Below, piece after piece: positions 1-64,000 of a DNA stretch of 64,000 nucleotides. The stretch comes from Candidatus Saganbacteria bacterium. Its GTDB lineage: Bacteria; Margulisbacteria; WOR-1; O2-12-FULL-45-9. The notes under the pieces were generated by a model. The model was not told where the DNA came from, made no database searches, and saw only the letters and a program-made list of their open reading frames with translations. Both the position numbers and the translations under genes were made by a program. The DNA is taken from assembly GCA_016932255.1 (NCBI GenBank), contig JAFGDE010000007.1, forward strand, positions 269 to 64,268, in the 5' to 3' direction. Every line of letters starts with the position of its first letter. The stretch's first letter is position 1.

Positions 1-2
1 GC

Positions 3-1424
3 ATGTACCATATTTTAGCAAAAAAGGGGCACCAAGTAAGATTGGCGGCCGAACCATCAGCCCGATCTCTTTCCAGCTTGGTACGGGATTTTTCTCCCCA
101 TTTTGTCGGTTTTACCTCTTACCGTCTGCATTGCAACACGCCTCTTTCCCTGCCGGATCATCCCTGCGTTGATTCTTTGCAGGAACACGCCTTTTTGATC
201 CAAGCTATGCAAAGGCAGGGAATAAAGATAGGGATCGGCGGGCGCGGAGCGACCCTCAATCCCGGTCATTTTGCCCGGGCTTACCGCCCCGATTTTATTG
301 TCAAAGGTTTAGGGGAAATACCTATGATGGTCTTGGCGGGATCCGGCTTTGACGGCAGGGCGATCGAGCATGAAGATGTTTATTGCGGGAATATCGAAGA
401 TACCGCCATCCTGCAGGCTCCGCGGGGAGAAAAATGGATCGAGGTATCGTTTGAACGGCCTTATTCTCTTGAGAACCATGCCAGCACAGCGCGCGTCTAT
501 GTTCAGATCGGCTGCTTTGGAAGATGCATCTTTTGTGCGGAGGACCATCTGGTCAACTATCGTCCCCTGGAATATGTTTTAGATGAATTGTAGCATGTCG
601 TAAGAAGAGGTGCGGCCCAGATCTTTCTGGACGGGCCGGATTTTACCGCCCGCCCTTCAGAAGCCGCCGGAATTATCGAAGGCATCAACCAGATTGATAT
701 TGGCCCGGGGAGTTATTCCATGCATGCGAGAGAGGATAATTTGCATTGCAGCATTTCCGGGAATGAGGGCCCCTGGCATGATTTTTTAAGGTTCAATCGG
801 GCGCGTTTCTCTATAGGTCTGGAAAGCTTTATACCGGAAAAGACCCTGGCGCTGGGGAAGTACCCGAACATTGAACGGGCCCGCAGTGCTCCCGGTCGGC
901 TCGAAGAGATCGCAAAACTGCTCCATTCCTCCCGCAATGAACTGGATCTGTATTGGATCCTGTTCCGGCCGCAGGGGACCATGGCTGAAGCGAAGAGGGA
1001 AATAGACAGCGCTGTTCGCTTTTTCCGTTCCTTTCCCGGCACGGCACAGATCTGGCCGCTGGGGATCTTTAATAATTTACAGGTAATGGATGGGGCTGAA
1101 TTCAATGGCCATCCCGCCGGGGTGACCGAGGTGCCTTACGCTCTTTTTTGGGTCTGGGCGCAAGCAATGCATACTTTGAGGATAATGCCGCGCTATCAAA
1201 GCGGTCGATGGAAGTGGGAAGATAGTATTGCCTGGCTTACGGCGGCTCGGCGTTATATTGATCAGCTGGATCGTCGGACATATCTAATGGATCTAAAACG
1301 AGGAAATATATATCAAGATGTGATGACCGAAGGGATGCGCCTCCCGGGCTTGAAAATAATCGATAACAGGATCTTTCTGGCCGATATTAATGGCGATCGG
1401 CGCGCGGCAGATGCTGTTGGATGA
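3..1424 (+). pseudogene. B12-binding-domain radical SAM protein (5' end cut by the window edge), interrupted by one in-frame TAG at 591-593
   Basis: ORFs 3..593 and 720..1424 are in the same frame, and 594-719 has no further stop. A CxxxCxxC motif (GCFGRCIFC) follows a Rossmann-like N-terminal region. Translation across the TAG reads ...EYVLDEL*HVVRRGAAQIFLDGPDF..., typical of the rSAM core. Confidence 0.6.
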
Positions 1425-1560
1425 GCTAGGTGAATCAAAAGCGGCGGCTGATGTGGAAAAAGGCATCAAATACGCCTGCACCCAGATGAAGTCGATGTCG
1501 GCGGGCAAGATGGGCATGTCCACGACCGAGGTCGGGGACACTGTCGCGGCTAATATCTGA
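1360..1560 (+). pseudogene. C-terminal relic (about 65 codons) of an isopropylmalate/homoisocitrate/isocitrate dehydrogenase family gene
   Basis: The frame-1 translation is ...PILMAIGARQMLLDELGESKAAADVEKGIKYACTQMKSMSAGKMGMSTTEVGDTVAANI*. This matches the conserved C-terminal pattern of the beta-decarboxylating dehydrogenase family (...aa.MLl.hLGe..aA..vE.av...). A stop at 1357-1359 closes the frame upstream, and no N-terminal part is present. Confidence 0.5.
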
Positions 1561-1599
1561 GACCCTGAAATCCTGCCCTGTTTTCGTCGAAGATAGGGC

Positions 1600-2646
1600 A
1601 TGAACACGCTCACTTTGCTCAAATCCTGCGAAAGATACGCTTTACCGCAGCTTCATGCCCGCGTGGCTCCGGCCCGCGTCAGGCATGTCCGGGCGGTCAA
1701 TAACGCTTTTTCCGCCCTGGTCAAAGGTGATTTTCCGCGTATCTATGACGCTCTCCAGCCCAATGTCAGGGAAGCGACCGACTTAGGGCGTTATTGCTGG
1801 ACACTGGCTGGTATCCGCCGGGAATATCTGTCTTTGACAGCCAAACAGAAACAAGAGCTGGCTGTCGCTGTGGCTTTCCACGATATCGGCTATCTGGAAG
1901 ACGACGGGATCATGCATGGGGAGGCCGGCGCCAGACAGCTGTCCGGACATTTCATGAGGGCCGGGATCCGCGGCATTGACCGCATGTCAGTTTCCGAACT
2001 GATCAGGTTCCATGGCATTATGCTGGACGCGACCGCCCAGTTCCTGCCGACAGATCTTGAGCGTTTTTCTGAGGCCCAGAAGACGCAGCTGCTGGTCCTG
2101 GGACTAGCTGATGCGATCGGCAAACCATCCGGCAACAACGTTTCACTGCGGGTCCTTGACACGCTGGTCAAAATGAGGCTTGGCTGCTATGAAACCACTT
2201 CAAGATATTTTAACCTGCGCCTGCGTTCCCTGCTGGGGCCGACCAACTACAGCTATATCGAGAGCCAGATCACATACGACAGCCTGACCGACGCTATAAA
2301 ATACGGTCTTTCCCCGGAGGACCGCCACAGCCTGGTCAGGAACGTTGGCGAGCGTTTTCGCAATCACTGCTGGCCTGTCTTTCAGGAGCTAGTGCTGAAC
2401 AACAATGGCGTCAAGGCCTACCTCGATCTCCTGGTCAGGCTGAGCCGGATCGCTGACTCGGAATACAAGGACAAGGAAACCATCGACCTGGTCTTTCAGC
2501 CGGATTTCTTCAAGATGCCTTCGGAGCGCAGGCAGCCATATATCGATGCTTTAAAGCGGGACCCGATCGGTGATTTTGTGGTCACTACGGAGAACGGCCA
2601 GCGCGGGACTATGCTGATCAACCTGGGGATGGCCCTACCTAGATGA
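1600..2646 (+). CDS. HD-domain protein (metal-dependent phosphohydrolase-like), function unknown
   Basis: 348-aa ORF with an AVAFHDIGY (HD) motif and downstream His/Asp residues. Its 3' end overlaps leuD by 12 nt in convergent orientation. Confidence 0.5.
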
Positions 2647-3120
2647 GCGCCTGATCTGCTCGATGAGGCCGCCGGCCTTGATTATCTTCTGCATGAACGG
2701 CGGGAACGGCTGGGCGTAATAGATCATTTTCGTGGTCAAATTCTTGATCTCACCTTTAGCCAGGTCAACCTGTATCTCGTCGCCCTCTCTTATTTCGTTG
2801 GCTGCCTCAACGCATTCCAGGATCGCCAGGCCGATATTGATCGCGTTGCGGTAGAAGATCCGGGCAAAGGACTTGGCAATGACCGCCTGGATGCCGGCCG
2901 CCTTGATGGCAATAGGGGCGTGCTCTCTGGATGAGCCGCAGCCAAAATTATCGCCAGCCACGATAAAGTCGCCTTTCTGTTTTTTGCTGGCCCAGGCCGG
3001 GTCAGCATCTTCCATGGCATGTTCAGCCAGTTCTTTGGGGTCAGAAGTGTTCAAATACCTGGCCGGAATGATCAGGTCAGTATCAATGTTATTACCGAAT
3101 TTCCAGGCTTTGCCTTTCAT
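2635..3120 (-). CDS. leuD: 3-isopropylmalate (or homoaconitate) dehydratase small subunit, short archaeal-type form
   Basis: 161 aa. [23 protein letters not shown] and [14 protein letters not shown] are hallmark LeuD/aconitase swivel-domain motifs. The start overlaps the leuC stop. Confidence 0.85.
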
Positions 3121-4379
3121 TAAAGCGCCTCCGGACTGATGATGCGGCCGGCCACGGCCGAAGCCGCAGCTACGGCTACGTTCGAGAGGTAAACTTCCGA
3201 CTTAGGATGGCCCATTCTGCCCACGAAATTCCGGTTGGTCGTGGCGATCGAGCGTTCGCCTTCAGCCAAAATGCCCATGTGACCGCCCAAACACGGCCCG
3301 CAGGTCGGGGTAGAAACCACCGCTCCAGCCTTGATAAAGGTCTCGGTCAGGCCTTCCTTGATCATTTGCATGGAGATCTCCTGAGTCCCGGGCAGGATGA
3401 TGCACCTGAGATCTTTGTGGATCCTTTTGCCTTTGAGCACTTTAGCCGCCACTCTCATGTCCTCGATGCGGCCGTTGGTGCAGGAGCCGATCACTGATTG
3501 ATTGATCTTAACGCTTCTGCATTTGCTGACCGGCTTGGTATTGCTGGGCAGGTGAGGGAAAGAGACCTGCGGTTCGATCCTGCTCACATCCCATTCGTAG
3601 ACAGCCTTATATGCCGCGTCAGGATCTGAATGATAAACAGTTCCTTTGCCGGCTTTGACTTTCTTAAGAAAAGCCAGGGTCTTGGCGTCAGCCTCAAATA
3701 TGCCGTTCTTGCCGCCGGCCTCGATCGCCATGTTGGCAATAGTCAAGCGGCCCTCAACGGAAAGGGCTTTGATCACCGGGCCGGTGAACTCCATGCTCAT
3801 GTATCTGGCGCCGTCAACGCCGATCTGGCCGATGGTGTAAAGGATCAAATCTTTGGCCTCGACCCATTTTTTCAGCTTCCCTTTGAACACGAACTTCAGC
3901 TGTTCAGGCACCTTGAGCCAGACCTCGCCCGTGGCCATGGCCGCGGCCATGTCGGTTGAGCCGACGCCGGTCGAAAATGCAGCCAGAGCGCCGTAGGTGC
4001 AGGTGTGCGAATCTGCGCCGATGACCAGGTCGCCGGCCTTGATCGCGCCCATCTCGGGCAGCAGGGCGTGCTCAATGCCCATACAGCCGATCTCAAAGAA
4101 ATTGACAATGCCGTACTTTTTAGCGAAGTCGCGCATCATCTTGACCTGCTGGGCTGATTTAATATCCTTGGCCGGGGTAAAATGATCCGGCACTAGGTAA
4201 ATTTTCGTCTTATCAAAAACTTTCCTAACGCCGATCTTCTCAAAAGCCTTGATCGCCGGAGGAGTGGTGATATCGTTGCCCAGGACAGCGTCAACTTTGC
4301 AATTGATCAGCTGGCCGGGCTCGACTTTTTTCAAGCCCGCGTGTTTAGCGAGTATTTTTTGAGTTATCGTCTGTCCCAT
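3120..4379 (-). CDS. leuC: 3-isopropylmalate (or homoaconitate) dehydratase large subunit
   Basis: 419 aa. [15 protein letters not shown]..., [16 protein letters not shown] and the TCGPCLG cluster-ligand motifs belong to the aconitase family. Confidence 0.9.
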
Positions 4380-4403
4380 AGGCAGATAATAGTATCAGAT
4401 TTG

Positions 4404-4412
4404 TGTTATAAT
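4404..4412 (+). promoter_or_regulatory. Candidate extended -10 box (TGTTATAAT) in the leuC / outer-membrane-protein (OMP)-like gene divergent region
   Basis: TGnTATAAT at 4404-4412, 31 nt upstream of ATG 4444. Confidence 0.35.
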
Positions 4413-4443
4413 GGCAATAATGACGCTGAAAGGGGTTTGGATA

Positions 4444-4932
4444 ATGAAAAAGTTAATTAGCATGTTGCTTGTCTCGACATTTGTTCTTTCGTTCGCTGCT
4501 GCAGCCAGGGCTGAGATTGGTATAGGTTATGAGGCTCTGACGATCCTGCCTCACGCCTTCACATTATATTACAAGCCGGCTGACCATGGGTGGGGAGCTA
4601 AATTGTCCTCTGACTTCGGTTTTTCAGCGTTCTCCAACATGGTGAAACTGGTCGGGGTCATTGCCACGCTCGGGTTGGGGGATTTCGATGAGGTCTATTT
4701 TTATACCCTCAGCGTGACCAAGGACATGTCATACGATGAAATGTCCCGTTCATATCTTAGGTTCGGCGCGATGGTCTTCAACGGGAAGATAGCAGGCCAG
4801 ACTTCTACCGATATTGTGCCCAGCATCGGTTACGGCTGGGAGTGGCAGAAAGGTCTTTTTGGCAGTCTGACCGGTTCAGTTGAAATGGGTTTTCCTGAGC
4901 TGTTGACCCTGGGGTTTAGACACTATTTCTGA
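4444..4932 (+). CDS. Small secreted beta-barrel-like (outer-membrane-type) protein, translationally coupled to thiC
   Basis: Signal peptide MKKLISMLLVSTFVLSFAAAARA, alternating hydrophobic strands and a C-terminal ...GFRHYF. The stop overlaps the thiC ATG (TGATG at 4930-4934). The start was moved from 4411 to the Met that precedes the signal peptide. Confidence 0.55.
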   Translation: MKKLISMLLVSTFVLSFAAAARAEIGIGYEALTILPHAFTLYYKPADHGWGAKLSSDFGFSAFSNMVKLVGVIATLGLGDFDEVYFYTLSVTKDMSYDEMSRSYLRFGAMVFNGKIAGQTSTDIVPSIGYGWEWQKGLFGSLTGSVEMGFPELLTLGFRHYF

Positions 4933-6215
4933 TGACCCAAAGAGAAGCAGCGCTTAAAGGCAATATTACCGAAGCCATGGCCAGGGTGGCCAGGGACGAA
5001 GGCCGCTCGGCTGAGGAGATCCGCGTTGGCCTAGCCCAGGGTACGATCGCCATTCCGCTCAATCCCTTGCACAAGAATTGCAGACCTGTCGGCATAGGCC
5101 AGGAGCTGCGCACCAAGGTCAATGCCAATATCGGCACTTCGGTCGATTTTCCCCATGTTGCTGATGAACTGATCAAGCTAAAAGCCGCTCTCGACGCCAG
5201 GACCGATGCTGTTATGGACCTGTCGACCGGTGGGGATATCATGGCCATCCGGCGCAGGATCATTGCTGAATGTCCGGTCACTCTCGGTACGGTCCCGATC
5301 TATCAGGCAGTTGCCGAAAAGAAAATGACCGCGGACGGCATGTTCTCCGTGGTCGAAGAACAGGCTAAAGACGGCGTTGATTTCATGACCATCCATTGCG
5401 GCGTGACCTTTGAAACGATCGGCCGCTTGAAGAAACAGCCGCGTTTGATGGAAGTCGTGTCCCGCGGCGGCGCTTTGCTCATGAAGTGGATCCTGGACAA
5501 TAAAGAAGAGAACCCTTTTTACGCGCAGTTCGACCGCTTGCTTGAGATCGCCGGGAAATATGACATCACGCTTTCCCTGGGTGACGGCATGAGGCCGGGC
5601 AGTATAGTTGACGCGGGCGACCAGGCCCAGATCCAGGAACTGGTCGTACTGGGAGACCTGACCAAGCGGGCCTGGGAGGCTGGGGTGCAGGTCATTATCG
5701 AAGGTCCGGGCCATGTGCCTTATGACCAGATCGAATCGCAGATAAAAATGCAGAAAGAGGTCTGTAAAGGCGCGCCGTTCTATGTGTTGGGCCCTCTGCC
5801 CACTGATGTTGCGCCTGGTTACGACCATATAACTTCAGCTATCGGCGGCACACTGGCTGCTTCAGCTGGAGCGGATTTTCTCTGCTATGTTACGCCGACC
5901 GAGCATCTTGGCCTGCCTGAGGCCGAGGATGTCAAGGCCGGAGTGATCGCTTCGCGCATCGCGGCCCATTGCGCTGATATCGTTAAAAAAGTTCCAGGAG
6001 CGAAGAACTGGGATATTGAGATGTCCAAGGCGCGCAAAGAACTTAACTGGGGCAAACAGATCGCTTTAGCCATTGATCCTGTGCGGGCAAAAGAGATACA
6101 TCAACGACGCATCGGGACGAGGGACGACGGACGAGGGACGGTTGATGTCTGTTCCATGTGCGGCGAGTTCTGCGCCATGAAAGTGTCGACAGAAGCATTG
6201 GGGAGGCGTTCTTGA
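4932..6215 (+). CDS. thiC: Phosphomethylpyrimidine synthase (short-form ThiC)
   Basis: 427 aa with family-typical sequence throughout, including the C-terminal CSMCGEFCAMK Fe-S motif. Confidence 0.95.
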   Translation: MTQREAALKGNITEAMARVARDEGRSAEEIRVGLAQGTIAIPLNPLHKNCRPVGIGQELRTKVNANIGTSVDFPHVADELIKLKAALDARTDAVMDLSTGGDIMAIRRRIIAECPVTLGTVPIYQAVAEKKMTADGMFSVVEEQAKDGVDFMTIHCGVTFETIGRLKKQPRLMEVVSRGGALLMKWILDNKEENPFYAQFDRLLEIAGKYDITLSLGDGMRPGSIVDAGDQAQIQELVVLGDLTKRAWEAGVQVIIEGPGHVPYDQIESQIKMQKEVCKGAPFYVLGPLPTDVAPGYDHITSAIGGTLAASAGADFLCYVTPTEHLGLPEAEDVKAGVIASRIAAHCADIVKKVPGAKNWDIEMSKARKELNWGKQIALAIDPVRAKEIHQRRIGTRDDGRGTVDVCSMCGEFCAMKVSTEALGRRS

Positions 6216-6240
6216 TTATTGAATTGTCGTGATGTATAAT
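6212..6240 (+). promoter_or_regulatory. Near-consensus sigma70-type promoter for the 56-aa ORF
   Basis: TTGATT (6212-6217), a 17-nt spacer, then TATAAT (6235-6240). It overlaps the thiC stop codon. Confidence 0.5.
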
Positions 6241-6266
6241 TAAATGTGTGAGGAGGTGGTGATCTT

Positions 6267-6437
6267 ATGACAAAAAGGAAAAATAGCTTGGTCCAATTGA
6301 AGCAAGTTGAAAAAAGGCTTTCTGCAGCGGAGAAAGCAGTGGTTGATGCGAAGAACGGTCTTAAAAAGCTTCGGCGCAGTGTAAATATAGGCGGCGGGAT
6401 AGAGAAAATCGCGAAAAGCTATAAACCTGCCAGATAG
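6267..6437 (+). CDS. 56-aa lysine/arginine-rich small protein: candidate YcaO substrate or RiPP-like precursor, or a small basic protein
   Basis: Strong SD (GAGGAGGTG) 7 nt upstream of the ATG. It has its own promoter and its own terminator. Sequence: MTKRKNSLVQLKQVEKRLSAAEKAVVDAKNGLKKLRRSVNIGGGIEKIAKSYKPAR. It is below the length cutoff of the ORF track. Confidence 0.55.
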   Translation: MTKRKNSLVQLKQVEKRLSAAEKAVVDAKNGLKKLRRSVNIGGGIEKIAKSYKPAR

Positions 6438-6454
6438 AAAAATATTTTCCAGAA

Positions 6455-6489
6455 AAAGAAGAACAAAGACGATTTTGTTCTTCTTTTTT
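6455..6489 (+). terminator. Rho-independent terminator/attenuator between the small ORF and ycaO
   Basis: 13-bp perfect stem AAAGAAGAACAAA (6455-6467) / TTTGTTCTTCTTT (6474-6486) with a 6-nt loop, followed by a T run. Confidence 0.6.
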
Positions 6490-6514
6490 GCTATATTGAG
6501 GGTAGGAGAGCAGA

Positions 6515-7939
6515 TTGTCTAGAAAAAAGCCAGAGAGATCCAGTGGATTTAAGTTGTTCGAGCAAAGCGGTGACAGAATGGTCACTCCGGAATTGACGGC
6601 CGAAGTCGCGTCAGAGCACATCAGCCGGTTAAAGGATCTGCGTTATTTTAAGATCAGACCGCTAAAAACGATCATATCGGGCGTGCGCTGTTATGTGTGC
6701 AAGAGCGATCGTTTAGACTCTTACGGCAAAGGTGTTACGGATGCACAGGCGCGGGCCAGCGCCCTGATGGAATTCTGCGAAAGATATTCACACATCAATT
6801 TCAATTACAAGCGTGCTCCGGGTTACGTAGTCAAGTCGTTTTCTGAAATGTCCCGGGCAAAGGCGGATGTGGTGCCACGTTCCTACTTCTTAAGCAATTT
6901 TTTTGACCTGGCCAATGTCCGGAATTTATTGGCTGAAATAGCGGGGATCAGGCTGAAATGGATCAAGGGACGTTCTTTGATAAGCGGCCGCGATATTTAT
7001 TATCCGATTAACTGGCACAATTACATTTTTACATCTACTGGACTGGCAAGCGGCAATACGTTCGAAGAAGCGATCCTGGCCGGGCTTTGCGAAGTTATCG
7101 AAAGAGAGAACATTTATCGTTTCTTTGTTGATCGTCGGAAGGCGCCTGATGTTGATTTGGGCAGTTTTAGCGATCCGTTGATCCGCAGCATGATCGAGCA
7201 GGCCGGCAAAGCCGGCATCAGACTAAGGGTGAAGGATATTTCGTTCGATCTGAAAGTGCCGACATTTATCCTGCAAGGAAGATGCGAAAAGCGCAGAGGA
7301 TTGCTTACCGGTAAAGGTTCTGGCCAGGGCTGTCACCCTGACCCGGACAAGGCGCTTATGCGCTGTCTTACAGAATATTTCGAGTCTTTTGCCGCACTGG
7401 AAGAGATCGAGCGAACCCCGGTCTGGTTCGGCTGGGATGAATTGATCTCATGCCTGCCGAGAAAGAACTTCGGGTTTATTAATCGGTTCAATCAGGGGAT
7501 GTTCGATCGAGCGAGTTCAAGCGTCGCACGGTCTAAATTCAAGAGTATTAGCAGGAAAGGCGGGTTTAAAGAATTGCGCTGCTTGTTGAATGTTATGAAG
7601 CGCAAGAAATTTGATGTTATTATTGTTAATAAAATCCATCCCAAAATTAACATCCCTGTTGCCAGGGTGATTGTGCCGGGCATGCGCTCGAACATTAGCA
7701 ATGAAACAAATGACATCCGGCGCATTTTAAGCTTGGTTTATCATGAGGCAGACGAACACAAGGCTGCGATCGACTCATTAAAAAAATCACTGCTGGCCAA
7801 GAAGTACGCCGAATATTTTTCAGGAATGGGGGATAAAATAGATTTTTATGACGTTGATTATCTTAAAACATTAGAGGCGCTTGGTGACAAAAAGACCAAT
7901 GTTTTATTCCTCAATAATGGCTTGACCTTGGGAAGATGA
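6515..7939 (+). CDS. YcaO-domain protein (ATP-dependent backbone-amide-activating enzyme family), stand-alone
   Basis: 474 aa. Motifs SYGKGVTDAQARASALMEFCERYS, GLASGNTFEEAILAGLCEVIERE and PVARVIVPGM are typical of the YcaO domain. TTG start with an AGGAG SD. No E1-like, dehydrogenase or TfuA partner is visible nearby. Confidence 0.85.
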   Translation: MSRKKPERSSGFKLFEQSGDRMVTPELTAEVASEHISRLKDLRYFKIRPLKTIISGVRCYVCKSDRLDSYGKGVTDAQARASALMEFCERYSHINFNYKRAPGYVVKSFSEMSRAKADVVPRSYFLSNFFDLANVRNLLAEIAGIRLKWIKGRSLISGRDIYYPINWHNYIFTSTGLASGNTFEEAILAGLCEVIERENIYRFFVDRRKAPDVDLGSFSDPLIRSMIEQAGKAGIRLRVKDISFDLKVPTFILQGRCEKRRGLLTGKGSGQGCHPDPDKALMRCLTEYFESFAALEEIERTPVWFGWDELISCLPRKNFGFINRFNQGMFDRASSSVARSKFKSISRKGGFKELRCLLNVMKRKKFDVIIVNKIHPKINIPVARVIVPGMRSNISNETNDIRRILSLVYHEADEHKAAIDSLKKSLLAKKYAEYFSGMGDKIDFYDVDYLKTLEALGDKKTNVLFLNNGLTLGR

Positions 7940-8035
7940 TGTTGCAGCCGCGTTGTGGTTGAATGCTTGACCGAAACACATCGCAAATCGGCCGATCGTA
8001 AGCTTGTTGCCTAAATTCCGCAAGAAGCCCATTCA

Positions 8036-8044
8036 TGATATAAT
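8036..8044 (+). promoter_or_regulatory. Extended -10 box (TGATATAAT) 7 nt upstream of the thiL ATG, suggesting a leaderless transcript
   Basis: TG 8036-8037 and TATAAT 8039-8044, with ATG at 8052. No SD lies between them. Confidence 0.4.
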
Positions 8045-8051
8045 CAGCTTC

Positions 8052-8990
8052 ATGAGGCTTTCCCAGCTCGGCGAGTTCGGCCTGATCGAACTGCTCAAAA
8101 AGTCATCTGCTAAACGTAAAGATACCGTCATCGGTATCGGGGATGACTGTGCTGTTTTACAACTTAAAACTCAAGGATCAAAACGCAAAACTAATGAACT
8201 AATATTAGTAACTACAGATACATTGGTTGAAGACGTGCACTTTCGTCTCCGGGATGTTTCTTTTTACGATCTCGGCTACTACGCCTTATTCATCAATATC
8301 TCTGATATTGCCTCGATGGGCGGCCAGCCCACGCACGCGTTTGTCACGATCGGCGCGCCGGCCGATACCAATGTGCGCAATATCAAGTCGCTCTATCATG
8401 GGCTGGGCCGGCTGGCCAAAAAATATAAACTAGAAATTACCGGTGGAGATACGATCGCCTCGGACAAACTGATCGTTTCGATAACTTTACTGGGAACAGC
8501 GTTAAAGAGATATCTGCTGACCAGAGCGGGCGCTAGGCCGGGCGATATGATCTTGGCGACCGGCCAGTTCGGCGGGCCGGCAGCCAATAATTACCGCATT
8601 CCTCATTCAACGCAATTGGTCCCCAAAGTTGAGCTGGCGCAAAAGATCGCCAAAAGCAAGCTGGCGACCGCGATGATCGATTCCAGCGACGGCCTGGCCA
8701 GGTCTGTTATGGAGCTATGCTGCTCAAGCAAAACTGGTGCCTTGATATTTGAAGACGAGATCCCCAGGGCCAAGGGCGCCAGCCGGCACCAGGCCCTGCA
8801 CGGCGGCGAAGAATATGAGCTGGTCTTTACCGCGCCGGCAAATAACGTCAGCAAGCTCAGCCGGTTATTGAAAGGAACAGAGCTTTCGGTCGTGGGGCAG
8901 ATCCGGCCGCAAAGCAAGGCTGTCTGCTTGCTGGCCAGCGACGGCCGCACGGTCAAATTAACCAAAGCCGGGTTCGAGCATTTTAAATAA
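8052..8990 (+). CDS. thiL: Thiamine-monophosphate kinase
   Basis: MRLSQLGEFGLIELLKK..., IGDDCAVL, DTLVEDVHF and the PurM-like fold pattern. The start was moved to the ATG that precedes the conserved N-terminus. Confidence 0.85.
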   Translation: MRLSQLGEFGLIELLKKSSAKRKDTVIGIGDDCAVLQLKTQGSKRKTNELILVTTDTLVEDVHFRLRDVSFYDLGYYALFINISDIASMGGQPTHAFVTIGAPADTNVRNIKSLYHGLGRLAKKYKLEITGGDTIASDKLIVSITLLGTALKRYLLTRAGARPGDMILATGQFGGPAANNYRIPHSTQLVPKVELAQKIAKSKLATAMIDSSDGLARSVMELCCSSKTGALIFEDEIPRAKGASRHQALHGGEEYELVFTAPANNVSKLSRLLKGTELSVVGQIRPQSKAVCLLASDGRTVKLTKAGFEHFK

Positions 8991-9003
8991 TATGGGTTCT
9001 GGG

Positions 9004-9023
9004 CCTGCCTGCCGGCAGGCAGG
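9004..9023. repeat. 20-bp perfect palindrome CCTGCCTGCCGGCAGGCAGG (copy 1), inside a locally duplicated 14-nt unit
   Basis: Exact self-complementary 20-mer. Its context is GGTTCTGGG[palindrome]TACTAGGTTCTGGGTACTAGG. An identical 20-mer occurs at 21027-21046. Confidence 0.9.
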
Positions 9024-9044
9024 TACTAGGTTCTGGGTACTAGG

Positions 9045-10145
9045 ATGATAAATAAGATAAGACTAATTAACACTTTTAAAAAACTGGTCAGGATCGACAG
9101 CCTGTCGTATCACGAGGGCAGGGTCATGGCCTTTATTAAAAAAGAGCTTCGTTCCCTGGGATTGAAACCTTACGAAGCCGGCAAACCAAAAGAAGGCCAC
9201 GCGGCTAATCTGGTCGTTGACCTGCCGGGCAGGCGTCCCAGGATAATACTCAATGCCCATGTTGACACGGTCACTCCTGGCAAGAACATCAAGCCTGTTC
9301 AGCGGGGCAATAAGATCTTCTCAGATGGGGCGACCGTACTGGGTGCTGATGACAAGACCGGGGTGGCTGTGATCCTTGAGATCCTTCGCGTGCTCAAGAA
9401 AAGAAAAAAACCGCATCCATCACTGCGGGTGATCTTTACTGTGGCTGAGGAGATCGGCCTGGTCGGGGCCAGGGCATTGCCTAAAAAACTGCTTTCGGCG
9501 GATTTTGGCATCACGCTGGACCATGGTGAGATTAACCGGATAATTAACAAGGCGCCGGCCCAGGTCAACCTCATGGCAACTATCACCGGCCGGGCTGCCC
9601 ACGCGGGTATTCATCCGGAACGGGGCATCAATGCGATCAAGGTGGCTTCCGTTGCCATCGCCAATATGAAGTTCGGCCGTATCGATAAAGAAACGACCAG
9701 CAATATCGGTGTGATCAAAGGCGGCAAAGCGACCAATATCGTGCCGGATAAGGTCGAGATAAGGGGCGAGGCCCGCAGTCACGATCCAGCCAAGCTCTGG
9801 GCACAGATCAAACAGATGCAGAAGGTCCTTAGCCGGACCAGTTCAAAATACAAAGCAAAGCTAAAGATCAGGACGACCAAGATCTATGGTTCTTTTGAGG
9901 TCCATAAGCGGCAGAAAGTGGTCAAGCTGGTGCTGGCCGCGGTAAAACGGGCGGGGTTCAAACCGCAATTGATCCCGACTGGTGGCGGCTCAGACGCCAA
10001 TATACTCAATGCCGCTGGCATCCCGACTCTGAACATGGGCGTGGGCATGCATCGCGTACATACGAAACAGGAATTCGCCGACATTAGTGAGATGGTCAGG
10101 GGCGCGGAGATTGTCCTGGATATCATAACGGAGTGTGCCAAATGA
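9045..10145 (+). CDS. M20-family metallopeptidase (peptidase T-like)
   Basis: Metal-ligand motifs NAHVDTV, GADDKTG and AEEIGLVGA. 366 aa. Confidence 0.8.
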   Translation: MINKIRLINTFKKLVRIDSLSYHEGRVMAFIKKELRSLGLKPYEAGKPKEGHAANLVVDLPGRRPRIILNAHVDTVTPGKNIKPVQRGNKIFSDGATVLGADDKTGVAVILEILRVLKKRKKPHPSLRVIFTVAEEIGLVGARALPKKLLSADFGITLDHGEINRIINKAPAQVNLMATITGRAAHAGIHPERGINAIKVASVAIANMKFGRIDKETTSNIGVIKGGKATNIVPDKVEIRGEARSHDPAKLWAQIKQMQKVLSRTSSKYKAKLKIRTTKIYGSFEVHKRQKVVKLVLAAVKRAGFKPQLIPTGGGSDANILNAAGIPTLNMGVGMHRVHTKQEFADISEMVRGAEIVLDIITECAK

Positions 10146-10702
10146 CCGAACTCAAGGAAAAAACGATTAAGACAGAACGTTTATATAAAGGCTCGCTGCT
10201 GGGCCTGAAAAAAGACACGGTGGAATTACCAAACGGCAGACAATCCACGAGAGAGATAGTCGAGCATCCAGGCGCGGTTGCTGTCGTTGCCGTGACCAAG
10301 GACCAGGAACTGGTCCTGGTGCGGCAATACAGGATGCCGACCAAGGAAATTCTGCTGGAGGTGCCGGCTGGTGTGCCGCTTAAAGGTGAAAAAGCTGAAG
10401 CAGCGGCGCTGCGGGAGTTGGAGGAGGAGACCGGTTACAGGGCGAAAAAAGTCAAAAAGATCTGTGAAGGCTATGCTTCTCCCGGCTATTCGGATGAATT
10501 GATCCAATTCTGTCTGGCCCTGGACCTTGAGCAGGTCAAGCAGAACCTGGACGAAGATGAGTTCGTTGAGCCTGTGCTGATCGATCTTGAGGCAGCGGCT
10601 GATATGCTCGAGCGCGGCCAGGTCCGGGATAATAAGACCATGGTCGGTATCCATATCGCCCAACTGTATATCGAGGGCAAACTGGATGAAAGAACAAGTT
10701 AA
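10142..10702 (+). CDS. NUDIX hydrolase (ADP-ribose pyrophosphatase-like)
   Basis: Nudix box ...GVPLKGEKAEAAALRELEEETGY.... ATGA overlap with the upstream stop. The alternative start is 10133. Confidence 0.8.
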   Translation: MTELKEKTIKTERLYKGSLLGLKKDTVELPNGRQSTREIVEHPGAVAVVAVTKDQELVLVRQYRMPTKEILLEVPAGVPLKGEKAEAAALRELEEETGYRAKKVKKICEGYASPGYSDELIQFCLALDLEQVKQNLDEDEFVEPVLIDLEAAADMLERGQVRDNKTMVGIHIAQLYIEGKLDERTS

Positions 10703-11561
10703 GGATTTTCTGGAGTTCATCAAGATTGAACGCGGTTATTCCGAGAACACGGTCCGCTCATACCAGCGCGACCTTGATAATTTCATGAAGTTCGCCAAGG
10801 GCAAAGACGCAGGCAAGGTCGACCGCCAGACCATTAAAGATCATCTTGAGCACCTCTACGAGGCCGGCTTTTCCGTTGCTTCGACCGAGCGCAAGCTGGC
10901 TTGTCTTAAATCATTTTTCCATTATCTCTTGAGAGAGGACAGGATCAAGGTTGATCCGACATCTGACATCAAACTGCCTAAAAAAGCCAAGAGGCTGCCT
11001 AAAGCCCTGAGCATCAGCGAAACGATCAAGCTGATCTCCGCGCCCAGGGAAAAGAACTATCTGGCCCTGCGCGACGCGGCCCTGCTGGAACTGCTTTATG
11101 CTTCCGGCATGAGGGTGTCCGAAGCCGCGGGCCTCAACGTTGCCGACATCAACTTTTCCGTGTCCTTTGTCAAATGCCTGGGCAAAGGCTCAAAAGAGCG
11201 CATCGTGCCGCTGAATAAGGTTACGCTTAAGGCTATTCAGGAATATCTGGACAAGGCCAGGCCGCAGTACCCGCAAAAGGACAAGGAAGCCTTGTTCCTG
11301 GACAAGAATGGCAAAAGATTGACCCGCCAGGGCATTTGGCTGGTCATCAAAAAATATGTTAAGCTATCAGGGGTCAAAGGCAAGACCTCGCCGCATACCT
11401 TGCGGCATTCATTTGCCACGCATCTTTTGGAAAAAGGGGCGGACCTGCGGTCGGTCCAGGAAATGCTCGGGCACGCTGACATCGCGACCACGCAGATCTA
11501 TACGTCGGTCTCGCGGGAGCGGTTGAAGAGGATGTACAAGAAGGCACATCCAAGGGCGTAG
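10686..11561 (+). CDS. Tyrosine site-specific recombinase, XerC/XerD family
   Basis: N-terminal SAM-like domain (FLEFIKIERGYSENTVRSYQRDL). C-terminal catalytic residues sit in ...HTLRHSFATHLL...GHADIATTQIYT.... The start was moved to the conserved Met. Confidence 0.85.
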   Translation: MKEQVKDFLEFIKIERGYSENTVRSYQRDLDNFMKFAKGKDAGKVDRQTIKDHLEHLYEAGFSVASTERKLACLKSFFHYLLREDRIKVDPTSDIKLPKKAKRLPKALSISETIKLISAPREKNYLALRDAALLELLYASGMRVSEAAGLNVADINFSVSFVKCLGKGSKERIVPLNKVTLKAIQEYLDKARPQYPQKDKEALFLDKNGKRLTRQGIWLVIKKYVKLSGVKGKTSPHTLRHSFATHLLEKGADLRSVQEMLGHADIATTQIYTSVSRERLKRMYKKAHPRA

Positions 11562-11618
11562 CCGGGAAACCTGCGAATTCGCGGTTTCCCGGAGCCGCGA
11601 CGTTCAGTCGCAGGCTCC
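11562..11618. repeat. Inverted pair of REP-like bulged hairpins directly after the xer stop codon
   Basis: CCGGGAAACC-T-GCGAATTCGC-GGTTTCCCGG (11562-11592) and GGAGCC-GCGAC-GTTCA-GTCGC-A-GGCTCC (11591-11618). Confidence 0.8.
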
Positions 11619-11634
11619 CAAATAAGAGGAAAAG

Positions 11635-12264
11635 ATGAGTCTATTATTTTATATTTTGATCGCCGCGATATTGCTTTATTCGATCATCCTGCATGAGCTG
11701 GCTCACGGCAAGGTCGCGCAGATGATGGGGGATAACACCGCGGAAATGTACGGCAGGCTGACGCTCAACCCCATACCGCACCTTGATCCGTTCGGCACGA
11801 TCCTGCCGATCCTGCTGGTCCTGATCGGTTCGCCGATTGTCTTTGGCTGGGCCAAGCCTGTGCCGATCAATCCATATAACTTCAATGATTACCGCAAGGG
11901 CATGATCTGGGTCAGCGCGGCCGGCATCCTGACCAATCTGTTCGTTGCCTGGGTCCTGGCCACGGTCGTTAAGCTGATGCCCGCGGCAACTGATAATCTG
12001 ACTTATGCGATACAAACTGCGCTGATCTTTGGCGTGCGTATTAACATTGTCCTGGCGATATTCAATCTGATCCCGATCCCGCCGCTGGACGGCTCGCGCC
12101 TCCTGGCCATGTTCCTGCCGTACCAGTATTCCCAGTATATCGCCAGGATGGAGCCGTTCGGTTTCTTTATCCTGATCTTTATCCTGATGTTCCCGCCGAC
12201 CCAGGCTTTGCTTTGGGGTATAATTAGTTTTGTTTACGGCTTGATGATGATGAAGTTATTATAA
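11635..12264 (+). CDS. Site-2 protease family (M50) membrane metalloprotease
   Basis: HELAHG zinc motif in TM1, a polytopic membrane profile and the LIPIPPLDG motif. Confidence 0.7.
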   Translation: MSLLFYILIAAILLYSIILHELAHGKVAQMMGDNTAEMYGRLTLNPIPHLDPFGTILPILLVLIGSPIVFGWAKPVPINPYNFNDYRKGMIWVSAAGILTNLFVAWVLATVVKLMPAATDNLTYAIQTALIFGVRINIVLAIFNLIPIPPLDGSRLLAMFLPYQYSQYIARMEPFGFFILIFILMFPPTQALLWGIISFVYGLMMMKLL

Positions 12265-12355
12265 CCTCACCCCTTTCTTGCGACTAACGTCGCAATTCAT
12301 TCCCCTCTCCATCTCCGATGGAGAGGTGTGTCCGCCGAAGGCGGACGGGGTGAGG
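12265..12355. other. 91-nt element predicted to fold as a four-way junction (a closing stem plus three hairpins)
   Basis: Closing stem CCTCACCCC (12265-12273) / GGGGTGAGG (12347-12355). Hairpins are TTGCGAC-TAAC-GTCGCAA (12278-12295), CCTCTCCAT-CTCCG-ATGGAGAGG (12304-12326) and GTCCGCC-GAA-GGCGGAC (12330-12346). All stems are perfect. Confidence 0.7.
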
Positions 12356-12366
12356 CCGGGAAAAAG

Positions 12367-13542
12367 ATGGACTATCTGAAATATTTATCATCCCTGGAAA
12401 AATTCGGCATGAACCTGGGTTTGGACCGGATCCGTGCTATTCTGTCCAGGCTTGGCCATCCGGAAGTTGATTTCCAATCCATCCACATTACCGGGACCAA
12501 CGGCAAGGGCTCAACAGCGGCCATGATCGCTTCGATCCTCAAACAAGCCGGCTACAGGGTGGGGCTTTATACGTCCCCTCATATCTATGATTACACTGAA
12601 CGCATCAAGGTCAACGGCCAGGAGATAAGTAAACAGGCCCTGAGTTCAGCTTTACAAAAGGTCCGCCGGGCTGCCCGCGGGTCCAAAGAACAGCCAACTG
12701 TCTTTGAGGTCCTGACCGCGGCGGCATTTTTATTTTTTTCGCAAAAGAAGATCGATATTGCGGTGCTTGAAGTGGGTTTAGGCGGTCGGCTGGACGCGAC
12801 CAATGTGGTCTATCCGCTGGTTTCGGTCATCACTAACATCGATCTGGAGCATACAGAAGTGTTGGGCAAGTCGCTCAAAAAGATCGCCACGGAGAAGGCT
12901 GCTATCATCAAACCCGGCGTGCCGGTCGTTACTGCTGAGAAAAAGGCCGAGCCGCTCAATGTCATCAGACGATCGGCCCAAAAAGCCGGCGCGACCCTGG
13001 TCCAGGTCCAGGGTTATGATTCAGCCAGGATCCCGCATCTGCTCGGCCAACACCAGAAACTCAACGCTGCCTGCGCTGTGGCCGCTGTCAGGCTTTCAGG
13101 TGCTATCGTCACCCGCGCCCAGATCAAGCGGGGATTGCAAAAGACGCAGTGGCCGGGACGCTATCAGATCATCTCGCGCAAACCCTTGACCATCATGGAT
13201 GGCGCGCATAACCCGGCCGGGATCAGGGCCCTGGTCCGGACCATCAAGGATAACTGCCCCGGCAAGTACACGGTCATCTTTGGCTGCCAGTCGGTCAAGG
13301 ACTTTAAGGTGATGATAAAGGAGCTAAAGCCGGTGACAGGTGAGCTAATCATCACCAGGTCAAGCCATCCCAAGGCTGCTAACCCGGCTAAGTTGGTTAA
13401 GGCTGCCAGGGCGCTGAAGCAGCCGGTCCATGTAGCACATTCCCTGGCCGAGGCCCTGGAAAGGGCAGATGCTGCAACTCCACTGCTGGTCACTGGTTCG
13501 ATCTTCCTGGTGGCTGATTTCTCCAAGCTGCTACAACCTTAG
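12367..13542 (+). CDS. folC: Folylpolyglutamate synthase / dihydrofolate synthase
   Basis: HITGTNGKGST P-loop and Mur-ligase-family architecture. The start was moved to MDYLKYL, because the upstream codons of the tracked ORF are encoded by the hairpin element. Confidence 0.85.
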   Translation: MDYLKYLSSLEKFGMNLGLDRIRAILSRLGHPEVDFQSIHITGTNGKGSTAAMIASILKQAGYRVGLYTSPHIYDYTERIKVNGQEISKQALSSALQKVRRAARGSKEQPTVFEVLTAAAFLFFSQKKIDIAVLEVGLGGRLDATNVVYPLVSVITNIDLEHTEVLGKSLKKIATEKAAIIKPGVPVVTAEKKAEPLNVIRRSAQKAGATLVQVQGYDSARIPHLLGQHQKLNAACAVAAVRLSGAIVTRAQIKRGLQKTQWPGRYQIISRKPLTIMDGAHNPAGIRALVRTIKDNCPGKYTVIFGCQSVKDFKVMIKELKPVTGELIITRSSHPKAANPAKLVKAARALKQPVHVAHSLAEALERADAATPLLVTGSIFLVADFSKLLQP

Positions 13543-13594
13543 ACCTTGACAGTGAATTTCCCTCCCTTTTATACTATATTGAACAGGATTAAAA

Positions 13595-14596
13595 ATGATC
13601 TTTAGAACTTTTTTGCCGCTTGTTGTGCTCTGTATATTACAGCTGTCATCTTTTGCTGAAAGCCAGGTCGTGCCGCTGCAGCGGAGCGGCAGCGAGCCTT
13701 ATTTCGCCAGCCCCAGACTGATACTGGACGCGATCGAATATGACACAGCCGTATTGCAGATCGATGCCCGGCAGCCCGGCAATGCCAGATTGTTCTTTGC
13801 CACATCGTATGACCCCAGGTTTGAGCCGTATAAAAGCCTGGCTTTTACCTTGAAGCAGGGGACGCATACGTATTATTTAGATTTTGGCGGCCGCAGCCGC
13901 GAATGGATGGGCTGGATCAGCGGTCTGGTCCTGGTCCCGGAGATCGACCCGGCTCTGATTAAGATAAGATCGGCCAGCCTGGGAAAAGGCGATATTTTCA
14001 CGGTTTGTTTGGCTGCCTGGCAGGAATTCATGCAGCTGGAAACGATCAAGGGCCTGACGGTCAACTTGATCAGGGGGCAGACGGTCAGGGGCAGGCCGGT
14101 CAATTATTACGCCTATAGCTTGATGGTTCTGGCTTTCTTTTTCATAATGATCCGGAGCGGGGTCCTGGCATATAAGCAAGGCTGGGCCGCTTTTTGGCCG
14201 CGCCTGAGGGAGCGGCTGGGATTTTTAGTGCTTGTGGCTCTGGCAGTGCTGGCCGTTCTTGAGATGCGGATGTGGTGCGATCATCTGAAGATCGCTGGCG
14301 CTGACCGCGCACAATTCTGGGGCAAGACACTCGATGAGAAACGCGACCTGACCATGGGCGGGAATTATTATGAATTTATGAGATTTAGTAATAAGGTCCT
14401 GCCTGAGCGGGTCGATGTTGCTGTGTCGGCGGCAGGTGATTTTTACCGCAGCCGGGGCCCTTATTATCTCTATCCCCATCGGGTAGTGCCTGACGCGCCG
14501 TATTTGATCGTATTTTATAAGCCTGCGGAGAAGGAGCAGGATTACGCTGTCTTTGCCAAGTTCGCTGAAGGCGCGTATATACTGAAAAAGAAATGA
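13595..14596 (+). CDS. Hypothetical membrane protein (signal peptide, internal TM segments)
   Basis: 333-aa ORF with an N-terminal signal-like segment and two central hydrophobic helices. The stop overlaps the next gene. No motif recognised. Confidence 0.5.
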   Translation: MIFRTFLPLVVLCILQLSSFAESQVVPLQRSGSEPYFASPRLILDAIEYDTAVLQIDARQPGNARLFFATSYDPRFEPYKSLAFTLKQGTHTYYLDFGGRSREWMGWISGLVLVPEIDPALIKIRSASLGKGDIFTVCLAAWQEFMQLETIKGLTVNLIRGQTVRGRPVNYYAYSLMVLAFFFIMIRSGVLAYKQGWAAFWPRLRERLGFLVLVALAVLAVLEMRMWCDHLKIAGADRAQFWGKTLDEKRDLTMGGNYYEFMRFSNKVLPERVDVAVSAAGDFYRSRGPYYLYPHRVVPDAPYLIVFYKPAEKEQDYAVFAKFAEGAYILKKK

Positions 14597-16005
14597 TGAT
14601 CATTTTGCTTGGTTTGAGCTTGCTTTTCCCTTTACTGCTGGGTTACTGCATAGTAGCCCTGGTCTTGCGCAACAGGACCATCAGCCCGGCGCTGGAGCGT
14701 TTTGCCTGGGCTTTTGGCCTTGGCACGGCTTTCCTAACCATGGTCATGTTCATTTTGGTGCTGTTAAAAGTGCCTTTAACATTGGCCAATATAATTTTGC
14801 CCTGCTTAGTCTTGCTCTGTCCGGCCCTGTTCCTTATCATTAAAAAACGTTATCCTTTATTCGGCCTTTTTAGCCTGTCGGCGACGTTTAGAAGCGTGTT
14901 AATAGCTGACAAGGAGCAGGGCAGGCTGGTCTACTGGAGTGAGCGAACATTACTGCTGGCGGTCATCCTGAAGATAGGTTATGTGTTCTTTGAGGCCTTG
15001 ATCAAGCCGGTGGTGGCCTGGGATGCCTGGACCAGCTGGGCGTTCAAGGCAAGGATCTTCTTTATCGACAAAGTGCCTCTGGTCTCATATTTCGAACGAT
15101 ATCCTATTGGCATCAAGGATTACCCTCTGCATATCCCGTTCCTTGAGACCTGGATCTACAATTGTCTTGGTGTGTGGAATGACCAGGTGGTAAAGATCAT
15201 TTTCCCTTTATATTTTGTCTGTTTGCTGCTGATCTTGTACTACGGTTTACGGCGCCTGTTGCCGCGACTTAATTCGCTGATCTTCACTTTTGTGCTCTCA
15301 GCCCTGCCGTTTTTGACCTATCACGCCACGATCAGCTACGCTGATTTTCCTTTGGCTTTTTATTATTTGGCCGGCCTGATGCTGCTCTATCTCTTTATGG
15401 CATCAAAGGATAAAAGCTTCCTGCTGCTTTCCATGCTCTATCTGGGTTGCCTGCCCTGGGTCAAAAAAGAGGGCATGCTGCTGCTGGCGGTCGTGCTCTT
15501 TGTCTATTTGCTCTATCTCTTCTTTGAAAAAGATGGGGCTTCATTTAAAGATAAGCTGCTAAGCGACTTGAAGTATTTGGTCGTGCCGCTGTTGCTCAGC
15601 GCTCCCTGGGCATTGTTCAAGACCGCTATGGGCATCGGCGCCAACCGCGACCAGCGGCCGTATTTGCCGGCTTTTTCCGTTCTGGCCGAGCGCCTGGTCA
15701 ATTTGCTGCGGATCTCCGGCGAAAAGATGTTCTTCAGCGGCAACTGGAACATACTTTGGGCATTGTTCTTTCTGGTCGGGGCGATATACTTTTGGCGGAT
15801 CATCTCCAGCAAGGCCAAATATCTTTTCCTTACAGTGCTGCTTAACCTGGCCGCCCTGGCCGCGATCTATCTTTTTACCGATAGTTATAAATACCTGCTT
15901 GACGGTACGACCCTTAACCGCAATATGCTCACTTTTATCCCGTCGCTGGTCCTGTGCCTTGCCGTTGGTGTGCCTGCTGCGCTGTTCGGGACGGAGCGTT
16001 CATAA
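14593..16005 (+). CDS. Polytopic membrane protein, GT-C-fold glycosyltransferase-like (ArnT/PMT-type)
   Basis: 470 aa with about 12 hydrophobic helices. It is operonic with a GT2 polyprenyl-phosphate glycosyltransferase and DUF2304, an arrangement typical of lipid-carrier-dependent periplasmic glycosylation. The assignment rests on topology and context only. Confidence 0.5.
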   Translation: MMIILLGLSLLFPLLLGYCIVALVLRNRTISPALERFAWAFGLGTAFLTMVMFILVLLKVPLTLANIILPCLVLLCPALFLIIKKRYPLFGLFSLSATFRSVLIADKEQGRLVYWSERTLLLAVILKIGYVFFEALIKPVVAWDAWTSWAFKARIFFIDKVPLVSYFERYPIGIKDYPLHIPFLETWIYNCLGVWNDQVVKIIFPLYFVCLLLILYYGLRRLLPRLNSLIFTFVLSALPFLTYHATISYADFPLAFYYLAGLMLLYLFMASKDKSFLLLSMLYLGCLPWVKKEGMLLLAVVLFVYLLYLFFEKDGASFKDKLLSDLKYLVVPLLLSAPWALFKTAMGIGANRDQRPYLPAFSVLAERLVNLLRISGEKMFFSGNWNILWALFFLVGAIYFWRIISSKAKYLFLTVLLNLAALAAIYLFTDSYKYLLDGTTLNRNMLTFIPSLVLCLAVGVPAALFGTERS

Positions 16006-16739
16006 TGGCGGCAGCAACCGGTCCCAGGGTCTTGGTCATCATTCCAGCATACAACGAGGCGGCCTCGATCGCCGGCGTTGTGGCAAAGGTTTGCCGGACG
16101 CCTGTTCAGGCAGATCTGCTGGTCGTCAATGACGGCTCCCTTGACGCTACTGCCGGATTGGCCAGGCAGGCGGGCGCTGTTGTGCTGGACCTGCCTTTTA
16201 ACCTGGGGATCGGCGTGGCAAGACAGACCGGTTACCAGTATGCTGAAAGCAAGAACTATGATATAGCAGTGCAGATGGACGCTGACGGCCAGCATGATCC
16301 GGACGATATCATGACACTGGTTGAAGCTTTGCTCAAAGACCGCCAGGCCGATATCGTTATTGGTTCCCGTTTTTTTGACCGGCAGGGTTACCGGTCAACG
16401 ATTTTTCGGAAACTTGGCATCGGCATCTTAAAGGCCCTGTTAAAATTGTTCTTTGGCCTCAAGGTCGGTGACCCGACATCCGGCTTTCAGGCGGTTGACC
16501 GGCAAGCGATCGAGCTCTTCAGCCGGATATATCCAACGGATTTCCCGGAAGTTGAAGCTCTAGCTTTGGCCAGACGCCACGGCTTAAAGATCACTGAAGT
16601 CCCTGTGAGCATGCTGCGCCGGCAGGGCGGGAGCTCGTCCATAACGCCGCTTAAAGCGGCCTATTATATGATAAAGGTTCCCTTGTCTTTGTTCATTGCT
16701 TTTATCAAAGGGGAGCCGCAAGGAGGGGACAATGGATAG
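16005..16739 (+). CDS. Family-2 glycosyltransferase (polyprenyl-phosphate sugar synthase-like)
   Basis: VIIPAYNEAASI, VVNDGSLD and QMDADGQHDP (DxD-type) motifs. TAATG overlap with the upstream gene. Confidence 0.85.
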   Translation: MAAATGPRVLVIIPAYNEAASIAGVVAKVCRTPVQADLLVVNDGSLDATAGLARQAGAVVLDLPFNLGIGVARQTGYQYAESKNYDIAVQMDADGQHDPDDIMTLVEALLKDRQADIVIGSRFFDRQGYRSTIFRKLGIGILKALLKLFFGLKVGDPTSGFQAVDRQAIELFSRIYPTDFPEVEALALARRHGLKITEVPVSMLRRQGGSSSITPLKAAYYMIKVPLSLFIAFIKGEPQGGDNG

Positions 16740-17091
16740 GATACAGATATTGGCTTTGTTGACCAGTGTTGCCTTGATCATTTTTGTGCTTGGCCTGATC
16801 AAGAAACGAAGGCTTAAGGAAGAATATGCTTTTCTCTGGCTCCTGATCGGGCTGGTCATTGCTGTTATTTCGGTCTTTCGCAACCTGCTTGAAGTGCTGG
16901 GGGATATACTGGGCATATTTTATTCACCGGCGGCGCTGCTGCTGCTGGCGGTCCTGTTCATTCTCCTGATCCTGTTCCACTTCTCGGTCGTTATTTCCGG
17001 TTTATCTGAAAAGATCCGGCTGCTAGCCCAGAAGACAGCAAGATTAGAGCAGGAGCTGGAAGAACGCAAGCCGGACGCAAATAAGCCTTAG
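16732..17091 (+). CDS. Small membrane protein, DUF2304-like
   Basis: MDRIQILALLTSVALIIFVLGLIKKRRLKEEYAFLWL... matches the DUF2304 pattern that usually follows such GT2 genes. Confidence 0.6.
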   Translation: MDRIQILALLTSVALIIFVLGLIKKRRLKEEYAFLWLLIGLVIAVISVFRNLLEVLGDILGIFYSPAALLLLAVLFILLILFHFSVVISGLSEKIRLLAQKTARLEQELEERKPDANKP

Positions 17092-17120
17092 AAAACCATG
17101 GCTTGGTAAAATTGCGCAGG

Positions 17121-17149
17121 TTGCCAAGTGTTTGAGCTTTCGGTATAAT
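17121..17149 (+). promoter_or_regulatory. Sigma70-type promoter whose -10 ends 8 nt before the ATG of the methyltransferase gene
   Basis: TTGCCA (17121-17126), 17 nt, then TATAAT (17144-17149). ATG at 17158, with no SD. Confidence 0.45.
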
Positions 17150-17157
17150 TTCATTCA

Positions 17158-17922
17158 ATGAAAGAAAAACTGCGTCTGGTTAGGACTCTTTTGGAGAAGC
17201 GCAGGGCTAGGAGATCTGAAGGCCGGTTCGTGGTGGAAGGGCCGCACCTGGTGGAGGAGGCGGCTGGGCAGATAGATTTCGTGCTCTATGCCGAGGACCT
17301 GCCCCTGATCTCAAAGCTTCAGGATATCGGGGTCAACTGCCTAAAGGTCTCGAAAAATGATTTCCAGCAGCTCTCTGAGGTTGAAACGCCCCAGTGGGTC
17401 CTGGCGGTGGTCAAAGAGCGGCAGTATCAGCTCGATCACATAATGGAAGCGGCCAGCCCGCTGATCGTTTTCTGCGTTGAGGTGCAGGACCCTGGTAATC
17501 TGGGAACGATCATCAGAACAGCTGACGCGGTGGGAGCCGCGGGAGTGATAACTTCGCGCGGCACGGTCGACGTTTACAACAGCAAGGTCATCCGCTCGAC
17601 CATGGGCTCTTTGTTCCATTTGCCGCTGGTAGAAGCGGAAGACACGCTCAAGATGATCGAGCAGTTGAAGAAGTTCCGGGTCCAGATCGTGGCAGCCGAT
17701 ATCAACGGAGTGGACGATTACTTTTCCGCTGATTTCAACCAGCCGACGGCTTTGCTGGTCGGCAATGAAGGCGCGGGCTTGCCGGCGAAAGTGGTTGAGC
17801 TTGCCGACAAGGCGGTCAGGATCCCGATGCCCGGCCGGGCGGAATCGCTCAATGTCGGCGTTTCGTCAGCAGTGATCCTGTACGAAGCGCTGAGACAGAG
17901 GATATATGGAAGAACAAGTTAA
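17158..17922 (+). CDS. TrmH/SpoU-family RNA 2'-O-methyltransferase
   Basis: Motifs GNLGTIIRTADAVGA, LLVGNEGAGL and IPMPGRAESLNVGVSSAVILYE. Confidence 0.8.
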   Translation: MKEKLRLVRTLLEKRRARRSEGRFVVEGPHLVEEAAGQIDFVLYAEDLPLISKLQDIGVNCLKVSKNDFQQLSEVETPQWVLAVVKERQYQLDHIMEAASPLIVFCVEVQDPGNLGTIIRTADAVGAAGVITSRGTVDVYNSKVIRSTMGSLFHLPLVEAEDTLKMIEQLKKFRVQIVAADINGVDDYFSADFNQPTALLVGNEGAGLPAKVVELADKAVRIPMPGRAESLNVGVSSAVILYEALRQRIYGRTS

Positions 17923-18925
17923 TCAGATAGAACAGCAGGCTTTAAAAGCGATCAGCAGCGCGGCTGACCTGCACCAGCTTGAAGATGCCCGGGTCAAGTA
18001 CCTGGGCAAGAAGAGCGAGTTCACCGGCCTGCTCAGGTCGCTCGGCTCGCTGTCGCCGGAAAAACGGCCGGTCATGGGCGCGCTGATCAATAAGACCAAG
18101 CAGAAGCTGCAGCACGCGCTGGTCAACCGCAAGACCGTTCTGATGAACGCGGACCAGCAGCAAAAGATCGAGGCGGCAAAGCTTGATGTTTCACTGCCAG
18201 GCAAAGGCGTCAAGCTGGGCCGGCTGCATCCGCTGACCCAGACCATGCATGAGGCCAAGCAGATCTTCATCCGCCTGGGCTACGAAGTAGCTGAGGGGCC
18301 GGAGATTGAGCTTGATTATTACAACTTCGACGGGCTGAACATCCCGCCGCATCACGCTTCGCGCGACGCTTTTTCGACCCTGTTCATTGACGAACACCTG
18401 CTGCTGCGCACGCATACCTCGCCGGTCCAGGTCAGGGTCATGGAAAAGAGAAAACCGCCTCTGGCCATTGTAGCACCCGGCCGGGTCTACCGCCGCGACA
18501 CGCCTGACGCGTCGCATTCACCGGTCTTTCAGCAGCTGGAAGGCTTCCTGGTCGATGAGGGGATAACTTTCGGCGACCTGAAAGGTACGCTGACCGAGTT
18601 CACCCAGCAGATGTTCGGCCGCGACCGCAAAGTGCGTTTCAGGCCGAGCTTCTTCCCGTTTACCGAACCATCGGCTGAGGTCGATGTTTCCTGCATGCTC
18701 TGTAACGGCAAAGGCTGCCGTCTGTGCAAGGGCAGCGGCTGGATCGAGATCCTGGGCAGCGGCATGATCGATCCGAACGTGTTCAAGGCTGTTGGCTATG
18801 ACCCGGAGAAATACAGCGGCTTTGCTTTTGGCATGGGCATTGAACGTATTCACATGCTTAAATTTGGGGTCGATAACATTAGACTTTACTACGAGGATGA
18901 TCTGAGGTTTCTAGAGCAGTTTTAA
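17906..18925 (+). CDS. pheS: Phenylalanine--tRNA ligase alpha subunit
   Basis: 339 aa with class II aaRS motifs (e.g. FRPSFFPFTEPS, GFAFGMGIERI). Confidence 0.95.
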   Translation: MEEQVNQIEQQALKAISSAADLHQLEDARVKYLGKKSEFTGLLRSLGSLSPEKRPVMGALINKTKQKLQHALVNRKTVLMNADQQQKIEAAKLDVSLPGKGVKLGRLHPLTQTMHEAKQIFIRLGYEVAEGPEIELDYYNFDGLNIPPHHASRDAFSTLFIDEHLLLRTHTSPVQVRVMEKRKPPLAIVAPGRVYRRDTPDASHSPVFQQLEGFLVDEGITFGDLKGTLTEFTQQMFGRDRKVRFRPSFFPFTEPSAEVDVSCMLCNGKGCRLCKGSGWIEILGSGMIDPNVFKAVGYDPEKYSGFAFGMGIERIHMLKFGVDNIRLYYEDDLRFLEQF

Positions 18926-18927
18926 CT

Positions 18928-18999
18928 GTCTCAGGAACCAGCGAGTGAACCTCGCGGTTCCTGAGACTCGAAACCGCGACGTTTAGTCGCAGGTTTCGA
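18928..18999. repeat. Inverted pair of REP-like bulged hairpins between pheS and pheT
   Basis: GTCTCAGGAACC-A-GCGAG-TGAAC-CTCGC-GGTTCCTGAGAC (18928-18967) and TCGAAACC-GCGAC-GTTTA-GTCGC-A-GGTTTCGA (18968-18999). Confidence 0.8.
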
Positions 19000-19015
19000 T
19001 CAAATGAGGAGAATA

Positions 19016-20998
19016 ATGCGCGTTCCAATCAATTGGCTTAAAGAATTGGTCAATTTCAAACAGAGCCCGAAGCAGCTGTCCGAGCTGCTGACCATGGGCG
19101 GCCTTGAGACCGTGATCGAAGAGGGTGGCGCGCTTGAAGTTGACATTATCCCTAACCGGGCTGACTGCTGGAGCATACGCGGGATAGCGCGGGAAGTTTC
19201 CGCTCTGGCCAAAGCGCCTCTGGTCCCGGCCAGGTCCGCGCTGGTCGAAGCGGACAAAAAAGCCGCCTCGGTCGTTAAGGTCGAGGTCAGGGACAAAAAA
19301 CTTTGTCCAAGATACATGGCCAGGGTGATCGAGAACATCAAGATCGCCCCGTCGCCTGACTGGCTCAAACAGAAACTGGAAAGTGTCGGCATCCGCTCGA
19401 TCAACAACGTGGTCGACGTGACCAACTACATGCTGATGGAACTTGGTCAGCCTATGCACGCGTTCGACGCCGGCCTGATCTCCCAAGGCACGATCGTTGT
19501 CCGCCGCGCTGAAGCAGGCGAAAAGGTCAAGGCCCTGGACGAGAACGAGTACGAGCTGGGCAACGAGATGCTGGTGATCGCTGATCCGGAGAAGCCGGTG
19601 GCCATTGCCGGTGTCATGGGCCTGGCCAACAGCGAGGTCAGGAGCGATACTTCGACCGTTATTCTCGAATCGGCTTTCTTTGACCGTGTTTCCATCCACA
19701 AAACATCCACGAACCTGAAGCTTCGTTCTGAATCATCCGTTCGCTTTGAACGGGGCGTTGACTGGGTCGCGGTCGAGGAAGCGCTTGACCGCGGAGCAGC
19801 CTTGATCGCGGAGCTGGCCGGAGGCCAAGTGCTGAAAGGGAAGATCGATAAAAAGGCAGGCAACCGCAAGCCCAAAGTAGTGACATTGCGGCCGCAAAGA
19901 GTAAATCAGCTGTTGGGCGCGAAGATCAAACCGGCTGAGATGACCGGCATACTCAAACGTTTGGGGTTTGGCATTAAGGGCAGCAAGATCAGCATTCCTT
20001 TGTACCGGGCCGCTGATATCGAGCGCGAGATCGACCTGATCGAGGAGATCGCCAGGGTCTATGGTTATCACAAGATCGAAGCGACCATGCCCAATACTTC
20101 ATTTGCCGGCAAGAAAGTTGACGTGCTCGATCTGTTCCACGAACAGGTCAAGACCATTCTGACCGGCTGCGGCCTGACCGAGGTGCAGACTGACAGCATG
20201 GTCGGCCCGGTCGATCTGCAGAAAGCCGGGCTTGACCCTGATGACGCGGTCAGGATAGCCAATCCTCTGGTGGTTGACCAGAGCCTGATGCGCACGATGC
20301 TGGCGCCCAGCCTGCTCAAGGTCATCCAGCATAATAGGAACCGCCAGATCGAAGATGTGTTCATTTTTGAGCTGGGCAAAGCATACCATCCGGACAAGAA
20401 ACAGCCCAAAGAAAAGTGGGTCTTAAGCGCGGCAGTGACAGGCTCGCCCTTCCTGAGCGCGCTGGACAAGATGCAGGCTGATTATTCCTATCTCAAAGGC
20501 GTGCTGGAGAACCTGCTGGCCCGCTTTGGCCTTAAAAATGTTCAGTTCGAGCCGGCAGAGGACCAGTTGTTCCAGCCGGGCAGGACAGCGCAGCTGAAAG
20601 GCCTTGGCCTGCTGGGCGAGCTTCATCCTGAGGTCGCGCGGCAGTACGACCTGGAGAAGACCGTCTGCCTGTTCGAGCTTGATCTGGACGCGCTTTTTGC
20701 AATGACTAGGGGCAAGAGCAAGTACCGCACTCTGCCTAAATTCCCTTCGGTCAGCCGCGACATCGCCATGTTTGTGCCGGCTGAAGTGAGCTATCAGATG
20801 ATCGTCGACCTGATCAAGAAGACCGGCGGTTCTCTGGTCGAGGAGGTCTTTCTCTTTGACCGCTACAAGGACAGCCAGGCGTATCGTATCGTTTTCCGCG
20901 ACCCGGCAAAAACGCTGACCGATCTTGTTGTGAACGAGAAACATCAGCAGATCGTTAAGGCCATCGAGTCAAAGCTGCAAGTAAGGATCCGAAGGTAA
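19016..20998 (+). CDS. pheT: Phenylalanine--tRNA ligase beta subunit, short form lacking the N-terminal OB-fold (B2/tRNA-binding) domain
   Basis: MRVPINWLKELV...IIPNRADCWSIRGIAREV joins the B1 start directly to the B3 region. B5 and the FDX-ACB C-terminal domain are present. GAGGAG SD before ATG 19016. Confidence 0.9.
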   Translation: MRVPINWLKELVNFKQSPKQLSELLTMGGLETVIEEGGALEVDIIPNRADCWSIRGIAREVSALAKAPLVPARSALVEADKKAASVVKVEVRDKKLCPRYMARVIENIKIAPSPDWLKQKLESVGIRSINNVVDVTNYMLMELGQPMHAFDAGLISQGTIVVRRAEAGEKVKALDENEYELGNEMLVIADPEKPVAIAGVMGLANSEVRSDTSTVILESAFFDRVSIHKTSTNLKLRSESSVRFERGVDWVAVEEALDRGAALIAELAGGQVLKGKIDKKAGNRKPKVVTLRPQRVNQLLGAKIKPAEMTGILKRLGFGIKGSKISIPLYRAADIEREIDLIEEIARVYGYHKIEATMPNTSFAGKKVDVLDLFHEQVKTILTGCGLTEVQTDSMVGPVDLQKAGLDPDDAVRIANPLVVDQSLMRTMLAPSLLKVIQHNRNRQIEDVFIFELGKAYHPDKKQPKEKWVLSAAVTGSPFLSALDKMQADYSYLKGVLENLLARFGLKNVQFEPAEDQLFQPGRTAQLKGLGLLGELHPEVARQYDLEKTVCLFELDLDALFAMTRGKSKYRTLPKFPSVSRDIAMFVPAEVSYQMIVDLIKKTGGSLVEEVFLFDRYKDSQAYRIVFRDPAKTLTDLVVNEKHQQIVKAIESKLQVRIRR

Positions 20999-21012
20999 TC
21001 CTCAGATTTTAC

Positions 21013-21056
21013 AACCTGCGGCTGAACCTGCCTGCCGGCAGGCAGGCGCCGCGGTT
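21013..21056. repeat. Nested palindromes: the 20-bp palindrome (copy 2, 21027-21046) sits in the loop of a REP-like hairpin
   Basis: AACC-T-GCGGC-TGAA[CCTGCCTGCCGGCAGGCAGG]C-GCCGC-GGTT. Confidence 0.8.
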
Positions 21057-21066
21057 ATTATCAATT

Positions 21067-21444
21067 ATGCACTACCACTATATTTTTAAGACTTATAAAG
21101 GCAAATCAACTTTATTATTAGAGTTTAAGGACAAAATAGGTAAGGACTTTGCTTTAATTGATCAAGAGAAGGGTTTTGCTCTTATTGCCCATGCCATTCT
21201 TGAAGATCATGTTCATTTATTGCTCAAGCAGCAAAAACTGGATAAAACTGATTATGTTATGCGGATGTTTAAAGGGATATCTTCTCGTAGATTTTTCAAA
21301 GAATTCCGTTCAAATCGGTTGGATCATCGCAAATTGTGGGGGAGGGGCTATTTTGCCCGTCCTGTTCCTGAAGCAGAAGTCCCAAAAGTGGTACAATATA
21401 TCAAGGAACAAGTTAATGCTCATGGATTTGATAAACGCTACTGA
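21067..21444 (+). CDS. tnpA: Y1 (HUH) transposase, IS200/IS605 TnpA / RAYT family
   Basis: 125 aa. N-terminal YHYIFKTYKG..., HUH motif EDHVHLLL and C-terminal catalytic Tyr context VVQYIKEQ. Hand counts on two 60-nt lines give about 23% and 35% G+C, against about 50% in the flanking pheT. Confidence 0.8.
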   Translation: MHYHYIFKTYKGKSTLLLEFKDKIGKDFALIDQEKGFALIAHAILEDHVHLLLKQQKLDKTDYVMRMFKGISSRRFFKEFRSNRLDHRKLWGRGYFARPVPEAEVPKVVQYIKEQVNAHGFDKRY

Positions 21445-21454
21445 TCTTGTGAGA

Positions 21455-21533
21455 GCAAGGAACCGCGAGGTTCACTCGCAGGTTCCTTGCATAAAGAGGA
21501 CGATTGGAACCGCGAGGTTCACTCGCAGGTTCC
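21455..21533. repeat. Two direct copies of the REP-like bulged hairpin GGAACC-GCGAG-GTTCA-CTCGC-A-GGTTCC
   Basis: Copy 1 at 21455-21490 (outer stem extended to GCAAGGAACC/GGTTCCTTGC) and copy 2 at 21506-21533. Confidence 0.85.
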
Positions 21534-21557
21534 TTTCTTGGGTATCAGGAGATAACC

Positions 21558-24053
21558 ATGGCTGAAGTCACCCCCATGGTCAAACAGTATCTTTCCATCA
21601 AGGAAAAGCACCAGGATGCTATCCTTTTCTTCAGGCTGGGCGATTTCTATGAGATGTTCTACGATGACGCGGAAAAAGCGTCCAAAGAGCTCGATCTGGT
21701 CCTGACCGGCCGGGGCAAGGATGAGAACCGCATGCCTATGTGCGGCATACCGTTCCACGCGGCGGAGAACTATATCGCCCGATTGATCGATCGCGGTTAT
21801 AAAGTGGCGATCTGCGAGCAGGTCGAAGATCCTAAGGATGCCAAGGGCGTGGTCAAGCGCGACGTTATCAGGATCGTCACGCCCGGCACGGTGATCGAAG
21901 CCAATCTGCTTAAGGAAAAGACTAATAACTACCTGCTGGCCGTGTCAAAGGAAAAGAATAAATTCGGCCTGGCTTATGTTGACGCGTCGACCGGTGAGTT
22001 CCGTTTGACCGTGCTTGAGTCAAAAGAAAAGGTCCTGGATGAAGTTAATCGCGTGGCGCCCAGCGAGATCATCCTGGCCGACCTGCTGGAAAAGGAATTT
22101 CATTTCCAGCAGCCGACCAGCCTGTTCAAGGATATCTATGACGCGGAAGCGGCTGAAGATAAGCTGAAACGCTTCTTCAGTATCAAGACCCTGGAATCTT
22201 TCGGTCTGGCCGAATATCAGGCAGGCTGGGGCGCGGCAGCGGCCATTATCGACTATCTCAAGGAAACACAGAAGACCGGGTTGCAGCAGATCAGAACTCT
22301 CAAGGCTTATCGTACTTCCGCTTTCATGTTCATTGACGCGGCAACGCGGCACAACCTTGAATTGGTCCAGACCATCCGCGACAAGACCTACAAAGGCAGC
22401 CTGCTCTGGGTGCTGGACCGGACCAGAACGTCGATGGGCGGCCGGCTGCTCAAACAATGGCTGCTCCAGCCGCTGCTGGAAAAGGGAGCGATAAAAGCCA
22501 GGCTTGAAGCCGTGGCTGAACTTAATAGCAACGCTGTGCTGAGAGCTGAGCTGGGGCAGGAAATAGCCGAGATCGCTGACATTGAGCGGGCCACGGGCCG
22601 CATTGCCTCTGCCACGGCCAATGCCCGTGACCTGATCGCTTTAAAAGAGTCGTTAAAAAGGCTACCAAAGATCCGAATGATCTTAAAGGATAGCCGGTCA
22701 GCATTGTTGGAACCGCGGCGATTAGCCGCAGGTTCCGAACAAGAATTACTCGATCTGATCGCCAAGGCGATCGTTGATGACCCGCCGTTCGCGCTCAAGG
22801 ATGGCGGCTTGGTCCGCTCAGGTTATGACGAAGAACTTGATATAGTAAAGCGCACAGCACTTGAAGGCAAGGACTGGATCTCCAAGCTGGAGAACGAGGA
22901 GCGCAGGCGCACAGGCATCAAGTCACTTAAGGTCGGCTACACCAGGGTCTTTGGTTATTATATTGAGGTGACCAAAGCCAACCTGTCCCAAGTACCGGAA
23001 AATTATATCCGCAAGCAGACACTGGTCAATGCTGAACGATTTATCACCCCTGAGCTCAAGGAAAAAGAATCGCTGATCCTTAACGCGGACGAGCGGATGA
23101 AAGATCTTGATTATAAGATATTCTGTGACGTGCGATCAAAAGTCGCGGAAAGCACGGCAGAGCTCCAGGCCATGGCCAATATACTGGCCCAGCTGGATGT
23201 GCTGCTGTCGCTGGCTGAGGTAGCGGTCGAAAATAATTATTGTTGTCCAAAGATCCAAAATCAGAAATCCGAGATCCGAACAATGAGGATATCAGGATCA
23301 AGACATCCAGTTGTTGAAAAGACCCTGGGCGAGCACCGCTTTGTGCCTAATAATGTTGATCTTAACGATCTGAAGAGTAGATTTCTGCTGATTACCGGGC
23401 CGAACATGGCCGGCAAGTCGACTTACATGCGCCAGGTCGCTTTGACCTCTCTGCTGGCGCAGATCGGCTCGTTCGTGCCGGCCAAAGAAGCTGATCTTTG
23501 CCTGGTTGACAGGATATTTACTAGGATCGGCGCCATGGACGATATCTTTTCCGGGCAATCGACCTTTATGATGGAAATGACCGAGACGGCCAATATCCTG
23601 AACAACGCGACCGAGAACAGCCTAATCATCCTGGATGAGATCGGCCGGGGTACAGCGACCTTTGACGGTATGTCGATCGCTGCGGCTGTGGCTGAATATA
23701 TTCACACGAAGATCAAGGCGAAAACGCTTTTTGCTACGCACTATCATGAGATCACTCAATTAGCTGAAAAACATAAAGGTATGAAGAATCTTAACGTTAC
23801 GGTCAAGGAAGAAGGCGACCATGTCACGTTCCTGCACCAGATAGCCGAAGGCCCGGCTGACCGGTCCTATGGCATCCAAGTGGGCAAGCTGGCCGGCCTG
23901 CCGGCTGAAGTGATCAAGCGGGCCAAAGAGGTCTATGCCACGCTGGAAATGGTGGAAAATGATATGGGGAAATTCAGAGGCCAGGGGCCTGTAGCCGGTA
24001 GCCAACGGAAAAAGACGAAAGCATCGGATCAGAACCAGGTCAGCTTATTCTAA
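21558..24053 (+). CDS. mutS: DNA mismatch repair protein MutS
   Basis: MAEVTPMVKQYLSIKEKHQDAILFFRLGDFYEMF and the Walker A motif GPNMAGKSTYMRQ. The start follows an AGGAG SD. The upstream codons of the tracked ORF are encoded by the hairpin repeat. Confidence 0.95.
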   Translation: MAEVTPMVKQYLSIKEKHQDAILFFRLGDFYEMFYDDAEKASKELDLVLTGRGKDENRMPMCGIPFHAAENYIARLIDRGYKVAICEQVEDPKDAKGVVKRDVIRIVTPGTVIEANLLKEKTNNYLLAVSKEKNKFGLAYVDASTGEFRLTVLESKEKVLDEVNRVAPSEIILADLLEKEFHFQQPTSLFKDIYDAEAAEDKLKRFFSIKTLESFGLAEYQAGWGAAAAIIDYLKETQKTGLQQIRTLKAYRTSAFMFIDAATRHNLELVQTIRDKTYKGSLLWVLDRTRTSMGGRLLKQWLLQPLLEKGAIKARLEAVAELNSNAVLRAELGQEIAEIADIERATGRIASATANARDLIALKESLKRLPKIRMILKDSRSALLEPRRLAAGSEQELLDLIAKAIVDDPPFALKDGGLVRSGYDEELDIVKRTALEGKDWISKLENEERRRTGIKSLKVGYTRVFGYYIEVTKANLSQVPENYIRKQTLVNAERFITPELKEKESLILNADERMKDLDYKIFCDVRSKVAESTAELQAMANILAQLDVLLSLAEVAVENNYCCPKIQNQKSEIRTMRISGSRHPVVEKTLGEHRFVPNNVDLNDLKSRFLLITGPNMAGKSTYMRQVALTSLLAQIGSFVPAKEADLCLVDRIFTRIGAMDDIFSGQSTFMMEMTETANILNNATENSLIILDEIGRGTATFDGMSIAAAVAEYIHTKIKAKTLFATHYHEITQLAEKHKGMKNLNVTVKEEGDHVTFLHQIAEGPADRSYGIQVGKLAGLPAEVIKRAKEVYATLEMVENDMGKFRGQGPVAGSQRKKTKASDQNQVSLF

Positions 24054-24061
24054 AAAGTGGT

Positions 24062-24089
24062 TTTACGCTCGTGGCTGGTATGGTAAAAT
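24062..24089 (+). promoter_or_regulatory. Candidate promoter with an extended -10
   Basis: TTTACG (24062-24067), 16 nt, then TGgTAAAAT (hexamer at 24084-24089), upstream of the OMP-like gene. Confidence 0.4.
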
Positions 24090-24117
24090 ATCAATAAGTT
24101 CGATTAGGAGGTAGATC

Positions 24118-24531
24118 ATGAAAAAACTGATTTTGTCCGTGTTGGCTCTCTCTGTCCTTGTCAGCTCTTGTTTTGCCATGACCCCGGCGGTTATTGGCGG
24201 GATCCGCGACGGTCTGGCCATCGGCCTGATGGCTGACAATCCGATCGCCAAGAACGTGGCCCTGCGCTTTGGTATCGAAGCTAATTCCGGCAACCAGCCT
24301 CTGGTGGCTTTCTTCGGCGGGAAATTCTATCTCGGTGCGGCAGGCAGTATGCCTTTGTCCCTTGGGCTGCATGGAGTGGCTTATTCCGGTAATAATAATA
24401 CCGATATTGGGTTTGGCTTGTCTGCTATCTTTGACCGGGCCTTTGGCGTTAAGCCGATGTTCATGGAGATCGGCGTGGACGTTGCCAGTAAGGCCAGGCT
24501 GCAGTTTCAGCTGGGCTATAAGATCTACTAA
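24118..24531 (+). CDS. Small secreted beta-barrel-like (outer-membrane-type) protein
   Basis: Signal peptide MKKLILSVLALSVLVSSCFA, Gly/aromatic-rich alternating strands and a C-terminal ...QLGYKIY. Strong SD (AGGAGG). Confidence 0.5.
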   Translation: MKKLILSVLALSVLVSSCFAMTPAVIGGIRDGLAIGLMADNPIAKNVALRFGIEANSGNQPLVAFFGGKFYLGAAGSMPLSLGLHGVAYSGNNNTDIGFGLSAIFDRAFGVKPMFMEIGVDVASKARLQFQLGYKIY

Positions 24532-24546
24532 ACAGATCCCCCGGGC

Positions 24547-25281
24547 TTAGCGCAGATCGACCAGGGTCGTTTCAGCGCGCATCATCTTGATGTCCTCAAG
24601 AAGGGACAGGCCTATCACGCCTTCCGCTGTCCGGACCCATTTCATGTCCAGTAATTCCGTTGCCAGCTCTTTCGATCTATTATGGTCGACAGGTTTGCCT
24701 GAGAGATGTTCTGCTTTCAGGTCATCAAAGCGGGCACTGGTTATTAATATCTTCATTATCCGGCTATAGGCTGTGTCCGGTCTGGAACTGAAACAAAAAC
24801 GGAAACCGCGCAAAGCGAGGTCATTGCCAGGCTGCTTTTGTTTAAAGCCTGTGATACAGGCAAAGGGCATGGCTGAGAGGCCGTTCGAGATGGTTTCTAT
24901 TATCGTGTGATAATAGGACAGGACAGCTGTTGCTTCAGTTTCCGAGCCAAGATCCGGGATGAGGCAATTGACCAAAATAGCTTCCCTGGGAAAATCCAGC
25001 GAATCGACCAGGTTAAAGATGACCTGCGGAGTGAAGTATCTGTCCTGGCCGGCTAAAGCTTCCAGGTTAACAAAGATCGCTGACGGTGTTGCGCCTTTGA
25101 TAACAAGGTCGAGATTAAGTCCAAGCAGGCTAAGGAAATCCCAGGCCGCTTCCGGTCCGTTGATCTGACGCAAACGCTGGCAGGCTGGTCCGGCAATGGT
25201 GCGGCTGAGCGAGCGCTGGTTAAGTCGGCCCAGCAAGGGATGGGAATTTACAATGCTCAATCCTTTTATCTTCATGTCCAA
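24547..25281 (-). CDS. Hypothetical protein with a degenerate class-I methyltransferase-like fold (module 2, second gene)
   Basis: 244 aa. ILVNCLIPDLGSETEA resembles motif I (vLDlGcGtG), and LRGFRFCFSSRP resembles the motif II/III region. Collinear weak similarity to the 267-aa protein at 26016-26819. Confidence 0.45.
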   Translation of the reverse strand: MDMKIKGLSIVNSHPLLGRLNQRSLSRTIAGPACQRLRQINGPEAAWDFLSLLGLNLDLVIKGATPSAIFVNLEALAGQDRYFTPQVIFNLVDSLDFPREAILVNCLIPDLGSETEATAVLSYYHTIIETISNGLSAMPFACITGFKQKQPGNDLALRGFRFCFSSRPDTAYSRIMKILITSARFDDLKAEHLSGKPVDHNRSKELATELLDMKWVRTAEGVIGLSLLEDIKMMRAETTLVDLR

Positions 25282-25303
25282 TTCCTGTCCGCTCTTGTGC
25301 TCA

Positions 25304-25774
25304 TCAGCGCAGATCCCTTATTTTTAGTTCGAAGTTGACATCAGGCCGAGCAGGAGTCTTGACCTTAAGTATGATATAGCAATCCAGATAGAGCAGGGGG
25401 GCCAGCTTGAACACGGTCTTGCCCAGGCTTTGCCCCTTAAGCGGATGATGACTGGTCAGGTGACGGATAAGAGCGCGCAGGCCTTTAGCCAGCGCCTGTT
25501 CAGCGTCAGCGCGATCATAGTGAACGGAGCGGACATAGAGGTTCAGGTCGATCGCCCTAATATTAAAACCGGTCAGGGCGCTGGCGATATCCTGGTAACC
25601 AAGCTGTCTTATTCTGGACAGGATTAGGGTATTGCGCCTATGGCCGTTAAGCAGCAGATCTTTGGCCAGTGTTTGAGAAAAAGGCTTTAGGCCTGTCAGC
25701 CGCTCGTGCCTGGCATCGTATAAATAACCCAGTCCTCTGAGGAACAGGTCAAAGGCAGGCGATATCCTGTGCAT
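25304..25774 (-). CDS. Hypothetical protein (module 2, first gene), distant paralog of 26819-27316
   Basis: 156 aa. N-terminal HRISPAFDLFLR...RLTGLKPFSQTLAKDL aligns with SQISPCFTLLRR...RYLKGLNHFAGLLGESL, and KGLRAL aligns with AGLREL. Confidence 0.45.
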   Translation of the reverse strand: MHRISPAFDLFLRGLGYLYDARHERLTGLKPFSQTLAKDLLLNGHRRNTLILSRIRQLGYQDIASALTGFNIRAIDLNLYVRSVHYDRADAEQALAKGLRALIRHLTSHHPLKGQSLGKTVFKLAPLLYLDCYIILKVKTPARPDVNFELKIRDLR

Positions 25775-25817
25775 GATTACCCCGTTGATTTATCCGTCTT
25801 CTGCGCCGATAATTTCA

Positions 25818-25845
25818 TTTACAAAGGATTGTTTGATTATATAAT
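25818..25845 (+). promoter_or_regulatory. Candidate promoter for the 41-aa membrane peptide gene
   Basis: TTTACA (25818-25823), 16 nt, then TATAAT (25840-25845). Confidence 0.4.
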
Positions 25846-25877
25846 TAGTAAGCGAAACTCAAAATAAGGAGATCATC

Positions 25878-26003
25878 ATGGCTATAGTCCAACTGATCCT
25901 TGGCAGTGCCATCTTTGCCGCAGTGGTCTTTTACTTTATCAAACGCAGTAAAAAACTGGATAAGATGGAGATGGAAGAGCGGTTGAGGGATGAGTACCGT
26001 TAA
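25878..26003 (+). CDS. 41-aa single-TM peptide
   Basis: Strong SD (AAGGAG) 7 nt upstream of the ATG. Sequence MAIVQLILGSAIFAAVVFYFIKRSKKLDKMEMEERLRDEYR, a hydrophobic helix plus a charged tail. It is on the opposite strand between the two modules. Confidence 0.45.
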   Translation: MAIVQLILGSAIFAAVVFYFIKRSKKLDKMEMEERLRDEYR

Positions 26004-26015
26004 TGGCCAAAGAAG

Positions 26016-26819
26016 TTATATTTCCCCTCTAATATCAGGTGTGCTCAAGCCAGAGCGTCGCGTGATCCTGAGCACCAGGCCGTGATTGCCCTGCAGGATG
26101 ATATCGAACCTGGAAAAGAGCGGGGCATAGAAGCGGCGGTAAAAAGCGAGCTGTTTAAGAAGGTTCCAGGAGCGTCTGGACAACCCATTTACATTACTGC
26201 CCTCGATATTGAGGAATTGCATGAACATCGTGCCGCCGGGAGCAAGCACCCTCTTTACTTCATTGATCGCCCGGACCGGATCTTCCAGGTTGATCAGGCT
26301 GGGCCGGGCAAAAACAAAACTGAAGTGGCCAGATTTGAACGGGATTGCCTCGATCACTCCGGGTACGACCTCAGTTGTATCCATTGGCGGGTCGAATTCC
26401 AGCAGCTCCTGGGGATAGTCAACGATATCAAGACAGATGACCTGAAGGATCTCCTTGTAAAGATGCTGGAACTGGCGCGCAGCCACGGCAAATCCAGACG
26501 AAATGAACAGGGCGAAAGCCAGAGGGGCTTCGCCTGAGCGAAGCTGCTCCACCAGGCGGGGGTCGGTCAGGTCAAGATGGAACTGTTCGGAGTATTTGGC
26601 CAGGTCGTTGGCCAGGGCGCGGTCGATCAGTTTATCCGGCTCCAAATGGAACAGCTCTGCCAGAGCAGCCTGAGTTGTTGCAATGCTGTCCTGGCGGGAT
26701 AATTTGCCTTGCGGCTCTTCAGGCAGACGGATATCAAGCGGCCTGACCCGATACTTCTGGCATTGTTCGAAATAGGGCCTTCGGATCAGCTTTGGCAGAA
26801 CTGTTTCACGAATCAGCAT
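26016..26819 (-). CDS. Class-I SAM-methyltransferase-fold protein with an atypical motif I (module 1, second gene)
   Basis: 267 aa. FKSGHFSFVFARPSLINLEDPVRAINEVKRVLAPGGTMFMQF is a typical Methyltransf_11-type segment. The motif I position reads VICLDIVDYP and has no Gly loop. Confidence 0.55.
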   Translation of the reverse strand: MLIRETVLPKLIRRPYFEQCQKYRVRPLDIRLPEEPQGKLSRQDSIATTQAALAELFHLEPDKLIDRALANDLAKYSEQFHLDLTDPRLVEQLRSGEAPLAFALFISSGFAVAARQFQHLYKEILQVICLDIVDYPQELLEFDPPMDTTEVVPGVIEAIPFKSGHFSFVFARPSLINLEDPVRAINEVKRVLAPGGTMFMQFLNIEGSNVNGLSRRSWNLLKQLAFYRRFYAPLFSRFDIILQGNHGLVLRITRRSGLSTPDIRGEI

Positions 26820-27316
26820 TAGTAGCCTCCATATATCCTGGGGTAAGGCAAAGAGCGGACCCTGACGGACATGGCAACGTTTTGTCCCTCGCTCGAAGTG
26901 ATGGTCAGCTCGCTTTCCAGGACCTGTTCTGTATCGCCGTGATCAAAGAAAAGGCATTGAGCGGCTGGCGCGGGTCGGCCGTAAGTGGCCAATTCGCGCA
27001 GGCCGGCCTTAAAGGAATCTAGGATCAATCTGTCCAGCTGCGAAGGGCCGGGCAGAAAGGTATCGTTCTTTAGAAAAAAGTGGATCTCGCTGACGCCTTT
27101 TTCTTCGATCGCCCTGGTAATGGCGGGGAAGCCGGCCTTTATCTCTGAGAACCTGACCCGGCTTTGCCGTTCCATATCGATCCGTAAAGATTCGCCCAGC
27201 AGTCCGGCAAAATGGTTCAGTCCTTTAAGATAACGTGTTTCACCGGATACCAGTCGGGAAGCGCGCCTTAGCAGGGTGAAGCAGGGCGATATTTGGCTGT
27301 AGCTTGAATATATCAT
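26819..27316 (-). CDS. Hypothetical protein (module 1, first gene), distant paralog of 25304-25774
   Basis: 165 aa. The stop overlaps the start of the downstream methyltransferase-fold gene. See the paralogy evidence above. Confidence 0.45.
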   Translation of the reverse strand: MIYSSYSQISPCFTLLRRASRLVSGETRYLKGLNHFAGLLGESLRIDMERQSRVRFSEIKAGFPAITRAIEEKGVSEIHFFLKNDTFLPGPSQLDRLILDSFKAGLRELATYGRPAPAAQCLFFDHGDTEQVLESELTITSSEGQNVAMSVRVRSLPYPRIYGGY

Positions 27317-27449
27317 GGCGGCTATAATTTGTATCAGAGAAATGCCGGCCGAATTTCAACCGCGTATCATAAAAAACCGGCTGAATTTTTATCTCCAGCA
27401 GCCAGGGAGCGGGCATGACCTTTCGGCTGCCGGAAGCCGGCAGAGTAAG

Positions 27450-27977
27450 TTAGAACTTCTGCCTGATCTCCTGCCAGTTGCTGACCCTGACGATATTGGG
27501 CTTGCTGACAGCCTGCCTGTTCCAGGGGTGATCGACCAGAAAGACACGTTCGCAGTGATCGGCTAGGACCTCACATTCACGGATATTGTCTTCAATGAAC
27601 AACTGGCAGCCGTTGGCTTTCTCGTGCTTTGTCAATTCTTTTACGTGATGCAGCTCATGGAAAGGGATCTGATTTTGACTGAGCCACTGCCTTGTCTGGC
27701 GCTTAAAAAGTGGCAGGCGGCTGGTGACCAGGCTGATATCGTGGTCATTGGACCAGTCCCTGATCGCTTCTGCAGCGCCGTCGATCAAGGGGATCTTGGT
27801 CATTATCTGCCTGCGCCAGGCCATGAAGTAGTAGCGCAGGAGTTTCCAGCGGTTGCGCCGCATGGTTTCAGTGACCTCCTGGGCCGTATGTTCCCGGCCC
27901 ATGAACCGGTTGTAAAGCGGTATCAGGCTGTTAAAAGTATCGGCTATTACATTATCGATATCGATACAGATCCTCAT
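27450..27977 (-). CDS. HAD-superfamily 5'(3')-deoxyribonucleotidase-like protein
   Basis: The N-terminal MRICIDIDNVIAD (DxDxV) nucleophile motif and the size (175 aa) fit the NT5C-type family. It is divergent from thyX. Confidence 0.6.
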   Translation of the reverse strand: MRICIDIDNVIADTFNSLIPLYNRFMGREHTAQEVTETMRRNRWKLLRYYFMAWRRQIMTKIPLIDGAAEAIRDWSNDHDISLVTSRLPLFKRQTRQWLSQNQIPFHELHHVKELTKHEKANGCQLFIEDNIRECEVLADHCERVFLVDHPWNRQAVSKPNIVRVSNWQEIRQKF

Positions 27978-28032
27978 AGCCTTGATTTTATCATTGTTGA
28001 GGCGGTTTTGCTAATATGCTAGAATCGCTCTT

Positions 28033-29439
28033 ATGCAGGTCATCCTCGCGGGCTACAACGTTGACAAGGACGTCCTGGAAGAGCTGAAAAGCTCCGGCCG
28101 GCCCAGGTCTGACGTAACGCCTGAGACATTATCAGCCTCTTATGCCAGGATCTCACGCGATCCCAGGCCGATCAATGAACTGCGCCAGGTCGCCCGGCAG
28201 GAAGTGGAAAAAGCCCGCAAATCCAATTCAACTATCATCTTTAAAATGGGCCATCATTCGATCGCTGAACACGCTGTTTTTAACTTTGATATCCTGGGAG
28301 TATCGCGCCTGGCCCTGGAAGAGATCGAGAAGTTCCGTCTTTGCGCTTATACTGAAAAATCCCAGCGCTACCAGAAACTGGGCGATGATTTTGTCATGCC
28401 TGAGGAGATAAAGGGCACGGACAACGAAAACCGTTTTAGCGACACGGTCAAGCAGCAGAACGCTTTCTATCATGAGTTAGTAGGCAAGGGGATCGAGCCC
28501 GAGGACGCGCGCTATATCACTTCTCTGGCCACGCAGGGGCAGGTCGGCCAGACGATCAATGCCCGCAATCTTGAATACCTTTTCCGCCGTTTTGCTTCGC
28601 ATCGCCTGGCCGAGGTAAAGCAGCTGGGACTGGAAATGTACCGGCTGGTCGAACCGATCGCCCCTTCGATCATCCTGTTCACCGAAGCCAATGCTTATGA
28701 TCAGCAAACAGGCGTTGAACTGGCTCAGCTGACCTCTAAGTTCAATAGCGGAGCTAAAAAGGCTAAAAATGAAGTTGAACTGGTCGATTTTTCCCGTGAC
28801 GCCGATAATAAACTGGTCGCGACACTGCTCCATGCGAGCACTGACCTGACATTTAAAAAATGCCTCAAGCAGGCCAAGCTGATGGATGAGCCTGAAAAGC
28901 TTGAGCTGATCAAAAGCTGCTTCAAATATGCTGAGTTCTATGACCGGGCCAGGCGCGAGTTCGAATTCGTTGACCTGACCTATGACCTGGTGGTATCCGC
29001 GGCCTGTTTCGGCCAGCTCAAGCGCCACCGTATGGCCTCGCTCATCAGCCAGCCCTATGACCCCCGCCTCGGGGTGACGATACCTGAGGCGATAACCAGA
29101 GCCGGCCTGGCCAGGGAATTTGAGAAGATAGTAAACATCACCAACAGGACTTATAATAAACTTGCAGCCGGCGACAGGTCGGCCGCCCAGTACGTCTTGA
29201 CCAATGCCCACCGCCGCCGTGTATTAATAAAAGTTAATGCCCGCGAGCTATATCACGTTTCCCGTCTGCGCGAGGATAAACATGCTCAGTGGGACATCCA
29301 GAGGATCGCAGCTGGCATGTCCGCGGCCGCCAGAAAGGTCATGCCTTTGACCATGTTGTTCATCGGCGGCAAGGATATCTATCCGGAAGTTTACGAGCGG
29401 CAGTTCGGTCAAAGACCAAAAGTTGAGCCGCAATACTGA
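28033..29439 (+). CDS. thyX: FAD-dependent thymidylate synthase ThyX, double-length (tandem ThyX-fold) form
   Basis: 468 aa. The first half carries ...HHSIAEHAVFNFDILGVSR...EKSQRYQKL (SQRY part of the ThyX motif). The second half carries ...FGQLKRHRMASLISQPY (RHR part). Confidence 0.8.
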   Translation: MQVILAGYNVDKDVLEELKSSGRPRSDVTPETLSASYARISRDPRPINELRQVARQEVEKARKSNSTIIFKMGHHSIAEHAVFNFDILGVSRLALEEIEKFRLCAYTEKSQRYQKLGDDFVMPEEIKGTDNENRFSDTVKQQNAFYHELVGKGIEPEDARYITSLATQGQVGQTINARNLEYLFRRFASHRLAEVKQLGLEMYRLVEPIAPSIILFTEANAYDQQTGVELAQLTSKFNSGAKKAKNEVELVDFSRDADNKLVATLLHASTDLTFKKCLKQAKLMDEPEKLELIKSCFKYAEFYDRARREFEFVDLTYDLVVSAACFGQLKRHRMASLISQPYDPRLGVTIPEAITRAGLAREFEKIVNITNRTYNKLAAGDRSAAQYVLTNAHRRRVLIKVNARELYHVSRLREDKHAQWDIQRIAAGMSAAARKVMPLTMLFIGGKDIYPEVYERQFGQRPKVEPQY

Positions 29440-29462
29440 ACCGGTGAGGGGAGATCTTCCTG

Positions 29463-30332
29463 TTGAATAATAGACCACTGACCGCGCAGTTAACGACTTT
29501 TACGGCTTCGGTCCTTTTCGCGTTAATGGCTTTCTGTGTCAAGCTGGCCAGCGCCGGACTCTCCGGACCGGAGATCCTGTTCATTCGCGCCATGATCAGC
29601 ATTGTTGTCATCGGTGCTGTGCTGTCCTTTGTTTATAAAGGCCGCGTCAGGATCAGGAATCTCAATCTATTGGTGGTCAGGGCGGTCTTTGGCGGGCTGG
29701 CCGTGCTGTTCTATTTTATCGCTATATCGCGGATCCCCCTGTCAAGCGCGGCCCTGCTGGCAAATTCCTATCCGCTGTTCGCGGTCATCTTTTCTGCGGT
29801 GCTGATAAAGGAGCGGACCAACCTTGATTCGCTCTTGGCCGTGCTGCTGGCCCTGGGTGGCATGGTGCTGGTGCTTGAGCCGCGTTTCGGCAAACTGGAC
29901 ATCGGTTATTTCCTGGCCATTGCCTCGGCTGTAGTCGGTGGCGTGGCGGTCACCTCGATAAAGGAATTACGCAAGACCGATTCTTCCTGGATGATCGCCC
30001 TGTTCCAGATGATCGGCGCGGCAGTACTCTCGTTGTTCCTGACCACCGCATCCTTCAGGATCCCGGACGCCGGACAATGGTTGCTGCTGCTCCTGATCGG
30101 TGTGCTGGGCACGGGCGCTCAACTGGCCTTTACCAGGCCGTTCAAAGCGCTGCCGACCGCGGAGGGCAGCATGGTGGCTCCGCTCTATACGGCGATTGTC
30201 ATGGTGCTTTCAGTCCTGTTCCTCGGGGAAGTCCTGACCATGCGCATGGTCTCAGGCGCTCTGCTGATCTTCGGTAGCATGATCTATCTGATCGTCCGTG
30301 AAGAGTTCAATATCCGCCGCCAGATCATATGA
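29463..30332 (+). CDS. EamA/DMT-family transporter
   Basis: 289 aa with about 10 TM helices arranged as two EamA-like repeats. TTG start. Confidence 0.75.
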   Translation: MNNRPLTAQLTTFTASVLFALMAFCVKLASAGLSGPEILFIRAMISIVVIGAVLSFVYKGRVRIRNLNLLVVRAVFGGLAVLFYFIAISRIPLSSAALLANSYPLFAVIFSAVLIKERTNLDSLLAVLLALGGMVLVLEPRFGKLDIGYFLAIASAVVGGVAVTSIKELRKTDSSWMIALFQMIGAAVLSLFLTTASFRIPDAGQWLLLLLIGVLGTGAQLAFTRPFKALPTAEGSMVAPLYTAIVMVLSVLFLGEVLTMRMVSGALLIFGSMIYLIVREEFNIRRQII

Positions 30333-30739
30333 AATATCTTAAGCGTTTTATCATCCTGTTCGTCCTGTTAGACAATCTGCTGACCAATCTGCCGGGGAGA
30401 TACATGTTTAAGAGCCACTGGCGCATCGAAGGCCGCTGCAAACAATGCGGCATTTGCTGTCAGGAAATATATCTTAAAATAACCCCTGCCCAGATGAAAG
30501 GCAGATTGTTCCGCCGTATCGCGGTTGCCTGGATCTGCTGGCTGTTCGATTTCATCTATCTGCGAACCGATTATTCCTTTAACTGTATAGTTTTTACCTG
30601 CCGGCACCGGCTTAGCGACGGCCGCTGCGGCAATTATTTCTGGCGGCCCAGCGTCTGCCGTAACTATCCGCTGACCGATTATTTCACTGAGCCGAAATTG
30701 CTGCCCAATTGCGGGTTTAGGGCCGTGCCAAATGACTGA
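30329..30739 (+). CDS. YkgJ-family cysteine-cluster protein
   Basis: CKQCGICCQ plus the C-terminal CGNYFWRPSVCRNYP pattern. Confidence 0.7.
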   Translation: MKYLKRFIILFVLLDNLLTNLPGRYMFKSHWRIEGRCKQCGICCQEIYLKITPAQMKGRLFRRIAVAWICWLFDFIYLRTDYSFNCIVFTCRHRLSDGRCGNYFWRPSVCRNYPLTDYFTEPKLLPNCGFRAVPND

Positions 30740-30775
30740 TCTTTTGCTATAATTGCGCCGTAAAGGGGGGCTAAA

Positions 30776-31774
30776 ATGCGCAAGGGATACATTGCCTGGC
30801 TGTTATTAATCTGTCTGCCGCTGCTTCTGTTTGTCGGCTGTGCCTCGTCCAACGATACGACCACTACGACACTGAGCCCCGCAAGCACAACGTTGACCAC
30901 GCTGGCCGGTTCGACCACCACGACGACGAACGTTTCCACGACCACCAGTGCCGGCGGCGCGACCGATCCGCCGGCCGCGACCGTTAAGCTGGCCTTTGTC
31001 CATCATTCCTGCGGCGAGAACTGGCTGAACGACAGTGACGGCGGCCTGGGCGTAGCTTTGCGCGATAACAACTATTTTGTTTCGGATACGAACTATGGCT
31101 GGGGCCCGAGCAGCATCGGCGATAACACGGACATTGGCTGGTGGTATGAATGGTTCAGGGGCGCAAGCAGCTCCACGTACCTGAGCGCCTTATATGCGGA
31201 AAGTGGACAGAATTGCACATATTCGCGCCTGGGCAGCGATCCCGGCGGCGAGAATGAAGTGATAATGTTCAAATCCTGTTTTCCGAACTCGACCCTGACC
31301 GGCTTAACCGGCGATCCTGTTCCGGCTATCGCCAGCAATCCTTTGCGCGGCGAGAATTGGGACCAGGGCCACCATTCGGTCGCCAATGCCAAAGGCATCT
31401 ATATCGATCTGCTGAATTATTTCGCCACCAGGCAGGACAAGCTGTTTATCGCGGTAACGGCGCCGCCGCTGATCGACGGGACGTACGGCAGCAACGCGCG
31501 CTATTTTAACGACTGGCTGGTCAATGACTGGCTGGCTTCGTATACCCATAATAATGTGGCGGTCTTTGATTTTTACAACGTGCTGACAGGGCCTGACAAT
31601 CATCACCGCTGGTCTGGCGGCGCGGTCCAGCATTATACGGCTGCCGGCAGTGCGAACACGGCCTATTATCCGACAGGTGATCCCCATCCCAATTCAACAG
31701 GCAACCAGAAAGCGACGACCGAGTATCTGCCGCTGCTCAATTATTATTATAACCGCTGGAAAGGCAACATCTGA
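30776..31774 (+). CDS. Lipoprotein with a Thr-rich linker and an uncharacterised globular domain
   Basis: Lipobox LLFVGC followed by the low-complexity run SSNDTTTTTLSPASTTLTTLAGSTTTTTNVSTTTS. The stop overlaps the GH57 ATG (TGATG). Confidence 0.6.
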   Translation: MRKGYIAWLLLICLPLLLFVGCASSNDTTTTTLSPASTTLTTLAGSTTTTTNVSTTTSAGGATDPPAATVKLAFVHHSCGENWLNDSDGGLGVALRDNNYFVSDTNYGWGPSSIGDNTDIGWWYEWFRGASSSTYLSALYAESGQNCTYSRLGSDPGGENEVIMFKSCFPNSTLTGLTGDPVPAIASNPLRGENWDQGHHSVANAKGIYIDLLNYFATRQDKLFIAVTAPPLIDGTYGSNARYFNDWLVNDWLASYTHNNVAVFDFYNVLTGPDNHHRWSGGAVQHYTAAGSANTAYYPTGDPHPNSTGNQKATTEYLPLLNYYYNRWKGNI

Positions 31775-33768
31775 TGCGCCGCCTCAATCTTGTTTTCGGC
31801 GTTTACTGCCACCAGCCGATCGGGAATTTTGAACATGTATTCGCCCAGGCCCATGACCGGGCCTACCGGCCGTTCCTTGAGGCAATGGCCGCGCATCCCC
31901 GGGTAAAATTTTCCGTCAATTATAGCGGTGCGCTTTACGACTGGTTCAAGGGCCAGCGGCCGGAATTCCTTGAGCTGCTGCAGAAACTGGCGAGGCGCGG
32001 TCAGGTCGAGATACTGGCTTCAGGTTATTACGCGCCGATCCTGTCTCTTATCCCTGATGAGGACAAACTGGGCCAGATCGAACTGAGCAGCAAGTTCATC
32101 AAGGAGCAGTTTTTGTCCGTACCCCGGACCCTTTGGCTGACCGAACGGGTCTGGGAACCTTCGCTGCCGAAAGCGCTGGCCAGGGCAGGGATCGAACACG
32201 TTTTGCTGGATGATGATCATTTTTTGCGCGCCGGCGTCCCTGAAAGGGAACTTAATGGGTATTATAATACGGAGGACCAGGGTGAAGTTGCCGCTGTCCT
32301 GCCGCTCAGCCGCCGTTTGCGCGAACTGATCCCGTTCCATTCAGTGCCCGAGGCCGTTGAATATCTGCGTTCATTGGCTGATGAGAGCGGTGAAGCGCTG
32401 GCGGTCTTTATGGTCGAAGGCGAAAAATTCGGCCTGCGGCCTGAAGAGCACAAGCGTGTATTTACTGATGGATATTTAGAGGAACTGCTCCGGTCTTTTG
32501 AAGCCAACCGGGACTGGCTTAACCTGACCACGGTCTCCAACCATGTTGAGGACCACGCGCCAAAAGGACTGCTTTATTTACCTTCAGGTTCATACGCCGA
32601 GATGTCGGAATGGGCCCTGCCGCTGGACTTTGATCAGGACGGGGACGGCTATTTCAGGAATTTCCTGGTCAAATATCACGAGGCAAACCTCCTGCATAAG
32701 CGCATGCTGCTGGTCAGCAAGAGATTGAGCGCTTTGGCCAACGCCCGGGACCTGTTCGGCAGGCCCAGCCAGGCGCCTGAACTCGGCCGGGCAAAACTCC
32801 GGCTCTATCAGGCTCAGGCCGGGGATGCTTACTGGCATGGCCGAAGCGGCGGTCTTTACGCCAATAATCTTCGTCACGCGGCTTATCAGAACCTGATCAA
32901 GGCGGAAAAGGAACTGACGAAATTGAGCCGCGGCGATAAGCCGTATGTGGAACTGCATATTAGCGACCTGGACAAGGATGGCAATGATGAAGTGCTGCTG
33001 GGCAATGACTTGATCGACCTTTACTTTGCGCCGGCCAGGGGCGGGGCTCTGTTCGAACTGGACTATAAGCCAAAAGCCTTTAACCTGGTCAATACGCTGG
33101 CCCGGCGCTGCGAAGCCCATCATCACGCTGGTTTGCCTCACGACAAGCGCCCGCGTTGCTGCCTGCAGGATCATTTCCTCTCACCGCAAGCAACGCTGGA
33201 AAGTTTTGCCTCAGATGACCAGGGGGAGATCGGCACGTTCGTATCAGCGGCTTACAGCTCACTACCGAAAAGACTGCCTTCAGAAGTGGGTTTGCTCCTG
33301 TCCTGCAAGGGAACGGTCGAAGGCTGTCCGGTCAAGCTCGAGAAATCGATCTCGCTCCTTCCCGGACAATCGCTGTTCACCGTTGAGTACGCGATCGTCA
33401 ATCAGGCGGCGGAGCCGGACGAGTTCCTTTTCGGCGTTGAATGGAATTTTAGTTTGTTGGCCGGCAGCGCGCCCGACCGCTACTATTGTATCGACGGGAA
33501 AAAGCCCGAGAGCCGGGGGCTGGCCAGCCGGGGGGTGGTCGATCAAGCCGATCTGATACAGCTTGTTGACGAGTGGAGCGGGTTTAGGGTATCATTAGTG
33601 CCGAGTAAATCAGCCGCGCTCTGGCGTTTTCCCGTTGAAACAGCCGTGGTCTCTGACGGGCGCCGTGAGCAGGTGTACCAAAGCTCAGCTGTCATGCCGG
33701 TCTGGCGTTTCCGATTGGGGCCGGCAGAGAGCTGGCAGGTCAAGATAACTCTCAGGATCGAAGAGTGA
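31774..33768 (+). CDS. Glycoside hydrolase family 57 protein (alpha-glucan processing enzyme)
   Basis: N-terminal LVFGVYCHQPIGNF, WLTERVWEP and the overall 664-aa architecture are typical of GH57. Context is galT-glgA. Confidence 0.8.
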   Translation: MRRLNLVFGVYCHQPIGNFEHVFAQAHDRAYRPFLEAMAAHPRVKFSVNYSGALYDWFKGQRPEFLELLQKLARRGQVEILASGYYAPILSLIPDEDKLGQIELSSKFIKEQFLSVPRTLWLTERVWEPSLPKALARAGIEHVLLDDDHFLRAGVPERELNGYYNTEDQGEVAAVLPLSRRLRELIPFHSVPEAVEYLRSLADESGEALAVFMVEGEKFGLRPEEHKRVFTDGYLEELLRSFEANRDWLNLTTVSNHVEDHAPKGLLYLPSGSYAEMSEWALPLDFDQDGDGYFRNFLVKYHEANLLHKRMLLVSKRLSALANARDLFGRPSQAPELGRAKLRLYQAQAGDAYWHGRSGGLYANNLRHAAYQNLIKAEKELTKLSRGDKPYVELHISDLDKDGNDEVLLGNDLIDLYFAPARGGALFELDYKPKAFNLVNTLARRCEAHHHAGLPHDKRPRCCLQDHFLSPQATLESFASDDQGEIGTFVSAAYSSLPKRLPSEVGLLLSCKGTVEGCPVKLEKSISLLPGQSLFTVEYAIVNQAAEPDEFLFGVEWNFSLLAGSAPDRYYCIDGKKPESRGLASRGVVDQADLIQLVDEWSGFRVSLVPSKSAALWRFPVETAVVSDGRREQVYQSSAVMPVWRFRLGPAESWQVKITLRIEE

Positions 33769-33783
33769 GACTAAGGAGGAAAA

Positions 33784-34824
33784 ATGCCTGAACTGAGAAA
33801 AGACCCGATATCCGAAAGGTGGGTCGTTATTTCTACGGAACGAGGTAAGCGTCCTACTGATTTCAAGATGCCGGCAGTGGCCGATGAATCGGTCGACAGC
33901 GGCGGGGCCAAATGCCCGTTCTGTTCCGGCAACGAAGGTAAAACACCGCCGGAGATCAAGGCCTGGCGTAAACCAGGCACTATGCCTAACACCGAAGGCT
34001 GGGACGTGCGCATTGTCAGCAATAAATTCCCGGCCCTGACCTCGGAGGGTGATGTCAACCGGACCGGTATGGGCGTTTTTGATATGATGAGCGGCATTGG
34101 CGCTCATGAGGTTATCATTGAAACCCCGAATCATGAGATGAATCTTCCGGATATGCCGGACGAGCATGTTGAAAAGGTACTTTGGGCATACAAGCAGCGG
34201 ATAGTCGATCTTTCGCAGGACAGGCGTTTCCGCTACACGCTGATCTTCAAGAATTACGGTAAAGCGGCCGGCGCATCGCTGGCGCATCCGCATTCGCAGC
34301 TGATCTCAACGCCGATAACGCCGCGCTACGTCAAGCTGGAACTGTCGAATTCACGCGAATACTTTTTAGAAAAAGAACGCTGTATCTTTTGCGACATTAT
34401 CCGGCAGGAGCTGGGGTCGGGGGAGCGGGTCGTTTATGAGAACGAGTTCTTTGTCGCCTTCACTCCCTTTGCCTCGCGCTTCCCGTTCGAGATCTGGATC
34501 ATGCCGCGGCGGCACGAATACGCTTACGAGATCATGCCTGATGAGGAAAGATTGCTGCTGGCCCAGTGCTTGAAGGAGATACTCAGCCGGCTGCGCAAGT
34601 GCCTCAATGACCCGCCGTATAATTATGTGCTGCATACCTCGCCCAATCCCTTGCCCAGGCCGGGCAAGCCGGATTATTGGGGCACCATCCAGTACGATTT
34701 TCACTGGCATATGGAGATCATCCCGCGCCTGACCAAAATGGCGGGGTTTGAATGGGGTTCAGGCCTTTATATCAACCCGACCTCGCCGGAGCAAGCGGCC
34801 AAGTTCTTAAGGGATGTAGCCTGA
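33784..34824 (+). CDS. galT: Galactose-1-phosphate uridylyltransferase-family (HIT superfamily) nucleotidyltransferase
   Basis: CPFCSGNE zinc motif and the HPHSQL active-site motif. 346 aa. Confidence 0.8.
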   Translation: MPELRKDPISERWVVISTERGKRPTDFKMPAVADESVDSGGAKCPFCSGNEGKTPPEIKAWRKPGTMPNTEGWDVRIVSNKFPALTSEGDVNRTGMGVFDMMSGIGAHEVIIETPNHEMNLPDMPDEHVEKVLWAYKQRIVDLSQDRRFRYTLIFKNYGKAAGASLAHPHSQLISTPITPRYVKLELSNSREYFLEKERCIFCDIIRQELGSGERVVYENEFFVAFTPFASRFPFEIWIMPRRHEYAYEIMPDEERLLLAQCLKEILSRLRKCLNDPPYNYVLHTSPNPLPRPGKPDYWGTIQYDFHWHMEIIPRLTKMAGFEWGSGLYINPTSPEQAAKFLRDVA

Positions 34825-34831
34825 ACAACGA

Positions 34832-36292
34832 ATGAAGATCCTTTTTGCTGCCTCAGAGGTCGTGCCGTTCGCCAAGACCGGCGGCCTGGCTGATGTTGCC
34901 GGCGCATTACCCAAAGCGATCAAAAAGCTCGGCCACGACATACGTATCGTCCTGCCGCTTTACGGCGGCAAGATCGATCGCGCGAAATGGGGCCTGAAAC
35001 AGATCATTGCTAACCTTGAGATCGAGCTGGGCGAGAATGCCGAGCTTGTCAACATCTTTGAATGTTTGTTGCCAGGGTCTGATATCAGGGTCTATTTTGT
35101 TGATTCCCGCTTTTTCAGCGATCGTAAAGAGCTCTATATGCTGGGCGGCAAGGATAACCCGCAGAATTTTGAGGCTTTTCTTGTTTTCAGCAAAGCGGTC
35201 GTTAATTTCCTCAATGAGTTGAAATGGCGGCCTGATATCATCCACTGTAATGACTGGCAAAGCGGCCTGGTGCCGCTGTTCGTGAAACTGCAGCGCAGGA
35301 AAGATCCGGCTTACAAGCGGACGGCCACTGTTTATTCAGTGCACAATATGGCTTATCAGGGGCTATTCCCGGCTGAAAAATTTGGGCTGTTGGGGCTGCC
35401 AGAGACCTACCTGGGAGAGGACGCGTTGGGCTGTTGGGAAAAGATCTCTTTTGCCAAAGGCGGCTTCCTTTACGCTGATGTCATCAGCACGGTATCGGAG
35501 ACTTACGCCAAAGAGATCCAGACCAAAGAGTACGGTGCGGGCATGGATGACCTGCTGCGGCAAAGAAGCAAGGACCTCTATGGCATAATCAATGGCGTTG
35601 ATTATGAGGTCTGGAACCCGGCCACCGATAAGAACCTGGTCCGCCGCTACACGCGGAACACTTTGTCCCTGCGGCCGGAGAACAAGGCGGCTCTCCAGGA
35701 AGACATGGAACTGCCGCTCGACCCTGATACCCCGCTTTTCGGTATAGTTTCCCGGCTGGACGCGCAAAAAGGTTTTGATATCCTGGATGAAGCGGCCGAG
35801 GACATTATGGGGCTTGACCTGCAGATGTGCCTGCTGGGCACGGGTGATCCGCATTACCATGATCTCTTCCGGCGTTTGAGAAAAGAACACCCGAAGAAAA
35901 TGGGTGTGAAGCTTGGCTTTGACGCGGCGTTGGCAGAAATGATCTATGCCGGTTCCGATTGTTTCCTGATGCCATCCCGCTATGAACCTTGCGGCCTGGG
36001 CCAGTTGATCGGTTTTAAGTACGGCTGCGTGCCTGTAGTGCGCCTGACCGGCGGTCTGGCAGATACGGTCAAAGAATATAACCCGAGAACAGGCAAGGGG
36101 GATGGTTTTGTTTTTGAGGACTACTCCGCCAAAGAACTGTTCAAGGCCATTGAACTGGCGGTCAAGGCTTATCAGGACCAGGCCAAGTGGAAAAAGCTTC
36201 AGCAGCGCATCATGGCTTATGATTTTTCCTGGGATGCTTCGGCAAAAAAATATATAACATTATATATGAAGGCGATAGATAAGGTTATCTGA
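34832..36292 (+). CDS. glgA: Glycogen (starch) synthase
   Basis: MKILFAASEVVPFAKTGGLADV and GT5-family motifs throughout. 486 aa. Confidence 0.95.
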   Translation: MKILFAASEVVPFAKTGGLADVAGALPKAIKKLGHDIRIVLPLYGGKIDRAKWGLKQIIANLEIELGENAELVNIFECLLPGSDIRVYFVDSRFFSDRKELYMLGGKDNPQNFEAFLVFSKAVVNFLNELKWRPDIIHCNDWQSGLVPLFVKLQRRKDPAYKRTATVYSVHNMAYQGLFPAEKFGLLGLPETYLGEDALGCWEKISFAKGGFLYADVISTVSETYAKEIQTKEYGAGMDDLLRQRSKDLYGIINGVDYEVWNPATDKNLVRRYTRNTLSLRPENKAALQEDMELPLDPDTPLFGIVSRLDAQKGFDILDEAAEDIMGLDLQMCLLGTGDPHYHDLFRRLRKEHPKKMGVKLGFDAALAEMIYAGSDCFLMPSRYEPCGLGQLIGFKYGCVPVVRLTGGLADTVKEYNPRTGKGDGFVFEDYSAKELFKAIELAVKAYQDQAKWKKLQQRIMAYDFSWDASAKKYITLYMKAIDKVI

Positions 36293-36344
36293 CGTCAACA
36301 GCATCAGTAAGGAAATCAGTCCAACTTGAGGAGTAAAGCCGGGT

Positions 36345-36890
36345 TTAGCGACCAACAACCACTTTGGCGGGTCGGCCAAATTCCTGCAGCAATTGGTTCA
36401 CTTCTGCCAGCTCAGCTTGCGCCTCTGGCGTGCTCAGGTCGTCGCCGACATTATTCTTGGCCTTAAGGACCCTGAGATAAAGGAAGGCACTGCCGGCCCT
36501 GAGCAGGGCGTCGTCCATGGGTAGATTGAATTTGGTGGCAGCTTCGCGGAAGACCATTGTTAATATCTCCATCAGGACGGAAGTATGCCACGGCTCGACA
36601 TGCGGTCTCCAGTCGCTCCACTTCTGCCAATCCCTGATCGGCTGGCCCATGCCCATGGCCCTGGCCTTTTCCTGGGTAAAAGCCAGGATCTTATCCAATG
36701 TGTCAAGCTGATAGGAGGCGAATAAGTGTGACCTGGGATTTATTTCGTGAAGGAGCTCGTCCCATTGGTCATATTGCAGCGGGCCGATGCGCAGGTTAGG
36801 CGGGATCGGCTGACGCAGATCGATTCTCCGCGGCCTGACAAGCCTGGAGAATGAGCGGACGGGTCTTAGAATGACGCTGCATATCTTCAT
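36345..36890 (-). CDS. Hypothetical protein (cargo gene A of the glgA-yebC island)
   Basis: ORF trimmed to MKICSVILRP.... The upstream 32 codons of the tracked ORF are antisense to the yebC' relic. No motif recognised. Confidence 0.45.
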   Translation of the reverse strand: MKICSVILRPVRSFSRLVRPRRIDLRQPIPPNLRIGPLQYDQWDELLHEINPRSHLFASYQLDTLDKILAFTQEKARAMGMGQPIRDWQKWSDWRPHVEPWHTSVLMEILTMVFREAATKFNLPMDDALLRAGSAFLYLRVLKAKNNVGDDLSTPEAQAELAEVNQLLQEFGRPAKVVVGR

Positions 36891-36957
36891 ACTAATATAT
36901 ATCGTTAAAAACAGTGAAGTATTGCAGCCCTGAAGCGAAAAATATCTTCTCCCAATC

Positions 36958-37087
36958 ATGTTCGGACATTCCAAATGGTCGACCATTGATGAGATCGCTT
37001 ATGAAGGGGACGGACCTTCCGGAGTGGCGATAATGATCGAGGCAATGACCGATAACAAACAGCGCAGCGGCCTTGCTTCAGGCGGTA
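36958..37087 (+). pseudogene. Relic of the yebC 5' region with an internal deletion
   Basis: [10 protein letters not shown]|[26 protein letters not shown] compares with the intact yeb[11 protein letters not shown]...(74 aa)...[26 protein letters not shown]. The deletion junction lies at the repeated ACCAT(C/T). Confidence 0.8.
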
Positions 37088-37229
37088 AAAGAGCGCTGGA
37101 AACTTATCAAGATGAAAAAACATGGAAAAGATGCAGGGAAAAGCAATGAGTTATGGCTATTCCTGGGACGCTTCGGTTAAAAAATATATTTCGTTGTATG
37201 CGAAGGTTGTGGATAAAGTTATTAAATAA
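37088..37229 (+). pseudogene. Relic of the glgA 3' end, fused to the yebC' relic
   Basis: [17 protein letters not shown](frameshift)[27 protein letters not shown] compares with the glgA C-terminus AVKAYQDQAKWKKLQQRIMAYDFSWDASAKKYITLYMKAIDKVI*. Confidence 0.8.
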
Positions 37230-37233
37230 AGAC

Positions 37234-37926
37234 TTAATCTCGGCTTGCTAACCATCGCACAAAATCTATTATTTCAGAAGGGATTAAATTCAGAATAACT
37301 GGACTTGAGATCGGCAAAACATCGGCAGCGCTGCAGCCACAGCCTCTATGTCTTACTCTTATTCTTTCCAATTGAGCGTTCAATCTTTCCTGCTGTTCTC
37401 GAGCCATTCTAATATCTGTCCATAGTTCTCCTTGTTGCCTTTGTAGATCATGTCTTTGCTCCATCAGGCGCGTGCTTTCTCTTTGTAATTGGTGGCATCT
37501 TTGTGATAATACATCTCTTGATGTTTGAAGTCTTAGGAGTGCTTGCCTTATTTCTTCATAATGTTGCGGTTCAAATGTTGATCGCTGAAGCAATTCCCGT
37601 GAAAGGCTGTGAGATCGCAGTATTTGATGGTGCGTCAGCGCTAATTCAGAATTTACTTCCAGTTCTTGTTGTTCAATTCTGCGGATTTCCTGTCTGATTT
37701 CTGTTAATCTGCGTTCGTTATAAGAAGGCTGTCTAATTCTTAATTGATCTGATTCTTCCGGTTCTAATCCTTGCTGTTGCTGCATTGATCTAATCGCTTC
37801 TTGAAGTGGGCGTGGATCAGATTGTGGAGCAAGTGGATTCTTGGCGCATGGCATGCTTAATGCTTGTCCGCTTATATTAAAAAGGTCACACATTGAATAT
37901 TCTTCCCAAGCCTTTATCAGTAGCAT
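37234..37926 (-). CDS. Hypothetical Gln/Arg/Glu-rich coiled-coil protein (cargo gene B), AT-rich
   Basis: 230-aa ORF with heptad-like QQ/ER-rich segments. Hand counts on two 60-nt lines give about 32% and 40% G+C. No motif recognised. Confidence 0.45.
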   Translation of the reverse strand: MLLIKAWEEYSMCDLFNISGQALSMPCAKNPLAPQSDPRPLQEAIRSMQQQQGLEPEESDQLRIRQPSYNERRLTEIRQEIRRIEQQELEVNSELALTHHQILRSHSLSRELLQRSTFEPQHYEEIRQALLRLQTSRDVLSQRCHQLQRESTRLMEQRHDLQRQQGELWTDIRMAREQQERLNAQLERIRVRHRGCGCSAADVLPISSPVILNLIPSEIIDFVRWLASRD

Positions 37927-37964
37927 TTTTGGGGAATTTCACTCTTTTATAGAGAAAAATATTG

Positions 37965-37973
37965 TGCTAAAAT
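37965..37973 (+). promoter_or_regulatory. Extended -10 box (TGCTAAAAT) 9 nt upstream of the yebC ATG
   Basis: TG 37965-37966, TAAAAT 37968-37973 and ATG 37983, with no SD. Confidence 0.35.
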
Positions 37974-37982
37974 TATAAAGTT

Positions 37983-38732
37983 ATGTCCGGACATTCCAAA
38001 TGGTCTACCATCAAGCATAAGAAAGCCAAGACCGATGCCGTGCGCGGCAAGGTCTTTACTAAGATCATCCGCGAGATCGTTTCGGCGGCCAAGCAGGGCG
38101 GCGGCGATATTGAAGCCAACCCGCGGCTGCGCCTGGCGGTCGATAAGGCCCGCGAAGCCAATATGCCCAGCGATAATATCGATCGCGCTATTGCCAAAGC
38201 AACGGGTACGGGCGAGGGCATGACCATTGATGAGGTCACTTATGAAGGGTACGGGCCTTCCGGAGTGGCCGTCATGATCGAGGCTATGACCGATAACAAA
38301 CAACGCACAGTGGCTGAGATCAGGAACATCTTTACTAAGGCTGGCGGGAATATGGGTTCTTCAGGTTGTGTTTCCTATCTATTCAACAAAAAAGGCAGTC
38401 TGGTCTTTGATAAGGCCGGCATTGACGAAGATGCTTTGGGGCTGGAAGCGATCGAGGCAGGGGCAGAGGACCTCCATTCAGAAGAGAGCACGATCGAGAT
38501 CGTGACTTCACCTGAGAATTACCAAAAGGTTAAGGACGCGCTCAAAGCCAAAGGTTTTACGCCTTCTTCATCAGAAGTGACCATGGTGCCGACCACAACG
38601 GTCAAGGTCACAGGCGATGACGCGCCAAAGGTCATCAAGCTGGTCCAGACACTTGAGGACCATGATGACGTACAGAACGTATACGCTAATTTCGATATTC
38701 CTGACGATATCCTCGAAAAAGAAAGCCAGTAA
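37983..38732 (+). CDS. yebC: YebC/PmpR-family transcriptional regulator
   Basis: [32 protein letters not shown]... is the family signature. 249 aa. Confidence 0.9.
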   Translation: MSGHSKWSTIKHKKAKTDAVRGKVFTKIIREIVSAAKQGGGDIEANPRLRLAVDKAREANMPSDNIDRAIAKATGTGEGMTIDEVTYEGYGPSGVAVMIEAMTDNKQRTVAEIRNIFTKAGGNMGSSGCVSYLFNKKGSLVFDKAGIDEDALGLEAIEAGAEDLHSEESTIEIVTSPENYQKVKDALKAKGFTPSSSEVTMVPTTTVKVTGDDAPKVIKLVQTLEDHDDVQNVYANFDIPDDILEKESQ

Positions 38733-38759
38733 GAGCCGTTTTCTAGCTGCCCGGCTTTG

Positions 38760-38768
38760 TGCTACAAT
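38760..38768 (+). promoter_or_regulatory. Extended -10 box (TGCTACAAT) 6 nt upstream of the PHP phosphatase ATG
   Basis: TG 38760-38761, TACAAT 38763-38768 and ATG 38775, with no SD. Confidence 0.4.
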
Positions 38769-38774
38769 AACCGC

Positions 38775-39491
38775 ATGAAGATAGCTGCTGATCTGCATGT
38801 GCATACGATCTCATCCGGTCACGCGTATTCGACGATTGAAGAATACGTTGCCCGGGCAAAAAAGATCGGCTTAAAAGGCTTTGCCGTGACCGATCACGGC
38901 CCGGCCATGCCCGGCGCGCCGCATGCTTATCATTTCCAGAACATGCGCATGATCCCAGAGAAGATGAACGGCGTCAGGATCTACCGCGGGATCGAATCGA
39001 ATATAATCAGCGCTGACGGCGACATCGATCTGCCTGAAGAAACCTTCACCAGGCTTGAGGTCGTCATGGTAGCGATGCACCCGCGCTGCGGCTATCCCGA
39101 TCATGGCGAGGAACGCAATACCCAGGTACTGCTCAAGGCCTTGAGCAAGAACCCGCGCATCAATGTTATAGCGCATCCGGGTAATCCCAAGTACGCCATT
39201 AAGATCAGGGAAACCGTGGCCGCTCTTAAGAACCGCGGCATCGCCCTGGAGATCAATAACAGCTCATTCACCAGCCGGGTGGGCAGCTGGGAACGCTGTC
39301 TGGAATTCGCCCGCGAGATCAAACGCCAGGACGGCCGGGTTATCCTGACGACCGACTCACATATCTCGACCATGCTGGGCGTGATCGATAAATCGCTTCA
39401 AATAGTTAAAGAAGCCGGCTTGAGCGAGAAGCATGTGATCAATACTTCGCTCAAGAAGATCGAGGACTTCATTGCGGGAAAAAGCGTTTGA
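38775..39491 (+). CDS. PHP-domain phosphatase (YcdX-like)
   Basis: MKIAADLHVHTISSGHAYSTIEEY...AVTDHGP... plus distal His/Asp ligands (IAHPGNP, TTDSH). Confidence 0.75.
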   Translation: MKIAADLHVHTISSGHAYSTIEEYVARAKKIGLKGFAVTDHGPAMPGAPHAYHFQNMRMIPEKMNGVRIYRGIESNIISADGDIDLPEETFTRLEVVMVAMHPRCGYPDHGEERNTQVLLKALSKNPRINVIAHPGNPKYAIKIRETVAALKNRGIALEINNSSFTSRVGSWERCLEFAREIKRQDGRVILTTDSHISTMLGVIDKSLQIVKEAGLSEKHVINTSLKKIEDFIAGKSV

Positions 39492-39747
39492 GCTGACCGA
39501 GTTCGAAAAAAAGGTCTATGCGGCGGTCAGGCAGATCCCGTGGGGTGAGGTCAGGACATACGGCTGGGTGGCCAGGAAGATCGGCCGGCCTAAAGCCTGC
39601 CGCGCGGTCGGCAACGCTCTGAACAAGAACCCGTTCGCGCCCAAGGTCCCTTGCCATAGGGTGGTAGCGGCAGGCGGTTTGGGCGGGTTTGCCGGCGGCC
39701 TGGCGGCAAAGAAAAGGCTTTTAAGGGCAGAGGGATACAAATGTTAG
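39472..39747 (+). CDS. MGMT-family protein (O6-alkylguanine-DNA alkyltransferase C-terminal domain only)
   Basis: 91 aa. [27 protein letters not shown]...[22 protein letters not shown] carries the PCHR active-site motif. Confidence 0.8.
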
Positions 39748-40502
39748 CTAAAAGGATCATACCGTGTCTGGACGTGACCGAGGGCCGCGTGGTTAAAGGG
39801 GTCAAGTTCGTTGACCTGATCGACGCGGGCGACCCGGTCGAGCTGGCCGCGTTCTATGATAAGGAGGGCGCTGACGAGCTGGTCTTTCTGGATATCACAG
39901 CTTCGTCTGATAAGCGCTACATCATGCTGGACGTAGTCAAAGGTGTGGCGGAAAAGGTCTATATACCGTTCACGGTCGGCGGCGGCATTAATAATGTTGA
40001 AACAATGAGGCAAATCCTGGCCGCTGGCGCGGACAAGATCTCGGTCAACACTGCGGCGATAAATAATCCCGACCTGCTCAAGCAGGGCGCGGAAAAGTTT
40101 GGTTCCCAGTGCATTGTGCTGGCGATCGATGCCAAACGTAAAGCCGACGGCTCCGTTTGGGAAGTTTATACACATGGCGGCAGGACCCCGACCGGTATTG
40201 ACGCGGTCGAATGGGCCAAAAAAGGCGTGTCTTTCGGGGCGGGCGAGATTTTGCTCACCAGCATGGACCGTGACGGGACCAAGATTGGCTATGATCTGGA
40301 ACTGACCAGGGCGATCGCTGATGCGGTCGCAGTCCCGGTCATTGCTTCAGGCGGAGCAGGGACTAGCGAACACATCTATGAATCGTTCGTTAAAGGCAAA
40401 GCGGACGCGGCCCTGCTGGCCTCTCTGCTGCACTTTCGTGAATTGACCGTGAAGGAGATCAAGGATTATCTTGTCGATAGAGGCATTACTGTCAGACAAT
40501 AA
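39741..40502 (+). CDS. hisF: Imidazole glycerol phosphate synthase cyclase subunit HisF (or HisF-like paralog)
   Basis: [20 protein letters not shown] and (beta/alpha)8 phosphate-binding motifs. No other his genes are in the window. Confidence 0.85.
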
Positions 40503-41310
40503 ACGGCTGGTAGACCGTGCCCTGGATCGCTATCTGCCGAAAAAGGGCAAGCTGGCCAGCGCCATGCGATATTCGCTCTTTGCCGGCGGCAAGCGCTTTC
40601 GTCCGCTGCTTTGTCTGGCAACTGCCAGGGCCTTGGGCAAACCGGCCAAAAAGGTTTTGCCTGTTGCCTGCGCTATAGAAATGATCCATACATTTACCCT
40701 GATCCATGATGACTTGCCGGGCATGGATAACAGCGATAGGCGCCGAGGCAAGCTTACCTGCCACAAGAAATTCAATGAAGCCACGGCCATCCTGGCTGGG
40801 GACGCACTCAACACACTGGCTTTTGATGTCCTAGCCCGGGAAACAGGCAACAGTGAGATCATCTCTGAGGTCGGCCGGGCGCTCATGGAAGTGGTTGAGG
40901 GCCAGGTGCTTGATCTTGAGTCAGAGGGCAAGCGGATCGGCCTGGCCAGGCTCAAGGCTATTCATCAGCTTAAAACAGCTGCATTATTGCGAGCTTGTGT
41001 CCGTGCCAGTGCTCTTGAACTCAACGCGAACAAAAAACAGCTCAAAGCCCTGAGCGGTTTTGCCGGACATATTGGTCTTGCTTTCCAGATAGCTGATGAT
41101 ATACTGGACGCAACTGGCACGGCCAAAGAACTTGGCAAACCGGTCAAAGCCGATAAAAGTAAGGGTTTTCCTTTTATTATTGGTCTGGCGCGCTCCCGCT
41201 CAATGGCCGAAGCGGAAAAACAGGCAGCGCTCAAATGCTTGCAGCCATTCGGCAAGAAAGCAAAAATATTGCGGCAAATAACCGAATTTGTCGTAGCCAG
41301 GAAAAAATAA
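40471..41310 (+). CDS. Short-chain trans-polyprenyl diphosphate synthase (FPP/GGPP synthase type)
   Basis: First DDxxD region [16 protein letters not shown] and second motif FQIADDILD. The TTG start is uncertain. Confidence 0.8.
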
Positions 41311-42726
41311 ATGTTCTATCCATCTGAAAAAGAGTTCATCAAGCTGGCTAAGAAAGGGAATCTTATCCCTGTTTACAAGGAGATCGTGGCTGACATGGAA
41401 ACGCCTGTGTCAGCTTATAAAAAGATCGAGGGCGAGTATTCCTTTTTACTTGAGTCGGTCGAAGGCGGCGAAAAGGTCGCCCGCTATTCTTTTCTGGGAA
41501 CAGGATCAAAAAAAGAACTGTTCGCTTTTGATTCTTTTGAGGCGATCCGTACGGTCCTGCGCCAGTTCAAGCCTGTTACAGCCAAGGGTTTGCCGCGCTT
41601 TCACGGCGGCCTGGTCGGTTATGTTAGCTACGATATGGTCAGGGAGATCGAAGACATTCCTAATTCTAACCCTAACGACCTGGACCTGCCGAAAATGCTC
41701 TTTTTGCTGACCGATACTATCCTGGCCTTTGACCACGTCAAGCATAAGATCATTATCATCTCTAATGCTAAGGTCCAGGGCAGCCCGGCCGCGGCTTACA
41801 AGGCGGCCTGTGCCAAGATCAAAAAGCTGGAACAACAGCTCAAGACCCCGCTTAAACTGACCAAGGAAGAATTCGAGCTCAGGTCAGAGAGCAGCAAAGA
41901 ACTAAAGTACAGATCAAATTTTACCAGGGTTGGTTTTGAAGCCGCGGTCGAAAAGGCCAAAGGATACATCAGGGCTGGGGATATTATCCAGGTAGTGCCG
42001 TCCCAACGGTTCGCTGTCAACTGTCAGGCCGATCCTTTTAAGGTTTACCGCGTTCTGCGCACGGTCAATCCGTCGCCTTACATGTATTACCTCAAGTTCG
42101 GCCAGGTCAAGATAGTTGGCGCTTCGCCTGAAGTCATGGTCCGGCTGGAAAGCGGTAAGGCTATTGTCCGGCCGATCGCCGGGACCAGGCGCCGGGGCAA
42201 AGATGAGACGGAAGATGCTGCGCTGGCCAAGGAATTGCTCGCTTCTGAAAAAGAGCGGGCCGAGCACATCATGCTGGTCGACCTGGGCCGCAACGACCTT
42301 GGCCGGGTCTGCCGGCCGGGCACCGTTAAGGTGACCGAGGAAATGGTCATCGAGCGCTACTCTCACGTTATGCATATTGTCAGCAATGTGTCCGGCGAAC
42401 TGAACAAGGGCAAGGATTCCATCGATCTGCTCAAGGCGACTTTTCCGGCCGGCACTGTTTCCGGCGCGCCCAAGGTCAGGGCCATGGAGATTATTGATGA
42501 GCTGGAGAACATCCAGCGCGGGCCGTACGCCGGCTGTGTCGGCTATTTCGGCTTTTCCGGGGAACTGGACTCTTGCATTACCATCAGAACAATAATCTTC
42601 AAGGGGCAGCAAGCCTATGTGCAGGCCGGGGCGGGCATTGTGGCGGATTCCGTGCCGGTTGAAGAGTTCAAAGAGACCCTCAATAAGGCGACCGCCATGC
42701 TCCGGGCGATCGAACTGGCTTCATGA
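41311..42726 (+). CDS. trpE: Anthranilate synthase component I (chorismate-utilising MST family)
   Basis: LIPVYKEIVADMETPVSAYKKI, FLLESVEGGEKVARYSFLG, NPSPYMYYL and GAPKVRAMEII motifs. No trpG/D/C/B/A adjacent. Confidence 0.75.
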   Translation: MFYPSEKEFIKLAKKGNLIPVYKEIVADMETPVSAYKKIEGEYSFLLESVEGGEKVARYSFLGTGSKKELFAFDSFEAIRTVLRQFKPVTAKGLPRFHGGLVGYVSYDMVREIEDIPNSNPNDLDLPKMLFLLTDTILAFDHVKHKIIIISNAKVQGSPAAAYKAACAKIKKLEQQLKTPLKLTKEEFELRSESSKELKYRSNFTRVGFEAAVEKAKGYIRAGDIIQVVPSQRFAVNCQADPFKVYRVLRTVNPSPYMYYLKFGQVKIVGASPEVMVRLESGKAIVRPIAGTRRRGKDETEDAALAKELLASEKERAEHIMLVDLGRNDLGRVCRPGTVKVTEEMVIERYSHVMHIVSNVSGELNKGKDSIDLLKATFPAGTVSGAPKVRAMEIIDELENIQRGPYAGCVGYFGFSGELDSCITIRTIIFKGQQAYVQAGAGIVADSVPVEEFKETLNKATAMLRAIELAS

Positions 42727-43961
42727 TCAATTTCCGCATGCTCAAGCTGTCCGATCCCTGGCTCTGGGGTTCGGCTGCCGTTCTGGTCATTATCAGTTTG
42801 CTGGCGATCTTCAGCTGCACGTTCACCCTGCAGGGGAAACTTGGCGCAGATCAGTTCTTCTATGTCAAGCGCCAGCTTTTTTCGCTGTTTATCGGCCTGC
42901 TTGGCCTGGCCTTGTTCACCTATCTGGATTATCATCATTTAAAAAAACTGGCGCCGCCGCTCTATATAATAATGTTGCTGATGCTGGCAGCCATCATTCT
43001 TTTTAGCGGTACCGGCGAAAGCGCGGCCCGCTGGTTCCAGCTGGGCCCTTTTTCCTTTCAGCCGTCCGAACTATCCAAACTGATTATGGTCATTTCCCTA
43101 GCGGTCTTCTTTGCCCAGAGACAGAAGGTCGACGGCCTGATCGATACCGGCGCGCTGCTGCTGATGGTCGGCGTGCCTTTTTTGCTGATCTTCAAGCAGC
43201 CGGACCTGGGCACGGCCCTGGTATTTGTTTTTATTCTGATAGGCATGCTGGCGGCCAGCGAAACGTCGCCAAAATTGCTGACCCTTTTGCTTACACCGAT
43301 GATCTCAGCCCTGCTCAGGCCGCTGTTACTGGTCTGGCTGCTTTACCTGGCGGCGATCATTGTTATCCTGTTCCTGACGCGCGCTTCGGTCTGGGATTGG
43401 CTGATGATCCTGGGGGTCAATATCATTGTCGGGATCGCTGTGCCTTATATCTGGGGCATGCTCAAACCCTATCAGCAGCAGCGGATTGTGGCCTTCCTCA
43501 ACCCCGGGGCTGATCCTCATGGGGCCGGCTACCACAGTCTGCAGTCGAAGATCGCCCTGGGCAACGGCGGCTTTTTTGGCCGCGGTTTCATGCGCGGCAC
43601 CCAGACTCAATTGCACTTTATCCCGGAACAGCACTCTGACTTCATTTTTTCCGTGATCGGCGAGGAATTCGGTTTTCTGGGCGCGGGTTTGGTCCTGGCT
43701 TTGTTCGGAATCATGCTTTGGCGGGCTTTCACCATAGCTGCCGGAGCGGCTGACCGGTTAGGCAGCCTTTTGGCTGCCGGTATCGGGGTGATGACGGGTT
43801 TTCATGTAGTGGCCAATATTGGTATGACGCTGGGGCTTTTACCGGTCGTGGGCATGCCGCTGCCTTTTGTCAGTTTTGGCGGCTCATCGCTGATCATGAA
43901 CCTGATGGGGCTGGGCATTCTGCAGAGCATTGACATGCGGCGGCAGAAAATAATCTTTTAA
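42723..43961 (+). CDS. FtsW/RodA/SpoVE (SEDS) family protein, RodA-like
   Basis: 412 aa with 10 TM helices. Motifs FQPSELSKL, KQPDLGTAL, PEQHSDFIF and GLLPVVGMPLPFVSFGGSS. Confidence 0.75.
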   Translation: MINFRMLKLSDPWLWGSAAVLVIISLLAIFSCTFTLQGKLGADQFFYVKRQLFSLFIGLLGLALFTYLDYHHLKKLAPPLYIIMLLMLAAIILFSGTGESAARWFQLGPFSFQPSELSKLIMVISLAVFFAQRQKVDGLIDTGALLLMVGVPFLLIFKQPDLGTALVFVFILIGMLAASETSPKLLTLLLTPMISALLRPLLLVWLLYLAAIIVILFLTRASVWDWLMILGVNIIVGIAVPYIWGMLKPYQQQRIVAFLNPGADPHGAGYHSLQSKIALGNGGFFGRGFMRGTQTQLHFIPEQHSDFIFSVIGEEFGFLGAGLVLALFGIMLWRAFTIAAGAADRLGSLLAAGIGVMTGFHVVANIGMTLGLLPVVGMPLPFVSFGGSSLIMNLMGLGILQSIDMRRQKIIF

Positions 43962-45196
43962 AGCTTGAACTCAGCCTCGACCGAGCCAACAGCCCCGAAG
44001 GTTTCGTCCTTGACCGAGATCACCACCTGCCTGGCGCTGACCCATTCATCCATCTTTTTCAGATAGACATTGCCTGAGAGCGTCAGCAGTTCGGTGTTAT
44101 CGTCATAAACAGCCTGATCGGCCTTGGCTTCCCTTGTCTGCTGCGTTACCAGAACGTGGCCGTCAGCCTGGGCATTGCCGCTGCGAGTGAAGATAATCAA
44201 GGAATCAGATGTCAGGACTGTCTTTTCTTTGAGTATTCTGGTCGCTTCCTTGTTCCTCAGCTGCTTAACCGTGCTGTCCTTGAGCACGGCCGCGGCCTTT
44301 TCAAAGACAGCTTTGACATTGCCGTTGAGAAGCAGACGGCCGCTTGGCTGCGAGTAGATGCCGTTGTCGCCGATGGCCAGTTTTTTGCCCTGGACTGCTT
44401 CAACATTGCCGACCAGGACCATGTCCCGGTTCATGTCCGAATAGAAAGTGGCATGGTCAGCCCTCATCCTGGTCTTCAGCTTTGTTTCGGTAACGTTCAG
44501 ATCGATATGGTTATCGGCCACCAGTTTCTCATCTGGCCCATAGTAGCGTAGTTTGTCACAGGTCATGCGTCCGTCCTGCCGGCGGATACTGATGTTATCA
44601 TGGATCTCGGCCACGCGCTGTTCGTGGTCGATCCTGATCTTGTCAGAATAGATCGAACTGTCCTTTTTATGGAGCTGGACCGAACCGCTCAGCTCGGTCG
44701 CCTTGTGCTGTGGCAGGTACTTGAGATAGTCCGCCGTGATGCGCGCCCATTCGCTCAGGCCCTGCCGCTGGGTCGAGATCTTGCGCAGATCAAGCCTGGC
44801 ATGTAGCAGGCTTTTCCCTTCTGTTCTGCCCTCGGGCCTGCCGTAGACCTCGATCATATCGGTCCGGCGGTAAGCCTTGGCAAAGGGAGCCGAAAGTTCA
44901 GCCACGACCAGCTGCTCATCCATGAATATTTGGCCGTGGCTCACGTCGTAGAGATAATTGATCTCGTGGTTCTTGCTGGTCCAACCTTCTTTGACGGTAA
45001 GTTCCCAGACCTTCCTGCCGGTCTTGCGGCCTGCCAGCCGGGCGTCCTTGAACTCGGCGATCTTATCCGTCTTCTCATCGGTGAAGTAGGGGGATTGGCT
45101 GGGAGAGATGAACAAATAAGCCACGACCATGATGATCAATGAGAAAATAGCGGCGATATAGATGATCTTCCAGGCCAGGTTCTCGTCCATGGTCAT
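43958..45196 (-). CDS. Membrane-anchored protein with repeated OstA/LptA-LptC-like beta-jellyroll segments
   Basis: An N-terminal TM anchor, then repeats of the pattern ...L.GNV.. (LVGNVEAV, LNGNVKAV, LSGNVYLK) typical of the LptC/LptA fold. Assignment by pattern only. Confidence 0.45.
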   Translation of the reverse strand: MTMDENLAWKIIYIAAIFSLIIMVVAYLFISPSQSPYFTDEKTDKIAEFKDARLAGRKTGRKVWELTVKEGWTSKNHEINYLYDVSHGQIFMDEQLVVAELSAPFAKAYRRTDMIEVYGRPEGRTEGKSLLHARLDLRKISTQRQGLSEWARITADYLKYLPQHKATELSGSVQLHKKDSSIYSDKIRIDHEQRVAEIHDNISIRRQDGRMTCDKLRYYGPDEKLVADNHIDLNVTETKLKTRMRADHATFYSDMNRDMVLVGNVEAVQGKKLAIGDNGIYSQPSGRLLLNGNVKAVFEKAAAVLKDSTVKQLRNKEATRILKEKTVLTSDSLIIFTRSGNAQADGHVLVTQQTREAKADQAVYDDNTELLTLSGNVYLKKMDEWVSARQVVISVKDETFGAVGSVEAEFKL

Positions 45197-45210
45197 GAAT
45201 TATAGCACGG

Positions 45211-45239
45211 TTGACACCCCTTGCCCAATAATGTATAAT
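45211..45239 (+). promoter_or_regulatory. Consensus sigma70-type promoter of the gap-pgk operon
   Basis: TTGACA (45211-45216), 17 nt, then TATAAT (45234-45239). It is followed by a 62-nt leader with a small hairpin (CCCTC-TCG-GAGGG) and an AAGGAGG SD. Confidence 0.6.
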
Positions 45240-45289
45240 TTTCGCTTGTTGTTCGTCGAGAAATAAATAAACCCTCTCGGAGGGTATAA

Positions 45290-46306
<1,017 letters not shown>

Positions 46307-46317
46307 GGAGCGCATAA

Positions 46318-47520
46318 ATGGCCAAAAAAACCGTCGCGGATATCCCGGACAAGGACCTTAAGGGTAAAAGAGTCTTTGTCCGCTGTGATTTTAATGTTCC
46401 GCTGGATGACAAGCAGAACATAACTTCGGACAAGCGGATCAAGGCAGCAATGCCGACGATCGAATATCTGATCAAAAAAGGGGCCAGGGTTATTCTGGCC
46501 TCTCATTTAGGCAGGCCCAAAGGCCAGGCCAAGCCGGAATTCAGCCTAGCTCCAGTCCAGAAAAGTTTATCCAAACTGCTGGGCAAAGAGATCAAAATGG
46601 CTCCGGACTGTGTCGGCCCTGAGGTCAAGAAACTGGTTGACGGCCTGCAGGACGGGGACGTCATTCTCCTGGAAAACCTTCGTTTTCACAAGGAAGAGGA
46701 AAAGAACGACCCTAAGTTTGCCAAAGAGATGGCTTCCCTGGCTGATATCTATGTTTCCGATGCTTTTGGCACTGTTCACCGCGCGCATGCTTCAACTGAA
46801 GGCATTACCCATGACCTGCCGGCCTATGCCGGATTTCTGATCGAGAAAGAACTGGAATTTTTGGGCGGGGCTTTGACCGAGCCCAAAAGGCCTTTTGTGG
46901 CCATTATTGGCGGGGCCAAAATTTCCGGCAAGCTCGAGGTCTTAAAGAGTTTGCTGACCAAAGTGGACAAGTTGATCGTTGGCGGCGGCATGGCTTATAC
47001 TTTTTTCAAGGCCAGAGGCACCAAGGTTGGCAACTCCCTGGTCGAGGATGATCTGATCAAGGACGCAAAAGAGATCCTTAAAACGGCAATTGACCGAGAC
47101 GTGCCGTTCCTGCTGCCGCTGGACCATGTAGTGGCGGATAAGTTCGCGGAAGATGCCAATGTCCAGATAGTACCCAGGACCACGATCCCTGATGGATGGA
47201 TGGGCGTGGATATCGGGCCAGAGACCATAACCAAGTTCAAGAACGCGATCAAGGACGCCAAGACCATTGTCTGGAACGGCCCTATGGGTGTTTTTGAAAT
47301 GGAAAAATTCGCTAAGGGCACGATCGAGATCGCGAAAGCCGTGGCTGAAGCAACAGCTAACGGCGCGGTTTCTGTCATTGGCGGCGGTGATTCTGCCTCC
47401 GCGGTCAAGAAGGCCGGGCTGGCGGACAAAATGTCCCATATTTCCACTGGCGGTGGAGCATCCTTGGAGTTTCTTGAAGGTAAAGTTTTGCCGGGGATCG
47501 CCGTTCTGCAAGATAAATAG
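46318..47520 (+). CDS. pgk: Phosphoglycerate kinase
   Basis: [21 protein letters not shown] and GGGDSA motifs. 400 aa. Confidence 0.95.
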
Positions 47521-47548
47521 TCGTGAGTTGTCAGTCGTTGGTTATAAT

Positions 47549-47621
47549 GGGGCTGTAGCTCAGCTGGGAGAGCGCCTCGTTCGCAACGAGGAGGTCGTCG
47601 GTTCGATCCCGATCAGCTCCA
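47549..47621 (+). tRNA. tRNA-Ala (anticodon CGC), no encoded CCA
   Basis: Cloverleaf: acceptor GGGGCTG/CAGCTCC with the G3:U70 Ala identity pair, D-arm GCTC/GAGC, anticodon stem CCTCG/CGAGG with loop TTCGCAA, and T-arm GTCGG-TTCGATC-CCGAT. Confidence 0.9.
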
Positions 47622-47625
47622 CAAG

Positions 47626-47739
47626 AATGGTGTAGCTCAGTCCCGACGACATTAATATGATAAAATAGTGGAAAGTCGGGACTGGGAGAGCGCCTCGTTC
47701 GCAACGAGGAGATCGTCGGTTCGATCCCGATCAGCTCCA
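47626..47739 (+). pseudogene. Second tRNA-Ala(CGC)-derived copy with a 41-nt hairpin insertion in the D-loop and a degenerate 5' acceptor strand
   Basis: From T8 onward it is identical to the first copy except for one G-to-A change in the variable loop and the insertion at 47641-47681 (stem TCCCGAC/GTCGGGA, AT-rich 27-nt loop). The 5' strand AATGGTG pairs at only 3 of 7 positions with CAGCTCC. Confidence 0.6.
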
Positions 47740-47758
47740 TTCTTTAAAAGGTGTCAGA

Positions 47759-48262
47759 GTGGAATCGACCCTGGTAATAATCAAGCCGGACGGTCTTAAA
47801 AAATCCCTGACCGGGAATATCCTCACCAGGTTGTCCGAGACCAAATTGCGCATTATCGGCGCCAAGGTCCTGCGCGTTTCCCGGGAACTGGCTGAGAAGC
47901 ATTACGCTCATCTCAAGGATAAGCCTTTCTTTGGTGACGTGGTCAAGTACATCACCGGTGAGCTCCATGGCAAACAATATGCCAGGGTCATGGCGCTGGT
48001 CTACCACGGCAAGGACGCCATCTCCAAGGTCAGGCAGCTGGCCGGCACGACCAATCCTGAAGAGGCCGAGCCGACCAGCATTCGCGGCCAGTACGGCAGG
48101 CTGACGACCAACGGCCTGTTCGAGAACGTGCTCCACTGCAGCGCCAATGCCAAGGAAGCGGAACAGGAGATCAAGCTCTGGTTCCAGCCTGACGAGCTTG
48201 TTGATCCGATATACAAAACGAAAGATGTCGAAGAAAAGACCCAAAAGCGTGTTTGGGCCTGA
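47759..48262 (+). CDS. ndk: Nucleoside-diphosphate kinase
   Basis: ESTLVIIKPDG, GTTNP and NVLHCSA (active-site His) motifs. GTG start with an AAGGTG SD. Confidence 0.9.
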   Translation: MESTLVIIKPDGLKKSLTGNILTRLSETKLRIIGAKVLRVSRELAEKHYAHLKDKPFFGDVVKYITGELHGKQYARVMALVYHGKDAISKVRQLAGTTNPEEAEPTSIRGQYGRLTTNGLFENVLHCSANAKEAEQEIKLWFQPDELVDPIYKTKDVEEKTQKRVWA

Positions 48263-48298
48263 TCGGTCGATCCCATCTAGTAAATAGGAGGAGTCACT

Positions 48299-49051
48299 AT
48301 GTTCGAAGCGTTCTTTTGGCCCGTGTTCATTATCGTCATTTTTCTGGCCTTGAGAGGTCTCAGGCTGCTGTATCAGTATGAACGGGGGGTCCTGTTCACA
48401 CTGGGTAAATTCACTGAGGTCAAGGAGCCGGGCTTAAGATGGATCTTTCCCATCATCCAATCGATGAGAAAGGTCGATATCCGCATCAAGACCGCCGATG
48501 TCCCCAGACAGGAAGTCATGACCAAGGATAATATTCCGCTGCTAGCCAATACGGTCGTCTATTTTAAGGTCGAACGTCCGGCCGATGCGGTCATCAAGAT
48601 CGAAGACTATGAATTCGCCGTCAGGCAGTATACCCAGGCCGCCCTGCGCGATGTCGTCGGCAATTCTGAGCTTGATTTTGTCCTGACCGAGCGTGAAAAG
48701 GTCGCTTCCAGCATCAAGGAGATCGTGGATGCCGAAACCTCGGGCTGGGGCATTGATATCGAGTCGATCAAGATCCAGGAGATCGAACTGCCGGCCGAGA
48801 TGAAGCGGGCCATGGCCAAGCAGGCTGAGGCTGAGCGCGAAAGGCGCGCGGTCATCATCGCGGCAGAAGGCGAATTGAAAGCCTCGGAGAACTTGAGTAA
48901 AGCGGCTGATAACCTGGCTAAAAGCCCGATCGCGGTCCAGCTCAGGACATTACAGACGATCCGGGATATTGCGGCCGATCCTTCTGAAAAGATCGTGCTG
49001 TTCCTGCCGTCTGATATGAGCGAGATGATCAAAAAGATCACCGGCCATTAG
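48299..49051 (+). CDS. SPFH/band-7 (stomatin-like) membrane protein
   Basis: An N-terminal TM, then YERGVLFTLGKF...VDIRIKT...TKDNIP..., typical of stomatin/slipin proteins, with an Ala/Glu-rich C-terminal helix. Confidence 0.8.
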   Translation: MFEAFFWPVFIIVIFLALRGLRLLYQYERGVLFTLGKFTEVKEPGLRWIFPIIQSMRKVDIRIKTADVPRQEVMTKDNIPLLANTVVYFKVERPADAVIKIEDYEFAVRQYTQAALRDVVGNSELDFVLTEREKVASSIKEIVDAETSGWGIDIESIKIQEIELPAEMKRAMAKQAEAERERRAVIIAAEGELKASENLSKAADNLAKSPIAVQLRTLQTIRDIAADPSEKIVLFLPSDMSEMIKKITGH

Positions 49052-49057
49052 AATATT

Positions 49058-49726
49058 GTGCTGCTGGAAAAGAAAAAACGTTACCTGCAAATAGCTTTTA
49101 ACGCCGATCTCTGGCAGGCCCAGCAGTTATTGCCATCCATCCCATACGATCCGCGTATTTTTATAGAAGCTGGGACTCCATTCATCAAACGGGAAGGGAC
49201 TGCCGGTATCAGGCTGATCTCGTCCACTTGGCCTGGTGTGGTCGTGGCCGATCTCAAGGTCACTGACGGCGCCGCGGGCGAAGTCAAAATTGCCAGGGAA
49301 GCCGGCGCTTCAGCCATGACCTGCATGGGCAGCGCGCCGATCGAAACGATCAATCTTTTTATCAGGACCTGCAAACAGCATAAAGCGATATCCATGATCG
49401 ATATGCTGGGTGTAGTTGAGCCTCACCGCGTCCTGCTCAAGTTAAAACAACCGCCGGATGTGGTGGTCCTGCATAAAGGCAGGGATGAGGAATCGACGCG
49501 CGGCAAAGTTATTCAGTACAAGCATGTCAATAAGATCAGGAGCAAGTATGACGTGCTGATCTCGGCTGCCGGAGGTGTTGATCTAAAAGAAGCCAGGAGC
49601 GCGATCTTCAACGGTGCCAATATCGTTGTGGCGAACATCGTTTCGCCTGAGGACCCCTGGACCGGGATCAGATCAAATGAAGATGTGGCCAAGATCTCAC
49701 AACAGTTCCTGGCAACGATCGCCTAA
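49058..49726 (+). CDS. OMP-decarboxylase-fold protein, 3-hexulose-6-phosphate synthase-like
   Basis: LQIAFNADL...IFIEAGTPFIKREG...VVADLKVTDGAAGE...AGASAMTCMG follows the HPS/KGPDC pattern. GTG start. Confidence 0.6.
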   Translation: MLLEKKKRYLQIAFNADLWQAQQLLPSIPYDPRIFIEAGTPFIKREGTAGIRLISSTWPGVVVADLKVTDGAAGEVKIAREAGASAMTCMGSAPIETINLFIRTCKQHKAISMIDMLGVVEPHRVLLKLKQPPDVVVLHKGRDEESTRGKVIQYKHVNKIRSKYDVLISAAGGVDLKEARSAIFNGANIVVANIVSPEDPWTGIRSNEDVAKISQQFLATIA

Positions 49727-51354
49727 GCGACCAGGGTCTTTGCCGTCATGTCCTCTGGTTTTTCCAGCCCCATCAGGTCAAGGACCGTTACCCCGATATC
49801 AGGGATGATGCCGGTCTTTTTCAACGTGATCGCATTGCCCAGGACCCAGAAGGGGACGGGATTGAGCGAGTGCTGCGTGCTCTGGACCATTTTATCGCCT
49901 TTTTTAATCTCCATTTCATCGCAATTGCCGTGATCAGCGGTGATAATGAAAAGGCCGCCGGTCTTGGTCCAGGCCGGAACAAGCTGCTCCAGGCATTTGG
50001 ATAGATGGCTGATCGCAGCCGTGGCAGCTTCGATATTGCCGGTATGGCCGACCATGTCGCCGTTCTGGAAATTGTGGACGATCAGCGAATAATTATTTTC
50101 TGCCATCGCTTTAAGTGAATAATCCGTTTCAAGATAAGCGGTCATTTCCGGGACCCAGTCGTAGTGCTTGCCTTCCTGGGTGCGTTCTTTCAATCTCAGG
50201 TCCTGGGCCAGATGCCGGTCCTCACCGGGAAAGGGCTCGGTGCGCCTGCCGGAGAACCAGCCGGTCACATGGGCGAACTTCTCAGGACCGGCCAGTCTGA
50301 GCTGTTTCAGCCCGGCCCGGGAAACGATCTCTCCGACAGTATCAGGGATCTCTTTCTCCGGGAAAGCGGTCAGGGCGTTTAGACCGGGGTAATATTCCGT
50401 CATAGCAACAAAGACAATATCCATGATGCGCGAGCGGATCTGCTGGATCTCGTTGTAAACGCTCTCATTGATCGGGTTTGTGCCTTTCTTGTAATTGAAG
50501 AAATTGTGGTCCTGTTCGCGGAAGGCCATGGTCAGTTCCATGCCGCGGTCCTGGCGGAAATTCCAGAAGATAACGGAATCTTTAGGGCCGATGCCCTTGT
50601 AGTCCCCGATGATGCTCGGCCGGATGAACTCGTCTGTCTCATTCCTGTCGTATGAAGCTTTGATCGCTTCGGCCGCTGAACTGGCTTTGTACTTGCCTTC
50701 ACCTTTAGCCAGGGCTTTAAGCGCGACCAGGATCTTGTCCCAAGCCGTGTCGCGGTCCATGGCTACTTCGCGGCCCATGACCGATCTGATCTTAACGATA
50801 CTGGTCATGGCCAGCTCGGAGATATTTTTATGCAGCATCGGCAGGTAGATCTCGCCGGCGGCTTTCGGGTTCGTGTCCCTGCCGTCGGTAAATAAATGGA
50901 TGTCGATATTTTTCAGACCGGCTTGTTTGCCCAGCTCAAGCAGGGCGAACAGGTGTTTGATACTGCCGTGGACCGTGCCGCCATGGCCCTGCAGAATGCC
51001 CATCAGGTGCAGGGTTGAACCGTTCTTTTTGCAATTATTGACGGCCTGGAGCAGGGCATCATTCTTGAAGAAGCTTTGGTCTTCGATCGCCACATTGATC
51101 CTTTCGATCGATTGATAGACGACCCGGCCGGCCCCCATGTTCAGGTGGTTGACCTCTGAATTACCCATCGTGCCTTCCGGCAGGCCGACAGCCCGGCCTG
51201 AACATTCAAGGCTGGCGTAAGGCTGTTTATTGAACAATTGCTTGATAAACGGGGCCTTGCCCTGAGCTATCGCTTGATAAATAGCATTCTCATTATCTTT
51301 TTTGCCGATCGCGAAACCATCCAGGATACAAAGATAAACAGGAGTATTTGTCAT
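49723..51354 (-). CDS. gpmI: 2,3-bisphosphoglycerate-independent phosphoglycerate mutase
   Basis: VYLCILDGFAIG, GNSEVNHLNMGAGRV and ITADHGNCDEM motifs. 543 aa. Confidence 0.9.
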   Translation of the reverse strand: MTNTPVYLCILDGFAIGKKDNENAIYQAIAQGKAPFIKQLFNKQPYASLECSGRAVGLPEGTMGNSEVNHLNMGAGRVVYQSIERINVAIEDQSFFKNDALLQAVNNCKKNGSTLHLMGILQGHGGTVHGSIKHLFALLELGKQAGLKNIDIHLFTDGRDTNPKAAGEIYLPMLHKNISELAMTSIVKIRSVMGREVAMDRDTAWDKILVALKALAKGEGKYKASSAAEAIKASYDRNETDEFIRPSIIGDYKGIGPKDSVIFWNFRQDRGMELTMAFREQDHNFFNYKKGTNPINESVYNEIQQIRSRIMDIVFVAMTEYYPGLNALTAFPEKEIPDTVGEIVSRAGLKQLRLAGPEKFAHVTGWFSGRRTEPFPGEDRHLAQDLRLKERTQEGKHYDWVPEMTAYLETDYSLKAMAENNYSLIVHNFQNGDMVGHTGNIEAATAAISHLSKCLEQLVPAWTKTGGLFIITADHGNCDEMEIKKGDKMVQSTQHSLNPVPFWVLGNAITLKKTGIIPDIGVTVLDLMGLEKPEDMTAKTLVA

Positions 51355-51425
51355 GATGAACGTTATTTTACTATATTATTATCCATTTGACAAAGAGAAA
51401 GGTCTGGGTTAAAATTAAACCTGAA

Positions 51426-51641
51426 ATGAGAGGATTTTTACTAATATTGCAGCTTATATCCGCCTTGGCCCTGGTCGTGGCGGTACTGATGCACGCAGCC
51501 AAAGGCGAGGGTTTGGGCGGTATTGGTGGCGCGGCCAAAATATTCGGCACACCAAAAGGCATGGAAAAAGGTCTTGACCGGGTAACATGGGCCTGCGCGA
51601 TAGCGTTCCTTTCGATCTCAATATTAATAATCGCCCTTTAG
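51426..51641 (+). CDS. secG: Preprotein translocase subunit SecG
   Basis: 71 aa. LLILQLISALALVVAVLMHAAKGEGLGGIGG...FG... is the SecG signature, with a second TM at the C-terminus. Confidence 0.75.
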   Translation: MRGFLLILQLISALALVVAVLMHAAKGEGLGGIGGAAKIFGTPKGMEKGLDRVTWACAIAFLSISILIIAL

Positions 51642-51683
51642 ATCGCTGATGAACCGGGTGAGTTCACCCAAAAGGGGGTAAAT

Positions 51684-52340
51684 ATGACGATTGATACGCT
51701 AGCTGCTTCTTTGGTCTCTTCCTGGTCCATTATTGCTCCGCTTGTCCTTCAGTTACTGGTCGCTTTGTTCCTTCTGCTGGTTGGTTTACTTGTTGCCCGC
51801 GGTCTGGAAAATATCTCTATCATGCTGATGAAAGTGATCCAGCTTGATAAAGCTTCTGATCAGATCGGGTTTGACGACCTGCTGGCCAAGGGTGGGGTCA
51901 AGAAAGATGCTTCTGAACTGGTTGGGGCTTTGGTCTATTGGATCACGGTCCTGATAGCAGTGGTCGCGGTGGCCGGTGCCATGGGACTGCCGGTCGAGAT
52001 CGCCGTTCCGATGGTCTTCGCTTATATGGTTGTTGTCCTGCTGGCCGCTTTAATCCTGGCTTTGGGCGTATTCCTGGCAGGTTTGATCTCCGGCATTATC
52101 CGTGTCATCATGGCCAATCTTGGACTTGAAGGCGCCAAGCTCCTGCCGAGATTGATCTATTATATAATAATCATTTTCTCCTTTTTGGCGGCATTGGCCG
52201 AGCTTGGCTTCCGGCCGAACTGGGCGCCGCATATCGGCATCATTCTGGGCATGCCAGCCTTAGCTGCTGCTATTGCTTTTGGTCTTGGCTGCAAGGATAT
52301 GGCGGCCGATTTCCTGAACAATCTGATCCGGGGAAAATAA
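51684..52340 (+). CDS. Polytopic membrane protein with repeated conserved TM-helix segments
   Basis: 218 aa with repeated hydrophobic helices, reminiscent of the 'conserved TM helix' repeat found at the N-terminus of some mechanosensitive channels. Weak assignment. Confidence 0.4.
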   Translation: MTIDTLAASLVSSWSIIAPLVLQLLVALFLLLVGLLVARGLENISIMLMKVIQLDKASDQIGFDDLLAKGGVKKDASELVGALVYWITVLIAVVAVAGAMGLPVEIAVPMVFAYMVVVLLAALILALGVFLAGLISGIIRVIMANLGLEGAKLLPRLIYYIIIIFSFLAALAELGFRPNWAPHIGIILGMPALAAAIAFGLGCKDMAADFLNNLIRGK

Positions 52341-52346
52341 TCGATA

Positions 52347-52385
52347 AAAGACCCCTGGAGTCTTACTTCAGGGGTCTTTTTATTT
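52347..52385 (+). terminator. Rho-independent terminator
   Basis: AAAAGACCCCTG (52347-52358) / CAGGGGTCTTTT (52369-52380), followed by a T-rich tail. Confidence 0.75.
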
Positions 52386-52435
52386 GACTGACCCTTAAAT
52401 CTGTGTTAAATTCTCTGCAAAAGGAGGTGAAATGA

Positions 52436-52915
52436 ATGAAAAAGATCATTGCTATTTTAGGCCTGGTCACTTTAGTTGCCACCGCTTCCTCTGCTGTCAT
52501 GAGAGTCGGCGTGGAAGATGGCATCCCCTATATGGGCTGGCAGCTGACCGAGATGCAGGCTCTCGACGTTGGATTGGGTTATACTTCGACCAATGACGGG
52601 AATAACACTAACCTGAACCTGTTCGGGAAGTACACCCAGAACATCGTTGAGGCCAAGAATGTTAAACTGAATTGGTCTGGCACACTGGGACTTGCTTCAA
52701 CCAAGCAGGCGGCCGGCGTGGCTTCAGCGACCTGGACAACCATTTCCCTTATCGGTTCTCTGGGTGCGGAGTATATGATCAATGATGTTATTGCCATTTA
52801 TGGCGATATCGATCTGTTAATGCTTCAGAGCATGAGCGGGGATGTCACAGGAACCAATATTTGGTTGGTTACCGGCTCCGGCAACTGCTACTCAGGCATC
52901 AGGATCTATATTTAA
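52436..52915 (+). CDS. Small secreted beta-barrel-like (outer-membrane-type) protein
   Basis: AAGGAGGTG SD, signal peptide MKKIIAILGLVTLVATASSA, alternating strands and a C-terminal ...SGIRIYI. Confidence 0.5.
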   Translation: MKKIIAILGLVTLVATASSAVMRVGVEDGIPYMGWQLTEMQALDVGLGYTSTNDGNNTNLNLFGKYTQNIVEAKNVKLNWSGTLGLASTKQAAGVASATWTTISLIGSLGAEYMINDVIAIYGDIDLLMLQSMSGDVTGTNIWLVTGSGNCYSGIRIYI

Positions 52916-52940
52916 TATCTAGGATCCAAGATATTATTAA

Positions 52941-52975
52941 AAAAGCCCCCGGGTATTACCCGGGGGCTTTTAGTT
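52941..52975 (+). terminator. Rho-independent terminator
   Basis: AAAAGCCCCCGGG (52941-52953), loop TATTA, CCCGGGGGCTTTT (52959-52971), then a T-rich tail. Confidence 0.75.
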
Positions 52976-52989
52976 ATCCGGCATTATTA

Positions 52990-53018
52990 TTGTTAAGACG
53001 ATAAAAAAGTGATAAAAT
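52990..53018 (+). promoter_or_regulatory. Promoter with an extended -10 ending 6 nt before the mraY GTG
   Basis: TTGTTA (52990-52995), 17 nt, then TGaTAAAAT (hexamer at 53013-53018). GTG at 53025, with no SD. Confidence 0.45.
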
Positions 53019-53024
53019 ATTCAA

Positions 53025-53975
53025 GTGCTGTACAAGTTATTCTTTTTCTTCTCAGCGGCAGTTGTTTCATTCCTGATAACTTTTCCATTGGTCAGGATGT
53101 TGCGTTTTTTCTGTTTAACGCAATCGGTCAGAAAAGAAGGGCCGGCTTCCCATCAGGGCAAAACAGGTACTCCGACCATGGGCGGTATAGGTTTTGTCCT
53201 GGTCATGATCGCTTTGCCCCTGATCTTTATCAGTTTTGAGTTCGATCACAGTTATCTGGCTCTGGCCGCTTTGGTAGCGGCATTCAGCCTGATCGGCCTG
53301 CTGGACGATCTGCTCAAGATATTTAAACAGCAGAACCTCGGCCTGACCTTCTGGCAGAAGATCTTGCTGCAGACGTTTACCGGCGGCATGTTCGCTTTTT
53401 ATCTTATCAAGCTGGGGTATCATCTGACCGTCGGTCCGGCCTTGAGCTGGCTCGGTCTTGCCGATCCTGTCCTGTTCTGGGCTTTTGCCGTATTTTTGAT
53501 CGTCGGCGGAGCTAACGCCACAAATCTGAGCGACGGTTTGAACGGGCTGCTGGCCGGCAGCGGCACGATCGCATTGCTGGCTTTTGCCGTTCTGGCCAAT
53601 AGGCTCGGCATGGCAGATGCTGTCACTTTTTGCCTGGTCGCGGCCGGCGCGCTGGTCGTATTTCTGTTTTTTAATTTTCCTAAGGCCAAGGTCTTTATGG
53701 GTGATGTTGGTTCGCTGTCGGTCGGCGCGGCCCTGGCCGGCATCGCTCTGATCATGCACCAGGAATTGGCCCTGGCCGTTATCGGCGGGCTGTTCGTGCT
53801 GGAAGCGCTTTCGGTCATTATCCAAGTGACGAGCTATAAACTCTTCAAAAAGCGCGTTTTTCGTATGGCGCCGCTCCATCATCATTTTGAAATGCTTGGC
53901 TTTACGGAGCTCCAGGTAGTTCTGGGTGCCTGGCTGGTCGCTCTGGCGCTGGGCCTGATTGGTAACATGTTGTGA
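53025..53975 (+). CDS. mraY: Phospho-N-acetylmuramoyl-pentapeptide transferase
   Basis: GTPTMGG, NATNLSDGLNGL, MGDVGSLSVGAAL and APLHHHFE motifs. Confidence 0.9.
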   Translation: MLYKLFFFFSAAVVSFLITFPLVRMLRFFCLTQSVRKEGPASHQGKTGTPTMGGIGFVLVMIALPLIFISFEFDHSYLALAALVAAFSLIGLLDDLLKIFKQQNLGLTFWQKILLQTFTGGMFAFYLIKLGYHLTVGPALSWLGLADPVLFWAFAVFLIVGGANATNLSDGLNGLLAGSGTIALLAFAVLANRLGMADAVTFCLVAAGALVVFLFFNFPKAKVFMGDVGSLSVGAALAGIALIMHQELALAVIGGLFVLEALSVIIQVTSYKLFKKRVFRMAPLHHHFEMLGFTELQVVLGAWLVALALGLIGNML

Positions 53976-55294
53976 TCAAAGAACAGCGCATAGCGGTCCT
54001 TGGTCTGGCTAAAAGCGGTCTGGCTGCGGCAGAAAGGCTCAAAGGTCTGGGTAAACAGGTCTTTCTGTCGGAAACAAAGCCTCGTTCTCAGATTTCCCCG
54101 GCCAGCCTGAAAGCCCTGGCTGAGCTTGGCCTGGAAGCTGAGTTCGGCGGCCATTCGCAGAAGGTCCTTTTAGCTGACTTGATCGTAATAAGTCCAGGCA
54201 TACCGCTTGATATCCCCATTGTCAGGCAGGCTGCGGCAAAAGGGATCCCGGTCATCTCGGAAATAGAATTGGCCTATCGTTTGCTGACCAAACCGATCAT
54301 TGCGATCACCGGGACGAATGGCAAGACAACGACTACGACCCTGATCGGCGAGCTGCTCAAAGCCGCGGGCAAAAAGGTCGCGGTTGCCGGTAATATCGGG
54401 GAACCGCTGGTCCTGGTCGATGATACAGCGCTTGATTATATTATTGCAGAGATCAGCAGTTATCAGCTGGAAACCATTGTCGATTTCCGGCCCTGGATCA
54501 GTGTGATCCTGAACATACAGCCCGATCATCTGGTACGTCATGGCGATATGTCCGGGTATATCAAGGCCAAGGCCAGGATCTTCATCAACCAGACGGGTGA
54601 TGATTATCTGGTCTTTAATGAGGACGATCCGGCGGTCAAAAAGATGGCCAAAACAGCAAGCTGCCGTTTAAAAGGCTTTTCCAAGGATTGTTTTAAAATC
54701 ATCACCCTTGACCCAAAAGAGATCAAGATCCCAGGCCGGCATAATCTGGAGAACTCGTTGGCAGCGGCCACTGTGGCTGATATTTGCGGTGTTGATAAAC
54801 AAGTTGTGGCCGAAGTACTAAAGAACTTTCCCGGGGTAGAGCACCGTATCGAAATGGTCGCTGAAGGCAATGGCGTCACGTATTATAATGATTCAAAAGC
54901 AACCAATCCTGATTCGACACTGGTCGCATTAGAAACATTTGCCGGTCGCGGGATCGTTCTGATCCTCGGAGGGAAGGATAAAGGAACGGAGTTGGCAACG
55001 CTTAGTAAAAAGATCAAGGAATTTGTCAAGTTCGTGGTCCTGATCGGCGAGGCGACCGACCGGTTCGCTGCTGCCCTGAAACAAGCCGGCTATTCGGCCG
55101 TTAGCCGGGTAAACGATCTTGAGGCTGCGGTTAGGACCGCCGGGGCTAAGGCGGTCAAAGGTGATATTGTTCTCCTGTCGCCGGCCTGCGCCAGTTTTGA
55201 CATGTTCGCCAATTTTGAGGAACGAGGCAGGGTCTTTAAACAAATTGTAAAAGAAGTGGTGGGAGGCTCGGAACCATCACCCAGTTTTAAGTGA
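53972..55294 (+). CDS. murD: UDP-N-acetylmuramoylalanine--D-glutamate ligase
   Basis: N-terminal Rossmann fold (VLGLAKSG), ITGTNGKTTTT P-loop and a Mur ligase C-terminal domain. Confidence 0.9.
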   Translation: MIKEQRIAVLGLAKSGLAAAERLKGLGKQVFLSETKPRSQISPASLKALAELGLEAEFGGHSQKVLLADLIVISPGIPLDIPIVRQAAAKGIPVISEIELAYRLLTKPIIAITGTNGKTTTTTLIGELLKAAGKKVAVAGNIGEPLVLVDDTALDYIIAEISSYQLETIVDFRPWISVILNIQPDHLVRHGDMSGYIKAKARIFINQTGDDYLVFNEDDPAVKKMAKTASCRLKGFSKDCFKIITLDPKEIKIPGRHNLENSLAAATVADICGVDKQVVAEVLKNFPGVEHRIEMVAEGNGVTYYNDSKATNPDSTLVALETFAGRGIVLILGGKDKGTELATLSKKIKEFVKFVVLIGEATDRFAAALKQAGYSAVSRVNDLEAAVRTAGAKAVKGDIVLLSPACASFDMFANFEERGRVFKQIVKEVVGGSEPSPSFK

Positions 55295-55386
55295 ATTGTG
55301 AGGATTTTCACAAGAGACCCTCTCACAGAGGGAAAGGGTCAAATGAGGGAGAGTAAGCAAGTGAGAAAAAACTGGGTGATGGCATT

Positions 55387-56493
55387 GTGAGTTCAAACAA
55401 ACAACACATTGATTATATATTCCTCTTTACCGTGATGGCCTTGAACGCTCTGGGCGCTATCATGGTCTTTTCCGCCAGCCCGACCATGGCGCTCAAGCTT
55501 GGGGATAGTTATTTTTATCTTAAACGGCATATCCTTTATCTCCTGCTGGGTTTTTCCGCTATGTACCTTGGTGCCCGGCTGGACCTGAAGGCAGTTAAAA
55601 AATGGTCCGGCCTGCTGCTGATAATCTCGGTCTGTCTGCTTTTTTTGGTCTATATCCCGGGGGTCGGCCAGCGCATCAGCGGGGCGGCTCGCTGGATCAA
55701 TCTGCTGATAATCTCTTTTCAGCCGTCAGAACTGATTAAGTTTACTGTGGTCGTTTTCCTGGCCAGGATGCTGGCGGCGTCAGGTCAGCGCATCAAAAAA
55801 TTCCTGTTCGGGCTGTTGCCGCCGCTCTTACTGGTCGGCGTGGTCTGTGCTCTGATCGTTTCCCAGCCTGACCTGGGCACGGCGATCGCTATAGCCGCCA
55901 CTTCATTTATCATGATATTCACGGCCGGAGCCGAACTCTGGCACCTGGGCATCCTCGGCCTGGCCGGTCTGGCCGGCGTCATCGCTTTGTCTTTGTCCAG
56001 TCCGTATCGCTTGCGCCGTCTGATGGCTTTTATCGACCCCTGGCAGGACCCGCAGGGCGTGGGCTTTCATATTGTGCAATCACTTTTAGCCGTTGGTTCC
56101 GGTGGCCTGTTCGGCCTCGGCTTGGGAGCTTCACGCCAGAAATTCTTTTATCTACCACAGCAATTCACCGATTTTATCTTTGCCATCCTCTGCGAAGAGC
56201 TTGGTTTTATCGGAGGCACCGCGGTCATAGCCCTGTTCTTATTATTTGCTTTGCGCGGTTTTCGTATAGCTATGACAGTAAGCGACCGGTTCTGTTCGTT
56301 AATGGTCACCGGATTGGTCAGCTGGCTGATCATCCAGGCATTGATTAATCTAATGGTGGTGCTGGGACTGTTACCTACGACCGGCATTCCGCTGCCTTTC
56401 ATCAGCTATGGCGGGACCGCGACGATCATTAACCTGTTCGCTTCGGGTGTTATCCTCCGGGTTTCGGCTGAAAGGGAGGCCGTAGAGCGATGA
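55387..56493 (+). CDS. ftsW: SEDS-family peptidoglycan glycosyltransferase FtsW
   Basis: FQPSELIKF, SQPDLGTAI, PQQFTDFIF and GLLPTTGIPLPFISYGGT motifs. Its position between murD and murG fits. GTG start. Confidence 0.8.
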   Translation: MSSNKQHIDYIFLFTVMALNALGAIMVFSASPTMALKLGDSYFYLKRHILYLLLGFSAMYLGARLDLKAVKKWSGLLLIISVCLLFLVYIPGVGQRISGAARWINLLIISFQPSELIKFTVVVFLARMLAASGQRIKKFLFGLLPPLLLVGVVCALIVSQPDLGTAIAIAATSFIMIFTAGAELWHLGILGLAGLAGVIALSLSSPYRLRRLMAFIDPWQDPQGVGFHIVQSLLAVGSGGLFGLGLGASRQKFFYLPQQFTDFIFAILCEELGFIGGTAVIALFLLFALRGFRIAMTVSDRFCSLMVTGLVSWLIIQALINLMVVLGLLPTTGIPLPFISYGGTATIINLFASGVILRVSAEREAVER

Positions 56494-57548
56494 AAGTCTT
56501 GATCGTTTCTGGCGGCACTGGCGGACATATCTATCCTGGACTGGCCGTGGCTGAAGAATTCATGAACCGTGGTCCCGGGACGCAGGTCCTTTTTATTGGC
56601 AGCGCCGAAGGCCTGGAAAAGGAGATCGTGCCTAAAGCCGGATATGAACTTAAATTGATCAAAGCACGGGCGTTGCTGCGTAAATTATCTTACAAGGCGG
56701 TTTCCGCGCCTTTTGTCTGCGCGATGGGGTTCTTGCAAAGCCTGGTCCTGGTCCATTCGTATGCTCCTGATGTGGTCATTGCTACCGGCGGCTATGTCAG
56801 CCTGCCGGTCGTCTTGGCCGCCCGTTTCTGGCGCAAGCCTGTCTGTCTGCTGGAGCAGAACGTACTGCCGGGTGCGGTTAACCGCCTGGTCGCGCGTTTC
56901 GCCAGCCAGCGCTTCCTGGCCTTTGAGGAAGCACAAAAGTATTTATCCGGTAAAGTTGTCGGTAATCCTGTAAGGCGAGCGATCATCGAAGCTGACAGGA
57001 AAAGGGCGAGGCAGGAATTGGCTGTTGGTGACAGGCGGGCCGTGCTGGTCATGGGCGGCAGCCAGGGAGCGAAAAAACTCAATGAGACGCTGATCTCAGT
57101 GCTTGACCGTTTGCCGGAGAACGTTTTTGTCCTGCATATTATCGGCAACCGTGACTATGCCTGGGTCGACCGGCTGCTTGAGGGCAAGCGGATAGCAAAC
57201 TATCGCGCCTTGCCATATCTGCATGATATGTCACAGGCTCTGGCAGCAGCCGACCTGGTAATCAGTCGGGCAGGGGCCACGGCCATTGCTGAGTGCCTGG
57301 TCCGGGGCCTGCCAATGGTCCTGGTGCCTTTCCCGTATGCGGCTGAGGACCATCAGAAACTTAATGCCAGTGTGGTGGTCAGGGCCGGAGCCGCGATCAT
57401 GATCGAGGATAAAAACTTGACGCCGGAAAAAATGCTGGAACTGCTTGGCCAAAGTTTGCTGGATTATGATAGAATGAAAAATGCTGCCCTGGCGCTTGCC
57501 AGGCCGGATGCAGCCAAAAGGATAGTCGATGCCGTCAAAAAAGACTGA
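56490..57548 (+). CDS. murG: UDP-GlcNAc--lipid I N-acetylglucosaminyltransferase
   Basis: MKVLIVSGGTGGHIYPGLAV and the C-terminal SRAGATAIAE...PYAAEDHQ motif. Confidence 0.9.
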   Translation: MKVLIVSGGTGGHIYPGLAVAEEFMNRGPGTQVLFIGSAEGLEKEIVPKAGYELKLIKARALLRKLSYKAVSAPFVCAMGFLQSLVLVHSYAPDVVIATGGYVSLPVVLAARFWRKPVCLLEQNVLPGAVNRLVARFASQRFLAFEEAQKYLSGKVVGNPVRRAIIEADRKRARQELAVGDRRAVLVMGGSQGAKKLNETLISVLDRLPENVFVLHIIGNRDYAWVDRLLEGKRIANYRALPYLHDMSQALAAADLVISRAGATAIAECLVRGLPMVLVPFPYAAEDHQKLNASVVVRAGAAIMIEDKNLTPEKMLELLGQSLLDYDRMKNAALALARPDAAKRIVDAVKKD

Positions 57549-57555
57549 ATGGAAC

Positions 57556-58926
57556 ATGGAGCGGATCAAAACGATCCATCTGGTGGGGGTGGGCGGCTGC
57601 GGTATGTCCGGTCTGGCCAAGGTCCTGCATGAAATGGGCTACCGCGTCAGCGGTTCGGACGTCAGGGAAGGGCCTAATACCATTCGTTTGACCGATCTGG
57701 GCGTTAAGGTCTATATCGGCCACGAAGATTCGCATGTGCGCGGCATCGATCTGCTGATCTATTCCTCTGCCGTGGGTAAGGATAATCCCGAGCTGAAACA
57801 GGCCAGGACCAACGGTATCCCAGTGATCAAACGGGCTGAAATGCTCTCCTGGATCATGAACCAGAGCAAGAACCGCATTGCGGTCGCCGGCACCCACGGC
57901 AAGACCACGACCTCGGCAATGATCGCCAAGATGCTCGATTTCGGCCAGCTGGCGCCGACCTATTTTATCGGTTGCGATATGGATTACATCGAAGGCAACG
58001 CGCGCCTGGGCAACGGCAAGTTCTCTGTCGCCGAGGCCGATGAATCAGACAGTTCCTTCCTTTTTCTTTCCCCGACAGTTGGTATTATCACCAACATCGA
58101 GAGCGATCACATGGAGAAGTTCGGTACCATGACGGCCCTGATCAGGACGTTTGAACAATTCGCCAAGAACATTTCCCCTGAGGGATTTCTGCTGGTCGAT
58201 GCTAATGATCAGAACAATCAGCAGCTGATGAAAAAACTCAAAGCCCGTTTCATTACTTACGGCCTTAGCGGCAGTGCTGAATACACGGCCAGGGACATGA
58301 GGTTCAAGGAATTTGGCTCGCGTTTTACTCTACTGCGCTCAGGCCAGGAGCTTGGCCAGGTTGAGCTGATCGTGCCGGGCTGGCAGAACGTGCTCAACTG
58401 CCTGCCGGTCTTTGCCATAGGCTTTGAGTTTGGCCTTGATTTCAACTCGATCGCCGGCGCTCTGCGGACCTTTGTTGGTGCGCGCCGCCGCTTCCAGACC
58501 GTCGGTGAGATCAATGATATCCTGATCGTCGATGATTATGCCCATCATCCGACCGAGATCAGAGCAACCCTTTCTGCTGCCCGTTCGGGCTGGCCTGATA
58601 AGCGTCTGATCTGTATCTTTCAGCCGCACCGCTATTCCCGGACAATACTGCTCAAGGATGAGTTCACCAAAGCTTTTGATGATGCGGATAAGATCGTGAT
58701 CACCGATATTTACGCTGCTTCGGAGAAGCCTATTCCGGGGATAAGTGGCCAGACGATCGCTGACGGCATCAAGGGCCGGGACGTGCTTTACGTCCCGAAG
58801 AAAGAAGGCATTGTCGAGCACCTGATGCAGGATATCAAGCCGGGCGACCTGATCATGACGCTTGGGGCCGGCGATATCTATACTGTGGGCAAGGAACTGT
58901 TTGCCCGTTTGAAGCTGCATAAATGA
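57556..58926 (+). CDS. murC: UDP-N-acetylmuramate--L-alanine ligase
   Basis: IHLVGVGGCGMSGLA, AGTHGKTTTSAM and DDYAHHPTE motifs. Confidence 0.9.
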   Translation: MERIKTIHLVGVGGCGMSGLAKVLHEMGYRVSGSDVREGPNTIRLTDLGVKVYIGHEDSHVRGIDLLIYSSAVGKDNPELKQARTNGIPVIKRAEMLSWIMNQSKNRIAVAGTHGKTTTSAMIAKMLDFGQLAPTYFIGCDMDYIEGNARLGNGKFSVAEADESDSSFLFLSPTVGIITNIESDHMEKFGTMTALIRTFEQFAKNISPEGFLLVDANDQNNQQLMKKLKARFITYGLSGSAEYTARDMRFKEFGSRFTLLRSGQELGQVELIVPGWQNVLNCLPVFAIGFEFGLDFNSIAGALRTFVGARRRFQTVGEINDILIVDDYAHHPTEIRATLSAARSGWPDKRLICIFQPHRYSRTILLKDEFTKAFDDADKIVITDIYAASEKPIPGISGQTIADGIKGRDVLYVPKKEGIVEHLMQDIKPGDLIMTLGAGDIYTVGKELFARLKLHK

Positions 58927-59795
58927 GATTTCAAAAGAAAGAGCCACTTAAAAAACATACCTCTCTCAGGATCGGCGGACCGGCCGATGTCTTGTGTACG
59001 CCAAAAAGCGCGGCTGATATCATCGCGGCCCTAGACTATGCCAGACAGAATAAGCTCAAGATCGCGATCATCGGAGCGGGCAGCAACCTGCTTGTGCCGG
59101 AGACAGGATTTAAGGGCCTGGTAATTAAGTTAGGCAAGGGTTTGAACTGGCTCAAGTTAGAGAAGAACAGTGTCCGTGTCGGGGCCGGCGTGATGCTGCC
59201 TGATCTGGTGGTTAAAGCTGCAAAGGCGGGATTTTCCGGCTTGGAATTCCTGGCCGGCATTCCCGGTTCCGTTGGCGGCGCGGTGGTCATGAATGCCGGA
59301 GCCTGGGGCGAATCGTTAGCCGATCATCTGATCGAAGTTAAAGCGCTTGACCGTTCGGGCCGGGAAAAGACCTTTAAAGGAGAAGAGCTTAAGGCTGAAT
59401 ACCGCAGTAGTTATTTTCAAGGCAGGAACTGGATAATCATAGAAGCGTTATTAAAGCTAAAGACCGGGAACAAAAAAGTGATCAAACACAGGATACTGGA
59501 GCATCTGACGCGGCGCAAGAGCAAACAGCCGCTAGGTACCCCTAATTGCGGCAGCGTGTTCAGGAACCCGAAGAACGATTTTGCCGGCCGCCTGATCGAA
59601 GCTGCCGGCTGTAAGGGAATGCGCGTTGGTGATGCCCAGGTCTCGACCAAACATGCGAACTTCATCGTTAATCTGGGCGAAGCCAAGGCCGAGGACGTGA
59701 TGAAACTGATGAAAAAGGTCCGGGCTGCAGTCAGACAGCGGTTCAAGATACGCCTTGAGCCGGAGATAAAGTTCATGGTAAAATCATCAACATGA
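58923..59795 (+). CDS. murB: UDP-N-acetylenolpyruvoylglucosamine reductase
   Basis: FAD-binding GAGSNLL, GIPGSVGGAVVMNAGA and GSVFRNP motifs. Confidence 0.9.
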   Translation: MRFQKKEPLKKHTSLRIGGPADVLCTPKSAADIIAALDYARQNKLKIAIIGAGSNLLVPETGFKGLVIKLGKGLNWLKLEKNSVRVGAGVMLPDLVVKAAKAGFSGLEFLAGIPGSVGGAVVMNAGAWGESLADHLIEVKALDRSGREKTFKGEELKAEYRSSYFQGRNWIIIEALLKLKTGNKKVIKHRILEHLTRRKSKQPLGTPNCGSVFRNPKNDFAGRLIEAAGCKGMRVGDAQVSTKHANFIVNLGEAKAEDVMKLMKKVRAAVRQRFKIRLEPEIKFMVKSST

Positions 59796-60640
59796 TCTTA
59801 AAAACGGCCATCCAGGAGCTTGAGGACAGGGCCAGGCAGCTGCGGCAGCATATTATCGCGATGACCTGCGCGGCCGCTTCCGGCCACCCGGGTGGTTCTT
59901 TGTCCGCTGCTGATATCGTAACAGTGCTTTATTTCCATCAAATGAAGCACCGCCCGGATGATCCTGGCTGGGCCGAGCGCGACCGGTTTGTCATGAGCAA
60001 GGGCCACGCCGCGCCGGTACTTTACGCCGCTCTGGCGGAGGCCGGCTATTTTTCTGTCAAATATCTCAAGACCCTGCGCCGGATCGGCAGTTCCTTGCAG
60101 GGGCATGTCGATATGTTGTCCCTGCCGGGGATCGAGATGTCGACCGGCTCGCTGGGGCAGGGCCTGTCAGCGGCCAATGGCATGGCACTGGCGGCCAGGC
60201 TGGACAAAAGAAATTACCGTGTTTACTGTCTGATGGGTGACGGCGAATGCCACGAAGGCCAGATCTGGGAAGCGGCTATGACCAGCGCCCATCATAAGCT
60301 GGATAATCTGGTCGCTTTTGTTGACCATAACAAGTATCAGATCGACGGTCAAATTGATGAGATAAAGAGCCTGCGGCCGTTCGCAGATAAATGGAAGGCG
60401 TTCGGCTGGAAGGTCCTGCGCTGTGACGGCCATGATATAAGTTCGATCATCTCGGCGCTGGACAAAGCCTGCAAGGGCACCGGCCGTCCGACTGTCATTA
60501 TTGCCGATACTGTTAAAGGCAAAGGCGTTTCTTTTATGGAGGAAAGGCCGCTGGACTATCACGGCAAGGCCCCGACCCCGGAAGAAGAGAAAAAAGCGCT
60601 GGCTGAATTGTGTCAGCTGGCCAGACCGAAAGAGCGGTAA
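59792..60640 (+). CDS. Transketolase, N-terminal (TPP-binding) subunit of the split form
   Basis: SGHPGGSLSAADI, SKGHAAP and GDGECHEGQIWEA motifs. 282 aa. Confidence 0.85.
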   Translation: MILKTAIQELEDRARQLRQHIIAMTCAAASGHPGGSLSAADIVTVLYFHQMKHRPDDPGWAERDRFVMSKGHAAPVLYAALAEAGYFSVKYLKTLRRIGSSLQGHVDMLSLPGIEMSTGSLGQGLSAANGMALAARLDKRNYRVYCLMGDGECHEGQIWEAAMTSAHHKLDNLVAFVDHNKYQIDGQIDEIKSLRPFADKWKAFGWKVLRCDGHDISSIISALDKACKGTGRPTVIIADTVKGKGVSFMEERPLDYHGKAPTPEEEKKALAELCQLARPKER

Positions 60641-60652
60641 GGAGACCGAGCG

Positions 60653-61603
60653 ATGATCGAAAAAAAGACCATGGCCACGCGCGATGCCTACGGTAAAACG
60701 CTGGTCGAACTGGGCAAAGAGAATAACGATATCATCGTCTTGGACGCGGACCTGGCGGTCTCGACCAAGACGGCCTTGTTCGGCAAGGAATTCCCTGACA
60801 GGTTCTTTGACATGGGCATTGCCGAGCAGGACATGATCGGCACGGCCGCTGGCCTGGCCGCTTCGGGCAAGATAGTCTTTGCTTCGACTTTCGCGGTCTT
60901 TGGCTCAGGCCGGGCCTGGGACCAGGTCAGGGTCTCGGTCGCTTATACCCGGTTGAACGTCAAGATAGTCGTCACGCACGGCGGCATTACAACAGGCGAG
61001 GACGGCGCATCACACCAGGCCAACGAAGATATCGCTATCATGCGGGCTCTGCCTAATCTGACGGTGCTGGTGCCGGCTGACGGGACTCAGACCGCGGCCT
61101 TGATCAGGCAGGCGGCCAAGTTCTATGGGCCGATGTATATCCGTTTGAGTCGGCCCAAGACCCCGCTGATCTACCCCGAAGGCAAGCATGATTTCAAGAT
61201 CGGTAAAGGGATCGTCGCCAGAGAAGGCAAAGACGTGACCATCTTGGCCTGCGGCATGATGGTCAGCAAAGCACTGGAGGCGGCCGAAGAACTGGCCCAA
61301 AAAGGCGTAGATTGCCGCGTGGTCGATCTTTTTACGATTAAACCCATTGATAAGCAGTTGATTGTTAAATGCGCTGAGGAAACAGGAGCAGTTGTAACTG
61401 CTGAAGAGCATTCGATAATCGGCGGCCTGGGCGGCGCTGTGGCCGAGGTCCTGGCTGAGAATGCCTGTGTGCCCATGGCGCGGGTCGGGATCAAGGACAT
61501 GTTCGGCGAATCAGGCCAGCCGGATGAGCTCCTGGTCAAGTATGGCCTGGCACCGATCGATATCATCGCAGCGGTCAAGAGCGTTATCAAGAGGAAGAAA
61601 TGA
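60653..61603 (+). CDS. Transketolase, C-terminal (pyrimidine-binding) subunit of the split form
   Basis: FFDMGIAEQDMIG, THGGITTGEDGASHQ and the C-terminal domain. 316 aa. Confidence 0.85.
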   Translation: MIEKKTMATRDAYGKTLVELGKENNDIIVLDADLAVSTKTALFGKEFPDRFFDMGIAEQDMIGTAAGLAASGKIVFASTFAVFGSGRAWDQVRVSVAYTRLNVKIVVTHGGITTGEDGASHQANEDIAIMRALPNLTVLVPADGTQTAALIRQAAKFYGPMYIRLSRPKTPLIYPEGKHDFKIGKGIVAREGKDVTILACGMMVSKALEAAEELAQKGVDCRVVDLFTIKPIDKQLIVKCAEETGAVVTAEEHSIIGGLGGAVAEVLAENACVPMARVGIKDMFGESGQPDELLVKYGLAPIDIIAAVKSVIKRKK

Positions 61604-62064
61604 ACAGGCCAAGCTGGGACGACTATTTCATGAAAATAACCGAGGACGTGGCTGAGCGGGCGACCTGTGTTAAACGGTCTGTCGGCGCGATTATCGTCAA
61701 AGACAACCGGATACTTTCTACTGGTTATAATGGCGCGCCAAAGGGTTTCAAGCACTGTGCCGAGATCGGCTGTATCCGCCAGGAAATGAACGTGCCTTCC
61801 GGACAGCGCCATGAACTTTGCCGGGGCTTGCACGCGGAGCAGAACGCGATCATTCAGGCCGCGGTCCACGGAGTTGAAATCTCAGGCGGCACCATGTACT
61901 GTAACTATCAGCCGTGCGTTATATGCGCCAAGATGATGATCAATGCCGGTATTCAGCGCCTGGTCTTTACCGGCGGCTACCCTGATGAGCTGGCGGTTCA
62001 GATGCTGGGCGATAGCAACATCCAGGTCGTCAGGTTGCAAAAAAAGAAGGAGGCAGTGGCATGA
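61600..62064 (+). CDS. dCMP deaminase (ComEB-type)
   Basis: HAEQNAI and PCVICAKMMINAGI zinc motifs, with N-terminal WDDYFM. Confidence 0.85.
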   Translation: MNRPSWDDYFMKITEDVAERATCVKRSVGAIIVKDNRILSTGYNGAPKGFKHCAEIGCIRQEMNVPSGQRHELCRGLHAEQNAIIQAAVHGVEISGGTMYCNYQPCVICAKMMINAGIQRLVFTGGYPDELAVQMLGDSNIQVVRLQKKKEAVA

Positions 62065-62948
62065 AAATAGGATTTCTCGGGCCGGAAGGCACTTTTTCTG
62101 AAGAGGCAAGCAAGGCTTACGTTAAACGTTTGCCAGGCAAGAACGAACTGATACCCTATACCGCTTTTCATGACTTGCTGTTCGCTGTTGATAAAGGCAA
62201 GGTAAAAGAAGGCATCCTGCCGATCGAGAACTCGATCGAAGGCACGATCGGGGTCGTACCTGACATGCTGGTTAAGGATGTTAAATTAATGATGCGCCAG
62301 GAGATCGTCCTGCCGGTCTTCCATTATTTGATCGCGCAGCAGAGTATTAAGCTGAGAGAGATCACGGACGTCATCTCGCATCCTCAGGCACTGGACCAGT
62401 GCAAGGATTTTCTAAGAAAGAAGCTGCCCAAGGTCAAGCTGCATCTGGCTTATAGCACCAGTAATGCCGTGCGCCAGGTCGCCACATCGCTGGGCGAGAA
62501 GATCATTGCTAAGAGCCATGCTAAAGGGAGTGTTTTTGCGGCTATCGGCACGGAGAATGCGGCCAAACTCTACGGCTTGAACGTGTTGGCCAGGAAGATC
62601 AATGCTAAGGAGAACCAGACCCGCTTTGTTGTCCTGGCCAAAAAGGACCACAAACGGACGGGCCGTGACAAGACCTCGATAGTTTTTTCGATCCGCATGG
62701 ACCGGCCGGGCGGCCTGCATGACGCTTTGGCTGTTTTTGCTGAGCGTGATATCAACCTGACCAAGATCGAGTCCAGACCGTCCAAAAAGGCCCTGGGCGA
62801 TTACTATTTCTTTGCTGATATGTATGGCCACAGGCAGGACAGGGTGGTGGCCGAAGCTCTGCGCGAAATGAAGAAAAAGACCTCTTTTCTTAAAGTCCTT
62901 GGGTCATACCCAAGAGCCCGCCTGCCGGTCGGGCAGGCCAGAAAATAA
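62061..62948 (+). CDS. pheA: Prephenate dehydratase
   Basis: KIGFLGPEGTFSEEA, NQTRFVVL (TRF motif) and an ACT domain with ESRPS. Confidence 0.85.
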   Translation: MKIGFLGPEGTFSEEASKAYVKRLPGKNELIPYTAFHDLLFAVDKGKVKEGILPIENSIEGTIGVVPDMLVKDVKLMMRQEIVLPVFHYLIAQQSIKLREITDVISHPQALDQCKDFLRKKLPKVKLHLAYSTSNAVRQVATSLGEKIIAKSHAKGSVFAAIGTENAAKLYGLNVLARKINAKENQTRFVVLAKKDHKRTGRDKTSIVFSIRMDRPGGLHDALAVFAERDINLTKIESRPSKKALGDYYFFADMYGHRQDRVVAEALREMKKKTSFLKVLGSYPRARLPVGQARK

Positions 62949-62985
62949 CGTTGCATCTTGCATGAGGCAGGAGTAGAATAGCGGC

Positions 62986-63213
62986 ATGAGCGAAGGTCGG
63001 AGTTCACATTTTCTTGAAGGCTTGGTCCTGGGCGGCCTTTTGGGCGCGGCCCTGGGGGTTGTTTTTGCGCCGTTCGCTGGGGAAAAGACCCGGGAATTGA
63101 TCAAGGAGAAACTAAAGGATCTTGAGCTTGACGATATTATCGAGCGGTTGGGCGAGGCTTTTGACGAAGGCCTGAAAGAAGCGCAGCGCGCTGCCCAGGA
63201 AGGGGAGGAATAA
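62986..63213 (+). CDS. YtxH-domain small membrane-associated protein
   Basis: GLVLGGLLGAALGVVFAPFAGEKTRELIKEKL is the YtxH signature. Confidence 0.6.
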   Translation: MSEGRSSHFLEGLVLGGLLGAALGVVFAPFAGEKTRELIKEKLKDLELDDIIERLGEAFDEGLKEAQRAAQEGEE

Positions 63214-63506
63214 TGCAGGAAATACTCATTAACGTGCTGATCTTTTCCGGTATTCTCCTGCTGCTGGCCCTGTCAGTAGCGGTTGTGATCGGGATCATGA
63301 TCCTGGTCGATCTCAGAAGGACGACCAAAGAGATCTCCGGTAAGATCAAAGCGGTCTCTTCAGCTCTGGATATCGTCGGGTTGCTTATTAGCGGCCTGAC
63401 CGGCGCCAGAGGCTTAAAAAAAAAGATAAGTGACGATAGCTCGACCCTGGCTGCGTTCGCTGCTGGGATCAAACGCAGTTTGGAAGTCCTGTTGAAGAAA
63501 AAATAG
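63213..63506 (+). CDS. Small membrane protein (DUF948-like)
   Basis: An N-terminal TM helix followed by an amphipathic region. It sits between two YtxH genes, as in ytxG/ytxH-type stress loci. Weak assignment. Confidence 0.35.
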   Translation: MQEILINVLIFSGILLLLALSVAVVIGIMILVDLRRTTKEISGKIKAVSSALDIVGLLISGLTGARGLKKKISDDSSTLAAFAAGIKRSLEVLLKKK

Positions 63507-63522
63507 CACAAGGAGGAAGATC

Positions 63523-63699
63523 ATGGCCAGATTGTTCAGGACATTGACGATCGGCGGCATAATTGGTTTTATTGCCGGTTTATTGTTTGCCCCTAAACGT
63601 GGCGAGGAGACCCGCAAAGACCTCAAAGATTCCCTGGATAAGGGTAAGGAGAGGTTCGAAGAGCTTAAAGAGGAATTCTCCCGCAAGGAAGAAGAGTAA
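63523..63699 (+). CDS. YtxH-domain small protein (second copy)
   Basis: AGGAGG SD. MARLFRTLTIGGIIGFIAGLLFAPKRGEETRKDLKDSL.... 58 aa, below the ORF-track cutoff. Confidence 0.55.
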   Translation: MARLFRTLTIGGIIGFIAGLLFAPKRGEETRKDLKDSLDKGKERFEELKEEFSRKEEE

Positions 63700-63710
63700 G
63701 CCCTAAAACA

Positions 63711-64000
63711 ATGACCAGGGACGAGATCGCTTCCCTGCTTAGCTCTGTTCTAGCAGAGCTTAAGCTGCAGCCTGATATCTCTTTTCGTATCGATATTCCC
63801 CCGCGTAAGGAATTGGGCGACTATGCGTCCAATATCGGCATTCTGGCCGGCCGTGCCCTCAAGACCAATCCGATCAAAGTCGCCGAGCAAATAGCGGCTA
63901 AGGCCGCGGAGATCGATAGCGGCCGCAATTTCGCCAAGGTCGAGTTCGCCAAGCCGGGGTTCGTCAATTTTTTCCTTAAGCCCGAATATCTTCAGAAAAA
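63711..64000 (+). CDS. argS: Arginine--tRNA ligase, N-terminal part (runs off the window)
   Basis: The N-terminal additional-domain pattern ...IPPRKELGDYASNI...VEFAKPGFVNFFL is typical of ArgS. Confidence 0.8.
   Translation, partial: MTRDEIASLLSSVLAELKLQPDISFRIDIPPRKELGDYASNIGILAGRALKTNPIKVAEQIAAKAAEIDSGRNFAKVEFAKPGFVNFFLKPEYLQK

Follow-up and report, generated by a model that had tools for sequence, protein, structure and literature searches.

A conserved small-protein gene adjoins a partner-less YcaO in a Candidatus Saganbacteria genome: a candidate substrate, as yet unproven

The window, a 64,000-nucleotide stretch of a Candidatus Saganbacteria contig analysed as a whole, contains the gene of a small basic protein followed by that of a stand-alone YcaO protein. 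The pair lies between thiC, upstream, and thiL, downstream, all on the forward strand (Table 1). The elements listed in the first-pass annotation (a promoter-like site, an SD, the 56-codon ORF, a hairpin, and a TTG-initiated ycaO with its own SD) are all present in the sequence; the ORF, said there to be missing from the ORF track, is included in the ORF listing of the window. An antisense ORF (6361-6621) was discarded as a gene, as it is not conserved in the small-ORF comparison across YcaO loci. Rfam searches of the window, with a permissive run on positions 4300-8100, detected neither a riboswitch nor any other RNA family at the locus.

Table 1. Features of the region from thiC to thiL, in positions of the window.
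Feature	Position	Strand	Basis or remarks
thiC (phosphomethylpyrimidine synthase)	4932..6215	+	Pfam ThiC_Rad_SAM 3.5e-188; above NCBIfam ThiC cut-off
Sigma-70-like promoter match TTGATT-17-TATAAT	6212..6240	+	10/12 matches
SD AGGAGGTG of the small ORF	6251..6258	+	Sequence; GGAGG = 6252-6256, 10 nt before ATG 6267
Gene of 56-aa basic protein	6267..6437	+	pI 10.9; 45% identical homologue L081:518-700
Intrinsic-terminator-like hairpin	6452..6489	+	16 pairs (15 Watson-Crick and one G-U), arms 6452-6467/6474-6489, 6-nt loop
SD AGGAG of YcaO	6504..6508	+	Sequence; 6 nt before TTG start
Stand-alone YcaO, 474 aa, pI 9.6	6515..7939	+	Pfam PF02624 4e-62; TTG start
YcaO catalytic domain, residues 71-391	6725..7687	+	Motifs Q78..S82..E86..E89-R90, E193..E196-R197-E198, E287..E290
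C-terminal helical, weakly TPR-like tail, residues about 397-467	7703..7915	+	Profile match to consensus TPR proteins, E about 1e-4
thiL (thiamine-phosphate kinase)	8004..8990	+	NCBIfam TIGR01379 239.9 bits, above cut-off; syntenic in L081

The sole close relative is represented by metagenome contigs L081 and L099. Both genomes in which the small protein occurs share the entire block from thiC to pepT (thiC-pep-ycaO-thiL-pepT) in synteny, and the cut thiC of L081 is 82% identical to that of the window. In the same slot, L081 encodes a 60-residue homologue of the small protein, aligned over its full length and likewise preceded by an SD, GAGGAGGTG. It is the only ORF that the two loci share in intergenic space; the remaining cross-matches fall within thiC and thiL, on the opposite strand. 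Its shortness, and public gene calls that differ on its start (46 aa, from an internal TTG in P0121, and 75 aa), would suit a chance ORF or an upstream ORF that acts purely in cis, but either is hardly credible given the 45% protein identity, a dN of 0.46 with saturated dS, and the conservation of the heptad a and d positions, the SD and the stop position. Judged from this comparison, the small ORF is a real gene, conserved as a protein and evidently under purifying selection.

As first reported, the protein has no Cys and 16 Lys and Arg among its 56 residues, with GGG at residues 42-44; the GGG, however, is not a conserved motif, being QGD in L081. AlphaFold2 predicts a 40-residue heptad-repeat helix (residues 2-41) and a flexible basic tail (residues 42-56), and the protein looks dimer-forming. 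The tail ends in S-Y-K-P-A-R in the window, and both sequences fit the pattern [S/T]-Y-[K/R]-P-A-R; G43, I45, K47, [S/T]51, Y52 and P54-A55-R56 are common to both, a conservation resting on two sequences and without statistical weight. A disordered, motif-bearing tail of this predicted kind could enter the active site of YcaO, which does not favour a substrate encoded elsewhere. Beyond the window and L081, no homologue came from a single-sequence search, from a two-sequence profile run on 5.8 billion clusters or from full HMMER on 1.84 billion representatives, nor did tblastn give a match in 80 genomic YcaO loci. Searches of Pfam and NCBIfam at permissive E-values yielded no family match, only weak coiled-coil noise for the L081 protein. 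By these searches it is an orphan, previously unclassified protein.

The hairpin behind the small gene folds with −16.9 kcal/mol (z = −5.0) and has its U-tract inside the 3' arm. It had been annotated as a terminator with a 13-bp stem; the hairpin is there, but its stem is longer, and the 13 bp are the core conserved in L081. In this core (6455-6467 and 6473-6487) the arms are identical to L081 at 13/13 and 15/15 positions (28/28 nt), compared with 2/5 in the loop, 22-24% in the flanks of the hairpin and 22-41% in the flanking intergenic DNA, a pattern indicating that the stem sequence is under strong purifying selection. The hairpin is unique within the window and its L081 counterpart is scored as a terminator. 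A metagenome scan for the conserved arms returned only eight unrelated terminator-like palindromes, none of them near a YcaO or small-protein gene, so that a dispersed element can be discounted. Attenuation mediated by ribosomes on the small ORF was also rejected: between its stop codon and the stem lie 14 nt in the window and 21 nt in L081, and a ribosome terminating there would not melt the stem. The stem is invariant in sequence, beyond structure, with a loop and flanks that vary freely, and the adjacent protein is very basic. This would suit a nucleic-acid binder that recognises the hairpin and controls read-through into ycaO-thiL, or the small protein might serve as a YcaO adaptor; such an accessory or regulatory role is nonetheless unlikely, as Pfam and NCBIfam show no similarity to a known RNA- or DNA-binding family and selection on terminator strength could equally fix a perfect stem.

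The promoter-like site upstream of the small ORF, the −35-like hexamer of which is overlapped by the thiC stop codon, is the sole such site in positions 5800-8400. As shuffled sequences contained a mean of 3.2, the match by itself does not exceed chance expectation, and no site at the same threshold precedes the homologous ORF in L081; the near-consensus promoter of the first-pass annotation is thus present as a sequence but stands out neither statistically nor by conservation. The gene has a strong SD, a terminal hairpin of the intrinsic-terminator type and an abundant-looking product. No promoter-like site occurs in the 25 nt separating the hairpin from the YcaO start, so that YcaO probably depends on read-through of the hairpin, by which it is most likely made. 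A promoter of its own inside the hairpin was considered and rejected, the best candidate (TTGTTC...TATATT) having an 11-nt spacer. The layout as a whole (strong SD, small gene, conserved hairpin, enzyme without visible promoter) is as expected of a precursor with its tailoring enzyme rather than of an enzyme whose substrate is encoded elsewhere.

The YcaO protein matches PF02624 (IPR003776) with 210.9 bits against a cut-off of 25.7, over profile positions 2-325 of 325. A public call (P0001) starts it 21 codons later, at ATG 6578; its homologues align over the longer amino-terminus, supporting the TTG start. The catalytic motifs align with those of TruD and MJ1094, and within its clade E86, E89, R90, E196, R197, E198, E287 and E290 are invariant and E193 nearly so. 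In Foldseek searches, the AF2 model (pLDDT 82.5, pTM 0.86) has E. coli YcaO, M. jannaschii YcaO and LynD as its top matches, with E about 1e-19. After a VPGMRS motif follows an 80-residue helical tail, ending in ...NVLFLNNGLTLGR and modelled with helices at residues 401-411, 415-428, 432-435 and 449-466. By sequence and predicted structure, the protein is a member of the YcaO superfamily with a full domain, the YcaO fold and apparently intact ATP/Mg2+ motifs. Short dsRBD-like Foldseek matches (E 0.06-0.14) were rejected as a sign of an RNA-binding domain: they fall in a generic alpha-beta3-alpha amino-terminal element, to which TruD and MJ1094 align as well. A scan of window ORFs (57 of at least 150 aa, and the 56-aa ORF) found no E1-like protein, dehydrogenase, TfuA, protease or ABC exporter, which for the first three agrees with what had been noted before.

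To our knowledge, most stand-alone YcaOs have no assigned function, and YcaO enzymes have just two known protein substrates, McrA and, assigned in 2026, uL16. The profile search proposed for subfamily placement puts the window YcaO in the superfamily but below the cut-off of every NCBIfam equivalog: it scores 123.8 bits with TIGR03266 (McrA-type thioamidation, cut-off 365), its best NCBIfam match, 120.3 bits with TIGR03604 (azoline-forming, TOMM/cyanobactin-type, cut-off 219.25) and 61.8 bits with NF040716 (EcYcaO-type, cut-off 700). The azoline cyclodehydratases (TruD, LynD, SagD/TOMM) have comparable YcaO-domain profile scores and the same ATP-binding motifs. Unlike these, the window YcaO has neither a fused or adjacent E1-like/Ocin-ThiF (RRE) partner nor a dehydrogenase among the ORFs scanned, and the candidate peptide contains no Cys and a single conserved Ser/Thr in its tail. 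The proline-rich carboxy-terminus named as characteristic of azoline-forming YcaOs (PMC8442711) is absent. The streptamidine ami cluster, an example of the stand-alone YcaO RiPP loci found by mining for short ORFs, likewise has a short ORF beside a stand-alone YcaO, with a peptide that existing precursor models miss (PMC8442711). Conserved with YcaO in the major ami subset (the characterised S. albidoflavus type) are a hydrolase, a dehydrogenase and transporters, and the carboxy-terminus of AmiD is Pro-rich (PMC8442711), whereas here the small protein alone accompanies YcaO, and in one sublineage only.

Two YcaOs are known to modify proteins. The methanogen enzyme that acts on a glycine of McrA (MJ1094, PDB 6PE3/6PEU) is the best-covered structural match (TM 0.72 on target) and a single-domain enzyme, but it is without the extra 80-residue helical tail, and McrA is not expected in a bacterial host. 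The window ORFs scanned gave no TfuA family match; tfuA is missing from some methanogens too (PMC5589413), and its absence therefore does not exclude thioamide chemistry. E. coli YcaO, the uL16 Met82 backbone thioamidase (PDB 4Q84-4Q86) and first among the Foldseek matches, likewise stands alone in a housekeeping context, with no TfuA or E1-like partner, and likewise combines a YcaO domain with a carboxy-terminal helical, TPR-like region. It differs in length (586 against 474 aa), in pI (4.4 (PMC13063428) against 9.6 here) and in coming from another phylum. Its substrate, uL16, is a folded cellular protein encoded elsewhere, which it thioamidates (PMC13063428), so that the analogy with S12 modification drawn in the first-pass annotation is outdated. 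Enzyme and substrate are complementary in charge, strongly acidic and basic, respectively (PMC13063428); the window YcaO, with a pI of 9.62, is not acidic.

The clade to which the window YcaO belongs forms a discrete group of some 17 proteins scoring above 200 bits, after which scores drop to 119 bits. Its members share an amino-terminal K-x-Y-T-x-D-Q-D-K motif and the helical tail, have pI values of 5.5-9.6, and are encoded by a single gene surrounded by housekeeping genes in Margulisiibacteriota, Saganbacteria and some Deltaproteobacteria. A four-gene syntenic block (51-66% identity) common to the window organism and a YcaO-carrying Margulisiibacteriota MAG suggests that YcaO is inherited vertically. 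At the 16 remote loci inspected (L001-L008, L084, L085, L095-L098, L100 and L102; YcaO roughly 29-43% identical), YcaO has no small ORF beside it, whether homologous or analogous, and no neighbour is conserved; the neighbours are varied, mostly housekeeping where a function is recognisable, and the upstream gaps are often 2-48 nt. When the small ORFs lying within 1.5 kb of YcaO at 12 loci were compared all against all, the window-L081 pair was the only intergenic match.

The small protein and this YcaO subclade co-occur in two of two lineages, on three contigs, and the small protein is found nowhere else in current data. Such perfect co-occurrence is not what a substrate encoded elsewhere would lead one to expect. 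The co-occurrence that the first-pass annotation proposed to test is thus seen in the two close lineages, whereas at all 16 loci inspected in the wider clade YcaO is without an adjacent small ORF, an outcome that the annotation had named as counting against its proposal. A fast-evolving 56-residue protein would be undetectable at this divergence, so its apparent absence from remote genomes is weak evidence; only the absence from the adjacent position is firm. The order thiC-pep-ycaO-(orf136)-thiL, kept in two lineages, might point to a role of YcaO, of the small protein or of both in thiamine metabolism. A thiamine link was rejected and is very improbable: tblastn found no thi gene near any of the 80 remote YcaO loci, YcaO chemistry targets peptide backbones, and Rfam found no TPP riboswitch in the region.

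A real small-protein gene thus adjoins a partner-less YcaO, and its product is a candidate substrate. The two might form a substrate-enzyme pair, in which a backbone amide in the flexible carboxy-terminal tail of the 56-residue protein would be modified to a thioamide, an amidine, or an oxazoline at the conserved Ser/Thr51. The helix would act as a recognition or leader element, perhaps bound by the TPR-like tail, the conserved hairpin would set a high ratio of small protein to enzyme by partial termination, and the product would stay intracellular, as no exporter or protease was found. Arguments for this are the adjacency of the two genes on one strand, 77 nt apart, in all three contigs bearing either subclade gene, the selection on the small protein and on the hairpin stem, the lack of a promoter-like site between hairpin and YcaO, and the predicted architecture of structured amino-terminus and disordered, motif-bearing tail. 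There is precedent in stand-alone YcaOs that act on adjacent precursors without an RRE partner, such as the streptamidine family (PMC8442711). On the other side, a 40-residue heptad coiled coil would be an atypical leader for a RiPP, GGG is not conserved and the tail motif carries no statistical weight, and both proteins are strongly basic (pI 10.9 and 9.6), the opposite of the charge complementarity of E. coli YcaO and uL16 (PMC13063428). The substrate role is unproven because more distant YcaO relatives never have such a neighbour. Moreover, adjacency is seen only where the whole thiC-pepT block is syntenic, and its conservation therefore says little about a functional link. The RiPP-precursor layout of the first-pass annotation is thus only partly supported: the conserved ORF directly upstream, the constrained hairpin and the likely read-through stand, but the remote loci and the confounding synteny leave a dedicated substrate a possibility that we hold with reserve. 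Somewhat more doubtful still is its fullest form, a minimal two-gene module in which a partner-less, TPR-tailed YcaO would modify (to thioamide, amidine or oxazoline) the flexible [S/T]-Y-[K/R]-P-A-R tail of a dedicated, Cys-free and highly basic coiled-coil protein kept in the cell, the invariant hairpin gating the substrate-to-enzyme ratio.

We lean, without great confidence, towards a protein-modifying YcaO with a substrate encoded elsewhere, the gene adjacency probably reflecting operon arrangement, and consider this slightly more likely than a dedicated precursor. By analogy to the thioamidation of McrA and uL16, the enzyme would activate, in an ATP-dependent manner, a backbone amide of a cellular protein, the leading guess for the product being a sulfide-derived thioamide; we infer both the kind of chemistry and that the neighbouring protein is not its target. 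Protein-modifying YcaOs without an adjacent small ORF, and ycaO without tfuA, have precedents (PMC13063428, PMC5589413).

With this locus, a small clade of uncharacterised stand-alone YcaOs bearing a TPR-like tail is defined in phyla that have been little studied; in one sublineage of the clade the 56-residue protein is a concrete candidate substrate that is cheap to test. If it is the substrate, it would represent a new peptide family and join McrA and uL16 as the third kind of protein on which a YcaO acts. If it is not, a conserved cellular target would be indicated, and a proteome-wide complex screen, as for E. coli YcaO, would be justified. The perfectly conserved hairpin poses a separate small puzzle, that of how terminator sequences are constrained.

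The small ORF upstream of the YcaO gene, which the first-pass annotation had believed missing from the ORF track, is present in the ORF listing and also exists as a public gene call, with a 46-aa product. A homologue of 60 aa, counted from an SD-preceded ATG, is encoded at L081:518-700, on the metagenome contig with the nearest relative of the locus, and is 45% identical to the window peptide over its whole length. A second contig, from a different sample (L099), encodes a peptide identical to that of L081 in the same gene arrangement. Between the window and L081, synonymous sites are saturated (third-position identity 36-47%; dS >2.7 or not computable) and the dN of the peptide is 0.46, near the 0.38 of the YcaO; we conclude that purifying selection acts on this reading frame. 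In the intergenic space the small ORF is the sole ORF in common, the remaining cross-hits being on the opposite strand, within thiC and thiL. Judged by this conservation, the small ORF is a genuine gene, and an ORF arising by chance is very improbable. Every element of the layout described earlier (promoter match, SD, ORF, hairpin, SD and TTG-initiated YcaO gene) is present, but the promoter match is no better than chance, with one found against 3.2 expected in the region, and L081 has no counterpart at equal threshold.

Features of the locus, in window positions
Feature	Position	Details
Upstream neighbours		divergent leuCD, then a 173-aa ORF without family, then thiC
173-aa ORF	4411-4932	overlaps the thiC start; begins 31 nt from divergent leuC; no Pfam or NCBIfam match
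thiC	4932-6215	
Promoter-like site	6212-6240	TTGATT-17-TATAAT; -35-like hexamer shares bases with the upstream gene's stop codon
SD of small ORF	6252-6256	GGAGG, 5' of ATG 6267
Small ORF	6267-6437	starts at ATG 6267; product MTKRKNSLVQLKQVEKRLSAAEKAVVDAKNGLKKLRRSVNIGGGIEKIAKSYKPAR, 56 aa, 16 K+R, no Cys, pI 10.9
Hairpin	6452-6489	16-pair stem, 6-nt loop, -16.9 kcal/mol, z = -5.0 against shuffles
YcaO ORF	6515-7939	starts at TTG 6515; 474 codons; AGGAG before TTG; start 25 nt past hairpin
thiL	8004-8990	downstream of YcaO
Beyond thiL		PepT-like peptidase, NUDIX protein, XerC/D-type recombinase, M50 peptidase, Mur-ligase-like protein, pheS, pheT

AlphaFold2, given a two-sequence alignment only, predicts a single long helix for residues 2-41 of the small protein (mean pLDDT 83-94 across 11-40), followed by a low-confidence tail (residues 42-56). 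The helix has a strict hydrophobic heptad, with L11, L18, V25, L32 and V39 at the d positions and V14, A21, A28 and L35 at the a positions; all of these are kept or conservatively substituted in L081, which points to a coiled-coil oligomer. That such a protein serves as an accessory or regulatory factor seems improbable to us. In the tail, G43, I45, K47, [S/T]51, Y52, [K/R]53 and P54-A55-R56 are conserved with L081; the GGG motif singled out earlier is present in the window but replaced by QGD in L081. Pfam and NCBIfam contain no family matching the small protein. Searches of a word-indexed set of 5.8 billion proteins, by one sequence or a two-sequence profile, and a full HMMER search of 1.84 billion representatives returned no further homologue, leaving the window and the L081 lineage. 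On these searches, the small protein makes up an orphan family confined to two lineages, outside known families.

The hairpin between the two genes is where the first-pass annotation placed a perfect 13-bp-stem terminator, although its stem has 16 pairs. Between the window and L081 the arms, of 13 and 15 nt, match at every position, whereas identity is 2/5 in the loop, 24% in the stop-to-stem spacer, 22% in the stem-to-YcaO spacer and 41% in the thiC-to-ORF spacer. With neutral sites saturated, the chance of 28/28 arm matches is about 2e-10 even at a background identity of 45%. Because the loop differs in sequence between the two loci and is 6 nt long in the window but 5 nt in L081, an RNA stem is a better fit than a DNA operator, whose half-sites would keep a fixed spacing. 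Within the window the motif occurs once, and a metagenome scan with the same arms gave eight unrelated terminator-like palindromes, which marks it as local rather than as one of a repeat family. A simple terminator scan scored the L081 hairpin as an intrinsic terminator; in the window, the U-run is taken up into the extended stem. No promoter-like site was found from the hairpin to the YcaO start in either sequence, so the YcaO is probably expressed by read-through of the hairpin.

The enzyme is clearly a member of the YcaO superfamily, matching the Pfam model end to end (4e-62), but every NCBIfam subfamily model scored far under its cut-off: 123.8 bits for TIGR03266 (McrA-glycine thioamidation; cut-off 365), 120.3 for TIGR03604 (SagD/TOMM cyclodehydratase; cut-off 219) and 61.8 for NF040716 (EcYcaO type; cut-off 700). 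It falls outside all three characterised groups, azoline-forming, TfuA/McrA-type and EcYcaO-type. The acidic/Arg motifs ASxxMExxER, CEVIERE and TEYFE align with TruD and M. jannaschii MJ1094 in the clade profile. The AlphaFold2 model (pLDDT 82.5, pTM 0.86) is about equally similar to the solved structures of E. coli YcaO, MJ1094 and LynD (E ~1e-19). A proline-rich C-terminus is characteristic of azoline-forming enzymes (PMC8442711); the window YcaO lacks one and instead has an 80-residue helical tail beyond its VPGMRS motif, with a weak TPR signal (E ~1e-4).

The nearest relative among 5.8 billion protein clusters is the YcaO of L081, at 56% identity. The clade comprises about 17 proteins above 200 bits, after which scores fall to 119 bits (generic YcaOs); it is marked by an N-terminal K-x-Y-T-x-D-Q-D-K motif and the helical tail, and its named members are from Saganbacteria, Margulisiibacteriota and Deltaproteobacteria. 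We inspected 16 remote loci (L001-L008, L084, L085, L095-L098, L100 and L102; YcaO identity ~29-43%). Their neighbours vary, including a DNA-alkylation repair protein, peptidase M1, a riboflavin operon, an RF-1-domain protein, transketolase and RmuC; the upstream gap is often just 2-48 nt and convergent downstream genes are common. Co-occurrence of the peptide with this clade, proposed earlier as a check, did not extend to these loci: a peptide homologue, or any common small ORF, was adjacent in 0 of 16. In L001, a Margulisiibacteriota YcaO homologue is followed after 150 nt, on the same strand, by a Gly/Ala-rich ORF of 86 aa (5187-5447) that has two Cys close to the C-terminus; the other loci do not conserve this ORF. 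In L097, three ORFs of 80-102 aa without Pfam match (5533-6591) follow the YcaO homologue P0006, amid large unannotated proteins. Logan SRR13394437 holds both the window's own locus (L083) and L096, so two clade members coexist in a single sample; the L096 YcaO, P0004, is 41% identical to that of the window and shares its 90% cluster with a protein named as Saganbacteria.

Known protein-modifying YcaO enzymes act on McrA (PMC5589413) and uL16 (PMC13063428). E. coli ycaO has no small ORF nearby (PMC13063428), and tfuA is lacking from some methanogen lineages that have ycaO (PMC5589413). In lifestyle and architecture the window YcaO is closest to such stand-alone enzymes, and we tentatively favour a protein-modifying YcaO whose substrate is encoded elsewhere than in the adjacent gene. 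That the 56-aa protein is itself the substrate is a possible but more doubtful reading. Peptide and YcaO co-occur perfectly in current data, in the textbook order of strong SD, small gene, conserved hairpin and enzyme, with probable read-through dependence of the YcaO and a conserved motif on the flexible tail of the peptide. However, the YcaO clade predates the peptide, is more widely distributed and elsewhere has its gene standing alone, adjacency is seen solely where at least five genes are syntenic anyway, and a 40-residue coiled coil would be unusual as a leader. The E. coli enzyme (pI 4.4) binds basic uL16 by charge complementarity (PMC13063428), whereas here the enzyme (pI 9.6) and the peptide are both strongly basic. 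Accessory genes are also absent: as the first-pass annotation had noted for E1-like, dehydrogenase and TfuA partners, no match to TfuA, E1-like/ThiF, McbC-type dehydrogenase, leader peptidase or peptide exporter was found among the 57 other window ORFs scanned, each 150 aa or longer; those of recognisable family are housekeeping genes, and about 16 match no family. The evidence for a link between peptide and YcaO, drawn from two lineages, is circumstantial; the locus would make an inexpensive test of a third protein substrate for YcaO enzymes.

The gene order in L081 is thiC, small ORF, hairpin, YcaO, 136-aa ORF, thiL, pepT. The 136-aa ORF (L081 2283-2693) has no family match, nor is there such an ORF in the window. 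A role in thiamine metabolism, which the flanking genes might suggest, is very unlikely: no thi genes lie near the remote YcaO loci, and the thiC region (window 4380-6215) has no Rfam match to a TPP riboswitch, even at E up to 5.

Further along the window, four genes at 59792-62948 (transketolase N- and C-halves, dCMP deaminase and prephenate dehydratase) form a block that shares synteny with L006 9233-12352, from a Candidatus Margulisiibacteriota MAG; the proteins are 51-66% identical, and in L006 the YcaO homologue lies immediately upstream of the block. The presence of an LptA/LptC-like gene points to a diderm envelope. An NT5C-like gene (27450-27977) is 63% identical to one in L001, another Margulisiibacteriota MAG. 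The window thus probably derives from Margulisiibacteriota or a neighbouring phylum. The region 47549-47739 contains a clear tRNA (65 bits) and, 57 nt on, a marginal tRNA match (30.5 bits, just over the gathering score). The 468-aa protein encoded at 28033-29439 has two ThyX (Thy1) stretches and looks like a tandem-fused flavin-dependent thymidylate synthase.
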